37,092 nucleotides of DNA, taken from IMG/VR virus record IMGVR_UViG_3300037458_000301, positions 1 through 37,092 of that record; one strand, 5' to 3'. A model generated the notes under the pieces. The model made no database searches and was not told the DNA's origin. It saw only the letters and a program-made list of their open reading frames with translations. Below, one piece after another: positions 1 through 37,092 of this stretch; positions within the stretch are counted from its first letter, which is position 1; every line of letters starts with the position of its first letter. The position numbers and the translations under genes are program-made. The stretch is from a virus. Taxonomy: Duplodnaviria; Caudoviricetes.

Positions 1-355
1 TTGTGTCTTTCACCTCTTTAGCCACTTCAACAATGTCTTTATTGTCCATGCGGTCAAAGAACTTCACGAAAGCCTTGATTACCGTAAACGAAACCAATCC
101 AATTGCGCCACCAATTGCCATTGACGTATTCACATCATTGGGATTCATGCCCATATAAACCGCCAAAGCACCACCAAAGATGATGGAAATACCCACCGCA
201 CTACCACCCACGATACAAGCCGTTGCCGCACGGCCATAACCATCAATAGCGGGTGTTTTGCGAAGGAATAGAACCAGCAACGACATAAACAAAGCACTCA
301 GGCCATAGTTTAACTTTGCGATGATGAAAGAGATAGTCGTTGATAGCGGTTCCAT
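1..355 (-). CDS. Holin-like membrane protein, 3'-truncated allele of 36308..36676
   Basis: Same frame MEPLSTTISF...; AAGGA RBS; runs off the window edge. Confidence 0.75.
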   Translation of the reverse strand, partial: MEPLSTTISFIIAKLNYGLSALFMSLLVLFLRKTPAIDGYGRAATACIVGGSAVGISIIFGGALAVYMGMNPNDVNTSMAIGGAIGLVSFTVIKAFVKFFDRMDNKDIVEVAKEVKDT

Positions 356-771
356 GTTTTTCCTTTAAGAAAGTAGTTACAAAGTATTACTTTCCCAATT
401 TTACTCACTTACCTCAATTGCACCAATGGCCTTGCCCGTGATTGGGTCACGCTCTAGCACACGGCGCTTGGGTCGTTTCATTTCGTCCACAGCACCAACC
501 AGAACAGCGGCGACTTGGCCCAGATTGTTCACAGCTTCGGCGATACCCGCACCCTGTTGAACAGCGGCTTGAGTGATGGTGTCGGCGATGTTGTCCAGCT
601 TGCCGTTTGAGTCCACGGTGAACTGATTAACGGGCTTGCTCGATGCTTCGGTCTGCATCCGTGCGATTTCCAGCTTTGTCTCGGATTCGATCTGTGCGCG
701 ATAGGCGGCGCGTTGGGTTTCGGCCTCTTGGCGCATCTGTTCCAACTGGATAGCCTGTTGAGCGCGGAATT
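1..771 (+). repeat. Terminal direct repeat, copy 1 (diverged from copy 2)
   Basis: Aligns without gaps to 36322-37092; identical at 1-109 and 645-771; about 51 substitutions in 110-644. Confidence 0.97.
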
Positions 772-2587
772 GCTCCAACTCAGCGGCCATTTGCGACTTC
801 ATCTGCTCCAACTGTTGCGAGGCTTGGAGCTTCATCTGTTCAGCTTGCATATTTGCCTGAATCTTAGCCTGTTCCATCTGTTGCTGTGCCTGTGCTTGCA
901 TCTGCTCGGGGCTTGGGCCTTGAGGCTCTTTCGGGGCGTTCATGCGCTCAATCGTAGCTTCAACAGCGTTTTCCAACTGTCGGCCACCTTTGAACGTCCG
1001 CACCACGAACTGAACAACCTCACCAATCAGCGGGGCCATTTCTGGGGCTTGTTGGGCCATTGGCAGGGCATCACGCATCGTCGCCCCGAAAGCCTGCATA
1101 AATTCTGTACGGCTTTGCTTTTCGGCTTGTTCGTCAAGTTCAACCAAGCTATCAGAGGCCACTTCAATGCGGAACGAGCGCAAAGGCTCAGACTTCATCA
1201 ATTGGATAGCTTGTTCGGCAAACTGAGCATCGTCCGTACCTTCAATGCCCGACATGGCAATCAAGGTCTGAGGGGCGTAGAGGTCGCACATCATCTGCGC
1301 TTTGATTCGCAGCAATTCAGACGCAAACATCGCCACATCCATCTGCATACGCTTCAAACGCATTGAAGCATATTGACCTTTGATCTGTTGGGCCGTGGCA
1401 GTCTCAGAAGCCACGCTAGAGCCACGAATAATGTCAGACAGGCCCGTCACGTCATACACGACTTGCTTGGCTTGCTCACGGGCGTTGTAGCACTGTTGCA
1501 GGGCTTGGATGACCTGATCGAGTGGCATAAAGTCGATGGTTCCCTTGATGCCGCCCTTTTCAGAGAAAGCCGCCCACGAATCCACCGGAATCAACTGATT
1601 GTCAAATCCTTCGGTCATTAGGCGCTTGATGCCCTCTTGAGAGGCATCGTAAACACCCACCACCTTGACGGCTTCAATCAGCAAAGAGATTCGGTTTGTG
1701 AGCTTGTCGATCTCGTCCGCTTGGTCTTGATACAAGGCGTAGTCAGGAACCGGAACCAACTGATCTGTCGTTTGGGTGGCGAACAGAGGTTTAGGCAAAG
1801 GCCAGAAACCGTCAAGACCGTATGGGTCGGGCTTCATGTCCAGAAGTTCATCGGCAGACTCAGCCAGCCAATAAACAGACTTAGAGGTCTTGCACCAGAT
1901 TTCCCAAATCTCAGCCTTTTTGAGCTTGTCGGCCTCCCCTTGAGTAATGCCGTTGGTCTTAACCATGTCGTCAAGACCTTGGGGCACGTGGGTCAGCGGT
2001 ATCTTTTTAAACTTTTCTCCAAATCGGTTGACGCCCTCACTTTCGCCCATATAAACCCGGCGAGCGCACCAAGTCACCTCGTCCCAAGTGCGAACAGGGG
2101 TGCAGCGGAAATCCTCCCAATAGACGTAATCCACGGTGGTCTTTTCCACCATTGCGGGCGGCATACCTGAACCTTCAACCGTTTGAACCTCTTGGGCATC
2201 AAAGCGAACCCATGCCACACCACGGCCCGGCAACAGGCGGTCAGTCACGGCCAGCTTGATAGCATGGTCAAAGTCACCATCGTGGTCGATTTCGTATTGA
2301 AGGGCACGCTCAAGAATGGTCGATGCCGTGCGAGAAACGGGGTCTTTGTCCTTCCAGCGGCGTTCAACTTGAGCGCGGGGGGTTTTGCCATACACGGCGG
2401 GGAGCATGGTCTGTATATTTGACCACAAAATATTGTAGCGTTTGGATGTCTGCGATTGTGTACGCTCATCCCGATAACGCTTGACGATCTTCTTACCCCG
2501 CTTAATCCAAGACTCATCCTCGCGCTTGGCTTGCTTAAGTTCGGTTTTCCAGCGTTGTGCTTCGGAAACGGGGTTGTAGTCCTTCAT
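401..2587 (-). CDS. Portal protein with Gln-rich coiled-coil C-terminus
   Basis: 728 aa directly after terL; YNILWSN, GRGVAWV, TGLSDIIRG...ETATAQ motifs of P22-like podophage portals. Confidence 0.9.
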   Translation of the reverse strand: MKDYNPVSEAQRWKTELKQAKREDESWIKRGKKIVKRYRDERTQSQTSKRYNILWSNIQTMLPAVYGKTPRAQVERRWKDKDPVSRTASTILERALQYEIDHDGDFDHAIKLAVTDRLLPGRGVAWVRFDAQEVQTVEGSGMPPAMVEKTTVDYVYWEDFRCTPVRTWDEVTWCARRVYMGESEGVNRFGEKFKKIPLTHVPQGLDDMVKTNGITQGEADKLKKAEIWEIWCKTSKSVYWLAESADELLDMKPDPYGLDGFWPLPKPLFATQTTDQLVPVPDYALYQDQADEIDKLTNRISLLIEAVKVVGVYDASQEGIKRLMTEGFDNQLIPVDSWAAFSEKGGIKGTIDFMPLDQVIQALQQCYNAREQAKQVVYDVTGLSDIIRGSSVASETATAQQIKGQYASMRLKRMQMDVAMFASELLRIKAQMMCDLYAPQTLIAMSGIEGTDDAQFAEQAIQLMKSEPLRSFRIEVASDSLVELDEQAEKQSRTEFMQAFGATMRDALPMAQQAPEMAPLIGEVVQFVVRTFKGGRQLENAVEATIERMNAPKEPQGPSPEQMQAQAQQQMEQAKIQANMQAEQMKLQASQQLEQMKSQMAAELEQFRAQQAIQLEQMRQEAETQRAAYRAQIESETKLEIARMQTEASSKPVNQFTVDSNGKLDNIADTITQAAVQQGAGIAEAVNNLGQVAAVLVGAVDEMKRPKRRVLERDPITGKAIGAIEVSE

Positions 2588-3927
2588 ATTCGCTCATTCC
2601 TTCGGGGTTTCTCGTTCCACAGGTCATCGAGTGCAACTGTGATTATTTTACCGTTTTGGCCCGAAACTGGGTAAATTTCTTTGTTTTCTTGCGTTTTTGG
2701 CTTATTTTCACGCCAAGCCACGGCCATCATGCGAAAAGCATCGGCGCAGTGAGAGGTGTTGTCATGCCTAGGCTTATCCCGAAAAGCCTTTTTATCCTCG
2801 TCCCATTCCCTTTGGTATTGCTTCAACAGTTCCACCGCCGATTCGCAGTGTTCTTTGTCAAACCATACCCTTGGCATCATCAATCGAGCCGCTTGGATGC
2901 CGTCCTGAATACTCAGGCTAGGGACAATCGCCAGCTTTGAGATGCCCAGATAAGAGGCCAGTTGCTCAATGATTGACTTGCCCCCGCTTGCAAGGGTCTT
3001 GGCCCTAGCGTCATGGGGCAGGTAATGGCGTTCGTACCGATAGCCCTTAGAGGTCACGGCTTCGGCGTAATCATGCACGGCCAGGCCAGAGCCGCTGAAA
3101 TAGTCGATAACGTGAATCTCTGAGTGGGTCACTTGGTAGAAGAAAATGGCTGTGTCGTCGTGATAGCCCAAGTCCCATGCGGTAAACACGGGCAACGAAC
3201 GGTCATATTCCACCTTGGTCAATCGGCCTTGATCTTCCAATACCTTGAGTTCTTTACCGTAGTAAGCCCCGAGAATGGCCGCTTCAAACGAACACTCAAA
3301 TTCCTGCTCATACTGGTCGTCCGTCATGCCTTGGCTGGCATCCTTCAATTCCTCAGCCTTAATCAACCCCGAGGTGCTGGCCTTAATAGACGTGGCAAAC
3401 CAAGAATCAGAGGCGTTGGCGGTTTTCCATATCTCGTAGAAGAAATTGTGGCCTTTGGGCGTACCAATGAACACAGCCCACCCCTCACGGTCTGCCAACA
3501 AGGGTCGGATGATCTCACCCCATACCCGTGGGCGCATATCGGCAACCTCGTCCAAGATCACGCCATCCAAATACAGGCCACGCAAGGCATCGGGGTTATC
3601 AGCACCAAACAGGCGAATCCTTGCCCCGTTAAGCAACTCCACCCACAGTTCAGAGGCGTTGGCGTTTACCCTCACGTCCTCGGTGTATCTCAGCAGGTAA
3701 TCCCAAGCAATAGACTTGGCCTGAGAGTAATAGGGCGCAATGTAGGCATATCGCCCGTTCACCTTGTCATCAACAAAGGCACGGCGAATCAGGTCATTGA
3801 TGCAAGAAACAGTCTTTCCAGCCCTTCGATGTGCCACCAAACAGGCCCACCGTGCGCTTCGATCATGAAAAGGCTTGAAAGCATCCCGTGGCGTGTACGG
3901 GATTGTGATCTCTCTTACTGCTGCCAT
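2584..3927 (-). CDS. terL: Terminase large subunit
   Basis: Walker A HRRAGKT, Walker B GVILDE, coupling motif FIGTPKG, RNase H-like WDLG...HCADAFR. Confidence 0.96.
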   Translation of the reverse strand: MAAVREITIPYTPRDAFKPFHDRSARWACLVAHRRAGKTVSCINDLIRRAFVDDKVNGRYAYIAPYYSQAKSIAWDYLLRYTEDVRVNANASELWVELLNGARIRLFGADNPDALRGLYLDGVILDEVADMRPRVWGEIIRPLLADREGWAVFIGTPKGHNFFYEIWKTANASDSWFATSIKASTSGLIKAEELKDASQGMTDDQYEQEFECSFEAAILGAYYGKELKVLEDQGRLTKVEYDRSLPVFTAWDLGYHDDTAIFFYQVTHSEIHVIDYFSGSGLAVHDYAEAVTSKGYRYERHYLPHDARAKTLASGGKSIIEQLASYLGISKLAIVPSLSIQDGIQAARLMMPRVWFDKEHCESAVELLKQYQREWDEDKKAFRDKPRHDNTSHCADAFRMMAVAWRENKPKTQENKEIYPVSGQNGKIITVALDDLWNEKPRRNERI

Positions 3928-4241
3928 TTAATGACGGTTTGCAATGGCTTTTCCTCATCACCCACAATCTCAGCCCGTGACAGCTTAGGCGCAGCGAACT
4001 CTGCCAGCTTTGCCAACAGGTCTAACGCTTTGTCGGGGGCAGGGTCTTTGCCATGCGAACCAGTAGCCACTTGCTCAAGCCACACAGCCACGTTTTCGCT
4101 GTTACCCTCTAGCAGGGCAGTCACCGTCTGTCTGAAGGTCGTGGTGGCCTTATTAGGTATGCCCTTGGGCCTTCCGGGGCCAGCACCTAAAGCAGCAGCG
4201 CCGGATGGTTTCCTTTTCGTTTCTTTTACCAACATTCTCAT
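3915..4241 (-). CDS. Putative terminase small subunit
   Basis: Immediately upstream of terL; GRPKGIPNK motif. Confidence 0.6.
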   Translation of the reverse strand: MRMLVKETKRKPSGAAALGAGPGRPKGIPNKATTTFRQTVTALLEGNSENVAVWLEQVATGSHGKDPAPDKALDLLAKLAEFAAPKLSRAEIVGDEEKPLQTVIKWQQ

Positions 4242-4294
4242 ATCCTCGGGTTAGCCTAAGATGTGCGAATTATATTAGGTTTTGTTATTTGGGG

Positions 4295-4687
4295 TCATTT
4301 GATTACTCGGTATCCAATGACCTTTGGATCAAAGCAAAAGTGAGACCACTCAACATGACCTGCAAACCGTATGTGTTTGCTTTGGTCAGACAACAACACC
4401 TCAACCTTGACATTGTTAGCTACCGGCGAGCATCCACCCGTCCAAGGAATAAACCCGTGGATGGTCTTGGATTCATCCTTGACCTGCGTCTCCAACTCAA
4501 TGAGCTTTTCAATGTAGTGCTTGGCCTTCCTCAAGTCATCTACTCCGCCTTTGTCTTTCCAGCGGGAAATGTAGCGAACCACGTTACCCTCGAAATATCC
4601 AAGGTTGTTGGCGGCTATATAGTCCCACGGCTGAACAGTCTTGTCTTTGTAGTGGTTGCCGCTGATTTGTGTGTCGTTTGCGCTCAT
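4295..4687 (-). CDS. DUF3310 (SaV-like) protein
   Basis: GNHY...QPWDYI...GNVVRYISRW..KGGVDDLRKAKHY signature. Confidence 0.88.
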   Translation of the reverse strand: MSANDTQISGNHYKDKTVQPWDYIAANNLGYFEGNVVRYISRWKDKGGVDDLRKAKHYIEKLIELETQVKDESKTIHGFIPWTGGCSPVANNVKVEVLLSDQSKHIRFAGHVEWSHFCFDPKVIGYRVIK

Positions 4688-4929
4688 TTTGCCTCCCTTG
4701 CTTTAATCATTGCATCCGCCACGATGTAGCAGTCTCTGGCAATGACTTCTGGGATTTCTTCATCTTGAGCAATGTCTCCACTGTTTAGCCAATCAGTGAT
4801 GACTGCTGGCATCGCCTTGGCCGCGAAGTAATCGCGCAGGGTCATGCCATTGTGGTTGACGTAGGTAGCAGTTTGCATATCCATTGCGCCACTCGGAAAC
4901 GCTGGCCCACCTGTTTTAATCTCGCTCAT
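4684..4929 (-). CDS. Conserved small phage protein (GGPAFP...GMTLRDYFAAKAM family)
   Basis: Recognisable motif; AAGGAG RBS before ATG 4929 (start shortened relative to the ORF track). Confidence 0.85.
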   Translation of the reverse strand: MSEIKTGGPAFPSGAMDMQTATYVNHNGMTLRDYFAAKAMPAVITDWLNSGDIAQDEEIPEVIARDCYIVADAMIKAREAK

Positions 4930-4952
4930 TTTCTCTCCTTTGGTTATAGGTT

Positions 4953-5215
4953 GACGGCCCGATAAAGCACGGTTGGCTGTTTGTCCACCTGCCCCGTAGG
5001 GCGGTTGAGGTTGCAAGGTCGCTAACACCTTACCCGTCATGGTGGTGGACTTCCTAGACACGATTTCAAGTCGTGGCGCTTCAGGCTTGTCGAAATCCAC
5101 CCTCATGATGGTGCTGGCCTTTTACATCGCCAGCGCGGATGAATGGCAACCGAGTATCCCCAGTCCTACGCCGACCTTCATGGCTGTGAGCCATGCGTCA
5201 ACACGCTTAACCATT
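4953..5215 (-). ncRNA. Structured RNA cluster of tandem tRNA-sized domains
   Basis: Several closed multi-hairpin domains, a C(UACG)G tetraloop, two stems followed by ACCA; begins 7 nt after a -10 box. Confidence 0.6.
5040..5101 (-). tRNA. Atypical or pseudo tRNA-Ser(UGA)-like unit lacking T and variable arms
   Basis: GGTGGATTTC/GAAGTCCACC acceptor-like stem followed by ACCA; CACGA-CTTGAAA-TCGTG anticodon arm. Confidence 0.5.
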
Positions 5216-5221
5216 GCCTAA

Positions 5222-5251
5222 AGTATAACAAAGTTTTGCGCTCTTGTGCAA
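5222..5251 (-). promoter_or_regulatory. Sigma70-like leftward promoter (late-promoter position)
   Basis: TTGCAC-N18-TATACT with extended TG, just downstream of ninG. Confidence 0.7.
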
Positions 5252-5253
5252 AA

Positions 5254-5805
5254 TTATTGCCCTTTTTTTAGCTCTCTCAGCTTCGCCCGATAAGTCGCGG
5301 CCAAGTCCCTCAGTTCGTCATGGGTGTATTTCTGGCCCTCGTGCGGCCCTTCCAACCAGTCCACTTTGTCTTGACCAATGCGCCTGATTAGCTCTTGCCT
5401 GAAATTTATGAGGTTGCCATGCAGGTGCGTGTTGCAGGCAGAGCATTGCTTCCACACGTTCAGCGGCTCAAACCTCAGTTCAGGCCGTGCGCCCGTGGAT
5501 AGGTAGTGCCCTGCATGGTATTGGCCTGTGTGGTGGCGTCCGCATGAAACACATGGCAGGTCAGCATCCCTCTCACGAATCCAAGCGTTGAAGGCAATCT
5601 GCGCCAGTTTCAGCAACTCAGGCTTGGTTTTCATCGCGTCCAGCTTTCCCCGCACCGCTTTCTTGTCCTGGCGATCTTTTTCCTTGATCGTCTTTTGTGT
5701 CTTTTCCCTTGCTACTTTTAGGCTGCATGGGATGGAACAGACAGATTGAAGTGGGCGGGTCTTGACGTAGAGAGTGCTACACGCCTTGCATTTGTGGAGC
5801 TTCAT
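5254..5805 (-). CDS. ninG: NinG/Rap-like recombination endonuclease
   Basis: CKAC...VCSIPC, AFNAWIRERD..PCVSCG, AGHY, ELRF, QCSACN; ATGA overlap with upstream gene. Confidence 0.92.
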   Translation of the reverse strand: MKLHKCKACSTLYVKTRPLQSVCSIPCSLKVAREKTQKTIKEKDRQDKKAVRGKLDAMKTKPELLKLAQIAFNAWIRERDADLPCVSCGRHHTGQYHAGHYLSTGARPELRFEPLNVWKQCSACNTHLHGNLINFRQELIRRIGQDKVDWLEGPHEGQKYTHDELRDLAATYRAKLRELKKGQ

Positions 5806-5999
5806 TCTTCGTAAAGCCTTCCCATCCAAGGCTGAAAAGGCCAAGCCTTTGCGTTAATGTGCTTTGTAAAGTCTGCGGTTTTTGCCTGTTCCTCTTGCTG
5901 GATAGCCGCCCTCAAATCATCGGCGATCTTTGTCTCATAGGTGAAATGCCCGTTTTCTAGGTATGCGAGGGTTTGCTTCATCACATCAATCGTGTTCAT
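5802..5999 (-). CDS. Hypothetical protein
   Basis: ATGA-coupled between ninB and ninG. Confidence 0.7.
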   Translation of the reverse strand: MNTIDVMKQTLAYLENGHFTYETKIADDLRAAIQQEEQAKTADFTKHINAKAWPFQPWMGRLYEE

Positions 6000-6370
6000 C
6001 TTTCATCCTTAAAATTCACGCCACGTTCAGCCGCAAAAGCCTCCATCAAGGTAAGCAAATCGGCCATTTCTGCCTTGGTCATCTTGCTGGTCGATTGACC
6101 TAAGACCACAAACCCACCATCAATCCCACGAACCGCCTTTTGTTTTTTCAGGCTTGCACTGAATACGTGCTTCCAATCCTCAGAGGTTAGCTTTTCGCCG
6201 TACCAATCCACTTGCTTTGATACTTCTTCAAGCCTTGACCACAAAAGTGCGTTTTGCTCGATTGAACGGGTTTTTTCCTTAACCTGCACCATCCACCCAT
6301 CCGGTGCGTTTTTAACGGCTTCCAGAGCGTTTAAACGGGCTTGGTGGTGGACTAGGAAAAAGGTTTTCAC
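5996..6370 (-). CDS. ninB: NinB/Orf recombination protein
   Basis: RSIEQNALLW...WKHVF...GQSTSKM motifs; GTG start overlapping the upstream stop. Confidence 0.92.
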   Translation of the reverse strand: MKTFFLVHHQARLNALEAVKNAPDGWMVQVKEKTRSIEQNALLWSRLEEVSKQVDWYGEKLTSEDWKHVFSASLKKQKAVRGIDGGFVVLGQSTSKMTKAEMADLLTLMEAFAAERGVNFKDER

Positions 6371-6606
6371 TTGTTTCCTCTTGCTCGAATGGCGGCGGCG
6401 TAATCTTTTGAGTGCCAATCCCACTGATCTGGCCCTTCATCAGATTCTTCGTCTTTTTGCTCGCACACCTTTGCACACGCCTCTCGTTCCTTTTCGGCTA
6501 CCAAAGCGGCAAATTTTTGCAATTGGTCAACATCGGCGGCCCAAAATCCAATTTTGTCGCGCATCAATGTTTCTTTTGCCATGCTCAAAACTTCATCTTT
6601 AGTCAT
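6367..6606 (-). CDS. Hypothetical protein (EREACAKVCE family), paralog of 15647..15859
   Basis: ATGA overlap; shared motif with the paralog. Confidence 0.75.
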   Translation of the reverse strand: MTKDEVLSMAKETLMRDKIGFWAADVDQLQKFAALVAEKEREACAKVCEQKDEESDEGPDQWDWHSKDYAAAIRARGNK

Positions 6607-6806
6607 TTCATCCCCTTCGGCGCTTGCCCAAAATACCTGTGATACGACTTCCCAAACACCTTCGTTTTCGTGATCGTCCATCCCCTGTCTTTCAGTTCGC
6701 TCATCCGCTTATGTGGGCAGACTGTCCGAGCCTCCATGATTATTTCAAAAGCTGTTACGCCTTTTTTGCGCTTGAGTAATCGCTCGACTGTTGCAATTTG
6801 GTTCAT
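6603..6806 (-). CDS. Small winged-HTH protein
   Basis: GVTAFE...RMSELKDRGWTI pattern. Confidence 0.65.
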   Translation of the reverse strand: MNQIATVERLLKRKKGVTAFEIIMEARTVCPHKRMSELKDRGWTITKTKVFGKSYHRYFGQAPKGMK

Positions 6807-7135
6807 GGTTGGCCTTTCGTGATGCCGCCAAAGATCGGTGAAAAATCTGTGTATTCAGGGTAGTGCTTAAACACTGTGCGTTCCTGCACAGGTGCTGGCC
6901 CGTGCATTGCTTCCCATGTGGCCTTGTAAAGCTCTGGGTGCAGGGTTGCCGCCGGGTCTGGAGCCATTTCAATGCTGACTTGCACGGGCGCTTCAAGGGC
7001 TTGCTTGATGGCGGCGATCTGCTCTTTGATTTCATCTAAACGCCAACTCGGTATATCTCGCCAGCAGTTTTTAACCACGCCTTCCAACGCCTCTAGCGCC
7101 AGCTTCAATGCTTCATCTTTTGTAATTTGGTTCAT
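6803..7135 (-). CDS. Hypothetical modular protein (ALKLALEALE...APVQE linkers)
   Basis: GAGGT RBS; ATGA coupling downstream. Confidence 0.75.
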   Translation of the reverse strand: MNQITKDEALKLALEALEGVVKNCWRDIPSWRLDEIKEQIAAIKQALEAPVQVSIEMAPDPAATLHPELYKATWEAMHGPAPVQERTVFKHYPEYTDFSPIFGGITKGQP

Positions 7136-7143
7136 GTCTCACC

Positions 7144-7269
7144 TCAAAAAGGAGCCGCTGGCATCTTTGCCAACTGGGATTGGTTGTATTCCTTCACTTG
7201 TTTTGCTGTCCAAGGTGTTGGCTTGGTTGCAGGGTAAGTGACTGGAAAGGGCCATGTGGGGGTTTTCAT
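7144..7269 (-). CDS. 41-aa hypothetical protein MKTPTWPFP...MPAAPF (not in ORF track)
   Basis: ATGA overlap with the upstream stop; fills the gap exactly. Confidence 0.65.
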   Translation of the reverse strand: MKTPTWPFPVTYPATKPTPWTAKQVKEYNQSQLAKMPAAPF

Positions 7270-7655
7270 TTCAGCAACCCCGCGATTCCTTGCAACAAGT
7301 AAAGTTTGGGAGCAAACCAAACCAACAAAAAGGGGTGAAGCTGTGCAATTGAGGTAATGCCAAAGACAAAAACCCCAAAACCACCCATGACCCCACCAAC
7401 AATGGCGGCGTATTCTTGTTGATAGCTAGTGCTATCATCCATCATCTTTTTAACTGCCCAAACCGTGAGCCACACAGACAGAGCAAAAACAATGACAGAG
7501 ACAACCAGCGCCGCCGTCTCCCACACCATGCCAAACATGATGTATTGCTGTGCCACATCGGGCAGTTGCTCCACGGCAAAGTCTTTGGCTTGACTAACCC
7601 CATCGGCAATGCCGCCAAGAACTTCGGCCAGTTTGGATTGCAATTCGTCGTTCAT
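7266..7655 (-). CDS. Membrane protein (2-3 TM)
   Basis: AGGAG RBS, own promoter, hydrophobic segments. Confidence 0.8.
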   Translation of the reverse strand: MNDELQSKLAEVLGGIADGVSQAKDFAVEQLPDVAQQYIMFGMVWETAALVVSVIVFALSVWLTVWAVKKMMDDSTSYQQEYAAIVGGVMGGFGVFVFGITSIAQLHPFLLVWFAPKLYLLQGIAGLLK

Positions 7656-7659
7656 AAAA

Positions 7660-7710
7660 TCTCCTGTTGTTGATGCCTCGATTATATACAAATTTATTTT
7701 GTATCGTCAA
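7660..7710 (-). promoter_or_regulatory. Repeated promoter/operator/RBS module, copy A
   Basis: TTGACG-N18-TATAAT; palindrome TACAAAATAAATTTGTA; leader GAGGCATCAACAACAGGAGA. Confidence 0.8.
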
Positions 7711-7876
7711 TCTTTTTCTGTTGCATCCTAGCCACTAACTCACCCACCAAGCCCGCATAAAGACCACTTGGATGCGCCTCTAGCTCTTTTGCCCGAGCGT
7801 AGGCGTAAACCTTCCAACCTTCGTGTTGGCAGAGTTTTAAAAGCTGGTTTAGTTGCTTTTCGTATTCACCGGGCAT
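7694..7876 (-). CDS. Hypothetical protein
   Basis: Follows the helicase; start could be 7891. Confidence 0.6.
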   Translation of the reverse strand: MPGEYEKQLNQLLKLCQHEGWKVYAYARAKELEAHPSGLYAGLVGELVARMQQKKIDDTK

Positions 7877-7887
7877 AAGTCGCCCCG

Positions 7888-8868
7888 TCAATAATCAACG
7901 TGCGGGTAACGGATGAAGTGCATCATTGACGCGCCACGGCTCTCAAGATATTGGTGGCTGTCAGTGTCAAACCACAGCTTAATCATCGGTTCACCATCAA
8001 ACCCGCCTTCGTAATTTCGTTGTTTTCGCACAAATAACACTTGGTCGGGGTCGTCCATGTTCACCTTGGAGGGGTCGGTTTTCAGGGCGATCTCTTTGGC
8101 CTTGTTGCGAAAAACCAAAATGATGTTATCCACTTGGTCGGCAATCGCACCCGAACCCTTAAGGTCGTTTTTGTCGGGCAGCTCGGTTTCTTTGCTTGGC
8201 TTTTTCAGGTGGTGAATAAGGTGGATATGGATGTTCATATCGCGAGCAATGGCCGTGAGTTCATCCACAAACGCCTTTTGGCCGTTGTAGTCATCCTCAC
8301 CGCTTACAACCTTGGCAAGGTTATCAATGAACACATGGCCTATGTTTAGCTCTTTGGCGCAGTAACGAACCATGCCTAAAACGAGTTCGCGATCAGCCGT
8401 GCCTTGTTGGTCGTAAATGAACAGGCGGTTATCCACAAAGCCGCCAAAGTCGTCATAAAGTTTGTCGATAGCCTGGACACCCTCATCATTTTGGAACGAT
8501 GGGCAAAACGGATTTAGGCCGTTATACATCCGTGCCATGCGTTGCACGGTCAGGTGGGGCTTCATCTCAAAGCTGGCAATGCAAGCCTTTTCGTCTTGGC
8601 CCAACAAAGACAGCGCAATCATGCTGGTTACAAGGCTTTTACCGTGGCCGTTTTGTCCAGCCCATACCGTGACCTCACCTTTGCGAAAATCAAAGTTATC
8701 GCGAGTTTTCGGCCAAGGCAGGTAAACCTTTTTCTCTCTCTGCTTTTGGCGCAGTCGGGCCTTCAGGATTTGGGTGTAGTCGGCGGCGTTCTTGACGTTC
8801 GCCTTTGCATCGGTGTCGCGCAGGTATTGACGAAAATCAACGTCATCGTTTGAAAAAATGGTGGTCAT
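7888..8868 (-). CDS. DnaB-like (SF4) replicative helicase
   Basis: Walker A GQNGHGKS, SFEM, FIDNL, DLKGSGAIADQVD, KQR motifs. Confidence 0.92.
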   Translation of the reverse strand: MTTIFSNDDVDFRQYLRDTDAKANVKNAADYTQILKARLRQKQREKKVYLPWPKTRDNFDFRKGEVTVWAGQNGHGKSLVTSMIALSLLGQDEKACIASFEMKPHLTVQRMARMYNGLNPFCPSFQNDEGVQAIDKLYDDFGGFVDNRLFIYDQQGTADRELVLGMVRYCAKELNIGHVFIDNLAKVVSGEDDYNGQKAFVDELTAIARDMNIHIHLIHHLKKPSKETELPDKNDLKGSGAIADQVDNIILVFRNKAKEIALKTDPSKVNMDDPDQVLFVRKQRNYEGGFDGEPMIKLWFDTDSHQYLESRGASMMHFIRYPHVDY

Positions 8869-9200
8869 GGCTTGGCAAAGAATTTATGGGTTAAAGGCAC
8901 ACGGCCTTGGTAAGTGCCCCGCTTGGGGTAGCAACTACGGCTCACAATCCGCGCCTCGGCTTCGATACATTTCTGCATCAGGGCATCGGCTCGGTCTTCA
9001 TCGTGGCCGTCAATGTGGACAATCATGCCGAACACAAAACGCAGGTCAAGGTCAATCACAAAATCGTCATTCACGCACACTGTCGGGCAACTGCCAAACT
9101 CAGCCCAATCCAGCTTGACGGGAAAGTCGCAGATGTTGACCGCTTGGGGATGGTCGCCGCGGATTCTCATCGCGATCAGTTCGTCATGGCCGCGCATCAT
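8865..9200 (-). CDS. Hypothetical protein between initiator and helicase
   Basis: ATGA-coupled on both sides. Confidence 0.75.
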   Translation of the reverse strand: MMRGHDELIAMRIRGDHPQAVNICDFPVKLDWAEFGSCPTVCVNDDFVIDLDLRFVFGMIVHIDGHDEDRADALMQKCIEAEARIVSRSCYPKRGTYQGRVPLTHKFFAKP

Positions 9201-9868
9201 ATTCCCCCTGCAAAGCTAGAAACTGTCGGCTTAGCTTCGGTCTTTGAGTTCCTGCACCAATTTCTCCAAGTCGCATACCAATCGGTTTTGGCGGCATCTC
9301 TCCCCGCCTTGCTTATCCAAAAGTCTTTGAACTTGTCTGCCTCAAAACGAACGGTGGCTGTGTCCCATTTCATGTTTTCCAAAGTCCATACACCCCATTC
9401 CTTTGGCAACACCCAATCACCTGATAAACGCTTTGCTTTGGCCGAACCTTTAGGTGCGGCATCAATAACTGGTTCTTGGTTTATGGTTAGTGGTTTATGG
9501 TTAGGTGGCGGTTCGTTCACGTCTGGTGAACGGTTCGTGTCTTTCAGCTTACGCTTCGTTTCACGTTCAATAGCGATTCGTTTGTTTGTGTCGGCTTTTT
9601 CGTGGTACTCCAACAGCTCTTGGAGTATGCGATCTTGAACGTATTGACCATCATCGGCCAACTTAAAGAACCGACTGAGAACAAATTTGACCGCCTCAAC
9701 TTCGGCCTCAGTGCTGGCCCATGTCCATTCAATCGCTTCATCAAGCGTTGGAAATTTCTCACGGTCATAGCACGAGTCGATCAAGAGCGTGTACGCACCG
9801 TGCTGAAGCATGGTCAATCGTCCACACTTTTTGGCATAGTCGCCAAGGTTTCGTTTGTAGTAGTGCAT
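9197..9868 (-). CDS. DUF1376/YdaU-family replication initiator
   Basis: MHYYKRNLGDY...HGAYTLLID N-terminus; F.DFW...DW.ATWRNW C-terminus; lambda O position. Confidence 0.85.
   Translation of the reverse strand: MHYYKRNLGDYAKKCGRLTMLQHGAYTLLIDSCYDREKFPTLDEAIEWTWASTEAEVEAVKFVLSRFFKLADDGQYVQDRILQELLEYHEKADTNKRIAIERETKRKLKDTNRSPDVNEPPPNHKPLTINQEPVIDAAPKGSAKAKRLSGDWVLPKEWGVWTLENMKWDTATVRFEADKFKDFWISKAGRDAAKTDWYATWRNWCRNSKTEAKPTVSSFAGGI
9470..9538. repeat. Iteron-like repeats, candidate replication origin
   Basis: Five tandem TGGTTnn heptamers (perfect 14-mer twice at 9477-9504); CGGTTCGT twice; GTTCAC/GTGAAC inverted repeat. Confidence 0.55.
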
Positions 9869-9987
9869 CACACCCCCAAGCGTTCAGCAATGGCTCTCAA
9901 GGCCGTGTTGATCTGCTCTTGGGTTGCGTCTGGGTGCAGGTGAAGCCAAGTGTTTTTTTCGGCCTCATATCGCTGGTACTTGTCCAT
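9868..9987 (-). CDS. 39-aa protein MDKYQRYEAEK...IAERLGV (not in ORF track)
   Basis: GGAG RBS; TGATG coupling to the initiator gene. Confidence 0.75.
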   Translation of the reverse strand: MDKYQRYEAEKNTWLHLHPDATQEQINTALRAIAERLGV

Positions 9988-9998
9988 TTCTAAACTCC

Positions 9999-10105
9999 AA
10001 AAAGAAAACCCCTGAAAGCTGGTAGGACAAGTACCAAACTTTCAAGGGTCAGCCATTGACGGCTTAGATGTATCTGCACCTTGTCCGTGCAACATCTAAA
10101 CCGTC
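9999..10105 (-). ncRNA. Two-hairpin cis element with complementary loops; the second hairpin is an intrinsic terminator
   Basis: Loop GGACAAG (10086-10080) versus loop CTTGTCC (10031-10025); U tract follows hairpin 2. Confidence 0.75.
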
Positions 10106-10116
10106 TAGGAACGATT

Positions 10117-10317
10117 TTACTTGCTCAACTTACGAAAAGCAAGCCCAAACTTATCATCAAGAATCGGACGCCACTTATAGGCAACCCCGTTCCTCGTCCA
10201 CGCTTCGACTTGTGGGCCAGAGGATGCGCCTAGCTTTTCAGCGACGACACGGTATGAGCCGCAGGTCGCACGGGCGTAGGCAAGAAGGGAAGAATAGTAT
10301 TGGTCGGTTTTTTTCAT
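10117..10317 (-). CDS. Cro-like HTH regulator, probably leaderless
   Basis: 66 aa, GSYRVVAEKLG...VEAW..NGV pattern; first gene of the leftward operon. Confidence 0.75.
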   Translation of the reverse strand: MKKTDQYYSSLLAYARATCGSYRVVAEKLGASSGPQVEAWTRNGVAYKWRPILDDKFGLAFRKLSK

Positions 10318-10323
10318 GCGCGT

Positions 10324-10354
10324 AGTATAACAAAGACTCTTGCAGTGTTGTAAA
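10324..10354 (-). promoter_or_regulatory. Leftward early promoter (extended -10)
   Basis: TG-T-TATACT ending 7 nt before ATG 10317. Confidence 0.7.
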
Positions 10355-10374
10355 AATATTTTTTGTTGTAAATG

Positions 10375-10425
10375 TTGCCACGCTTGCAAAATTCTGTTGT
10401 AGAATTGAGGCTCAACAACAGGAGA
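10375..10425 (+). promoter_or_regulatory. Repeated promoter/operator/RBS module, copy B (rightward early promoter)
   Basis: TGCAAAATTCTGTTGTA overlapping TAGAAT, then GAGGCTCAACAACAGGAGA. Confidence 0.75.
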
Positions 10426-10430
10426 TACAG

Positions 10431-10691
10431 ATGATGAAAATGCAAACAGGACACGTTATAACAGCGGACGTTAAGGAGGTCAAAGGCCGATCAATCAGTT
10501 TTGTAAACGAGGATGGTCGTGTGGTGTATGAGGTCAGGATTAACGAGGACATGAGCCTTGAGGTGCGAGGTGTTGATGTAATAAAGCGTGATGGTGTTTT
10601 GTATTCTGAGTGCTTGAGCATCCGTCCGCGCTACTCAAATTCGGTTGAAATCCACCGTTGCGTTTACCCAGAAACCGGAGAGAAAAAATGA
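10431..10691 (+). CDS. Hypothetical early protein
   Basis: AGGAG RBS. Confidence 0.8.
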   Translation: MMKMQTGHVITADVKEVKGRSISFVNEDGRVVYEVRINEDMSLEVRGVDVIKRDGVLYSECLSIRPRYSNSVEIHRCVYPETGEKK

Positions 10692-10990
10692 CTTTTGACG
10701 CACAGGAAGATCGTGACCGCTTTGAAGATCACACGCCGATGGATGAGACAAGCGCAGAGATTCAGGCGTTGGTCAATGTCTTGACCGATAAAAAGATTTT
10801 GTCGGATGCCTTTACTGACTTCATCGCCGACAGTTTTGAGGGCTTGGAGGCTCTTGGGATCATTCTCGGGGCCAACTCAACCGAAAGAAAGATGGCGGCT
10901 ATTGAGAAGCTGAAACACGCTTACCTTGATGCGGCTTACACCGTGACTGTGCGCGAGGCTGAAGTCACTAAATTGATGGGGGAAGCATGA
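10688..10990 (+). CDS. Hypothetical protein
   Basis: GGAG RBS; ATGA overlap. Confidence 0.8.
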   Translation: MTFDAQEDRDRFEDHTPMDETSAEIQALVNVLTDKKILSDAFTDFIADSFEGLEALGIILGANSTERKMAAIEKLKHAYLDAAYTVTVREAEVTKLMGEA

Positions 10991-11193
10991 AAACACCTTG
11001 GTTCAAAGCTGGAAAACAAAACCCGGTGCGAGTTGGAGTTTACGAAGCTCGCCACGATATGTTTAAGTATTGGGACGGGAAGCGTTGGGGCGGATTCTCA
11101 GAAACGCCAAAACAAGCAATAGTAAAAGCCGGATACCTGTGGGCGAATCAAACAGAGTTTTATTGGCGCGGTCTTTTGAAGGAGTCCGAATAA
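10987..11193 (+). CDS. Hypothetical protein (TPWF...PVRVGVYE...WRGL family)
   Basis: ATGA overlap. Confidence 0.75.
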   Translation: MKTPWFKAGKQNPVRVGVYEARHDMFKYWDGKRWGGFSETPKQAIVKAGYLWANQTEFYWRGLLKESE

Positions 11194-11294
11194 TGCTCGT
11201 AGTCCTGCGCCTTTTCAAGTTCTACCGCCGAAGCGGTATGAGCATCATCAACGCCCTAAAGCGGGCTTTATACACGGCCTTTCGGGGCTACTAA
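11193..11294 (+). CDS. 33-aa basic hypothetical protein
   Basis: AAGGAG RBS; TAATG overlap. Confidence 0.6.
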   Translation: MLVVLRLFKFYRRSGMSIINALKRALYTAFRGY

Positions 11295-11303
11295 GGAGAA
11301 AAA

Positions 11304-11966
11304 ATGGAAGTTTACAAAGCAATCAACCGAGTCCAGTCCGAGCTTTCAACGCTTGGTATCGTTAAAGACAAGCGCAACTCACAGGGCGCGGGTTACAACT
11401 TTCGCGGCATTGATGATGTTTACAACACAATCGCCCCTTTGCTGTCCAAGCATGGCCTTTGCATCTTGCCCCGAGTGTTGGCCCGTGAGTGTGCAGAGCG
11501 CGTAAGTCAAAAGGGCGGCGCTTTGTTCTACATCACAGTCGAGGTCGAGTTTGATTTTGTATCCTCTCAGGACGGCACAAAACACACCGTAAAGACGTTT
11601 GGCGAAGCAATGGATAGCGGCGATAAGGCAACCAACAAAGCCATGTCAGCGGCCTATAAATACGCTTGCTTTCAGGCGTTCAGCATCCCGACAGAATCGC
11701 GTGAGGATGCCGACTACCAGACCCACGAAGTCGCACCAGCACCCAAGATGGTTCACCGTCCCATTGGCAACCCAGAGGAAAACGTAACAGCCGAAGAACA
11801 GGTTTATTTGCGTGAACTCGCAAGCCGTTTGACCGACATGGTGGATTCGGGCGCTACCGACATTGCCGTGGAAGCGTTAAAAGGCGAAAACCTAGAGGCA
11901 GACCAGAAAATTTTTGTCTGGGGCTTGCTACCATCCCATGTTCGATCAGCAATCAAGAAAGGTTAA
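11304..11966 (+). CDS. erf: ERF-family single-strand annealing protein
   Basis: YNFRGIDDV...GEAMDSGDKATNKAMSAAYKYA...F.IPT. Confidence 0.9.
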   Translation: MEVYKAINRVQSELSTLGIVKDKRNSQGAGYNFRGIDDVYNTIAPLLSKHGLCILPRVLARECAERVSQKGGALFYITVEVEFDFVSSQDGTKHTVKTFGEAMDSGDKATNKAMSAAYKYACFQAFSIPTESREDADYQTHEVAPAPKMVHRPIGNPEENVTAEEQVYLRELASRLTDMVDSGATDIAVEALKGENLEADQKIFVWGLLPSHVRSAIKKG

Positions 11967-11968
11967 GA

Positions 11969-12304
11969 ATGAGCGAAACAAAAGCGGGTCTAAAAACCCA
12001 ATCGTTTGCCCAGACGGAATTTTCGGTCATGCAGTGGGCGACAGACCGAGGAATCTACAAACACGGCACGGCTTTGGGGCAGGCCAAAAAAGCATTGTCT
12101 GAAATCCAAGAACTCATTGAAGCAATCGAAGCTGGCGACAAAACCGAGGCCGAACTAGAGGCGGGTGACGTTGTTGTTTGCTTGGTGAACACTTGCACTT
12201 TGTTGGATATTGATTTACGTCAAGCGTTCTACAAGGCTTACAAGAAAATCGAACACAGACGCGGTTTTCTCAATGCCGAAGGCGTTTTTGTGAAAAGTGA
12301 GTGA
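11969..12304 (+). CDS. MazG-like nucleotide pyrophosphohydrolase
   Basis: W..DRGI...Q..K..SE..EL...EAGDVVV...AY.KI..R.G....G.FVK. Confidence 0.85.
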   Translation: MSETKAGLKTQSFAQTEFSVMQWATDRGIYKHGTALGQAKKALSEIQELIEAIEAGDKTEAELEAGDVVVCLVNTCTLLDIDLRQAFYKAYKKIEHRRGFLNAEGVFVKSE

Positions 12305-12316
12305 GGTATAATGTGT

Positions 12317-12364
12317 TGTGGCTAGGAGGCATCCGAACCGCCGTCTAATCCCCGGCTTGCCACA
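12317..12364 (+). ncRNA. C4-antisense-like RNA upstream of HNH gene 1
   Basis: TGTGGC/GCCACA closing stem with two inner hairpins; loop TCTAATCCC; TATAAT at 12307-12312. Confidence 0.7.
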
Positions 12365-12395
12365 CACTTCAAGGGATTGTTCAAGGATTAGAACG

Positions 12396-12890
12396 ATGGA
12401 AAACGCAAACCTTTGCGGCGACTTTCAGCCAAGTAAAAAACCCACCAACGGGGCGCATTTATACAAACACGGGATGATGAAGCACCCCTTGTATAGCCAA
12501 TGGAGGGGCATGATGCAACGATGCCAAGACCCAAACCAAAAGCAATACAAATACTATGGCGGCAAAGGCATAAAGGTTTGCGATAGGTGGCACGATTTCC
12601 CATCGTATTTGGCGGACATGGGGATGCCATTGGAAGGCCAAACCATTGATCGAATCGACAGCAACAAAGACTACTGCCCAGAGAATTGCCGATGGGTTAG
12701 CCGTAGTGAACAGATGAAAAACAGGTCAAACGCCGTTTTGATCACTTTTAACGGAACAACTAAAAACCTTATAGATTGGGCGCGAAGTATTGGCATCAAC
12801 AAATCAACACTCAAATATCGTCTGAGAAATTGGCCGATGGAAAAAGCACTAGCACACACACGTTTTAAGACTAATGGAGAAGCAATATGA
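12396..12890 (+). CDS. HNH homing endonuclease
   Basis: W..M.QRC...YGGKGIKVCDRW...TIDRID...Y.PENCRW; ATG 12396 follows an AAGGA RBS. Confidence 0.9.
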   Translation: MENANLCGDFQPSKKPTNGAHLYKHGMMKHPLYSQWRGMMQRCQDPNQKQYKYYGGKGIKVCDRWHDFPSYLADMGMPLEGQTIDRIDSNKDYCPENCRWVSRSEQMKNRSNAVLITFNGTTKNLIDWARSIGINKSTLKYRLRNWPMEKALAHTRFKTNGEAI

Positions 12891-13165
12891 GCTATCAACC
12901 CAAAGAAGGCAGTGGAGCCTTGTTTAAATCAGACAAAGGCGACAACCCCTCACGGCCCGACTATCGGGGCGACATCATGCTTGACGGCGTGATGTATGAG
13001 ATCAGCGGCTGGATTAAACCCAAGCCAAGCAACCCCGCAGAAAAGTTTATGAGCTTGTCCGGCAAGCCAAAACAAGCCCGACAGCAAGCCCCTGCACCAC
13101 GTCAAGCGCCAGCGGCCAAGCAAGCCTTTGACCCGTTTGACGACCCAAACGGATGCCCGTTTTGA
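12887..13165 (+). CDS. Putative single-stranded DNA-binding protein
   Basis: GALF...PDYRG...W core, Gln/Pro linker, acidic tail ending in PF. Confidence 0.65.
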   Translation: MSYQPKEGSGALFKSDKGDNPSRPDYRGDIMLDGVMYEISGWIKPKPSNPAEKFMSLSGKPKQARQQAPAPRQAPAAKQAFDPFDDPNGCPF

Positions 13166-13174
13166 CCTAAATAC

Positions 13175-13197
13175 AACAGCCCTTCGGGGCTGTTTCT
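13175..13197 (+). terminator. Intrinsic terminator-like hairpin
   Basis: AACAGCCC-TTCG-GGGCTGTT. Confidence 0.75.
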
Positions 13198-13223
13198 ACA
13201 TGAGGGTAAATACTTATCCATCA

Positions 13224-13265
13224 TGCAAAGTTTTATTGTATAGTAGAGGCTTCAACAACAGGAGA
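13224..13265 (+). promoter_or_regulatory. Repeated promoter/operator/RBS module, copy C
   Basis: TGCAAAGTTTTATTGTA/TATAGT; 13236-13265 identical to 18930-18959. Confidence 0.8.
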
Positions 13266-13269
13266 AAAC

Positions 13270-13404
13270 ATGAAACACAAACCAATGGCAACCTACAACA
13301 GTGATGACCGCAAAGCCGACTTGATGGTGATTGTGGTCTGTGTACTGGCTTCGATTGCAATCGCTGTTATGGCCTACTTTGGCTGGTTGCCGGGCGGTGT
13401 ATGA
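13270..13404 (+). CDS. 44-aa single-TM protein (not in ORF track)
   Basis: AGGAG RBS; MKHKPM...VIVVCVLASIAIAVMAYFGW; ATGA coupling. Confidence 0.75.
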   Translation: MKHKPMATYNSDDRKADLMVIVVCVLASIAIAVMAYFGWLPGGV

Positions 13405-13631
13405 GAACCGCGTTTTTGTTGGCCTTGTCGGGCCTGATAGCGCATTTCTTGATGCAGTGGTCTTTTGACCAAGGCGCAAAAATTGGTGACGCTCAAGGGT
13501 ATGCCAGAGGATTCGCCAAAGGTAGGCAAGTAGAGCCTGACCTTAGTGCTTGCTCTGCATGGTGGTTTGGCGGTAATGCCGGACGTGACCGAAAGAATGA
13601 ATTTAAACAGTTTTGCAAGGGTTTGAAATGA
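13401..13631 (+). CDS. Hypothetical membrane or exported protein
   Basis: N-terminal hydrophobic segment; coupled. Confidence 0.7.
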   Translation: MRTAFLLALSGLIAHFLMQWSFDQGAKIGDAQGYARGFAKGRQVEPDLSACSAWWFGGNAGRDRKNEFKQFCKGLK

Positions 13632-14011
13632 ACGAGATTAACGACACCATTGGATGTGTGAACCACGATTGTGCTAAGTGCAAGTCGCAGTCAGCACCTG
13701 TGCAGGAGCCTTTGTTTTGGTATCGGCCCGTTGGCGAAGATGGCGGGTATGAAGGCCCGCTGCACAACGGCGTAATTGAGAAAGTGCGGAAAGAATCGGG
13801 CGCTTGGATTCCGCTGGTGCCCGCCACCACCCCACCCGCAGCACAGCCAGCCGTGCCGCTGACCCGCGAGCGCGTCAAAGAGATTTTGTCTGAGGAGGGT
13901 TACGACAGAGCAAACGTGCAAGCACGGGTCGACTTCATCACTGGCTTTCGAGCAGCCGAAGCCGCCCACGGCATCACCGCAGCCGCACCAGAGAAAGGCG
14001 GTGCAGCATGA
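13628..14011 (+). CDS. Hypothetical modular protein (APVQEP / AAQPA linkers)
   Basis: ATGA overlaps. Confidence 0.75.
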   Translation: MNEINDTIGCVNHDCAKCKSQSAPVQEPLFWYRPVGEDGGYEGPLHNGVIEKVRKESGAWIPLVPATTPPAAQPAVPLTRERVKEILSEEGYDRANVQARVDFITGFRAAEAAHGITAAAPEKGGAA

Positions 14012-14235
14012 GCCGCACATATTTTGATGCCCTTGGCCGCCGAGCAGCAAGCAAAGGACATCCGCTTAAATCACCTCGTCAATGGCCGCGATTTGCTCGC
14101 GAGGCTTTCGCACGCGGGTGGATACTGCAAACACAGCCGACATACGGTGGAGGGAGAGACTTTCAAATGGTGGACGACACAGGCAACAAGCTCACCTTCA
14201 CCGATTTCCGGTTTACGAAAGGCGGTGCAGCATGA
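14008..14235 (+). CDS. Hypothetical protein flanked by 19-bp direct repeats
   Basis: GAAAGGCGGTGCAGCATGA at 13993-14011 and 14217-14235. Confidence 0.7.
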   Translation: MSRTYFDALGRRAASKGHPLKSPRQWPRFAREAFARGWILQTQPTYGGGRDFQMVDDTGNKLTFTDFRFTKGGAA

Positions 14236-14651
14236 CCAAGCCCTCCCTTATCGCCCGCTGCACACTGTCCGAACAGTGCCTACCGGATGCGCCGTACCGC
14301 GCCATGCTGTGCAAGCTGCACAAAGACATGCTCGATGAAATTGACCGCCTGAAAGCAGCACAGACAGCGCCAGCGCGGGAGCTCGACTACTGGCTTGGGT
14401 TTGGGTTGCAAGCCCACACGGAAAAGCCATTCGAGGGTGCGACCCCCGTTTTCACCGCAGCACAGCCAGCCGCCCACCAATGCCACTGGATACAGATGGA
14501 CAACGAACACACGCCCGAAACTTGGCAGGGCGCTTGCGGCGCGGTTTGGACATTTACCGAAGGCGGCCCAAAGGACAACGATCAAGCCTACTGCCCCAAA
14601 TGCGGCGGCGTGTGCATTGAGGTGCGGGCTGACGAGAAAGGCCAACCATGA
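14232..14651 (+). CDS. Hypothetical modular protein with C-terminal zinc ribbon
   Basis: C.W...W...CG...YCPKCG; ATGA overlap. Confidence 0.75.
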   Translation: MTKPSLIARCTLSEQCLPDAPYRAMLCKLHKDMLDEIDRLKAAQTAPARELDYWLGFGLQAHTEKPFEGATPVFTAAQPAAHQCHWIQMDNEHTPETWQGACGAVWTFTEGGPKDNDQAYCPKCGGVCIEVRADEKGQP

Positions 14652-14830
14652 CCCCCAAACGCCATGACCCTTTGACCTACCGCTATCCGCGCACAATGGA
14701 TGCCGCTTTTGGCTACGAAAGCCCCGTAGAGCTACCAAAAGAACCTTCACTGTTGAGATGGTGGGGTGAGATGTTTGCAGCTCTGAGCATTGTCCTTTTC
14801 TGCATTTTTGTTGTCCAGGTGGTCGCATGA
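14648..14830 (+). CDS. Small membrane protein (RYPRTM..AFG family)
   Basis: C-terminal TM; coupled. Confidence 0.7.
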   Translation: MTPKRHDPLTYRYPRTMDAAFGYESPVELPKEPSLLRWWGEMFAALSIVLFCIFVVQVVA

Positions 14831-15051
14831 ACATCCCACAAGGCCACAAACGAGTCACCGTCCCCGTTGACCAAGGAATCGACAAAATCAAAGACTTCAT
14901 CCAACAGCAGACGGGGGTGGAGATGACCTACGTGCAGATTTTCAACCACCTGATTCACTTCTACATGACCCACGCCGCCGAACCTAGAACGAAATGGGCG
15001 CCAATTTTCAAGCAAGATGAACCCAGAGCCAATCGACTTCACAAGGTCTAA
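14827..15051 (+). CDS. Hypothetical protein
   Basis: ATGA overlap. Confidence 0.65.
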   Translation: MNIPQGHKRVTVPVDQGIDKIKDFIQQQTGVEMTYVQIFNHLIHFYMTHAAEPRTKWAPIFKQDEPRANRLHKV

Positions 15052-15283
15052 AAAGAATCCGTGGGGGCTTACAGAATTTCAATGCTATGTCCTGAGAATG
15101 TATTGCACCCACGGAAACAACAAACGAACCGTCAACGCCACGAACACCAGCGCAAAGAATATCGAACACCACCTTTTAGTGGCCCGTCAAAAAATGGGCT
15201 TTCGAGGTAGTGACATTCGACTGTTTTTGAACTGGGATAAATGGGTAACTCAACTGGAGCTTTTTAATGAACACCGCACATAA
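15017..15283 (+). CDS. LuxR/GerE-type HTH-like protein
   Basis: LT..Q..VL......G..K......S.KNIE.HL..AR.KMG pattern. Confidence 0.6.
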   Translation: MNPEPIDFTRSKKNPWGLTEFQCYVLRMYCTHGNNKRTVNATNTSAKNIEHHLLVARQKMGFRGSDIRLFLNWDKWVTQLELFNEHRT

Positions 15284-15638
15284 CCGAATCATCGCTGAAC
15301 TTGCATCATCCCCGAACCTCACGGTTCACCGCCTCTGTCTTAACCTGGACATTGAGTTGCCAAATATGCGGGTTTACCTCAAGGAACTGGCCGACCTGAA
15401 AAAGGTTCGTCATAACCTTGGCCGCTACAACCTTTGGGAATCTGAGCGAATCAACACCCCAAAGACCAGTCCATCAGGTCGATACGATGGAGCCGAATTA
15501 AAGCCGTTTACAGGCCGTCCCGGTTCGATGGATGCCTACGGGTTGCCAAGTCTGAATAGTGGCGTTAGAACGGCTTACAGCGGCCCCAAACCGATGCTAA
15601 CGAGTCAGCTTGTTGATAAACAAAACCATACGAATTGA
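15267..15638 (+). CDS. Hypothetical protein with N-terminal winged-HTH-like region
   Basis: GGAG RBS; Y.G.EL...RPGSMDA..LPS C-terminal motif. Confidence 0.7.
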   Translation: MNTAHNRIIAELASSPNLTVHRLCLNLDIELPNMRVYLKELADLKKVRHNLGRYNLWESERINTPKTSPSGRYDGAELKPFTGRPGSMDAYGLPSLNSGVRTAYSGPKPMLTSQLVDKQNHTN

Positions 15639-15646
15639 GGTGAAGC

Positions 15647-15859
15647 ATGAGAGACGCAATCGAACTGGCGAAAGAGGCTGGCGCAGACACGCTGATGTAT
15701 TGGGACATTGAAAAGCTCAAACGCTTTGAAGCCCTTGTCCGCGCAGACGAACGGGAGGCGTGTGCGAAGGTGTGTGAAGCAAAACACTCAGACGGAAGGG
15801 GACATGACGCATGGGGATGGCTGTCTAAAGATTACGCCGACGCTATCCGAGCAAGATAA
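15647..15859 (+). CDS. Hypothetical protein (EREACAKVCE family)
   Basis: GAGGT RBS; paralog of 6367..6606. Confidence 0.75.
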   Translation: MRDAIELAKEAGADTLMYWDIEKLKRFEALVRADEREACAKVCEAKHSDGRGHDAWGWLSKDYADAIRAR

Positions 15860-15892
15860 AAAAGCCCCGGTTTTTTAGGCCGGGGTTTAAAA
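15858..15892. terminator. Bidirectional terminator between converging early and late arms
   Basis: A tract-GCCCCGG...CCGGGGT-T tract. Confidence 0.8.
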
Positions 15893-15936
15893 GGCATTGC
15901 TGCCTCGGAGACAAAATGAACACTAACAACTGAATC

Positions 15937-16383
15937 TTACACCAGACCGGGTAGGTATTGGGTTTTGCCGTTGACTTTCTTGGCCGTCAAAACTTGGCCC
16001 TTCAAATCGTCCTTATTGAAACTGGCGTGAACCCACCCATCGTTAGGGTTTGCGCCGGGAAATTCCAAAATGAGTTGGCGAAACTTGCAATTATCACGCA
16101 CCCACTCAGCAACGACCTTATTGGGTACGCCTAAAACCTCAAAGTCGGCGGCCATACCTCGGGTATGGTCTGAGGTTGCAGAGCCTCCAATCGCTTTATT
16201 GACCTCGGGCGAACGATAGCCGCTAGTAACCACCACAGGCCCAAAATGGTCGCGCACGGGTTGAAGCACGTTATCAACCAACAATTGCAGGTTATCAATG
16301 GCCGTCATGTTCGGCATATTGTCAAACTGCCTGACGTTGGTTTTAATCAGTTCGGCAAGGTTGAAATTGGCAGAGAGCTTCAT
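15937..16383 (-). CDS. Endolysin, peptidase M15A-like
   Basis: SGYRS..VN.AIGGS.TSDH..G.AADF...WVH zinc-peptidase motifs. Confidence 0.9.
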   Translation of the reverse strand: MKLSANFNLAELIKTNVRQFDNMPNMTAIDNLQLLVDNVLQPVRDHFGPVVVTSGYRSPEVNKAIGGSATSDHTRGMAADFEVLGVPNKVVAEWVRDNCKFRQLILEFPGANPNDGWVHASFNKDDLKGQVLTAKKVNGKTQYLPGLV

Positions 16384-16790
16384 TTTTTCGCCTTCATGTC
16401 CATGATTTTTTCAGCGCCTCGGGATGTGAAGTAAGCACCAAAAATAATGATGCCCCATTGCCCCAGTAGTTCCACGTAATCAGCATTGACGTTCATGTTA
16501 AACGCCGACATGGTGGCAAAGACCACGTAAGCGCCGAAAATCGCAACCAGAGACAAAGGACGGATATTCTTGGATAGCCAAGAGTCCGAGGCCATGTCCG
16601 CTTTCCATCGCTCAGTGATGTTGTTTTGGTCTGTCTCGAACAGCTTAGTGTCGTTAGCCATTGCAGCTAATTCACCATTCTGAGCCATCTGAGCTAAGTC
16701 CAACTGTGCTTTGGCTTTGGCAGCAGGATCAGGGATGAACTTATCCAAGAGCCGACCACCTAAGTCCAAGAGAGCAGGTCGTGCAATCAT
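16380..16790 (-). CDS. Holin (GTA 3TM-type)
   Basis: LDKFIPDP...RW.ADM.SDSWLSKNIRP...YF..R..EK; adjacent to the endolysin. Confidence 0.8.
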   Translation of the reverse strand: MIARPALLDLGGRLLDKFIPDPAAKAKAQLDLAQMAQNGELAAMANDTKLFETDQNNITERWKADMASDSWLSKNIRPLSLVAIFGAYVVFATMSAFNMNVNADYVELLGQWGIIIFGAYFTSRGAEKIMDMKAKK

Positions 16791-16918
16791 TGCTCATCCT
16801 CTTTAGGTTGTTCAGCCAACCAAGCATCGTATTGCTGTTTGGCTTGCTCGATTTCTTCTGGGGTCAGTTCAACCTCAGTAACCTCACCCGTTTGGACGTT
16901 TACAACTGTGCGGTGCAT
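16787..16918 (-). CDS. 43-aa protein, possible tail-fibre assembly factor (not in ORF track)
   Basis: MHRTVVNVQTGEVTEVELTPEEI...; directly after the fibre gene; ATGA coupling to holin. Confidence 0.65.
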   Translation of the reverse strand: MHRTVVNVQTGEVTEVELTPEEIEQAKQQYDAWLAEQPKEDEQ

Positions 16919-16920
16919 TG

Positions 16921-18129
16921 TCAACCTTCCATTAAAATATTGATAGAACCAAGATCAAAGGTGTCTGTGCCGTTGACTGTGGTGATGCGGATACGATCTA
17001 AAACAGCGCCGATGTTGACACCGCCGCCGCCGTTACATTGAACGGCGCTTGAGTTTGCGTAAAACCCGCATTGCTGAACCCAAGTGCCACTTGCCAAGTT
17101 GGTAATAACCATAGAGCCAGAAAAAAAGTTAGCGGCTGTTTGGGTTGCCGAAGGCATCAGAACAAAACCTGACGTTTCTATTGAAGATTGACCTAGCGCT
17201 CCCCCCCATCCAACAGCACTTACGTACCCTGTTGTTGCGTAACCGCTGCTTGACCCAAGGCGCACAACGGGGAGCGATGTACCGCTTGTAGACACAATGG
17301 CGAACATCACAGTGATTCGTTTTACCCACGATGGGATGCTAGTGAAGTCAACCGAAGTACCAGAGGCGGCTACAGAGGTTGCCCGGGCAATCACAGATTG
17401 GACAGCAGCATCTAACTGCCCTTTGTTCACCGCTTGAGTCGGTGTAGTGGCATTAGGAACCACCGGAGAGCTTGAAAAGGTCTTGACCCCTGCGATTGTT
17501 TGGTCAAGCGTCAACTTAACCGCCGCAGTATCAGCAAGTTTTGCCGCTGTGATAGAACCATCGGGAATGTCCACAGTGCCCGGCACAGCGTTCTTTTGAT
17601 ACGCCATTACCACCCACTTATCAGCAGTTCCCAAAGTAGCGCCAGGAATCACAATCAGCGAATCACCCGCCGCAGTCGTGATGTTTGCACCACCGGGTAG
17701 AACCAACGTGGAGGAGTTGGTCAGCGTCACAGCCCCGGCAAACGTGAGGAATCGTGGCCCACGATATGAAGTGCCAAAACTTGTGATCGTGGTCGTGCCA
17801 GTCACCCGAAGGAACGAGGTGTTTTGGACGCCGATGTCCATTGTTGCAGTTGAGGCAATGTCGGCCATTGTTCCTTGGCTGAACAACTGTTGGAAGGCCA
17901 GAGCTTCACCAGTTCCAGTGCCGGGAGCTAGGTTCGTGATTTTGTTGTTTGCTAAGTTCAAATTTCCAAGCATCGGCGACTGCCCGTCACGGGAGACCGA
18001 TTGTGTGAGAGCGGCTGAAATATCTGCGAGTAGCGCGTTCCAGTCAGATGCCGTTGCCAATATCCCGTTGACTCCGGGCGACCAAGAGCTGTTAGTCGGC
18101 GAAAATTGTCCAGAACCATTGCGGGGCAT
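16921..18129 (-). CDS. Tail fibre / receptor-binding protein
   Basis: MPRNGSG N-terminal anchor; Gly/Ser/Thr-rich; QTIAGVKTF and AVNKGQLD fibre motifs; AGGAG RBS. Confidence 0.85.
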   Translation of the reverse strand: MPRNGSGQFSPTNSSWSPGVNGILATASDWNALLADISAALTQSVSRDGQSPMLGNLNLANNKITNLAPGTGTGEALAFQQLFSQGTMADIASTATMDIGVQNTSFLRVTGTTTITSFGTSYRGPRFLTFAGAVTLTNSSTLVLPGGANITTAAGDSLIVIPGATLGTADKWVVMAYQKNAVPGTVDIPDGSITAAKLADTAAVKLTLDQTIAGVKTFSSSPVVPNATTPTQAVNKGQLDAAVQSVIARATSVAASGTSVDFTSIPSWVKRITVMFAIVSTSGTSLPVVRLGSSSGYATTGYVSAVGWGGALGQSSIETSGFVLMPSATQTAANFFSGSMVITNLASGTWVQQCGFYANSSAVQCNGGGGVNIGAVLDRIRITTVNGTDTFDLGSINILMEG

Positions 18130-18157
18130 AGTTCAACTCCTAAAAAATTTAGCCCAT

Positions 18158-18185
18158 TTTACACCCTATTGAATTGTGATACAAT
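18158..18185 (+). promoter_or_regulatory. Sigma70-like promoter of HNH cassette 2
   Basis: TTTACA-N16-TACAAT with extended TG. Confidence 0.7.
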
Positions 18186-18191
18186 CACGCC

Positions 18192-18239
18192 GTGGCTAGG
18201 TTTAGCGGCCAAAAAGCGGATTGAATCCCCGCCTGCCAC
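18192..18239 (+). ncRNA. C4-antisense-like RNA upstream of HNH gene 2
   Basis: GTGGC/GCCAC closing stem; GGT-TTAGCG-GCC and GCGG-ATTGAATCC-CCGC hairpins. Confidence 0.75.
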
Positions 18240-18272
18240 ACACTTCAGGATTCTCGACATGAAAGATTCATC

Positions 18273-18758
18273 ATGACAGAGCAAGAGCTTTACACCCGCG
18301 CCCACGAGTTTTTCAACTTGGTTGACGGCAAACTTATATGGAAAATTAACCGCAAACGATGCAAGATTGGCATGAGAGCCGGGTGTGTAAATCCAAGAAA
18401 CTTTTATCGCCAAGTCTATATTGACAACAAAAAATACATGGAGCATCGCATCATTTTTTTGATGCATCACGGGTATTTGCCACCAATGGTTGACCACATC
18501 AATCAGGTTGTTGGCGACAATAGAATTGAAAACTTGAGGGCCGCGAATAAGTATACAAACCAGTACAACACCGCTGCAAAATCTAATGGATGCGGTTTAA
18601 AAGGCGCTCGTTTCCACAAGCCGGGCAATGTCTGGATTAGCAGCATACGAGTGCTGACTAAGCGTATTCACCTTGGCAGCTTCAAGACAGCCGAAGAAGC
18701 CCACGAAGCATACAAAAAAGCAGCCTTAGAACTTCACGGAGAGTTTGCTCGGTTTTAA
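18273..18758 (+). CDS. HNH endonuclease with C-terminal AP2-like DNA-binding domain
   Basis: HRII...VDHIN....DNRIENLR; KG......W...I......HLG.F.T.EEA..AY...A..LHGEFA. Confidence 0.92.
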   Translation: MTEQELYTRAHEFFNLVDGKLIWKINRKRCKIGMRAGCVNPRNFYRQVYIDNKKYMEHRIIFLMHHGYLPPMVDHINQVVGDNRIENLRAANKYTNQYNTAAKSNGCGLKGARFHKPGNVWISSIRVLTKRIHLGSFKTAEEAHEAYKKAALELHGEFARF

Positions 18759-18909
18759 TACTTTTGGCTGACTTGCTCCCACCCTATCTTTATGAAACGA
18801 TATAACCCTTAGTTTTTTTGGGTTATGTATGGATGCAGATAGTTTGCAAGTCGCACTGATCGTAGCTTTTTGGTGCGCGGTGTTTTATTTGAACAACAGA
18901 AAATAAATC

Positions 18910-18959
18910 TTCACCACTGCAAAAATATGTTGTATAGTAGAGGCTTCAACAACAGGAGA
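18910..18959 (+). promoter_or_regulatory. Repeated promoter/operator/RBS module, copy D
   Basis: TTCACC-N17-TATAGT; TGCAAAAATATGTTGTA; AGAGGCTTCAACAACAGGAGA. Confidence 0.8.
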
Positions 18960-18963
18960 TAGT

Positions 18964-19524
18964 ATGACCACAATTTACAACATCATTTGGCGCTTTTGCT
19001 TTGCAGTTTCTTGCATTTTGTCTTTGATTTTTATGGCGGCTTCGATCTCAAGCGAGACTACAACATCAGCAAGCTACAAAATCTATTCAACAGACATAAA
19101 TGACCGACTCAACTTGGTTGGGGATTGCAAAAAAGAAGATGCTCAAAAATTCTTGACATATACCACTAGTAATGATCGCAGCGTTTTTGTAAACCTTTGC
19201 TTTGCGGCGCACGCTTTCAAAGGAGAAAATGGCAAAGAAGTGATGCTTGTGCCATTTAAAACCAACGAAAAAAACGATTACTGGTGGGGCAACACGCCTT
19301 ACAGCACAGAAGTTATGGAATACACCCAAAAAATGGCTGATTCATTCAAAATGACCGAGCTAGAAGAATCAGTTATTGAAGGCAAATACTGGGATGCCAA
19401 GTGGTCTGACATAGCCCAAATGACAGGTGGCGTTATTGCTGGAAACGCCATTTTTTGGGCTTTGTTTTACGTGATGGTTTGGGTTTTTGTTGGGTTTAAG
19501 AAAAAAGAACGTCAACAAACTTAA
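18964..19524 (+). CDS. Moron-like membrane protein (N- and C-terminal TM around a large loop)
   Basis: AT-rich; own promoter; antisense to the late operon. Confidence 0.8.
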   Translation: MTTIYNIIWRFCFAVSCILSLIFMAASISSETTTSASYKIYSTDINDRLNLVGDCKKEDAQKFLTYTTSNDRSVFVNLCFAAHAFKGENGKEVMLVPFKTNEKNDYWWGNTPYSTEVMEYTQKMADSFKMTELEESVIEGKYWDAKWSDIAQMTGGVIAGNAIFWALFYVMVWVFVGFKKKERQQT

Positions 19525-19531
19525 AAGCCAA

Positions 19532-19618
19532 ATGACCTACATTGAGTTCATGCTTTGGAAACTGGTTGTGGTAGCCGTACTTGCTTTTCTGTACGGCTAC
19601 CTAATCAGTCGGCGGTAA
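19532..19618 (+). CDS. 28-aa hydrophobic peptide MTYIEFMLWKLVVVAVLAFLYGYLISRR
   Basis: Follows the moron gene; single TM with basic tail; weak RBS. Confidence 0.5.
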   Translation: MTYIEFMLWKLVVVAVLAFLYGYLISRR

Positions 19619-21230
19619 GGCCCACAGGTGCGCTTCTAGCCAAGAACTGTTGCGCTTGTGGGTCACGCAGCAAAGCGGCCAATTGAGCGTTTTGAACCGT
19701 AGGCGCTTGAGCGTTTGCCAAGGCTCTTTGTGCGCCGGGTCGGAACATCAAGCTACGCGAACCAGCACCAGCGGCGTAAGGCAATGCGGCAGCAGCCAAT
19801 CCCGCTGGCCCCATTGAAGTAGCGCCCAAAACACCAGCGCCACCGCTTAACATGGCTCGCAGATTATGAGCGCCTGGACTGCCCATTTGTTGCGATGCTT
19901 GGTTGACCGATGGGAAACCGCTTGCAAAGCGCCCTACAGTGTCCAAGCCGTCTGACAATGGCTGTCCTTTGTCGTAAATGCGGCCAAGCACCCTTGCGTT
20001 TACGGTTCCTGTTGCGTCATTCAAGGCGCGTTCAACCGTGTACGTTTTGGCGATTTGTTTTCTGGCATCGCGCAGTTTAGGAATCAAATCTTCTTTGCCA
20101 GCGGCTTTGGCATGGCTTTCCAAGTTCAATTCCAACACTTCGGCGGTGTCGCGGAAATTCTTGGCCTTTGCCAAATCGTCTGGTCTTGCTGAACGGTTGT
20201 AGGCATTGAACCATGCTTGGGCTTCGTTTCGAGCTTGCTTCAAGGCTTCCAAGTCAATCTCAGCTTGAGGCGACAATTTGGAAACGTCTTTGTATGCGCC
20301 GCCCTCAGTCTTGCGGATTTGCTCCAAAGCCGTTTTGGTCAATGGCGCATCTTCGGCAATGCCAAGCGATTGACGCACCAGCTTTTCAGTAACTTCTTGG
20401 TTTTTGACCGATGCAAGCTGCCCCGTTGCTTGTTTGCCAGAAAACGATTCAATGACCTGATTCTTGAGAGATGGGTTCACCATGTTAGGTGGAACCACAT
20501 AACCCGCATCAATCGATTGTTTCAGCGTCTCGCGCATTGGAGCGCCACGGTTAAAACGGGCCAATTCATCGGCGTATTGCTTGGCCGCACGATTGCCCAA
20601 AGCCATTCCAGCTTCGCCAGCCACTTTAACAACACCGGGCATAGCAGCGCCAATACCAGCGCCCATTCCAGCATCATCAGGATTAACAAGGCCAGCACTT
20701 ACACCACCAGTAGCAGCGCCGCCAGTGGCACGAATCCCCATTTGTTGAGCGCCAGCTTTGCTTAATGTAGGAACAGCGGCTTGGCCTGTTCGCATACCAC
20801 TCGTTCGCAATGCTTCAATCAATGGAGCTGCTTTAGTGGTTGCACCCGGAATCATGCTTACACCCTTGGCAAGCACACCGCCCGCCGGGAGTGTGGCCGC
20901 AATGTTGCCGCCAACACGGGACGCGCTAGCGATGCCAGAGCCGCCATATTGGTCTTGAAACGCTTGTTCATTGGCCGCGATAGATTGATCTACGCTTTGG
21001 CGCGCATCTCCCCCCGTCACCATATCGGCTAGGCTTGCGCCGCCTTTAACGAGCGTATCAGTCACATCTTGAACACCCCGATAGATTCCCCTCGGAATGG
21101 TCATAAAGTCGCGTGCAGCCTCTTTTAAGCCGTAGCTTGGGGTTTGTTCAGGCTGTGGCGCTTGGCCCTGATACTGAGACCAAGGGCCATCTTGGGGTGC
21201 TTGTTGATATTGTTCCCAAGGTGCGGCCAT
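19605..21230 (-). CDS. Internal virion / DNA ejection protein
   Basis: Ala/Gly-rich; PWEQYQ N-terminus; GGAA..G hydrophobic tracts; synteny. Confidence 0.75.
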   Translation of the reverse strand: MAAPWEQYQQAPQDGPWSQYQGQAPQPEQTPSYGLKEAARDFMTIPRGIYRGVQDVTDTLVKGGASLADMVTGGDARQSVDQSIAANEQAFQDQYGGSGIASASRVGGNIAATLPAGGVLAKGVSMIPGATTKAAPLIEALRTSGMRTGQAAVPTLSKAGAQQMGIRATGGAATGGVSAGLVNPDDAGMGAGIGAAMPGVVKVAGEAGMALGNRAAKQYADELARFNRGAPMRETLKQSIDAGYVVPPNMVNPSLKNQVIESFSGKQATGQLASVKNQEVTEKLVRQSLGIAEDAPLTKTALEQIRKTEGGAYKDVSKLSPQAEIDLEALKQARNEAQAWFNAYNRSARPDDLAKAKNFRDTAEVLELNLESHAKAAGKEDLIPKLRDARKQIAKTYTVERALNDATGTVNARVLGRIYDKGQPLSDGLDTVGRFASGFPSVNQASQQMGSPGAHNLRAMLSGGAGVLGATSMGPAGLAAAALPYAAGAGSRSLMFRPGAQRALANAQAPTVQNAQLAALLRDPQAQQFLARSAPVGLTAD

Positions 21231-22585
21231 TATTGCTTCCTCCATGAAGTAGGCTTAGATGGATCGCCGCCTAAGAACACATAACCATTTTCAACCGTTC
21301 CGACTTGAGGCGCACCGCTAGGCCGTGTTTGTGGCGCGTTTTGTGGCGTTGCGCTTGGAGTTTGACCGCCCATGCGCGAATCAGCAGAAGCCTTGTATTT
21401 TTCTTGCAGTCGTCGAACCTCTTGCAATGCCGCCATGCGCTCTGGAACTGGAACCGTCCGATCGCCAATCTTGCCCGCCATTGTCATGTAGTTTTGAACG
21501 TCAAAGTTCGATTGTGGGCCTTCCATGCGAGGCACGTTTGCCACCAACCAGCCAGACAAAGATTCAAGCTGTCCGGCACGTTGAGCGCCCGGTGTGCTTG
21601 CGCCAACCAATCGGCCTGCCGCATCCACCGCCGCTCCCACGCCGCTAGCAGTTGGGCCTTGCTTCAAAATGTTTTCTGCTTGCGTCAATTGTTGCAGGAA
21701 CATATCTGCTTTGCGCGAGTCGCCGCGAGCATCGGCAATGCTTTCAGCTTGTCGTGTTCCAGCAGTTTTTGCACCAGCCAATTGCCCTTGCAGAGTAGGG
21801 TCAGCAGCCGCGCCCACAATTGGCTTTCCATCAGCCCCCATCACAGGCTCAACACGCCCCGTTCGAGCGTTGAAGGCCATAACGCCTTGACCAGTTTGAA
21901 CAGGCTGGAAATACGGCTGGCTAGATGCGCCGCCGCCACCCATTCTTTTCATTTCCCGCAAAAAGTCTTGCTGTTCTTTTTGACGCGCAGCGGCGCTTGC
22001 GTTGTTGGCCTCTAGCACGGCCATTCTGTCTTGATGCGCTTGGGCGGCGGCATCAATGCGAGCTTGACGGGTTTCTTGCAATTCTTGTTGTCGCGCTTCC
22101 ATCTCAGGAATACGAGCCATGCCAGTCATGCCAGCGGTTCGCATCGCCGCATCGGGGGATGCCATTAGCGCCTGATACGCAGCCATTGGGTTTGGAGCCA
22201 CAGCCGGAGTGACTTGGGTATTCGTGCCCATAGTCATTTCTCCACCCCCTGCGTCGTCTGCCACAAACATTTGTGATGGCACTTGAGTGCGCTGTTCAGG
22301 TGAGCCAGCCATGTTGGTGCTGAATCCGCGCAATGCCTCACTGATCGCCTTATTGCGTTCAGCCGAGATATTGCCCAAAGCCGAGGTCGCTTCTTTTTCT
22401 TTCTGCCCACCCTTGTAGAGTCTGAGCATTTCTGCCATGTGTTGCAGGGGGTGAGTGCCGACGTACACACGGCCCACCATGCCCGGAGCTTGGGGCTGGC
22501 GGTACTGTTGCATTTGTTTGGCACGTTCCAACGAGGCTTGCGCCTCTGCTTGTTTTGCTGCCCAAGGGTCTTGGTAGTTTTCCAT
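21230..22585 (-). CDS. Internal virion / DNA ejection protein
   Basis: Ala/Gln/Gly-rich helical; PRMEGPQS..D motif; GYVFLGGDP...W tail. Confidence 0.75.
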   Translation of the reverse strand: MENYQDPWAAKQAEAQASLERAKQMQQYRQPQAPGMVGRVYVGTHPLQHMAEMLRLYKGGQKEKEATSALGNISAERNKAISEALRGFSTNMAGSPEQRTQVPSQMFVADDAGGGEMTMGTNTQVTPAVAPNPMAAYQALMASPDAAMRTAGMTGMARIPEMEARQQELQETRQARIDAAAQAHQDRMAVLEANNASAAARQKEQQDFLREMKRMGGGGASSQPYFQPVQTGQGVMAFNARTGRVEPVMGADGKPIVGAAADPTLQGQLAGAKTAGTRQAESIADARGDSRKADMFLQQLTQAENILKQGPTASGVGAAVDAAGRLVGASTPGAQRAGQLESLSGWLVANVPRMEGPQSNFDVQNYMTMAGKIGDRTVPVPERMAALQEVRRLQEKYKASADSRMGGQTPSATPQNAPQTRPSGAPQVGTVENGYVFLGGDPSKPTSWRKQ

Positions 22586-23646
22586 TACTTCACCTTCGAG
22601 TAATCAACAGCTTTATAACCAGCGATTTCAACCACCGCACTTGGGTCTTGCTGTTCAACCTCTTGAGCCATAACACCCATTTGAGTAGGGCCACCCCAAA
22701 CATAGTTGTAGGTGTAGATTGTCAGACCGCCGTCAGTCTTTCCAACGGGCTTGATGTTAGTTTTCAGTCGCTTATCACTCATCATAGCCGCGCCGCCAAG
22801 ACTGAACAAACCTTGCATCATTTGGTTTTTTTGTGCGTTTTGCGCGTTTACAACATCCAAGTTGGCTGCATATTGTTGTTGTGCCGCACCCATCAAATCC
22901 GCACCTTGCGTCGTTGCTTGCTGTGCATAACTGTTGAACTGAGGATTTTTCACCTGTGAACCAGTCCGCAAAGAGTTAATCAAGTCCAATGGACGAGATT
23001 GGGCTGTATAGGCTTCGTTCAAAGCACGTTCACGGGCTTGAGCGTCCAAGTTAATACCTTGCATGGCGCTCTGCAAATACATATCGTTTGCCTGTTGGCC
23101 TTGCAAGTTCATTTCCCGCCCGTAAGCGGTAGAGCCTAAACCGATGCCTTGATTCGCAAGTCGAGCGCGTAGAGCTTCTTCATTTCGCTCCAAGGTGGGC
23201 TGCAAACGCGACATCATCGCTTGTTGTGCCGTCATTCCCGCATTGATTGGCGCAGCAGGAAGGGTTGATTTATCAATGTTGGGATTCTCAAAAATCCCGC
23301 GAGTTGCCTCAAAACCTTTAGATGCGGCTTGGGCATAGGCCAAGTCTTGCTGATTCTGCAAGTCAAAGAGCTGTTGACCTTGGGGGGTGAAGTTTACCCG
23401 TTGAGTCCAAGGGTCGTAATCGGTTGCGCCTTTTTCCCACGTCAACGAGCCGTAGGGATTGAACTGATTGGCCCGGTTTGCAACAGTGGCGTATTTAGCC
23501 GCCGCCAAGTTGCCAGCCGCAGTCGCTTCGGCAGCGCCTCTGTAGTCTGGGGCTGCGGGGGTTTGCGGGCCTTTGAGCAGGTTATTGATTACGCCGTTTT
23601 TGTTGAAGATGTCACCTGCAACGACACTTTTCACCACACTTCCCAT
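22585..23646 (-). CDS. DNA ejection (pilot) protein with C-terminal peptidase S74-like domain
   Basis: PAAPDY...NQFNPYGSL; SDKRLKTNI...GVMAQEV...VDYSKV. Confidence 0.75.
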   Translation of the reverse strand: MGSVVKSVVAGDIFNKNGVINNLLKGPQTPAAPDYRGAAEATAAGNLAAAKYATVANRANQFNPYGSLTWEKGATDYDPWTQRVNFTPQGQQLFDLQNQQDLAYAQAASKGFEATRGIFENPNIDKSTLPAAPINAGMTAQQAMMSRLQPTLERNEEALRARLANQGIGLGSTAYGREMNLQGQQANDMYLQSAMQGINLDAQARERALNEAYTAQSRPLDLINSLRTGSQVKNPQFNSYAQQATTQGADLMGAAQQQYAANLDVVNAQNAQKNQMMQGLFSLGGAAMMSDKRLKTNIKPVGKTDGGLTIYTYNYVWGGPTQMGVMAQEVEQQDPSAVVEIAGYKAVDYSKVK

Positions 23647-23649
23647 GAT

Positions 23650-23934
23650 TCAACTCCATTTATATACAAAAGCCTTCGACCCGTCTTTAGTCGTGGTTTC
23701 AAACTCAACCACCCACCCCAGACAATCGCCAAACTTTTGGAGTTTCAGGTTTTCTGCCTCCACAAAAGCGCGTAAGGGTATTCTAACAAGATCGACCAAT
23801 TTTCTCAAATCCAAAAGCATCTCACTTTTGACCTTTGAACTCCACCGAAATACATCAGTGTGGAACCAATAAACCCCATCCCACCATTCAAGGTAGATCA
23901 CATAATCAGCCTTAATGACTATCGGAAACTTCAT
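23650..23934 (-). CDS. Small virion-module protein, possibly GNAT-fold
   Basis: Between tail and ejection genes; N.KL.KF...LGW pattern. Confidence 0.55.
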   Translation of the reverse strand: MKFPIVIKADYVIYLEWWDGVYWFHTDVFRWSSKVKSEMLLDLRKLVDLVRIPLRAFVEAENLKLQKFGDCLGWVVEFETTTKDGSKAFVYKWS

Positions 23935-25454
23935 CAGTAGTTCAATACGTTGCCGTGGTTGTAAACATAGCTCACGTTCATAAACCGAACATCAGAGCCG
24001 TTGTTTTGAATTTTCAGGCGTAGAGCAGCAGTGTTCGCCACCGCACCAACGGTATGCCAGCCACCCGTGATAGGTCGCAAATCACCACCCCAAATCATCG
24101 AGGGCTGACCCCAAACCATTTGGCCCCAAACCATGCCCGTTGGCAATTCATAGTTAAAGTCGCCCTCTGGTTCCAATTGATTGAAGTCAGGGCACAGACC
24201 GTATTTGATTGAGGGATTTCCATTGCTGAACAAATAAGGCTTCACCATCGTGAAATACTTGTTTGCCGCTTTGTCACCGAAATACTGGAACGAAAGAATC
24301 ACATCAGCCGCGATGTTGCTTTCGTTGTCCAAGTGCCCCACCCACGCTTGGCGAACAGTTGTCCCCGTGGCGAAATACAAACCCCTCAGAGATTGCAGCC
24401 AAACAGTTGCGTCCCATCCGGTGAACTTGGCCCATGAACCCGTGATCGTGTTTTGAACGTACTGATAGTTGGCCCCGTTGCCTTGAGGCACGTTCAGAAT
24501 GACCATGTTCAAATCTTCAAACAGGCACAGTTGCCAGCCGAAGTTTTGAGAATAGGCATCAGCGGCTACGCTCACCGAGTTTTGGATTTTGTCAGTGATT
24601 GCCACTTGAGCATCCACCGTCACCGATTGCAAAGCACGTGACAAAGGCAGAACACCCTCAACGCAGTTAATCAAAAGGTCGCCAGCGTACTTAATCCCGC
24701 ATCGACGGCCCAAAGGCACACCAAGCGAGAAAACACCAACCAAGCCCCAATCTGAGGCACTAGAGGGGTCGGTTCCACGATAAACCGCCACCTCGCCCTT
24801 GGACGAAATAATCACCAAATGGTCATCAGAGCCTTCACCAGCATCCAAAGTCCAAGTGTAGATAGCGTTGACAAATCCGCCCTTTTTGAACACCGAACCC
24901 AAAGGAAAAGCCGCCGAGTTTCCACCGATAGACTGAACGGGCAAATAGTGAATCTCAGCCGAGTTCTTTTCGACGAAATACAGCCGGTTCTTGAACAAGC
25001 AAACATGAACCAGACTTGTCGGGTCGGCATGGTTGATAGACATTGCAGACCATGTAGAGCCGTTATAGACCCGTGGAGCATCCTCGCCGTTCACCATCAC
25101 CAAGAAAGACCCGCCTGGAGTCGTAATCATGGTTTCTTGCCAGCGAGCATTGGTCATACCAGTAACAACAGCCGCACCCACAGGGCCGGAGTTGGTCACG
25201 TCATAAATCGCAGTTCCAGCAGCCGCAAACAGCTTGGAGCCACCCGACTCAGGAGCATACTCCACCAATGTCTCAATCGTGGCTGGAAGGCCCGTTACGT
25301 GGTCTTGTGAACCCTTACGGATGCCAACGTATGAGGTGTAGGGGAACCAGTTTTCAAGCAACACCGATTCATTGGGCTTTTGCTCGACAAACGAATCTCT
25401 GTCGTTGAGACCCCCCACAGGGGCTGGCATCGAGGTGTGTTTTGCGCTCGCCAT
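23934..25454 (-). CDS. Tail nozzle / DNA stabilization protein (P22 gp10-like position)
   Basis: 506 aa, beta-rich; PAPVGGLN.RD N-terminus; FKNRLYF. Confidence 0.8.
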   Translation of the reverse strand: MASAKHTSMPAPVGGLNDRDSFVEQKPNESVLLENWFPYTSYVGIRKGSQDHVTGLPATIETLVEYAPESGGSKLFAAAGTAIYDVTNSGPVGAAVVTGMTNARWQETMITTPGGSFLVMVNGEDAPRVYNGSTWSAMSINHADPTSLVHVCLFKNRLYFVEKNSAEIHYLPVQSIGGNSAAFPLGSVFKKGGFVNAIYTWTLDAGEGSDDHLVIISSKGEVAVYRGTDPSSASDWGLVGVFSLGVPLGRRCGIKYAGDLLINCVEGVLPLSRALQSVTVDAQVAITDKIQNSVSVAADAYSQNFGWQLCLFEDLNMVILNVPQGNGANYQYVQNTITGSWAKFTGWDATVWLQSLRGLYFATGTTVRQAWVGHLDNESNIAADVILSFQYFGDKAANKYFTMVKPYLFSNGNPSIKYGLCPDFNQLEPEGDFNYELPTGMVWGQMVWGQPSMIWGGDLRPITGGWHTVGAVANTAALRLKIQNNGSDVRFMNVSYVYNHGNVLNY

Positions 25455-26245
25455 TATTTAACCTGTGGGTGATAGCCAAATTCTTGAATTGAATCAGCGT
25501 TAGTCCATAAATCACGCGCTTTTACCCTTTTTTCTAAAATGTCATAATTATTTTTCAAAGCGTGTTCACCATGATCGACGGCATAATTCTTACTTAAAGT
25601 AACCCAGTCTCCTTGGTTAATGTCTTTAATTCCCTTGGGGACGGCGCGATACATAACCACCTCTGCATCTGGATTGCCTTTAACTTGATGAGCTACTTTA
25701 AAAGCCTCAATATCAGCTTTTGGGTTTCCTGATCTGTAAAGCTGAGCCGCGTTTGCAGAATATACATTTGATGGGTAAAACTCGCCGCCACCAGTTAAAT
25801 CAAACAAAGGCGCTCCAAACTCAGGGCCTGGAGCCGTATGCCTCATACGGTAATCAGTGGCAACATTCGCCGCTTGCCCGCCAGCGCCAGAAACATCCTT
25901 AATGCTCATACCAACAGGCAGGTTTTTCAGCTTGCCAGCGCCCTGAATCAAGGCTTGCGCCCCTTGCTTAGTAAATCCCATCGGGGAAATCATACCAATG
26001 GTGTCGCCAATCACCTTGGAAGCGCCTTGCTCCACTTGCGGGGTAACGCCTTTTTCTTTCAGCCAGTCAGAGCCAAACATGGGCTTATCCACTGGCACAC
26101 CAGCTTTACGAAGTGCCCAAGCAATAGCATCAATGGGAACGGATACGTTCTCAGCAACCATGTTGCTTGCGCTTTGAGCTGTGTTGCGTAGAGCGTCAAC
26201 CATTTGCCTACGGTTTGGGCCGTTTCCGATTTGCGAAAAATCCAT
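25454..26245 (-). CDS. Hypothetical protein with candidate ADP-ribosyltransferase-like C-terminal domain
   Basis: GAGGT RBS; MYRAVP...GDWVTLS..YA...QEFGY resembles the R-S/T-E arrangement. Confidence 0.6.
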   Translation of the reverse strand: MDFSQIGNGPNRRQMVDALRNTAQSASNMVAENVSVPIDAIAWALRKAGVPVDKPMFGSDWLKEKGVTPQVEQGASKVIGDTIGMISPMGFTKQGAQALIQGAGKLKNLPVGMSIKDVSGAGGQAANVATDYRMRHTAPGPEFGAPLFDLTGGGEFYPSNVYSANAAQLYRSGNPKADIEAFKVAHQVKGNPDAEVVMYRAVPKGIKDINQGDWVTLSKNYAVDHGEHALKNNYDILEKRVKARDLWTNADSIQEFGYHPQVK

Positions 26246-26254
26246 TTTGTTACC

Positions 26255-26347
26255 TCAAAGCACAACACTAACAATCAGCATCAGGACGGCATACAACATC
26301 CACGCAATGCCTAATCTAAACATCAATTTGCGGATGTAATCGCGCAT
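26255..26347 (-). CDS. 30-aa hydrophobic peptide (not in ORF track)
   Basis: TGATG coupling to the adaptor gene; MRDYIRKLMFRLGIAWMLYAVLMLIVSVVL. Confidence 0.5.
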   Translation of the reverse strand: MRDYIRKLMFRLGIAWMLYAVLMLIVSVVL

Positions 26348-27246
26348 CAATGACTCGGGAAGTTGCCGTCAAAGGCGTTTTCTTCGGTCAGCAATACAGA
26401 CCCGGCAATCGCACCAATCGACAGCTTAGGCGAACTCTTGTTTGTGGATTTCTCTTGCTCCAACAACCATCGGAACTCGCCCAGAGAAAATGTCGCGTCC
26501 AAGCCCTTAGAAACCAACCATTGAGCTTTCAATCCGGTAATCAGCAATGAATCCGAAAAGATGAACGTGTCGGTGTCTTGCGTGATTTCGGTCTTATAAG
26601 TCCCGTCAGCGCCTTCAACCCAACCGCTTGAAATGTATTCAAAAGCGATAGTCTCACCATCAGGGGGTGAGGGGTTTAACGTCAGTTGGTTGCCCAAGAT
26701 GCGGAATCGTTGGCGTGGGCCAGCAGAGACAATACCGCCCTTGAAGGTTTGCCATTCTTGAGATGTTTTCGGCCCCAATAGCGGCCAGCGTTGTGTGCGG
26801 TTCCACTCAGTCTGAGGAACTTGGCGGTTCCAATCTGAGGGCATATCGTATTTGTTTTGAGCAAACTGCAAAGGAACTGTGCCTGATTGCGTTGCTTCCA
26901 TGTCCATCGTGATCTGTGTCAAATTATCGACACTCACGATCTGAGCGAAAGGCTGGATGCCCTCGCCCAAAATGGTGAATTGGTCGGATAAAGCCGTGGT
27001 CGTAGGTAGGCCCGTGATGATCTTGGAGCCGATTGTCGTTGTGCCCGTCAAGGTAAAAGCCTTGGTGACAATCAAGTGTTCACGGTTCAGCCGTTGCCAT
27101 TCGGCTTGTCGGGTAATGTCAGCCCCCAAACGGTTCAACAAAGCCATTAATTGACGTGTCTGAGGGTCTTGCGTACCGATCAGAGTCGTGGGCCTGAACA
27201 ATGCAAGCTCATCGACGACTTGTTGAACCAGTTTAAGGGCGTTCAT
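26347..27246 (-). CDS. Head-to-tail adaptor
   Basis: LVQQV..EL...WQRL, Y.MPSDW, P.PP....IAFEY.S motifs; position after capsid genes. Confidence 0.75.
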   Translation of the reverse strand: MNALKLVQQVVDELALFRPTTLIGTQDPQTRQLMALLNRLGADITRQAEWQRLNREHLIVTKAFTLTGTTTIGSKIITGLPTTTALSDQFTILGEGIQPFAQIVSVDNLTQITMDMEATQSGTVPLQFAQNKYDMPSDWNRQVPQTEWNRTQRWPLLGPKTSQEWQTFKGGIVSAGPRQRFRILGNQLTLNPSPPDGETIAFEYISSGWVEGADGTYKTEITQDTDTFIFSDSLLITGLKAQWLVSKGLDATFSLGEFRWLLEQEKSTNKSSPKLSIGAIAGSVLLTEENAFDGNFPSH

Positions 27247-27464
27247 TATGTTTTCACTTCAATGTATTTAGTGCCGCCAGTCCCGTAATAAAGGTGTTTA
27301 CCCTCTGCCACTTTGGACTCTTGGCGCTGACTTTCTTGCATCCCCTTAAGGTAATTGTCCATCACCTCTTGGGGCACATACATGGTATTTTCACCCTTGT
27401 TTGCAGCAAAATACTCACGGAATGACCGCAATGTCGCATCCCAAATAGGCTGAAACTCGGTCAT
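27246..27464 (-). CDS. Hypothetical protein
   Basis: Coupled on both sides. Confidence 0.65.
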   Translation of the reverse strand: MTEFQPIWDATLRSFREYFAANKGENTMYVPQEVMDNYLKGMQESQRQESKVAEGKHLYYGTGGTKYIEVKT

Positions 27465-28018
27465 GCCTGAGCTTCCTCTTTCTTTGGTCGTCCGACTTTT
27501 TTCTCAGACACTTCATTCATTTGACGCTGCAAATCGGCAATCATCTCTTTCAATCGCTGATTCTCAGCAGCTTGGGCAGTCTCGCCAGCAGTGCCAGCAG
27601 CGGCCACCAAATAAGCCTTGGCTTTGTTTCGCAAGTCCATGTAGCCCATGCCCATGCGAGACACGTTCAAATCACTCAGGTTTGCCAGTTGTTCAACCGT
27701 GTGAATTTCAAAATACTTGCACTCTTTTACCATCGAGCGTGACATTTGGGGCCATTGCTCCAAGGGCGTTCCTTCGTGGCCTTCGGCTTCGGACGCTTGA
27801 AAACGTGCCCATGCTTTCGGGAATTTCTCTTTGTCAGCGTCAGTGGCTTTTCGTTCAATGATGTTGTTCACATCGCCTGGAACCACGATGCGGACAAAAG
27901 GCACGTCTTTGTAAACAGGACGGCCTTGCTTTTCGCTTTCAGCCTTAATTTCGATTGCGTCAGAATAAAAAGAGACAAACAAGTTTGATTCTTGAGACAG
28001 TTGTTGAGGATTGCTCAC
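27461..28018 (-). CDS. Conserved podophage protein downstream of capsid genes
   Basis: AAGGA RBS, GTG start; VRI.VPGD...FP.AW..F...GTPL..WP. Confidence 0.8.
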   Translation of the reverse strand: MSNPQQLSQESNLFVSFYSDAIEIKAESEKQGRPVYKDVPFVRIVVPGDVNNIIERKATDADKEKFPKAWARFQASEAEGHEGTPLEQWPQMSRSMVKECKYFEIHTVEQLANLSDLNVSRMGMGYMDLRNKAKAYLVAAAGTAGETAQAAENQRLKEMIADLQRQMNEVSEKKVGRPKKEEAQA

Positions 28019-28040
28019 AATGTTTCCTTTGGTTGATTAA

Positions 28041-28074
28041 GAAAGGGGCATAAAGCGCAAACCTTATGCCCCTT
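28041..28074 (-). terminator. Intrinsic terminator after the capsid decoration gene
   Basis: AAGGGGCATAA/TTATGCCCCTT stem followed by TCTT. Confidence 0.7.
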
Positions 28075-28094
28075 CATTTTAACGCTAAGAGACC

Positions 28095-28391
28095 TTAGAC
28101 GCTAGCCTTCTCGAACCAGCCTCGATCGCCAGCAGCCATTGCAGTAGCGGGACTCAAATAAGAGCCGCCAGTTGCGGTAGCCGCAAAGGTCGATGCGTTC
28201 ACGCTACACACAGCGGTAGACGCGGGGATAGCGCCACCAGCTTGAGCGTAAACGTGCAATTTGCCGTCAGAGCCGAACACTTGAGTACCCAGAGCAGCAT
28301 CAGCGGTTTGACCCGCAGCCAATTGAGCAGCGGTAGTGATGCCAACGAGGTCGCAGCCAATTACTGCGGTACGTGAGAATGGAGTTGCCAT
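28095..28391 (-). CDS. Putative capsid decoration/cement protein
   Basis: 98 aa, Ala/Gly/Thr-rich; follows MCP; strong RBS. Confidence 0.65.
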   Translation of the reverse strand: MATPFSRTAVIGCDLVGITTAAQLAAGQTADAALGTQVFGSDGKLHVYAQAGGAIPASTAVCSVNASTFAATATGGSYLSPATAMAAGDRGWFEKASV

Positions 28392-28415
28392 GATTTTTCC
28401 TTAAAAAGTTGAGAC

Positions 28416-28439
28416 AAGAGAAAGGGCCGAAGCCCCTTC
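28416..28439 (-). terminator. Hairpin/terminator after MCP
   Basis: GAAGGGGC-TTCG-GCCCTTTC followed by TCTT. Confidence 0.7.
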
Positions 28440-28441
28440 AA

Positions 28442-29434
28442 TCAATCCGAGAGGACGCCCGAGAACTGAGGGCCGCTGGAGGTCAGAGCACCTGCCCAAC
28501 CATAAAGTTTAATTACAGCATCTTGGTTCACCGATTGACGATCACCACCGATAGCCGTGAAGTTGCGATCCTTGTGAGGACGCAAGAACAGGAACTTCGA
28601 GTTGATGAAGTACATGGTGTTGGTGGGGATAGAACCACCGATACCGCCGTCCAGATACACGTCGCAGTTCAAGCCAGCGCCCATGTATTTGATGGAGGTG
28701 AAACCAGCAGCAGCCGAATCTTCGGAGGTCACACGCTGGATAGCTTGCAACGATTCCAAGAAGAAACGGTAGTAGTTGTTGTCAGCCACGATCATGTCGG
28801 GACGGTCAGTGCCGCGAACCAGTTGAACGGCAACGCGGTTCATGTACGACTGCATATTCGAGGCAGAAGCCGCTGCACCACCATCGGTAGTTGCGTCAAA
28901 CGCCACGTTACGCCAGAAAGCCCAGTTCGCACGGTTGATACCGCCGTAAGTGCCAGTGGTAGGGGTCTTGGAGATAGCAGCAGCCAAACCCACAAGGGCT
29001 TTACCGCCGTTACCAGTACCGTCACCGTACAGGTCGGCGCTGATCTGGTTCACCAGTTGACCTTCGGCCACTTGGATACGGCCTTCCAGCAGGTCGATGA
29101 TCTGCTCTTTACCGCTGTTTTGCAGCATTTCAAAGCCAGAGATAGACACGGCAGCAGCGTACTGCTTCAGGTCAAACTGAGCCGAAGAAATGGGGCTGTT
29201 GGGGGTGATGTCGATGGTGTCGTAGCCAGAGTACGAACCAGCGTTTTGAGTCGATGCATCGTTATAAACGATTTCTTGACGGATAACGGCGCCACCGGAA
29301 ACAGGCTTGACGTTGCCGCGTTGCTTCATTTTCATCAGCAATGCGTTGTTGCGGGTCAAGTTGTCGGCCAGTGCGCCCGAACGGGATTCAATGGTGGTAG
29401 TGAGAATATCACTGATGTTGGCGAAGTTTGCCAT
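28442..29434 (-). CDS. Major capsid protein
   Basis: 330 aa; TTIESRSG.LADN..NNALL, YSGYD, LYGDGT...GL, NQDA motifs; follows the scaffold. Confidence 0.92.
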   Translation of the reverse strand: MANFANISDILTTTIESRSGALADNLTRNNALLMKMKQRGNVKPVSGGAVIRQEIVYNDASTQNAGSYSGYDTIDITPNSPISSAQFDLKQYAAAVSISGFEMLQNSGKEQIIDLLEGRIQVAEGQLVNQISADLYGDGTGNGGKALVGLAAAISKTPTTGTYGGINRANWAFWRNVAFDATTDGGAAASASNMQSYMNRVAVQLVRGTDRPDMIVADNNYYRFFLESLQAIQRVTSEDSAAAGFTSIKYMGAGLNCDVYLDGGIGGSIPTNTMYFINSKFLFLRPHKDRNFTAIGGDRQSVNQDAVIKLYGWAGALTSSGPQFSGVLSD

Positions 29435-29453
29435 GATTTAGGTTCCTTAAAAG

Positions 29454-30449
29454 TTAACTAGCAAATTGGGATTCGAGAATTGATCGCAAATCACCGCTTA
29501 CAGGCTGAGACCCGCCAGAACTCGGGGAACTTCCTTTAACACTTACAGCAGCAGTTTTTGCCCTCTGTGCGCGTTGCTGTTCCTCATAATTCCGTTGCGC
29601 TTCAATCCGTTGCTGTTCGATTAGGGTTTGCCTAACATCAGGACGCATCCAGATAGCCATTTCGTAGGCTTGTTCTAACGATTGGGCTTTGCCGGATTCC
29701 AGCAAGTCAGCCATATCGTTACGCACTGCCTCGAAGTGCGTTTTGTCAGAACTAGCGAACTGGGCCAACTCGTGATTGGCTTTTGCTCTTTCTTGCTCTT
29801 GAATACTATTTTGCCACATTTGTTGTGTTTGACGCAACTCATTCAATTGCTGCATCAAATACTGGGTTTGTGGGTCTTGGGGCTGTACGTTTCCAACCAT
29901 GCCCAAATCAATGCCGTAATCTTGGGCGATCTTATGGAGCATTTGCGCTTTTGTTGCAGGGTCGGCATATCGCAAGGTTTGTTCAACGTGCAACATCCGT
30001 GCAGCAGCTTCTGGCCCACTCAAGCCCAATTGCTGAATGGTTTGCTGATAAGGGGCTAATGCTTGTTCAAATTCCCGCGCTTTTTGGGCGTGGGTTTTAA
30101 ACGATTCAACACCCTTATGAAAGTCGCTTTCCCTCCGCTCGGCTTCAGCGGTCAAAATCCGCACTTCTTCAGGGGTAAGGGGTTCGCCACGGTCTGCCTT
30201 CAAAAACGCTTCTTGGGCCGCAGGTTTCCAGCTTGAGGGCGCTCGACGCTCGGGCTTGGGTTCTACGGGCGCTGGAGCCGTTTCTGTGACCTCTTGGGCC
30301 TTGGGTGCAAACTTGCCTTGTTCATCACGTGGACGGGCCTCTACGGGCGTTTCTGAGACCGTCTCAGGCTCAGGCGTTACCGCAGGGGTTTCGGGTTGTG
30401 CATCGGCTTCAAAAGCTGATTCCAGAGCTTCGCGGAGACTATCGGACAT
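29454..30449 (-). CDS. Capsid scaffolding protein
   Basis: Acidic Pro-rich N-terminus; RDEQGKFA, APSSW; coiled coil; L..AYE.A; upstream of MCP. Confidence 0.8.
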   Translation of the reverse strand: MSDSLREALESAFEADAQPETPAVTPEPETVSETPVEARPRDEQGKFAPKAQEVTETAPAPVEPKPERRAPSSWKPAAQEAFLKADRGEPLTPEEVRILTAEAERRESDFHKGVESFKTHAQKAREFEQALAPYQQTIQQLGLSGPEAAARMLHVEQTLRYADPATKAQMLHKIAQDYGIDLGMVGNVQPQDPQTQYLMQQLNELRQTQQMWQNSIQEQERAKANHELAQFASSDKTHFEAVRNDMADLLESGKAQSLEQAYEMAIWMRPDVRQTLIEQQRIEAQRNYEEQQRAQRAKTAAVSVKGSSPSSGGSQPVSGDLRSILESQFAS

Positions 30450-30474
30450 AAGGGTTTTCCTTAGTGGTTAAAAA

Positions 30475-30867
30475 TTAGTAGCCAAGTTTCTGCATTGAGG
30501 TGTGGATATCACGGCGAATCTGCTCACGATCTACCTTGGGCGCTTGTTTCGTGGTGTGGGCTTTGACTTCATTTCCAACCTCGATCAAACGATTAGCCTT
30601 CAAAAACTCACGATGCGTTGAGCGTGAAGTAATCATTTGCCCATCAACCATGTTTTTGTATGGCTGAATGTCGGCCATAACAAATGGAGCGTTTACTTCT
30701 ACCGATGAATAGAACTCATCTTTTGGAATAAGTTTGCCAGTTGTCGGGCATTGAACGAATGAACCTTTGCTAGGCTTCTTGGCCCCAAAGATTGAATCGT
30801 AGTTATCAGCGAAAGCCTTTTCGTCTGTTGGCCTACGGTCTGAGCCTTTTCCACCATCTGAGTGCAT
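30475..30867 (-). CDS. Conserved hypothetical protein
   Basis: GGKGS.RRP...YD.IF plus DIQPYK..VDG..ITSRS.HRE.LK. Confidence 0.8.
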   Translation of the reverse strand: MHSDGGKGSDRRPTDEKAFADNYDSIFGAKKPSKGSFVQCPTTGKLIPKDEFYSSVEVNAPFVMADIQPYKNMVDGQMITSRSTHREFLKANRLIEVGNEVKAHTTKQAPKVDREQIRRDIHTSMQKLGY

Positions 30868-30878
30868 TGGGTTTTCCT

Positions 30879-31250
30879 TTACATCAGCAATAACATGATC
30901 GCATCGTTTTCGTCATTTTCTTCCTCGATGCGCCTAAGTTCTATTGTAATCAATAACTGCTTGGCAATAAACATCGCCATTTCAGTATTCTGAGCCACCT
31001 TGGAATAATCAATTCCCTGAAACTGCTTCCTAGCTTCTGGAACGGCTTTTAATGCCTCTACGGGGTTTTCTTGAACCGCCTCGATTACTTCGGCAATTGT
31101 CGGAGGCTGAACCTTTTTGTGCTTTTTGCGCCAAAGGTCGTACCAGTATTCAGCGCCAACATCGTGCGAATCCCCGCCCTTTGCTGGCCCCCTTAAATGG
31201 AGGGCCGCAAAGTGCCTAGCACCAAAGTGGAGGGCGCGAAAGTGGAGCAT
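30879..31250 (-). CDS. Hypothetical protein (HF-repeat N-terminus, EEENDE..AIMLLL C-terminus)
   Basis: TGATG-coupled to the giant gene. Confidence 0.75.
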   Translation of the reverse strand: MLHFRALHFGARHFAALHLRGPAKGGDSHDVGAEYWYDLWRKKHKKVQPPTIAEVIEAVQENPVEALKAVPEARKQFQGIDYSKVAQNTEMAMFIAKQLLITIELRRIEEENDENDAIMLLLM

Positions 31251-34200
31251 CAGGTCAGGTCGTAAACTTCAGCCGTGCGGTTGCCCGTCTCAGTGACAGA
31301 GCTAACCAAACGGTCTTTGGTGTCTGCCAAATCACGGAACGTCTCAGTGCTAGAACCCGCACCGCTAACTTTCCCACCCAATACTGAGTTGTGCAAGCGC
31401 AGAGATTCGACCACGGTCGCACCCGTTTCCACTTCGCTAGCCAGAATATCCTCGGGCAAATCATCGACTGCAACTTGCAGAATGTTTACTTTTGTCAAGA
31501 TTTCTGTCACTTCTGGAGCTTGTGCCAGTTGAATCTGCTCCCCTACGTAGAACGCTTGGGAATAGATGCCCTTGGCCATGCTTGTGCGGCGGCGAATGTT
31601 GGAGTTTGTATCAACACCCACAATGTCGAAACCCGTCACCCCAATGAATCGGTAAATCACGTTGCCCACGGTTGCCAACAAAGTGCCAGTGGCGTAATCA
31701 GCGGTAGGTGTTGAGGTGGGCACTTTCCACAATTGGAAGTTACCGTCACCACCCAGAATCTGAACCGAACTGTTACCGTTGGCATCCTCAATTGCAATCG
31801 TAATCACCTCAGTCGAGTTGGCTGTGATCGTTGCAGGTGGGACAGCAATTTCAGTGTTGTAACGTGAATCACCAGCGTAAGACGTGGACTTAGTGGTAAT
31901 CACCGAACCCGTCACCGAATAGACCGATGCAGCATCCTTGTTGATAACGTGCGAGAAGTTGCCGATCTCCAATGCCGTACCAGCACGAGTCACCATCTGG
32001 CCCAACTTAATGCCTTGCTCAGACAGTCGGAAGAAAGCGGTGCGATCGTAGAACTTTGAGGCCGTTTCGATAGCCGTGTAAGCCGCTACAGTCGATTTGT
32101 CGGTCACGGTCAAGCCTACATCTTCAACATAAATCGGAACGTAGAACAATGAACCGCCAGTGTTGGCCGCAAACGTGCCCGACTGACGCTGGAAGCCGTA
32201 ACGCTCGATTGCCCATGTATAAGTACCCGTCACACCCGAGGGGATGTAGTACGAATAAGTCCCTGCGCTTGTCACTTCTTGCTGGAAATACTTGGTCACG
32301 CCCGATGCGTCATAAATCACCAAGGATGAACCAACGGCAACCGATTGGAACTCCCACAGGGTAGAAGAACCGTTTGCATCCGTCACGCTAATGTCGTTGG
32401 TTGCGGCGTTAATCAAACCAGTGGTGCGAACTTCGGTCAAAGCGTCACCCGTAGCAGGTACGCCAAAGCGCAAACCAGAGGCAGTGTTGTAGTCGCCAAG
32501 GTTCAGCACACCATTAGCCGTAGCCGCCAAAAAGTCGGTGTTACTGGCAAAGGTACTCCACCACTGTTTCAGGGCGTTGTAGAGGCGTTGTGGCGACCAT
32601 GTGATCGTTCCAGACACGGGGGCGATTGTCTTGGTCGTGGTGTTGATCGTAATCAGGGCAGCATCAGCCACAGCGGTAGAGGCGTTGACATAGTTGGAAT
32701 CAACAGCGCCCGAAGCGTTGTATGTGATGGTGTTGGCGCGCGCAGCAGAAGCCAAGAACGCAATAGACTGGTCCAACCAACCGGGCTGACGGAAATTCAA
32801 AGTCCAGTCAATCGTATTAATGACAGTCTTATCGTCCAAGCTGTCAACAAATGGCAAGCCGCCATCCGATGCGCCAAAGCCTGAATCGGTATAGAAGTTA
32901 TTAAGCGCAACAGTTGACTCGGCGGTTGTTTGAACAACCTTAGAGGCATAGCGCGAAGCCAAAGCCGAAGGCGTCAAACGCATACGTGGCGCATAACCAG
33001 TTTTTTCGATCTTGATAGATGGGCGGAAGAACACCACGCCAAATTGACCGCTTGCACCAGTAGCACCTTGTGTACCAGCAGCCCACCGGAACAGGCCGTT
33101 ATCGCTACGCACAGGGTCAAGCCAAATCCACTTCACCAATCGGGCGGTAGAAGTGTTCAATGGCGCGGTGCTGCCAGTGTAGGTCAGGCTATCGTTCAAA
33201 ACGTAGAACTGTTTGTTCGTGCCGTTTGACGATCCGTTGAATTGACCAGCATGACGCAGACCAGTCAATCGCTGATTGGTTGCACCCATTTCCAAGGCCA
33301 CAGCCGATGCCGCCGTGCCGTTGATGTTTAGACCGTTAATGACAGACGATGCCGACCAATAGGTGTGAACAACATATGTCGAGTTGGCAGTGGGGCCGTT
33401 AAACGTCCAAGTGCCGTTCGTGATGTTCATTGTGGCCGAGCCGTTGGCTTGGAAGGCAGAAAACACCGAACCAGAATACGAAGTGGCCCCCGTTGGCGCG
33501 TTAAACACCATTGTGGAGTTGTTCAGGTTGAGCGTACTGTTTGCGCCAAACATGGTCTTGGTGTCGTAGCCCAAAGCGGCTTGGGCGTTGATCGTAAACA
33601 GGCTGTTGTTGTTCAGCGTCAACGTGCCACCCAGTTGCACAAACCATTGAGACAAATAAGTCGATGGAGCCCATGTGATCGTGCCGCGGTCAAAAGTAGC
33701 CGTAGATCCAGCGCCCGTAATTTCCACCTGCTTTGTGCCACTCATATCGCGCAGTTTTGCACCCGCGCTAAGTGTTGCCCCAGACTGGACAAAGAGACGC
33801 ATCCGCTGAATCGAAGTCGTACCACTTGCACCAATAGGGTACAGAGCCAAGGATGGGAACTGAGCCAAAGCAGCAGTGGAGCTGCCCCATGCAACCAAGT
33901 AATCGTATTGTTCGTCAAGGGTAGATGAGCCGCTAATGGTTGCGGTGTCTGTTCCTTGGTTGCCAGCAATCTTGGAAGAAAGCGCCAAAGCCTGAGCCAA
34001 GGTCAGTGTGGTCGTGGTGTCAGGCACTTGGTTGACCAAGCCGCCCAGCTTCAAGTCCGTGCCGTTGCCAGCCGTACCCAAGCTATAGGTGTAGGTGGAA
34101 TGGTTGCCGCTGATCGCTTGGAAGCCGTAGCATTTGACCGTGTAGTCAAACGATGTGTAGAACGTGGTAGGGCTGACAGTGCCGTTAGCCGTACCGCTGT

Positions 34201-35419
34201 AGGTCGATTGAACAACCGTTGCGGTGAATGTCGGGTTTGCCGTGTTTACCGTCGATGCCGCCACCACACTATCCACAGTGCGACGCACCACTACAGTGGA
34301 GTTTGTTCGCAGATTGGTGTAATCGTCCGAATAACGAAACTCGATAGGAACCGTACCGCCAGCAAAACGCAGAATGGTCACAGCAGGGGTAATCACGTTG
34401 GTGAACGTGTACGAGCCGTTGTTAATGTCGTCAATGAAAGCGCCTGAACCCGTGTCGCTAACAATGGTGCGGCTGTTGGCAGAAGCGCCGAAGCTAACCG
34501 CGCTTGATGCTCGGAAAATGCCCAAAGGCGTACCAGCGCCAAACTGGGGGAAGCTCAAGAACGAGCCTTGGAACGCGCCGTTACCCCAGACGATTAAGTT
34601 GGCGTTGGTGTAGTCGGCTTCATGGATGGTTTTGTAAAGCAGGTGACGTTCAGGGTTAGATGCCCAGTTGCCGCCGTTGCTCGGAGAGGCGCAAGCGTAA
34701 TAAATACGCGTCCCAAACATGGCAAACGAGCCGTTTGTAGCACCAGTAGTCTGAGCGCCAATGAAGAACGAACGGCGCATCGGCGAACCCAAAGCACCGC
34801 CGAAAAAGAACATATGGCCCGTAGTGCCGCCAGTGCCCCAAATGTTGAAAGCCGGGTCGCCACCAGGTGCGGGGTAAGCGTCATTAGGTCGCGCCGTACA
34901 TTCCCGTGACCAAATAAACGATTCTTTGCTTACCCCGTCATAAGCAAGCAGCTTGCCAAACACAGCCACACCGCCGTTAAAGCGGAAGCCGTTGGTCATT
35001 GTGAACTGTTTGTTTTCATCGTAGAAGCACAAAGAGACAGCATCGCCGCCCGTGCCCATTAGGATGTTGTCAGTGACCGTGACCACGTTGTTATCAGGGG
35101 ATGCAACAGCAAAACCCGTGGCGGCTGATTCGGCTGAGTTCTTTGAGACTAGAACCTGATCGCCCACTACCTGCGTGGCATATAGGCCCGTTACAGGGTC
35201 AACAAAGCGGTTTTCAAGTTGCAGGACAGTCGTGCTAGTGAACTGGCGAACCCATGCGATGCCCTTAAATGCGCCCGTGCTGCTATGCAGAGACACCATG
35301 CGCTGAGTAGCCCCAAAGTCGCCAGAAACGAAAGTGCCCGTTCCAATCGTTACGGTTGTAGTTCCTACCGCGCTAACTGAGCGAATGGCGTATTTGCCGC
35401 CAGTGATGGTTACGGGCAT
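31250..35419 (-). CDS. Giant (~1390 aa) beta-rich putative virion fibre/adhesin-like protein
   Basis: Thr/Gly/Ser/Ala-rich; internal degenerate repeats; GGAG RBS and TAATG overlap at 35419. Confidence 0.75.
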   Translation of the reverse strand: MPVTITGGKYAIRSVSAVGTTTVTIGTGTFVSGDFGATQRMVSLHSSTGAFKGIAWVRQFTSTTVLQLENRFVDPVTGLYATQVVGDQVLVSKNSAESAATGFAVASPDNNVVTVTDNILMGTGGDAVSLCFYDENKQFTMTNGFRFNGGVAVFGKLLAYDGVSKESFIWSRECTARPNDAYPAPGGDPAFNIWGTGGTTGHMFFFGGALGSPMRRSFFIGAQTTGATNGSFAMFGTRIYYACASPSNGGNWASNPERHLLYKTIHEADYTNANLIVWGNGAFQGSFLSFPQFGAGTPLGIFRASSAVSFGASANSRTIVSDTGSGAFIDDINNGSYTFTNVITPAVTILRFAGGTVPIEFRYSDDYTNLRTNSTVVVRRTVDSVVAASTVNTANPTFTATVVQSTYSGTANGTVSPTTFYTSFDYTVKCYGFQAISGNHSTYTYSLGTAGNGTDLKLGGLVNQVPDTTTTLTLAQALALSSKIAGNQGTDTATISGSSTLDEQYDYLVAWGSSTAALAQFPSLALYPIGASGTTSIQRMRLFVQSGATLSAGAKLRDMSGTKQVEITGAGSTATFDRGTITWAPSTYLSQWFVQLGGTLTLNNNSLFTINAQAALGYDTKTMFGANSTLNLNNSTMVFNAPTGATSYSGSVFSAFQANGSATMNITNGTWTFNGPTANSTYVVHTYWSASSVINGLNINGTAASAVALEMGATNQRLTGLRHAGQFNGSSNGTNKQFYVLNDSLTYTGSTAPLNTSTARLVKWIWLDPVRSDNGLFRWAAGTQGATGASGQFGVVFFRPSIKIEKTGYAPRMRLTPSALASRYASKVVQTTAESTVALNNFYTDSGFGASDGGLPFVDSLDDKTVINTIDWTLNFRQPGWLDQSIAFLASAARANTITYNASGAVDSNYVNASTAVADAALITINTTTKTIAPVSGTITWSPQRLYNALKQWWSTFASNTDFLAATANGVLNLGDYNTASGLRFGVPATGDALTEVRTTGLINAATNDISVTDANGSSTLWEFQSVAVGSSLVIYDASGVTKYFQQEVTSAGTYSYYIPSGVTGTYTWAIERYGFQRQSGTFAANTGGSLFYVPIYVEDVGLTVTDKSTVAAYTAIETASKFYDRTAFFRLSEQGIKLGQMVTRAGTALEIGNFSHVINKDAASVYSVTGSVITTKSTSYAGDSRYNTEIAVPPATITANSTEVITIAIEDANGNSSVQILGGDGNFQLWKVPTSTPTADYATGTLLATVGNVIYRFIGVTGFDIVGVDTNSNIRRRTSMAKGIYSQAFYVGEQIQLAQAPEVTEILTKVNILQVAVDDLPEDILASEVETGATVVESLRLHNSVLGGKVSGAGSSTETFRDLADTKDRLVSSVTETGNRTAEVYDLT

Positions 35420-35595
35420 TATTTCTCCAATTCCATACACTCTGCCGAAGCCAGAGAGAAGTTGTCATTCTGCAAAGACGCCAATTGTTCTTGCGTCCGC
35501 TTGAGTTCTATTTTAACGCCTTGGGCATCAATATGGAACGACACCGACGTAATTGAAGCCAGCATCGCTACCACCCAAGGTAAAACCTTACTCAT
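35419..35595 (-). CDS. 58-aa protein with N-terminal hydrophobic segment and coiled coil
   Basis: MSKVLPWVVAMLAS...; coupled to the giant gene. Confidence 0.6.
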   Translation of the reverse strand: MSKVLPWVVAMLASITSVSFHIDAQGVKIELKRTQEQLASLQNDNFSLASAECMELEK

Positions 35596-35716
35596 TGTCT
35601 TTCGGCTTCGGGGGTTTCTTACGCCCGTAATACCGCCCTTGTAATACTTTCCACACACCAAGGCCCACCACGAAGGGCAGGCCGTAAACAGCGAGGTCAG
35701 CTAATACAGCGGCCAT
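35588..35716 (-). CDS. 42-aa single-TM protein (not in ORF track)
   Basis: MAAVLADLAVYGLPFVVGLGVWK...KKPPKPKDNE; fills the gap. Confidence 0.55.
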   Translation of the reverse strand: MAAVLADLAVYGLPFVVGLGVWKVLQGRYYGRKKPPKPKDNE

Positions 35717-35718
35717 TG

Positions 35719-36015
35719 TCAGGACTCATTGAAGAACGACTTGCCAACCAGAGGAACGATCTCAAAGCCAACACCTTCGGCCACAATACGATAAGCGCCC
35801 TCGGCTGTTGCGTCCCAAGTCTGATACAGCTCCAAACCGCTCAAGGTGTAAACAGCTTCACCGCACCATTGGTTGTCGTCGTCCAAAAGCGTGTATTTGA
35901 ATTTGGCTTCTGAAAACAAATCATCAGAAATAGAAACGACATTGAAACGGGTTGCAATTGCTTGCTTACCATTGACATAGCATTTCTCGGGTTGAATTTG
36001 GACTGTTCGCATCAT
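35719..36015 (-). CDS. Hypothetical protein
   Basis: AAGGA RBS; ATGA overlap. Confidence 0.75.
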   Translation of the reverse strand: MMRTVQIQPEKCYVNGKQAIATRFNVVSISDDLFSEAKFKYTLLDDDNQWCGEAVYTLSGLELYQTWDATAEGAYRIVAEGVGFEIVPLVGKSFFNES

Positions 36016-36311
36016 TTATTCCTTTTTGGATATACAAAACTATAAAAGTATATCAAGACCATAATCCCGATATCTTTCGATAACCACATTGGCACGTATC
36101 GGTCAATTGGGTAATAACCAAAGTCCAAGTAATGCAAAGACCGCACCACCTGAACCACTAGGCCAAAGACCAGCAGCGCAAAGCCTACCTTCTGGAGAAT
36201 GTGCATCTCTTGGCCGCTAATGAATACGAATACAAAAGCAATTGCAATAAAGAAGAAAGATGCCACCATCGAAATGGTTAGCCACATTGCAACTTGAGCG
36301 TCGTTCATCAT
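36012..36311 (-). CDS. Membrane protein (3 TM)
   Basis: Three hydrophobic segments; coupled. Confidence 0.75.
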   Translation of the reverse strand: MMNDAQVAMWLTISMVASFFFIAIAFVFVFISGQEMHILQKVGFALLVFGLVVQVVRSLHYLDFGYYPIDRYVPMWLSKDIGIMVLIYFYSFVYPKRNK

Positions 36312-36676
36312 TTGCCCTTAATTGTGTCTTTCACCTCTTTAGCCACTTCAACAATGTCTTTATTGTCCATGCGGTCAAAGAACTTCACGAAAGCCTTGAT
36401 TACCGTAAACGAAACCAATCCAATTGCGCCGCCAATTGCCATGCTTGTATTGACATCATTGGGATTCATGCCCATGTAAACCGCTAAAGCACCGCCAAAG
36501 ATGATGGATATGCCCACCGCACTACCGCCCACGATACAAGCCGTTGCCGCACGGCCATAACCATCAAGGGCAGGGGTTTTGCGAAGGAATAGAACCAGCA
36601 ACGACATAAACAAAGCACTCAAGCCATAGTTTAACTTTGCAATGATGAAAGAGATAGTCGTTGATAGCGGTTCCAT
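36308..36676 (-). CDS. Holin-like membrane protein (about 3 TM, charged C-tail)
   Basis: Hydrophobic segments with Lys/Asp-rich tail; AAGGA RBS. Confidence 0.7.
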   Translation of the reverse strand: MEPLSTTISFIIAKLNYGLSALFMSLLVLFLRKTPALDGYGRAATACIVGGSAVGISIIFGGALAVYMGMNPNDVNTSMAIGGAIGLVSFTVIKAFVKFFDRMDNKDIVEVAKEVKDTIKGK

Positions 36677-37092
36677 GTTTTTCCTTTAAGAAAGTAGTTA
36701 CAAAGTATTACTTTCCCAATTTTACTCACTTACCTCGACGGCCCCAATAGCACGCCCAGTAATAGGGTCACGTTCCAACACTCGGCGTTTAGGTCGTTTC
36801 ATTTCGTCCACAGCACCAACCAGAACGGCGGCGACTTGACCCAGATTCGAGACAGCTTCGGCAATACCCGCACCCTGTTGAACAGCGGCCTGAGTGATTG
36901 TGTCGGCGATGTTGTCCAGCTTGCCGTTTGAGTCCACGGTGAACTGATTAACGGGCTTGGATTGCGCTTCGGTCTGCATCCGTGCGATTTCCAGCTTTGT
37001 CTCGGATTCGATCTGTGCGCGATAGGCGGCGCGTTGGGTTTCGGCCTCTTGGCGCATCTGTTCCAACTGGATAGCCTGTTGAGCGCGGAATT
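36322..37092 (+). repeat. Terminal direct repeat, copy 2
   Basis: About 93% identical to 1-771. Confidence 0.97.
36722..37092 (-). CDS. 3' end of the portal gene (second allele, truncated by the window edge)
   Basis: Matches the C-terminus of 401..2587 with 4 aa differences. Confidence 0.9.
   Translation of the reverse strand, partial: FRAQQAIQLEQMRQEAETQRAAYRAQIESETKLEIARMQTEAQSKPVNQFTVDSNGKLDNIADTITQAAVQQGAGIAEAVSNLGQVAAVLVGAVDEMKRPKRRVLERDPITGRAIGAVEVSE

Follow-up and report, generated by a model that had tools for sequence, protein, structure and literature searches.

The 300-base gap that follows ninG in the virus record analyzed here carries an array of promoter-proximal, separately folding, conserved non-coding modules, a conclusion supported by folding statistics and by comparison with related loci. 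Judged by their sequences, these modules represent uncatalogued phage RNAs, not tRNAs, and appear to lie in a variable slot of the late-operon leader. Units 1-3 of the array form an optional block, drawn from a widespread mix-and-match kit of RNA parts that is common to unrelated phages. Two compact RNA motifs of this array are absent from Rfam 15 and have covariation support, and near-identical phages provide a natural with/without pair for the module block. The window, i.e., the whole stretch of DNA that was analyzed, is the complete virus record of 37,092 nt. The main features are listed in Table 1.

Table 1. Coordinates of the RNA modules, their cargo arms, and the flanking elements in the window.
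Feature	Position	Strand	Remarks
ninG (Rap endonuclease)	5254..5805	-	PHROG 171; PF05766, E 5.4e-63; gene upstream of the array
Predicted late-type promoter	5222..5250	-	-35-like element 5250-5245, TG 5230-5229, -10 element 5227-5222, predicted +1 at about 5215
Unit 1, three-way-junction motif (motif A) with variable P2 hairpin	5142..5215	-	42 distinct copies, covariation
Unit 1 cargo, mobile arm like a tRNA-Met anticodon arm plus variable loop	5173..5199	-	18 viral copies
Unit 2, conserved CCGC leader and 6-bp hairpin with A-rich loop, then ACCA starting the next stem	5109..5138	-	
Unit 3, long stalk of about 20 bp, interrupted by a 2x2 internal loop, around variable cargo	5034..5112	-	
Unit 3 cargo, 5-bp arm with Ser(UGA)-type anticodon loop	5059..5075	-	absent from the minimum-energy fold here
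Unit 4, resident late-operon leader	4953..5038	-	92% identical in L175; directly at +1 in sister phages
First downstream gene, 81 aa, PHROG 2201	4684..4929	-	behind a purine-rich RBS

Genomic Setting and Predicted Promoter

The gene order of the minus strand is lambdoid-like, with replication genes, ninB, ninG, the 300-base gap, two small genes (the 81-aa gene and then a DUF3310 gene), probable terS, terL, and portal. An alternative ATG at 5106, which would extend the 81-aa gene into the array, was rejected, as a strong RBS precedes position 4929, where matches to the family begin, and this codon is missing from the sister phage. An extended -10 promoter downstream of ninG, proposed in the initial annotation, was confirmed as a sigma-70-like site whose -10 hexamer is preceded by TG. 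This site is kept in the sister phage L175, whereas the adjoining ninG diverges. A promoter scan alone is weak evidence for this site, because the number of promoter-like sites (3 in 3.5 kb, compared with 2.1 in shuffles) is not above chance. An imperfect inverted repeat (5234-5253, minus strand) overlaps the -35 region and might be a site for a regulator. A weak winged-helix ORF was also noticed at 6603-6806.

When ninG is compared with positions 1-492 of L175, the two sequences are near-identical at the 5' end, but their overall identity is about 50%, which points to a break by recombination within ninG. Searches for a Q-family antiterminator, covering 59 ORFs against PHROGs and 24 ORFs against Pfam, gave no match. 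Homologs of the array were absent from 80 loci collected through NinG and from 80 collected through the downstream 81-aa gene. The host may belong to Burkholderiales, to judge from the places where related modules occur.

Folding of the Array

The array folds better than its shuffled controls (z -2.69, 0/200 shuffles as good), in agreement with the earlier description of this region as a series of structured RNA modules, and only 2/71 minus-strand tiles reach this z value in a genome-wide tiling. ARAGORN detected no tRNA in the array, and the search against Rfam 15 gave nothing meaningful there down to E 10, so that neither tool lent support to tRNAs at this place. Similarly, in a Rfam scan of 33 related loci, no module reached the gathering level for any family. 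Some segments may bear a passing likeness to stretches of rRNA.

Unit 1: A Three-Way Junction with Exchangeable Cargo

A search pattern based on the central arm of unit 1 gave 18 viral matches, while patterns restricted to the frame recovered 19 metagenome and 33 viral stretches, which resulted in 42 distinct copies overall. The conserved fold consists of P1 (5215-5211/5146-5142), the base of P2 (5206-5203/5171-5168), and P3 (5165-5159/5154-5148). In an alignment of 36 of the 42 copies, from which near-duplicates were omitted, 92.7% of cells are paired, compared with 30-50% in slid controls. Covariation was found at 8/18 pairs (64 cells with two-sided change), and 0/500 shuffles reached this score, although such shuffle counts overstate independence because the copies are related. 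The invariance of the motif is partly imposed by the search pattern, but the covarying outer P1 and P2 pairs were not fixed by it. Covariation, which had been named among the checks in the initial annotation, is thus strong for unit 1, and it is also present for unit 2. From the 74-nt domain drawn there, the closing stem AATGG/CCATT stands, whereas the inner arms GCGT/ACGC and GGTC/GACT are replaced, as covariation favors the P1/P2/P3 arrangement.

A covariance model of motif A (R1) found 5 further matches, two of them identical, among 73 loci. All five precede terS/terL, in phages whose terminases are about 80% identical. These model-only matches show new compensatory changes in P3, and the junction letters are fixed there too. 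The inner hairpin, on the other hand, is 12-41 nt long, occurs in 38 distinct forms, and is swapped freely. The fixed letters of the junction suggest that it is recognized by a protein or adopts a tertiary fold. Two weaker R1 matches within the window, at 36497-36570 and 176-249, were discarded as coding sequence within the terminal overlap.

The motif A pattern occurred in 0 stretches of the cellular genome collection, and R1 had no match in 3 named genomes. Among 151 genomes sampled from the Delftia family, R1 gave only 1 weak match (26 bits); since there is no counterpart in these genomes, motif A is not an evident copy of a host RNA.

The genomic positions of motif A are diverse. It stands at a predicted promoter/+1 in 13/42 copies, against a random rate of 2.7%, and a U-rich stretch follows it on the 3' side in 13/42 copies according to a crude test run with no control. 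Other copies lie inside arrays, beside tRNA genes, or last in transcription units, with one copy before a probably convergent gene. Many copies directly precede a protein gene, including terS-like genes.

Units 2 and 3: A Hairpin and a Long Stalk in One Frame

Units 2 and 3 form a common frame, in which a short hairpin is followed by a long stem. The ACCA at 5112-5109 forms the first strand of a long stem, which runs 5111-5034 in the window and is predicted to pair with 5041-5034 (pair probabilities of 0.96 or more), and such a stem after unit 2 is found in 8/8 distinct copies, with 13-16 Watson-Crick pairs of 18. The cargo enclosed by these stalks differs between copies and ranges from 44 to 219 nt. 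Because the ACCA opens a long stem in 8/8 copies, it is no tRNA end. Thus, the minihelix GCTGGC-loop-GCCAGC-ACCA recognized earlier is retained as a hairpin and loses its tRNA-type 3' terminus. The unit at 5101-5040, which had been described as tRNA-like and ending in ACCA, could not be maintained, as this second ACCA, whose last base is 5040, shares bases with the 3' strand of the unit 3 stalk, so that no free CCA end is left. In the predicted fold, that putative unit corresponds to the upper half of the unit 3 stalk together with its cargo.

Evidence for unit 2 from sequence variation comes from its outer pair, which reads G-C, C-G, or U-A; this is one informative pair only, and 5/500 shuffles are as good. 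Besides Aeromonas phage ST4 and three viral contigs, unit 2 was recovered from genomes of Delftia, Candidimonas, and Allopusillimonas. The pattern gave seven matches in genomes, from which 3/7 were kept and 4/7 dropped as unpaired chance occurrences. The Delftia, Candidimonas, and Allopusillimonas loci (L451, L453, and L455) and Aeromonas phage ST4 (L273:2030-3070) contain gene-poor arrays of framed RNAs of about 1 kb or more, and L453 carries two unit-2 frames. A match was also seen in Pseudomonas phage HSN4.

The stalks of all 8/8 unit-2 copies contain a helix of at least 11 bp, as needed for RNase III. When the proximal and distal box rules were applied by eye, as far as they are set out in the relevant part of PMC1540722, they fitted some stalks in some registers and not clearly that of the window.

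Likeness to tRNA and the Nature of the Cargo

The resemblance of the array to tRNA is confined to the two cargo arms at 5195-5179 and 5075-5059, each with a 5-bp stem and a 7-nt YU-NNN-R loop; there is no cloverleaf, T loop, or free CCA end. A T arm with a TTCRA loop was not found, the single such 5-mer being located inside the unit 3 stalk, nor was an acceptor stem with unpaired 3' NCCA found in the array. The initial proposal of tRNA mimics with 3' ACCA ends therefore fails in that form, with no T loop, no free CCA end, and negative ARAGORN and Rfam results. What survives from it is the anticodon-arm geometry of the unit 1 and unit 3 cargo, while an enrichment of such arms across cargo in general did not emerge.

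The Met-type arm of unit 1 occurs in 18 viral copies distributed among 4 scaffolds, with 11 in motif A, 5 in a second common scaffold, and 1 each in another array frame and in a permuted tmRNA. These copies have conserved flanks that were not fixed by the search pattern. The loop reads CAC in the window and CAT in 16/18 other copies. When aligned with the anticodon arm and variable loop of the phage tRNA-Met in L400, the unit 1 arm scored better than 200/200 shuffles; no such similarity was found to a second tRNA-Met. The tmRNA in question (L271:1423-1680, minus strand) is a phage permuted tmRNA, in which a 67-nt insertion contains the Met-type arm.

Another framed RNA, scaffold B, is estimated to occur in about 1200 viral stretches. 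It has a fixed internal-loop frame, with 111 distinct inserts in the 120 loci examined (L275-L394), and it is also present in L083, L084, L261, L265, and L266. About 13 members were compared with Rfam and gave no match. The 17-mer of the Ser-type arm of unit 3 recurs in two scaffold-B RNAs and in one atypical tRNA-Ser-like element (3/13 matches); the other 10/13 were set aside as unrelated and mostly in coding context. The atypical element (L092:1470-1570), of the tRNA-Ser(UGA) type with a non-canonical T loop, is located in a tRNA cluster, was missed by ARAGORN and Rfam, and has 20 nt in common with the unit 3 cargo.

A census of scaffold-B cargo gave anticodon-like arms in 5/111 inserts, compared with 2.3 (maximum 6) in shuffles, and 0/34 motif-A cargos found without using the arm contained one; both scans were limited in cargo length and missed longer arm-bearing cargos. 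The scaffold-B census weakened a general model of anticodon display. Borrowed anticodon arms are, on this evidence, one cargo type among many.

Units 1-3 as an Optional and Mobile Block

In the sister phage L175, whose terminase is 99% identical, unit 4 comes immediately after the same promoter, and the segment 5221-5039 is absent. The corresponding joint 5038-5222, in which units 1-3 are missing, was present in contigs of 7/8 sequencing runs, representing 6 data sets. In this count, the tables of X9 and X10 are identical and were treated as one data set. Neither X23, an RNA run with no coverage of the array, nor X22, which is probably DNA, bears on expression. The gain and loss of single units is weakly hinted at by joints in which unit 1 alone or unit 3 alone is missing or replaced, each seen in one contig at 80% likeness.

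The same block occurs at an unrelated locus. In L395 and L397, unit 1, unit 2, and the stalk follow each other in the same order, with near-identical frames and other cargo, within arrays of > 600 nt that lie in a different genomic place, beside a divergent repressor-like gene. The 3' ends of the L395 and L397 arrays resemble an anti-hemB-like sRNA hairpin with a terminator (E 4e-6 and 2e-5, below the gathering score). Relatives of the window phage occupy the same late-leader slot with other module sets. The right junction of the block lies in a short sequence common to the end of the stalk and the start of unit 4, which suggests that the block may have been gained by microhomology recombination.

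Unit 4, the resident leader, begins with a hairpin (5033-5013) that is robust across folds, the remainder being uncertain. The stalk of unit 3 ends in a sequence identical to the closing strand of unit 4 (5038-5034), and because of this coincidence the closing helix of unit 4 is not predicted in the whole array. In the models, the helices of units 3 and 4 thus appear to compete for 5038-5034. Accordingly, in the 86-nt domain assigned earlier to this place, the first hairpin was recovered and the GACGG/CCGTC closure was not. The UNCG loop of unit 4 is replaced in one natural variant (one contig). No distant homolog of unit 4 was found in the related loci examined or in isolate phages.

Comparison with Known Phage RNAs

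Passages of PMC9697503 present RNAC and RNAD of phage T4 (species 1 and 2) as small, folded, late-expressed phage RNAs of unknown function. They are encoded beside tRNA genes, which motif A often adjoins too. The sequences of T4 rnaC and rnaD show no similarity to the window units above shuffles, and rnaC ends in a canonical T arm, which the window units lack. To our knowledge, a design with a fixed frame and swappable inserts has not been described for RNAC or RNAD.

Similarly, GOLLD and ROOL are introduced in parts of a recent preprint (bioRxiv 10.1101/2024.12.08.627333) as structured phage RNAs of unknown function near tRNA islands, sometimes with a tRNA in their variable region. According to the same parts, they are single large folds, GOLLD often exceeding 800 nt, whereas the modules of the window move independently. 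Their Rfam models had no match in the array or in the related loci scanned.

Another comparison concerns AsxR and AgvB, which are sRNAs encoded at the 'moron' site downstream of PR' in lambdoid prophages, as described in portions of Tree et al. 2014 (PMC4104026). The likeness lies in accessory RNAs with a conserved and a variable part, placed in a variable slot downstream of the late promoter. As far as those portions report, the moron-site sRNAs are 51-60 nt long, Hfq-bound, equipped with their own start sites, and active by pairing. The window modules, in contrast, share one predicted promoter, have no terminator, and are accompanied by no Q gene that could be found.

A full-text search, covering mainly open-access papers, found no description of the modules, and the motif strings had no match in it. 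No motif match was found in the part of the supplements of Fremin et al. 2023 (PMC10690425) that was searched, and the motifs may be among the unnamed candidates of that study.

Proposed Function and Alternative Explanations

The reading preferred here, held with somewhat less than even confidence, is that the late leader serves as a cassette slot, the modules of which are transcribed, released, and active in trans as putative protein-binding decoys. The 300 bases after ninG would be the leader of the predicted late operon, in which an optional three-module block from the shared phage kit precedes the resident unit 4. The modules would be transcribed at a high level from the predicted late promoter and probably released by host RNases, the stalk being a candidate substrate of RNase III. 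Once released, they would act as stable decoys that bind host RNA-binding or RNA-cutting proteins. Each module combines a fixed frame (the three-way junction, or the hairpin and stalk) with a swappable insert. Because the stem ends have short sequences in common, whole modules could be gained, lost, or exchanged by recombination. We infer action in trans because motif A is found at +1, inside arrays, beside tRNAs, and at transcript ends. An arms race with host defense proteins that bind or cut RNA is suggested by the hypervariability of the loops.

A broader version of the decoy reading is speculative and rather unlikely to hold in full. It states that proteobacterial phages keep a recombining library of RNA cassettes behind their strongest promoters as an RNA-only counter-defense arsenal, comparable to hotspots of anti-defense genes. 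In this version, some of the inserts would be borrowed from tRNA anticodon arms, and the window phage would have been caught after the uptake of a three-cassette block, which is lacking in its sister strains.

A rather unlikely rival assigns the modules a cis function in the late mRNA, as stabilizers of its 5' end or as processing or punctuation signals, with variation tolerated and not selected. The copies that begin at a predicted +1 speak for it, unit 4 invariably occupies the 5' end of the late leader while units 1-3 can be lost, and a cis role is equally compatible with the many copies that immediately precede terS-like or other genes. A simple hairpin would suffice as a stabilizer, yet the junction letters are fixed, also in the model-only matches, and other copies are last in the transcript or deep in arrays, from 0.6 kb to over 1 kb. 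Less probable still is the idea, raised in the initial annotation, of tRNA mimics whose exposed anticodon arms would serve as decoys for anticodon nucleases. The geometry of both window arms agrees with it, as do the conservation of the Met-type arm in 4 scaffolds and its resemblance to a phage tRNA-Met, the recurrence of the Ser-type arm in a tRNA-like element, and the frequent adjacency of motif A to tRNA genes. These points are set against the lack of a T arm, of a free CCA end, and of any ARAGORN or Rfam tRNA match, and against the cargo counts, which scarcely depart from shuffles within the lengths scanned; moreover, the window loop reads CAC, not CAT, and the Ser arm is missing from the predicted fold.

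The put antiterminators of phage HK022 are structured RNAs placed right after a phage promoter, and a put-like cis antiterminator in place of Q was likewise suggested for this array. We regard this as improbable overall. The shared position behind a late-type promoter, the lack of a Q-family match, the location of L395-type arrays after an early-type promoter, and terminator-like hairpins further along the late operon would all be compatible with it. There is no terminator-like site on the minus strand between 3500 and 7000, however, and comparison of the window units with 433 nt after Q and a 3.6-kb left stretch of HK022, in a record where put is not annotated, gave a best result for unit 4 that was not above shuffles (3/40). 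For units 1-3 such a role is unlikely, because sister phages do without them and unit 1 can also stand last in transcription units, which leaves unit 4 alone as a candidate. Even less credence is given to base-pairing sRNAs of the Hfq type, similar to the lambdoid anti-sRNAs. The site is of the same type, downstream of a late promoter, as far as the portions of PMC4104026 show, and the related L395 and L397 arrays end in the anti-hemB-like element, but the window modules have no terminator or U tail and little single-stranded seed, and it is junctions, not seeds, that are conserved. Finally, a short peptide gene or chance folding has a negligible probability. An ATG does open a 30-codon frame at 5214-5122 in the window, and the z value of the array is only moderate (-2.7). 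This frame, whose conservation would have contradicted the initial annotation, is not conserved: the lengths of the 42 motif A copies are spread roughly evenly across frames (16/11/15 by length modulo 3), a stop lies inside 15/42, an ATG is present in only 17/42, and the stems covary.

The role of non-tRNA small RNAs in phage tRNA clusters and late leaders is an old question. As unit 2 frames are also carried by Aeromonas phage ST4, a cultured phage, and by the genomes of cultured strains of Delftia, Candidimonas, and Allopusillimonas, the role of such RNAs is directly testable. If the modules are decoys, they would represent a modular, RNA-based layer of phage counter-defense.

Other Features of the Window

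Several further features were recorded outside the array. Three cassettes of about 50 nt, each consisting of a promoter and an RBS and ending at a start codon, are located on the plus strand at 10385-10427, 13224-13273, and 18918-18967 and are 86% alike. A 186-aa ORF at 18964-19524 (plus strand) has a weak, below-cutoff match to a beta-trefoil lectin domain (E 0.0014). The two ends of the record (1-771 and 36322-37092) overlap with only 93% identity, suggesting a circular genome assembled across two strain variants. The strongest fold in the genome scan (z -7.5) is found on the minus strand at 27993-28460, with terminator-like hairpins after the major head gene and the next small gene.

What the first reader, a model, noticed from the sequence alone, without database searches (positions are those of the whole stretch)
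12307..12890. HNH cassette 1: C4-like RNA whose loop matches two sites over the nuclease RBS
Seen: TATAAT, then TGTGGCTAGGAGGCATCCGAACC-GCCG-[TCTAATCCC]-CGGC-TTGCCACACACTTCA. The loop is complementary to GGGATT (12373-12378) and to GGATTAGA (12385-12392), the latter covering the AAGGA RBS of ATG 12396. The same scaffold (GTGGCTAGG...TGCCACACACTTCA) precedes a different HNH subtype at 18192, with a different loop and correspondingly changed targets, so the covariation is visible within one genome. Established: P1/P7 c4 and P4 CI RNAs are processed RNAs whose loops silence downstream targets in their own operon. Inference: a mobile promoter + C4-like RNA + HNH unit with orthogonal RNA-coded self-repression, acting as a timer for a homing nuclease or as an RNA-antitoxin/nuclease exclusion module. 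This is my best candidate for an undescribed system.
Basis: partly seen in the sequence, partly recalled or inferred. Interest (0 to 1): 0.82.

Follow-up and report, generated by a model that had tools for sequence, protein, structure and literature searches.

The report
Two-site leader RNA before phage nuclease
A small three-armed RNA sequence in front of this phage's predicted DNA-cutting gene has a loop that matches two nearby sites, one over the ribosome landing site; it is a divergent form of a catalogued but untested phage RNA motif (int-alpA, not C4) and likely caps how much of the protein is made.

Summary
The element is not C4 (no RF01695 match at E<=10). Copy 2 (18192) matches Rfam int-alpA below cut-off. 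Copy 1 is a subtype Rfam misses, but a model built from int-alpA-type loci finds it. In 70 dereplicated leaders the P3 loop matches the downstream 45 nt in 66 (swapped loops 21%) and matches two sites in 52 (swapped 4%). The sites lie about 14 nt apart, and the second overlaps the Shine-Dalgarno in 50 of 60. The element is not HNH-specific: 30 of 82 downstream genes are nucleases. The same leader precedes an unrelated HNH (L089), and contigs of relatives appear to lack the cassette. The likely mechanism is a translational brake: the loop parks on site 1, and pairing at site 2, probably by a second RNA copy, closes the ribosome site. Family P2 loops are palindromic (27 of 47), but only weakly in copy 1. 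Nothing was tested experimentally. This scan reported the same family and idea before on other DNA. My searches found no mechanism in print; the presumed source paper's supplement was unreadable.

The parts
12307..12312 (+). -10 hexamer TATAAT, 2 nt after the stop codon of the MazG-like gene; no -35 found
   Evidence: a -10-like hexamer at the same distance in 25 of 32 nuclease-linked leaders
12317..12364 (+). three-way-junction leader RNA, int-alpA subtype A (P1, UA, P2, GAACC, P3, UU)
   Evidence: fold; helix covariation in alignments A1 and A2; found by the type-B-only model at 16.7 bits
12325..12334 (+). P2 hairpin GGA-GGCA-TCC; loop invariant in subtype A
   Evidence: 14 of 14 hits had GGCA when the loop was left free
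12344..12352 (+). P3 specificity loop TCTAATCCC
12373..12378 (+). target 1 (GGGATT), complementary to the 3' edge of the loop; inferred parking site
   Evidence: flush register in 42 of 58 leaders
12383..12392 (+). Shine-Dalgarno-like AAGGA (12383-12387) overlapped by target 2 (GGATTAGA, 12385-12392)
12396..12890 (+). 164-aa protein annotated as HNH endonuclease (phrog_3377, phrog_374); DRID in place of the usual DHID motif (motif recalled); activity untested
   Evidence: no Pfam hit, no solved relative, no PADLOC hit
12296..12896 (+). approximate extent of the cassette, between the MazG-like and SSB-like genes; absent or replaced in contigs of relatives
   Evidence: contigs leave the window at 12295 and 12897; one 416-nt contig joins 12295 to 13083
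18180..18270 (+). copy 2: -10 TACAAT, int-alpA type B junction 18192-18239, loop 18220-18228, targets 18248-18253 and 18265-18270
18273..18758 (+). 161-aa HNH_3 + AP2 endonuclease (phrog_99), opposite in strand to the tail genes on its left; no BLASTP similarity to the first HNH

Best explanation
The element is a divergent int-alpA-family leader whose P3 loop is complementary to two tandem downstream sites, and it likely works as a portable, self-limiting brake on translation of the gene behind it. Shown: the three-way-junction fold with covarying helices; loop/target covariation at two sites about 14 nt apart; overlap of site 2 with the Shine-Dalgarno; a -10 element just upstream; reuse of the same leader before unrelated genes. 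Inferred steps: (1) transcription starts at the base of P1; (2) the mRNA's own loop parks on target 1 as a pseudoknot, leaving the ribosome site open; (3) as transcripts, or a decay-resistant 5' fragment closed by P1, accumulate, a second copy docks, probably through the P2 loop, and its free loop pairs with target 2 and blocks 30S loading; (4) this caps or delays synthesis of dose-sensitive proteins such as freestanding homing endonucleases and replication initiators. I put loop-to-target-2 damping of translation by any route at about 0.85, and this second-copy route at about 0.42.
For: Loop-swap test on 70 dereplicated leaders: own match of 5 nt or more in 66 of 70 against 996 of 4830 swaps; two sites in 52 of 70 against 210 of 4830; 0 of 20000 permutations reach the observed mean. 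Subtype A alone: the true pairing is the single best of 40320 permutations of 8 loops. Single-base loop changes are matched in both targets (L041/L107 against L050/L113/L140). Target 1 pairs flush with the loop's 3' edge in 42 of 58 and leaves 2-3 loop nt free in 45 of 58, the pattern of an H-type pseudoknot (recalled geometry); target 2 is shifted by one base in 39 of 55. Spacing is 14 nt in 21 of 47 and 11-16 nt in 43 of 47. Target 2 overlaps the best anti-SD duplex in 50 of 60, and the two sites have similar strength (medians -8.1 and -7.45 kcal/mol). P2 loops hold a palindrome of 4 nt or more in 27 of 47 distinct hairpins against 11.2 +/- 2.6 shuffled, with many different palindromes; P3 loops do so in 7 of 70. 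Several P2 loops are GACG, the tetraloop that forms a two-base-pair kissing homodimer in MoMuSV (PMC7357161, passage). RBS-sequestering structures are the known way T4-type phages restrain homing endonucleases (PMC2988022, passages).
Against: No expression, structure-probing or reporter data exist here. In copy 1 the P2 loop (GGCA) has only a 2-nt palindrome and is invariant in subtype A, which fits a tertiary or protein contact as well as a kiss. Predicted P2 self-duplexes were no more stable than loop-shuffled ones (25 of 47). No terminator lies on the + strand to make a short RNA. The linker from P1 to target 1 ranges from 3 to 16 nt and does not track P1 or loop length, so cis geometry for target 1 is not established. 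A nested fold of the longer copy-1 transcript already pairs loop and target 2 within one molecule. The sign of regulation is inferred. Start codons in homologous loci were chosen heuristically, and 10 of 70 leaders were left out of the SD count. Conserved junction letters in my sets are partly fixed by the search patterns.
Confidence: 0.42

Rival explanations
1. Purely intramolecular two-state switch: the loop alternates between target 1 (ribosome site open) and target 2 (closed). Folding order during transcription, or a host factor bound to the conserved junction, would set a brief or low level of translation. No second RNA is needed.
For: Target 1 is transcribed first. In copy 1 target 2 is the stronger site (-10.7 against -8.4 kcal/mol), and the predicted fold of the longer transcript pairs loop with target 2. 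Copy 1 lacks a real P2 palindrome.
Against: It does not explain the family-wide excess of P2 palindromes (27 of 47). Target 1 is the stronger site in 34 of 60 leaders and target 2 in 24, so there is no general drift to the closed state.
Confidence: 0.3
2. C4/CI-like system: a processed, freely diffusing antisense RNA silences both sites and acts as immunity factor or RNA antitoxin for the nuclease.
For: Similar three-armed outline and loop-to-own-operon logic. P4 CI is processed from a primary transcript and pairs with seqA and seqC (PMC4825925, passage).
Against: No C4 model match at E<=10. One loop serves two like targets. No upstream target (10 of 70, near control levels). The -10 position points to a primary 5' end. 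Of 82 downstream genes, 52 were not annotated as nucleases. No defence-system match.
Confidence: 0.12
3. Activating device: pairing to target 2 is the default closed state and a partner RNA pulls the loop to target 1, or the pseudoknot itself aids ribosome loading. Expression would then rise with transcript number, giving late expression of the nuclease.
For: Short linkers may put target 1 out of reach in cis (3-16 nt). IsrK activates its own operon in trans (PMC4825925, passages). T4-type homing endonucleases are translated late (PMC2988022, passages). The repZ pseudoknot is a recalled precedent.
Against: The same leader precedes replication initiators, primases, helicases and methyltransferases, for which a cap is the simpler reading (inference). 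The flush register at target 1 suits cis pairing.
Confidence: 0.12
4. DNA-level repeats (operator or recombination sites) or a non-functional by-product of cassette movement.
For: The loop and targets form short inverted and direct repeats; no RNA data were obtained.
Against: 76 distinct loops among 117 leaders argue against one protein reading them. Helices show compensatory changes and G-U pairs (205 cells changed on both sides against 79.5 shuffled). The same-sense control gave 6 of 70.
Confidence: 0.04

Closest known systems
int-alpA RNA motif, Rfam RF02996 (typed 'Gene; sRNA'; attribution to Weinberg et al. 2017, PMC5737381, is recalled)
   Same: Same three-way junction and junction letters. 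Copy 2 scores 30.5 bits (cut-off 35.8). All 13 type-B loci given matched, 12 over the cut-off. A model from type-B loci finds copy 1 and all 15 subtype-A viral loci above background.
   Different: Subtype A (copy 1) has an invariant GGA-GGCA-TCC P2 and a GAAC(C) linker, and gets no Rfam hit (0 of 7 at E<=5). The Rfam model ends inside target 1 and draws no loop/target pairing (alignments). I found no functional study.
c4 antisense RNA of P1/P7 (Rfam RF01695) and CI RNA of P4
   Same: Small multi-armed RNA whose unpaired bases match targets in its own transcription unit.
   Different: No model match; 48 nt against an 87-position model; one loop with two like targets downstream, rather than separate elements with targets up- and downstream; likely a primary 5' end; outcome likely translational.
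RBS-sequestering hairpins of T4-type homing endonucleases (I-TevI, I-TevII, I-TevIII, segB, Aeh1 mobE; PMC2988022)
   Same: RNA structure restrains translation of a homing endonuclease.
   Different: Those are simple hairpins relieved by a late promoter, and seven T4 free-standing endonucleases are promoterless. Here the cassette brings a -10 element and a loop with exchangeable specificity and two sites.
IsrK of Gifsy-1 (PMC4825925)
   Same: A leader RNA that also acts in trans on its own long transcript to change RBS access.
   Different: IsrK uses a long helix of about 30 nt and activates; no Rfam match to it appeared.
GACG kissing loops of MoMuSV/MoMuLV (PMC7357161)
   Same: GACG and other self-complementary apical loops occur in P2 across the family.
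   Different: Retroviral genome dimerisation, not translational control. Copy 1 has GGCA, and its dimerisation is untested.

Membership tests
int-alpA (RF02996) | score over the Rfam gathering cut-off (35.8 bits) | tested here: not met
   copy 1 no hit at E<=1; copy 2 30.5 bits; 0 of 7 subtype-A loci
int-alpA (RF02996) | three-way junction P1-UA-P2-linker-P3-linker | tested here: met
   folds; covariation in A1 and A2
int-alpA (RF02996) | detectable homology to bona fide members | tested here: met
   type-B-only model: copy 1 16.7 bits, E 0.048; 15 of 15 subtype-A viral loci 14.2-26.4 bits; best background 10.7; L221 9.6, within background
int-alpA (RF02996) | GAAAAG linker and CCGCCUG 3' junction of the consensus | tested here: not met
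   copy 1 has GAACCG and CGGCUUG; copy 2 has AAAAAG and CCGCCUG
c4 antisense RNA (RF01695) | match to the covariance model | tested here: not met
   0 matches at E<=10
c4 antisense RNA / P4 CI | targets both upstream and downstream of the RNA (a1b1/a2b2; seqA/seqC) | tested here: not met
   loop match in the 45 nt upstream in 10 of 70, against 66 of 70 downstream; only 45 nt upstream were examined
c4 antisense RNA / P4 CI | matured by processing from a longer precursor (RNase P, recalled) | not testable with these tools
   indirect only: -10 position suggests a primary 5' end
c4 antisense RNA / P4 CI | controls antirepressor or replication genes to give immunity | tested here: not met
   the gene behind copy 1 is HNH-like; across the family the genes are varied
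freestanding homing endonuclease cassette | presence/absence between conserved neighbouring genes | tested here: met
   contigs leave at 12295 and 12897; one 416-nt contig bridges with too little room for the ORF; single bridging contig, letters between not seen
freestanding homing endonuclease cassette | site-specific nuclease activity and biased inheritance | not testable with these tools
   PHROG label only; DRID motif; no solved relative
RNA antitoxin / defence module | toxic protein neutralised by the RNA; match to known defence proteins | tested here: inconclusive
   no PADLOC match for either HNH; toxicity not testable here

The most novel reading that the evidence does not exclude
int-alpA-type leaders are a widespread, protein-free self-counting device: two copies dock through the P2 loop, so the number of transcripts decides whether the ribosome site is covered, and a 5-8 nt loop/target code keeps cassettes partly independent. 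Selfish nucleases and replication genes have borrowed it many times. Subtype A would be a branch of it that Rfam does not see.
Probability: 0.35. Interest if true: 0.85.

Novelty: new variant of a known kind. Interest (0 to 1): 0.62.

Why it matters
It gives an orphan Rfam motif a concrete, cheaply testable mechanism and extends it by a subtype Rfam misses. It bears on how freestanding homing endonucleases restrain themselves when they bring their own promoter. The scan for type B alone implies about 610 stored viral stretches. If the second-copy model holds, it is a rare natural case of RNA homodimerisation used for gene-dosage feedback, and a 75-nt regulator with exchangeable specificity.

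Tried and rejected
C4 model: no match. A search for relatives of the MazG-like neighbour to find empty sites gave none. BLASTN of copy 1 against cultured phages gave only chance-level hits. The metagenome scan gave 2 loci, one (L220) without the closing stems; the genome scan gave 1 (L223). Expression: no RNA holder listed. Contig depth differences were not used as evidence. The P2 extended-duplex energy test showed no signal (25 of 47) and linker length did not correlate with P1 or loop length. No -35 hexamer and no + strand terminator. No solved structure or Pfam family for the first HNH. An HNH-specific system was rejected: 1 of 40 relatives of HNH 1 and 5 of 43 of HNH 2 carry the leader, and 23 of 82 downstream genes have other annotated functions. 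Literature searches for a described mechanism found none; the two papers naming int-alpA only list it or mean the genes. The main text of PMC5737381 has no 'alpA' and its supplement could not be read; it may already note the pairing.

Full report
Setting. The window is a 37,092-nt virus record with portal, terminase, Nin, primase/helicase, Erf, MazG, SSB-like, lysis, tail and head genes. The finding lies between the MazG-like gene (11969-12304) and the SSB-like gene (12887-13165). Its best public holders are wetland metagenomes, two of which may be the source.

Observation. The 49-nt core folds into a three-way junction, though with no unusual stability (z -1.17). The 9-nt P3 loop matches 6 nt at 12373 and 8 nt at 12385; 1 of 20000 shuffles gives both. 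Copy 2 at 18192 has the same layout before an HNH_3-AP2 gene that shows no BLASTP similarity to the first HNH.

Family. Rfam gave a sub-threshold int-alpA match for copy 2 (30.5 bits) and nothing for copy 1; the C4 model gave nothing at E<=10. Of 20 loci given to Rfam, 13 of 13 type B matched int-alpA (12 over cut-off) and 0 of 7 subtype A matched. A model built from 62 type-B leaders found copy 1 at 16.7 bits and all 15 subtype-A viral loci at 14.2-26.4 bits, above the best background of 10.7; L221 scored within background and L220 is not a real element. Part of this signal comes from junction letters that my patterns fixed. Helices covary in both sets. With the P2 loop left free, 14 of 14 subtype-A hits still had GGCA. 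Copy 1 is thus a divergent subtype of int-alpA that fails the Rfam threshold.

Loop/target covariation. From 143 pattern matches, 120 were distinct, 117 had enough downstream sequence and 70 remained after dereplication. The own loop matched 5 nt or more in the next 45 nt in 66 of 70, swapped loops in 996 of 4830. Two separate sites were found in 52 of 70 against 210 of 4830. Controls: same-sense 6 of 70, upstream 10 of 70, coding region 15 of 69; 0 of 20000 permutations reached the observed mean. For the 8 distinct subtype-A loops the true assignment was the single best of 40320. Near-identical leaders show single loop changes matched in both targets, and the one cellular-genome locus (L223) has a new loop with two new targets. 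Target 1 pairs flush with the loop's 3' edge in 42 of 58, target 2 one base in for 39 of 55, and the spacing is 14 nt in 21 of 47. Target 2 overlaps the best anti-SD duplex in 50 of 60 leaders scored; 10 of the 70 were left out for short matches or no start call, and start codons were chosen heuristically.

What it controls. I scanned 82 of 111 downstream proteins, leaving out near-duplicates and short pieces: 30 hit HNH, endonuclease VII or homing-endonuclease families (4 of these were found through HNH 2 itself), 23 hit other functions (replication initiators, primases, helicases, methyltransferases, tail chaperones, portal, Rha, integrase), 4 hit unknown families and 25 nothing. Conversely, 1 of 40 relatives of HNH 1 and 5 of 43 of HNH 2 carry the leader. 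L089 has the copy-1 leader with identical loop and targets before an HNH without similarity to ours. In four public runs, several contigs lay only on the leader and continue into different upstream and downstream sequences. Leader and cargo therefore assort independently. A -10-like hexamer ends 6-12 nt before the P1 core in 25 of 32 nuclease loci and 6 of 23 other loci (control windows 2-4 of 32), so nuclease cassettes likely start transcription at the base of P1.

Mobility. Contigs holding the MazG end leave the window at 12295 in two runs with closely similar tails, SSB-gene contigs leave at 12897, and one 416-nt contig joins 12295 to 13083, leaving by my arithmetic at most about 280 nt between, too little for the 495-nt ORF. 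This is one bridging contig whose middle I did not see, so the empty site is probable, not proven. Nuclease activity is untested; the protein has DRID where the recalled motif has DHID.

Mechanism. Two like sites for one loop, of similar strength and fixed spacing, need either a switch or two loops. GACG loops recur, and GACG forms a two-pair kissing dimer in MoMuSV (PMC7357161, passage seen). This favours a second copy docking by P2 and using its loop on target 2 while the mRNA's own loop is parked on target 1. Against it: copy 1 has only a GC dinucleotide in an invariant GGCA loop, extended P2 duplexes were no more stable than shuffled ones (25 of 47), linker lengths do not establish cis geometry, and a single copy-1 transcript can already fold loop onto target 2. 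I give 0.42 to the second-copy brake, 0.30 to a cis switch, 0.12 each to a C4-like processed RNA and to an activating device, and 0.04 to a DNA-level or idle element. The two window loops share five bases, so cross-talk is reduced, not absent.

Literature. Seen as passages: PMC4825925 (IsrK; P4 CI with seqA/seqC), PMC2988022 (hairpin control of T4-type endonucleases), PMC7357161, PMC2864571 (motif table and supplement hits for C4 and c4-a1b1), PMC12370729 and PMC13612085 (int-alpA only listed, or meaning the genes). PMC5737381: term search of the main text only; its supplement was unreadable and may bear on novelty. Searches found no described mechanism. RNase P maturation of C4/CI, the repZ pseudoknot and H-type pseudoknot geometry are recalled. 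This scan has reported the same family and idea on other genomes; those notes are not independent support.

Verdict. A real, strongly covarying regulatory RNA: a new subtype of a catalogued orphan motif, not C4 and not HNH-specific, with a testable but unproven mechanism. Interest 0.62.

Noticed in passing
window 9985-10105 (- strand); L044-L049 about 1385-1480: A second, unrelated leader: two long hairpins whose 7-nt loops are complementary (GGACAAG and CUUGUCC), with a third GGACAAG at a downstream AUG, in front of a short ORF and the replication initiator gene; fold z -5.43. The same scaffold precedes HNH-AP2 genes in 6 of 237 loci, with a different complementary loop pair in L044. No Rfam match in the window or in the 4 of these loci given. 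Worth its own follow-up.
   Followed up: partly
window 10385-10434, 13224-13273, 18918-18967: Three copies of a 50-nt unit that looks like a -10 element plus ribosome site before different genes (62-86% identical to the reference copy).
   Followed up: no
window 1-300 and 36322-36621: A direct repeat of at least 300 nt at 95% identity near the two ends of the record, covering small genes beside the portal gene.
   Followed up: no
window 12358-12371 and 18234-18247: The two leader copies share an identical 14-nt stretch over P1 and the spacer although the spacer is not conserved in the family; possibly local exchange between the copies.
   Followed up: no
L116:896-968 and L116:1482-1551: Two int-alpA leaders about 590 nt apart in one viral contig, flanking one gene.
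   Followed up: no
L104, L111, L114, L124, L132, L139, L147, L155, L161, L166 and others: One clade of near-identical leaders precedes many different small unknown ORFs, including in cultured phages: the leader marks a gene-exchange slot.
   Followed up: partly
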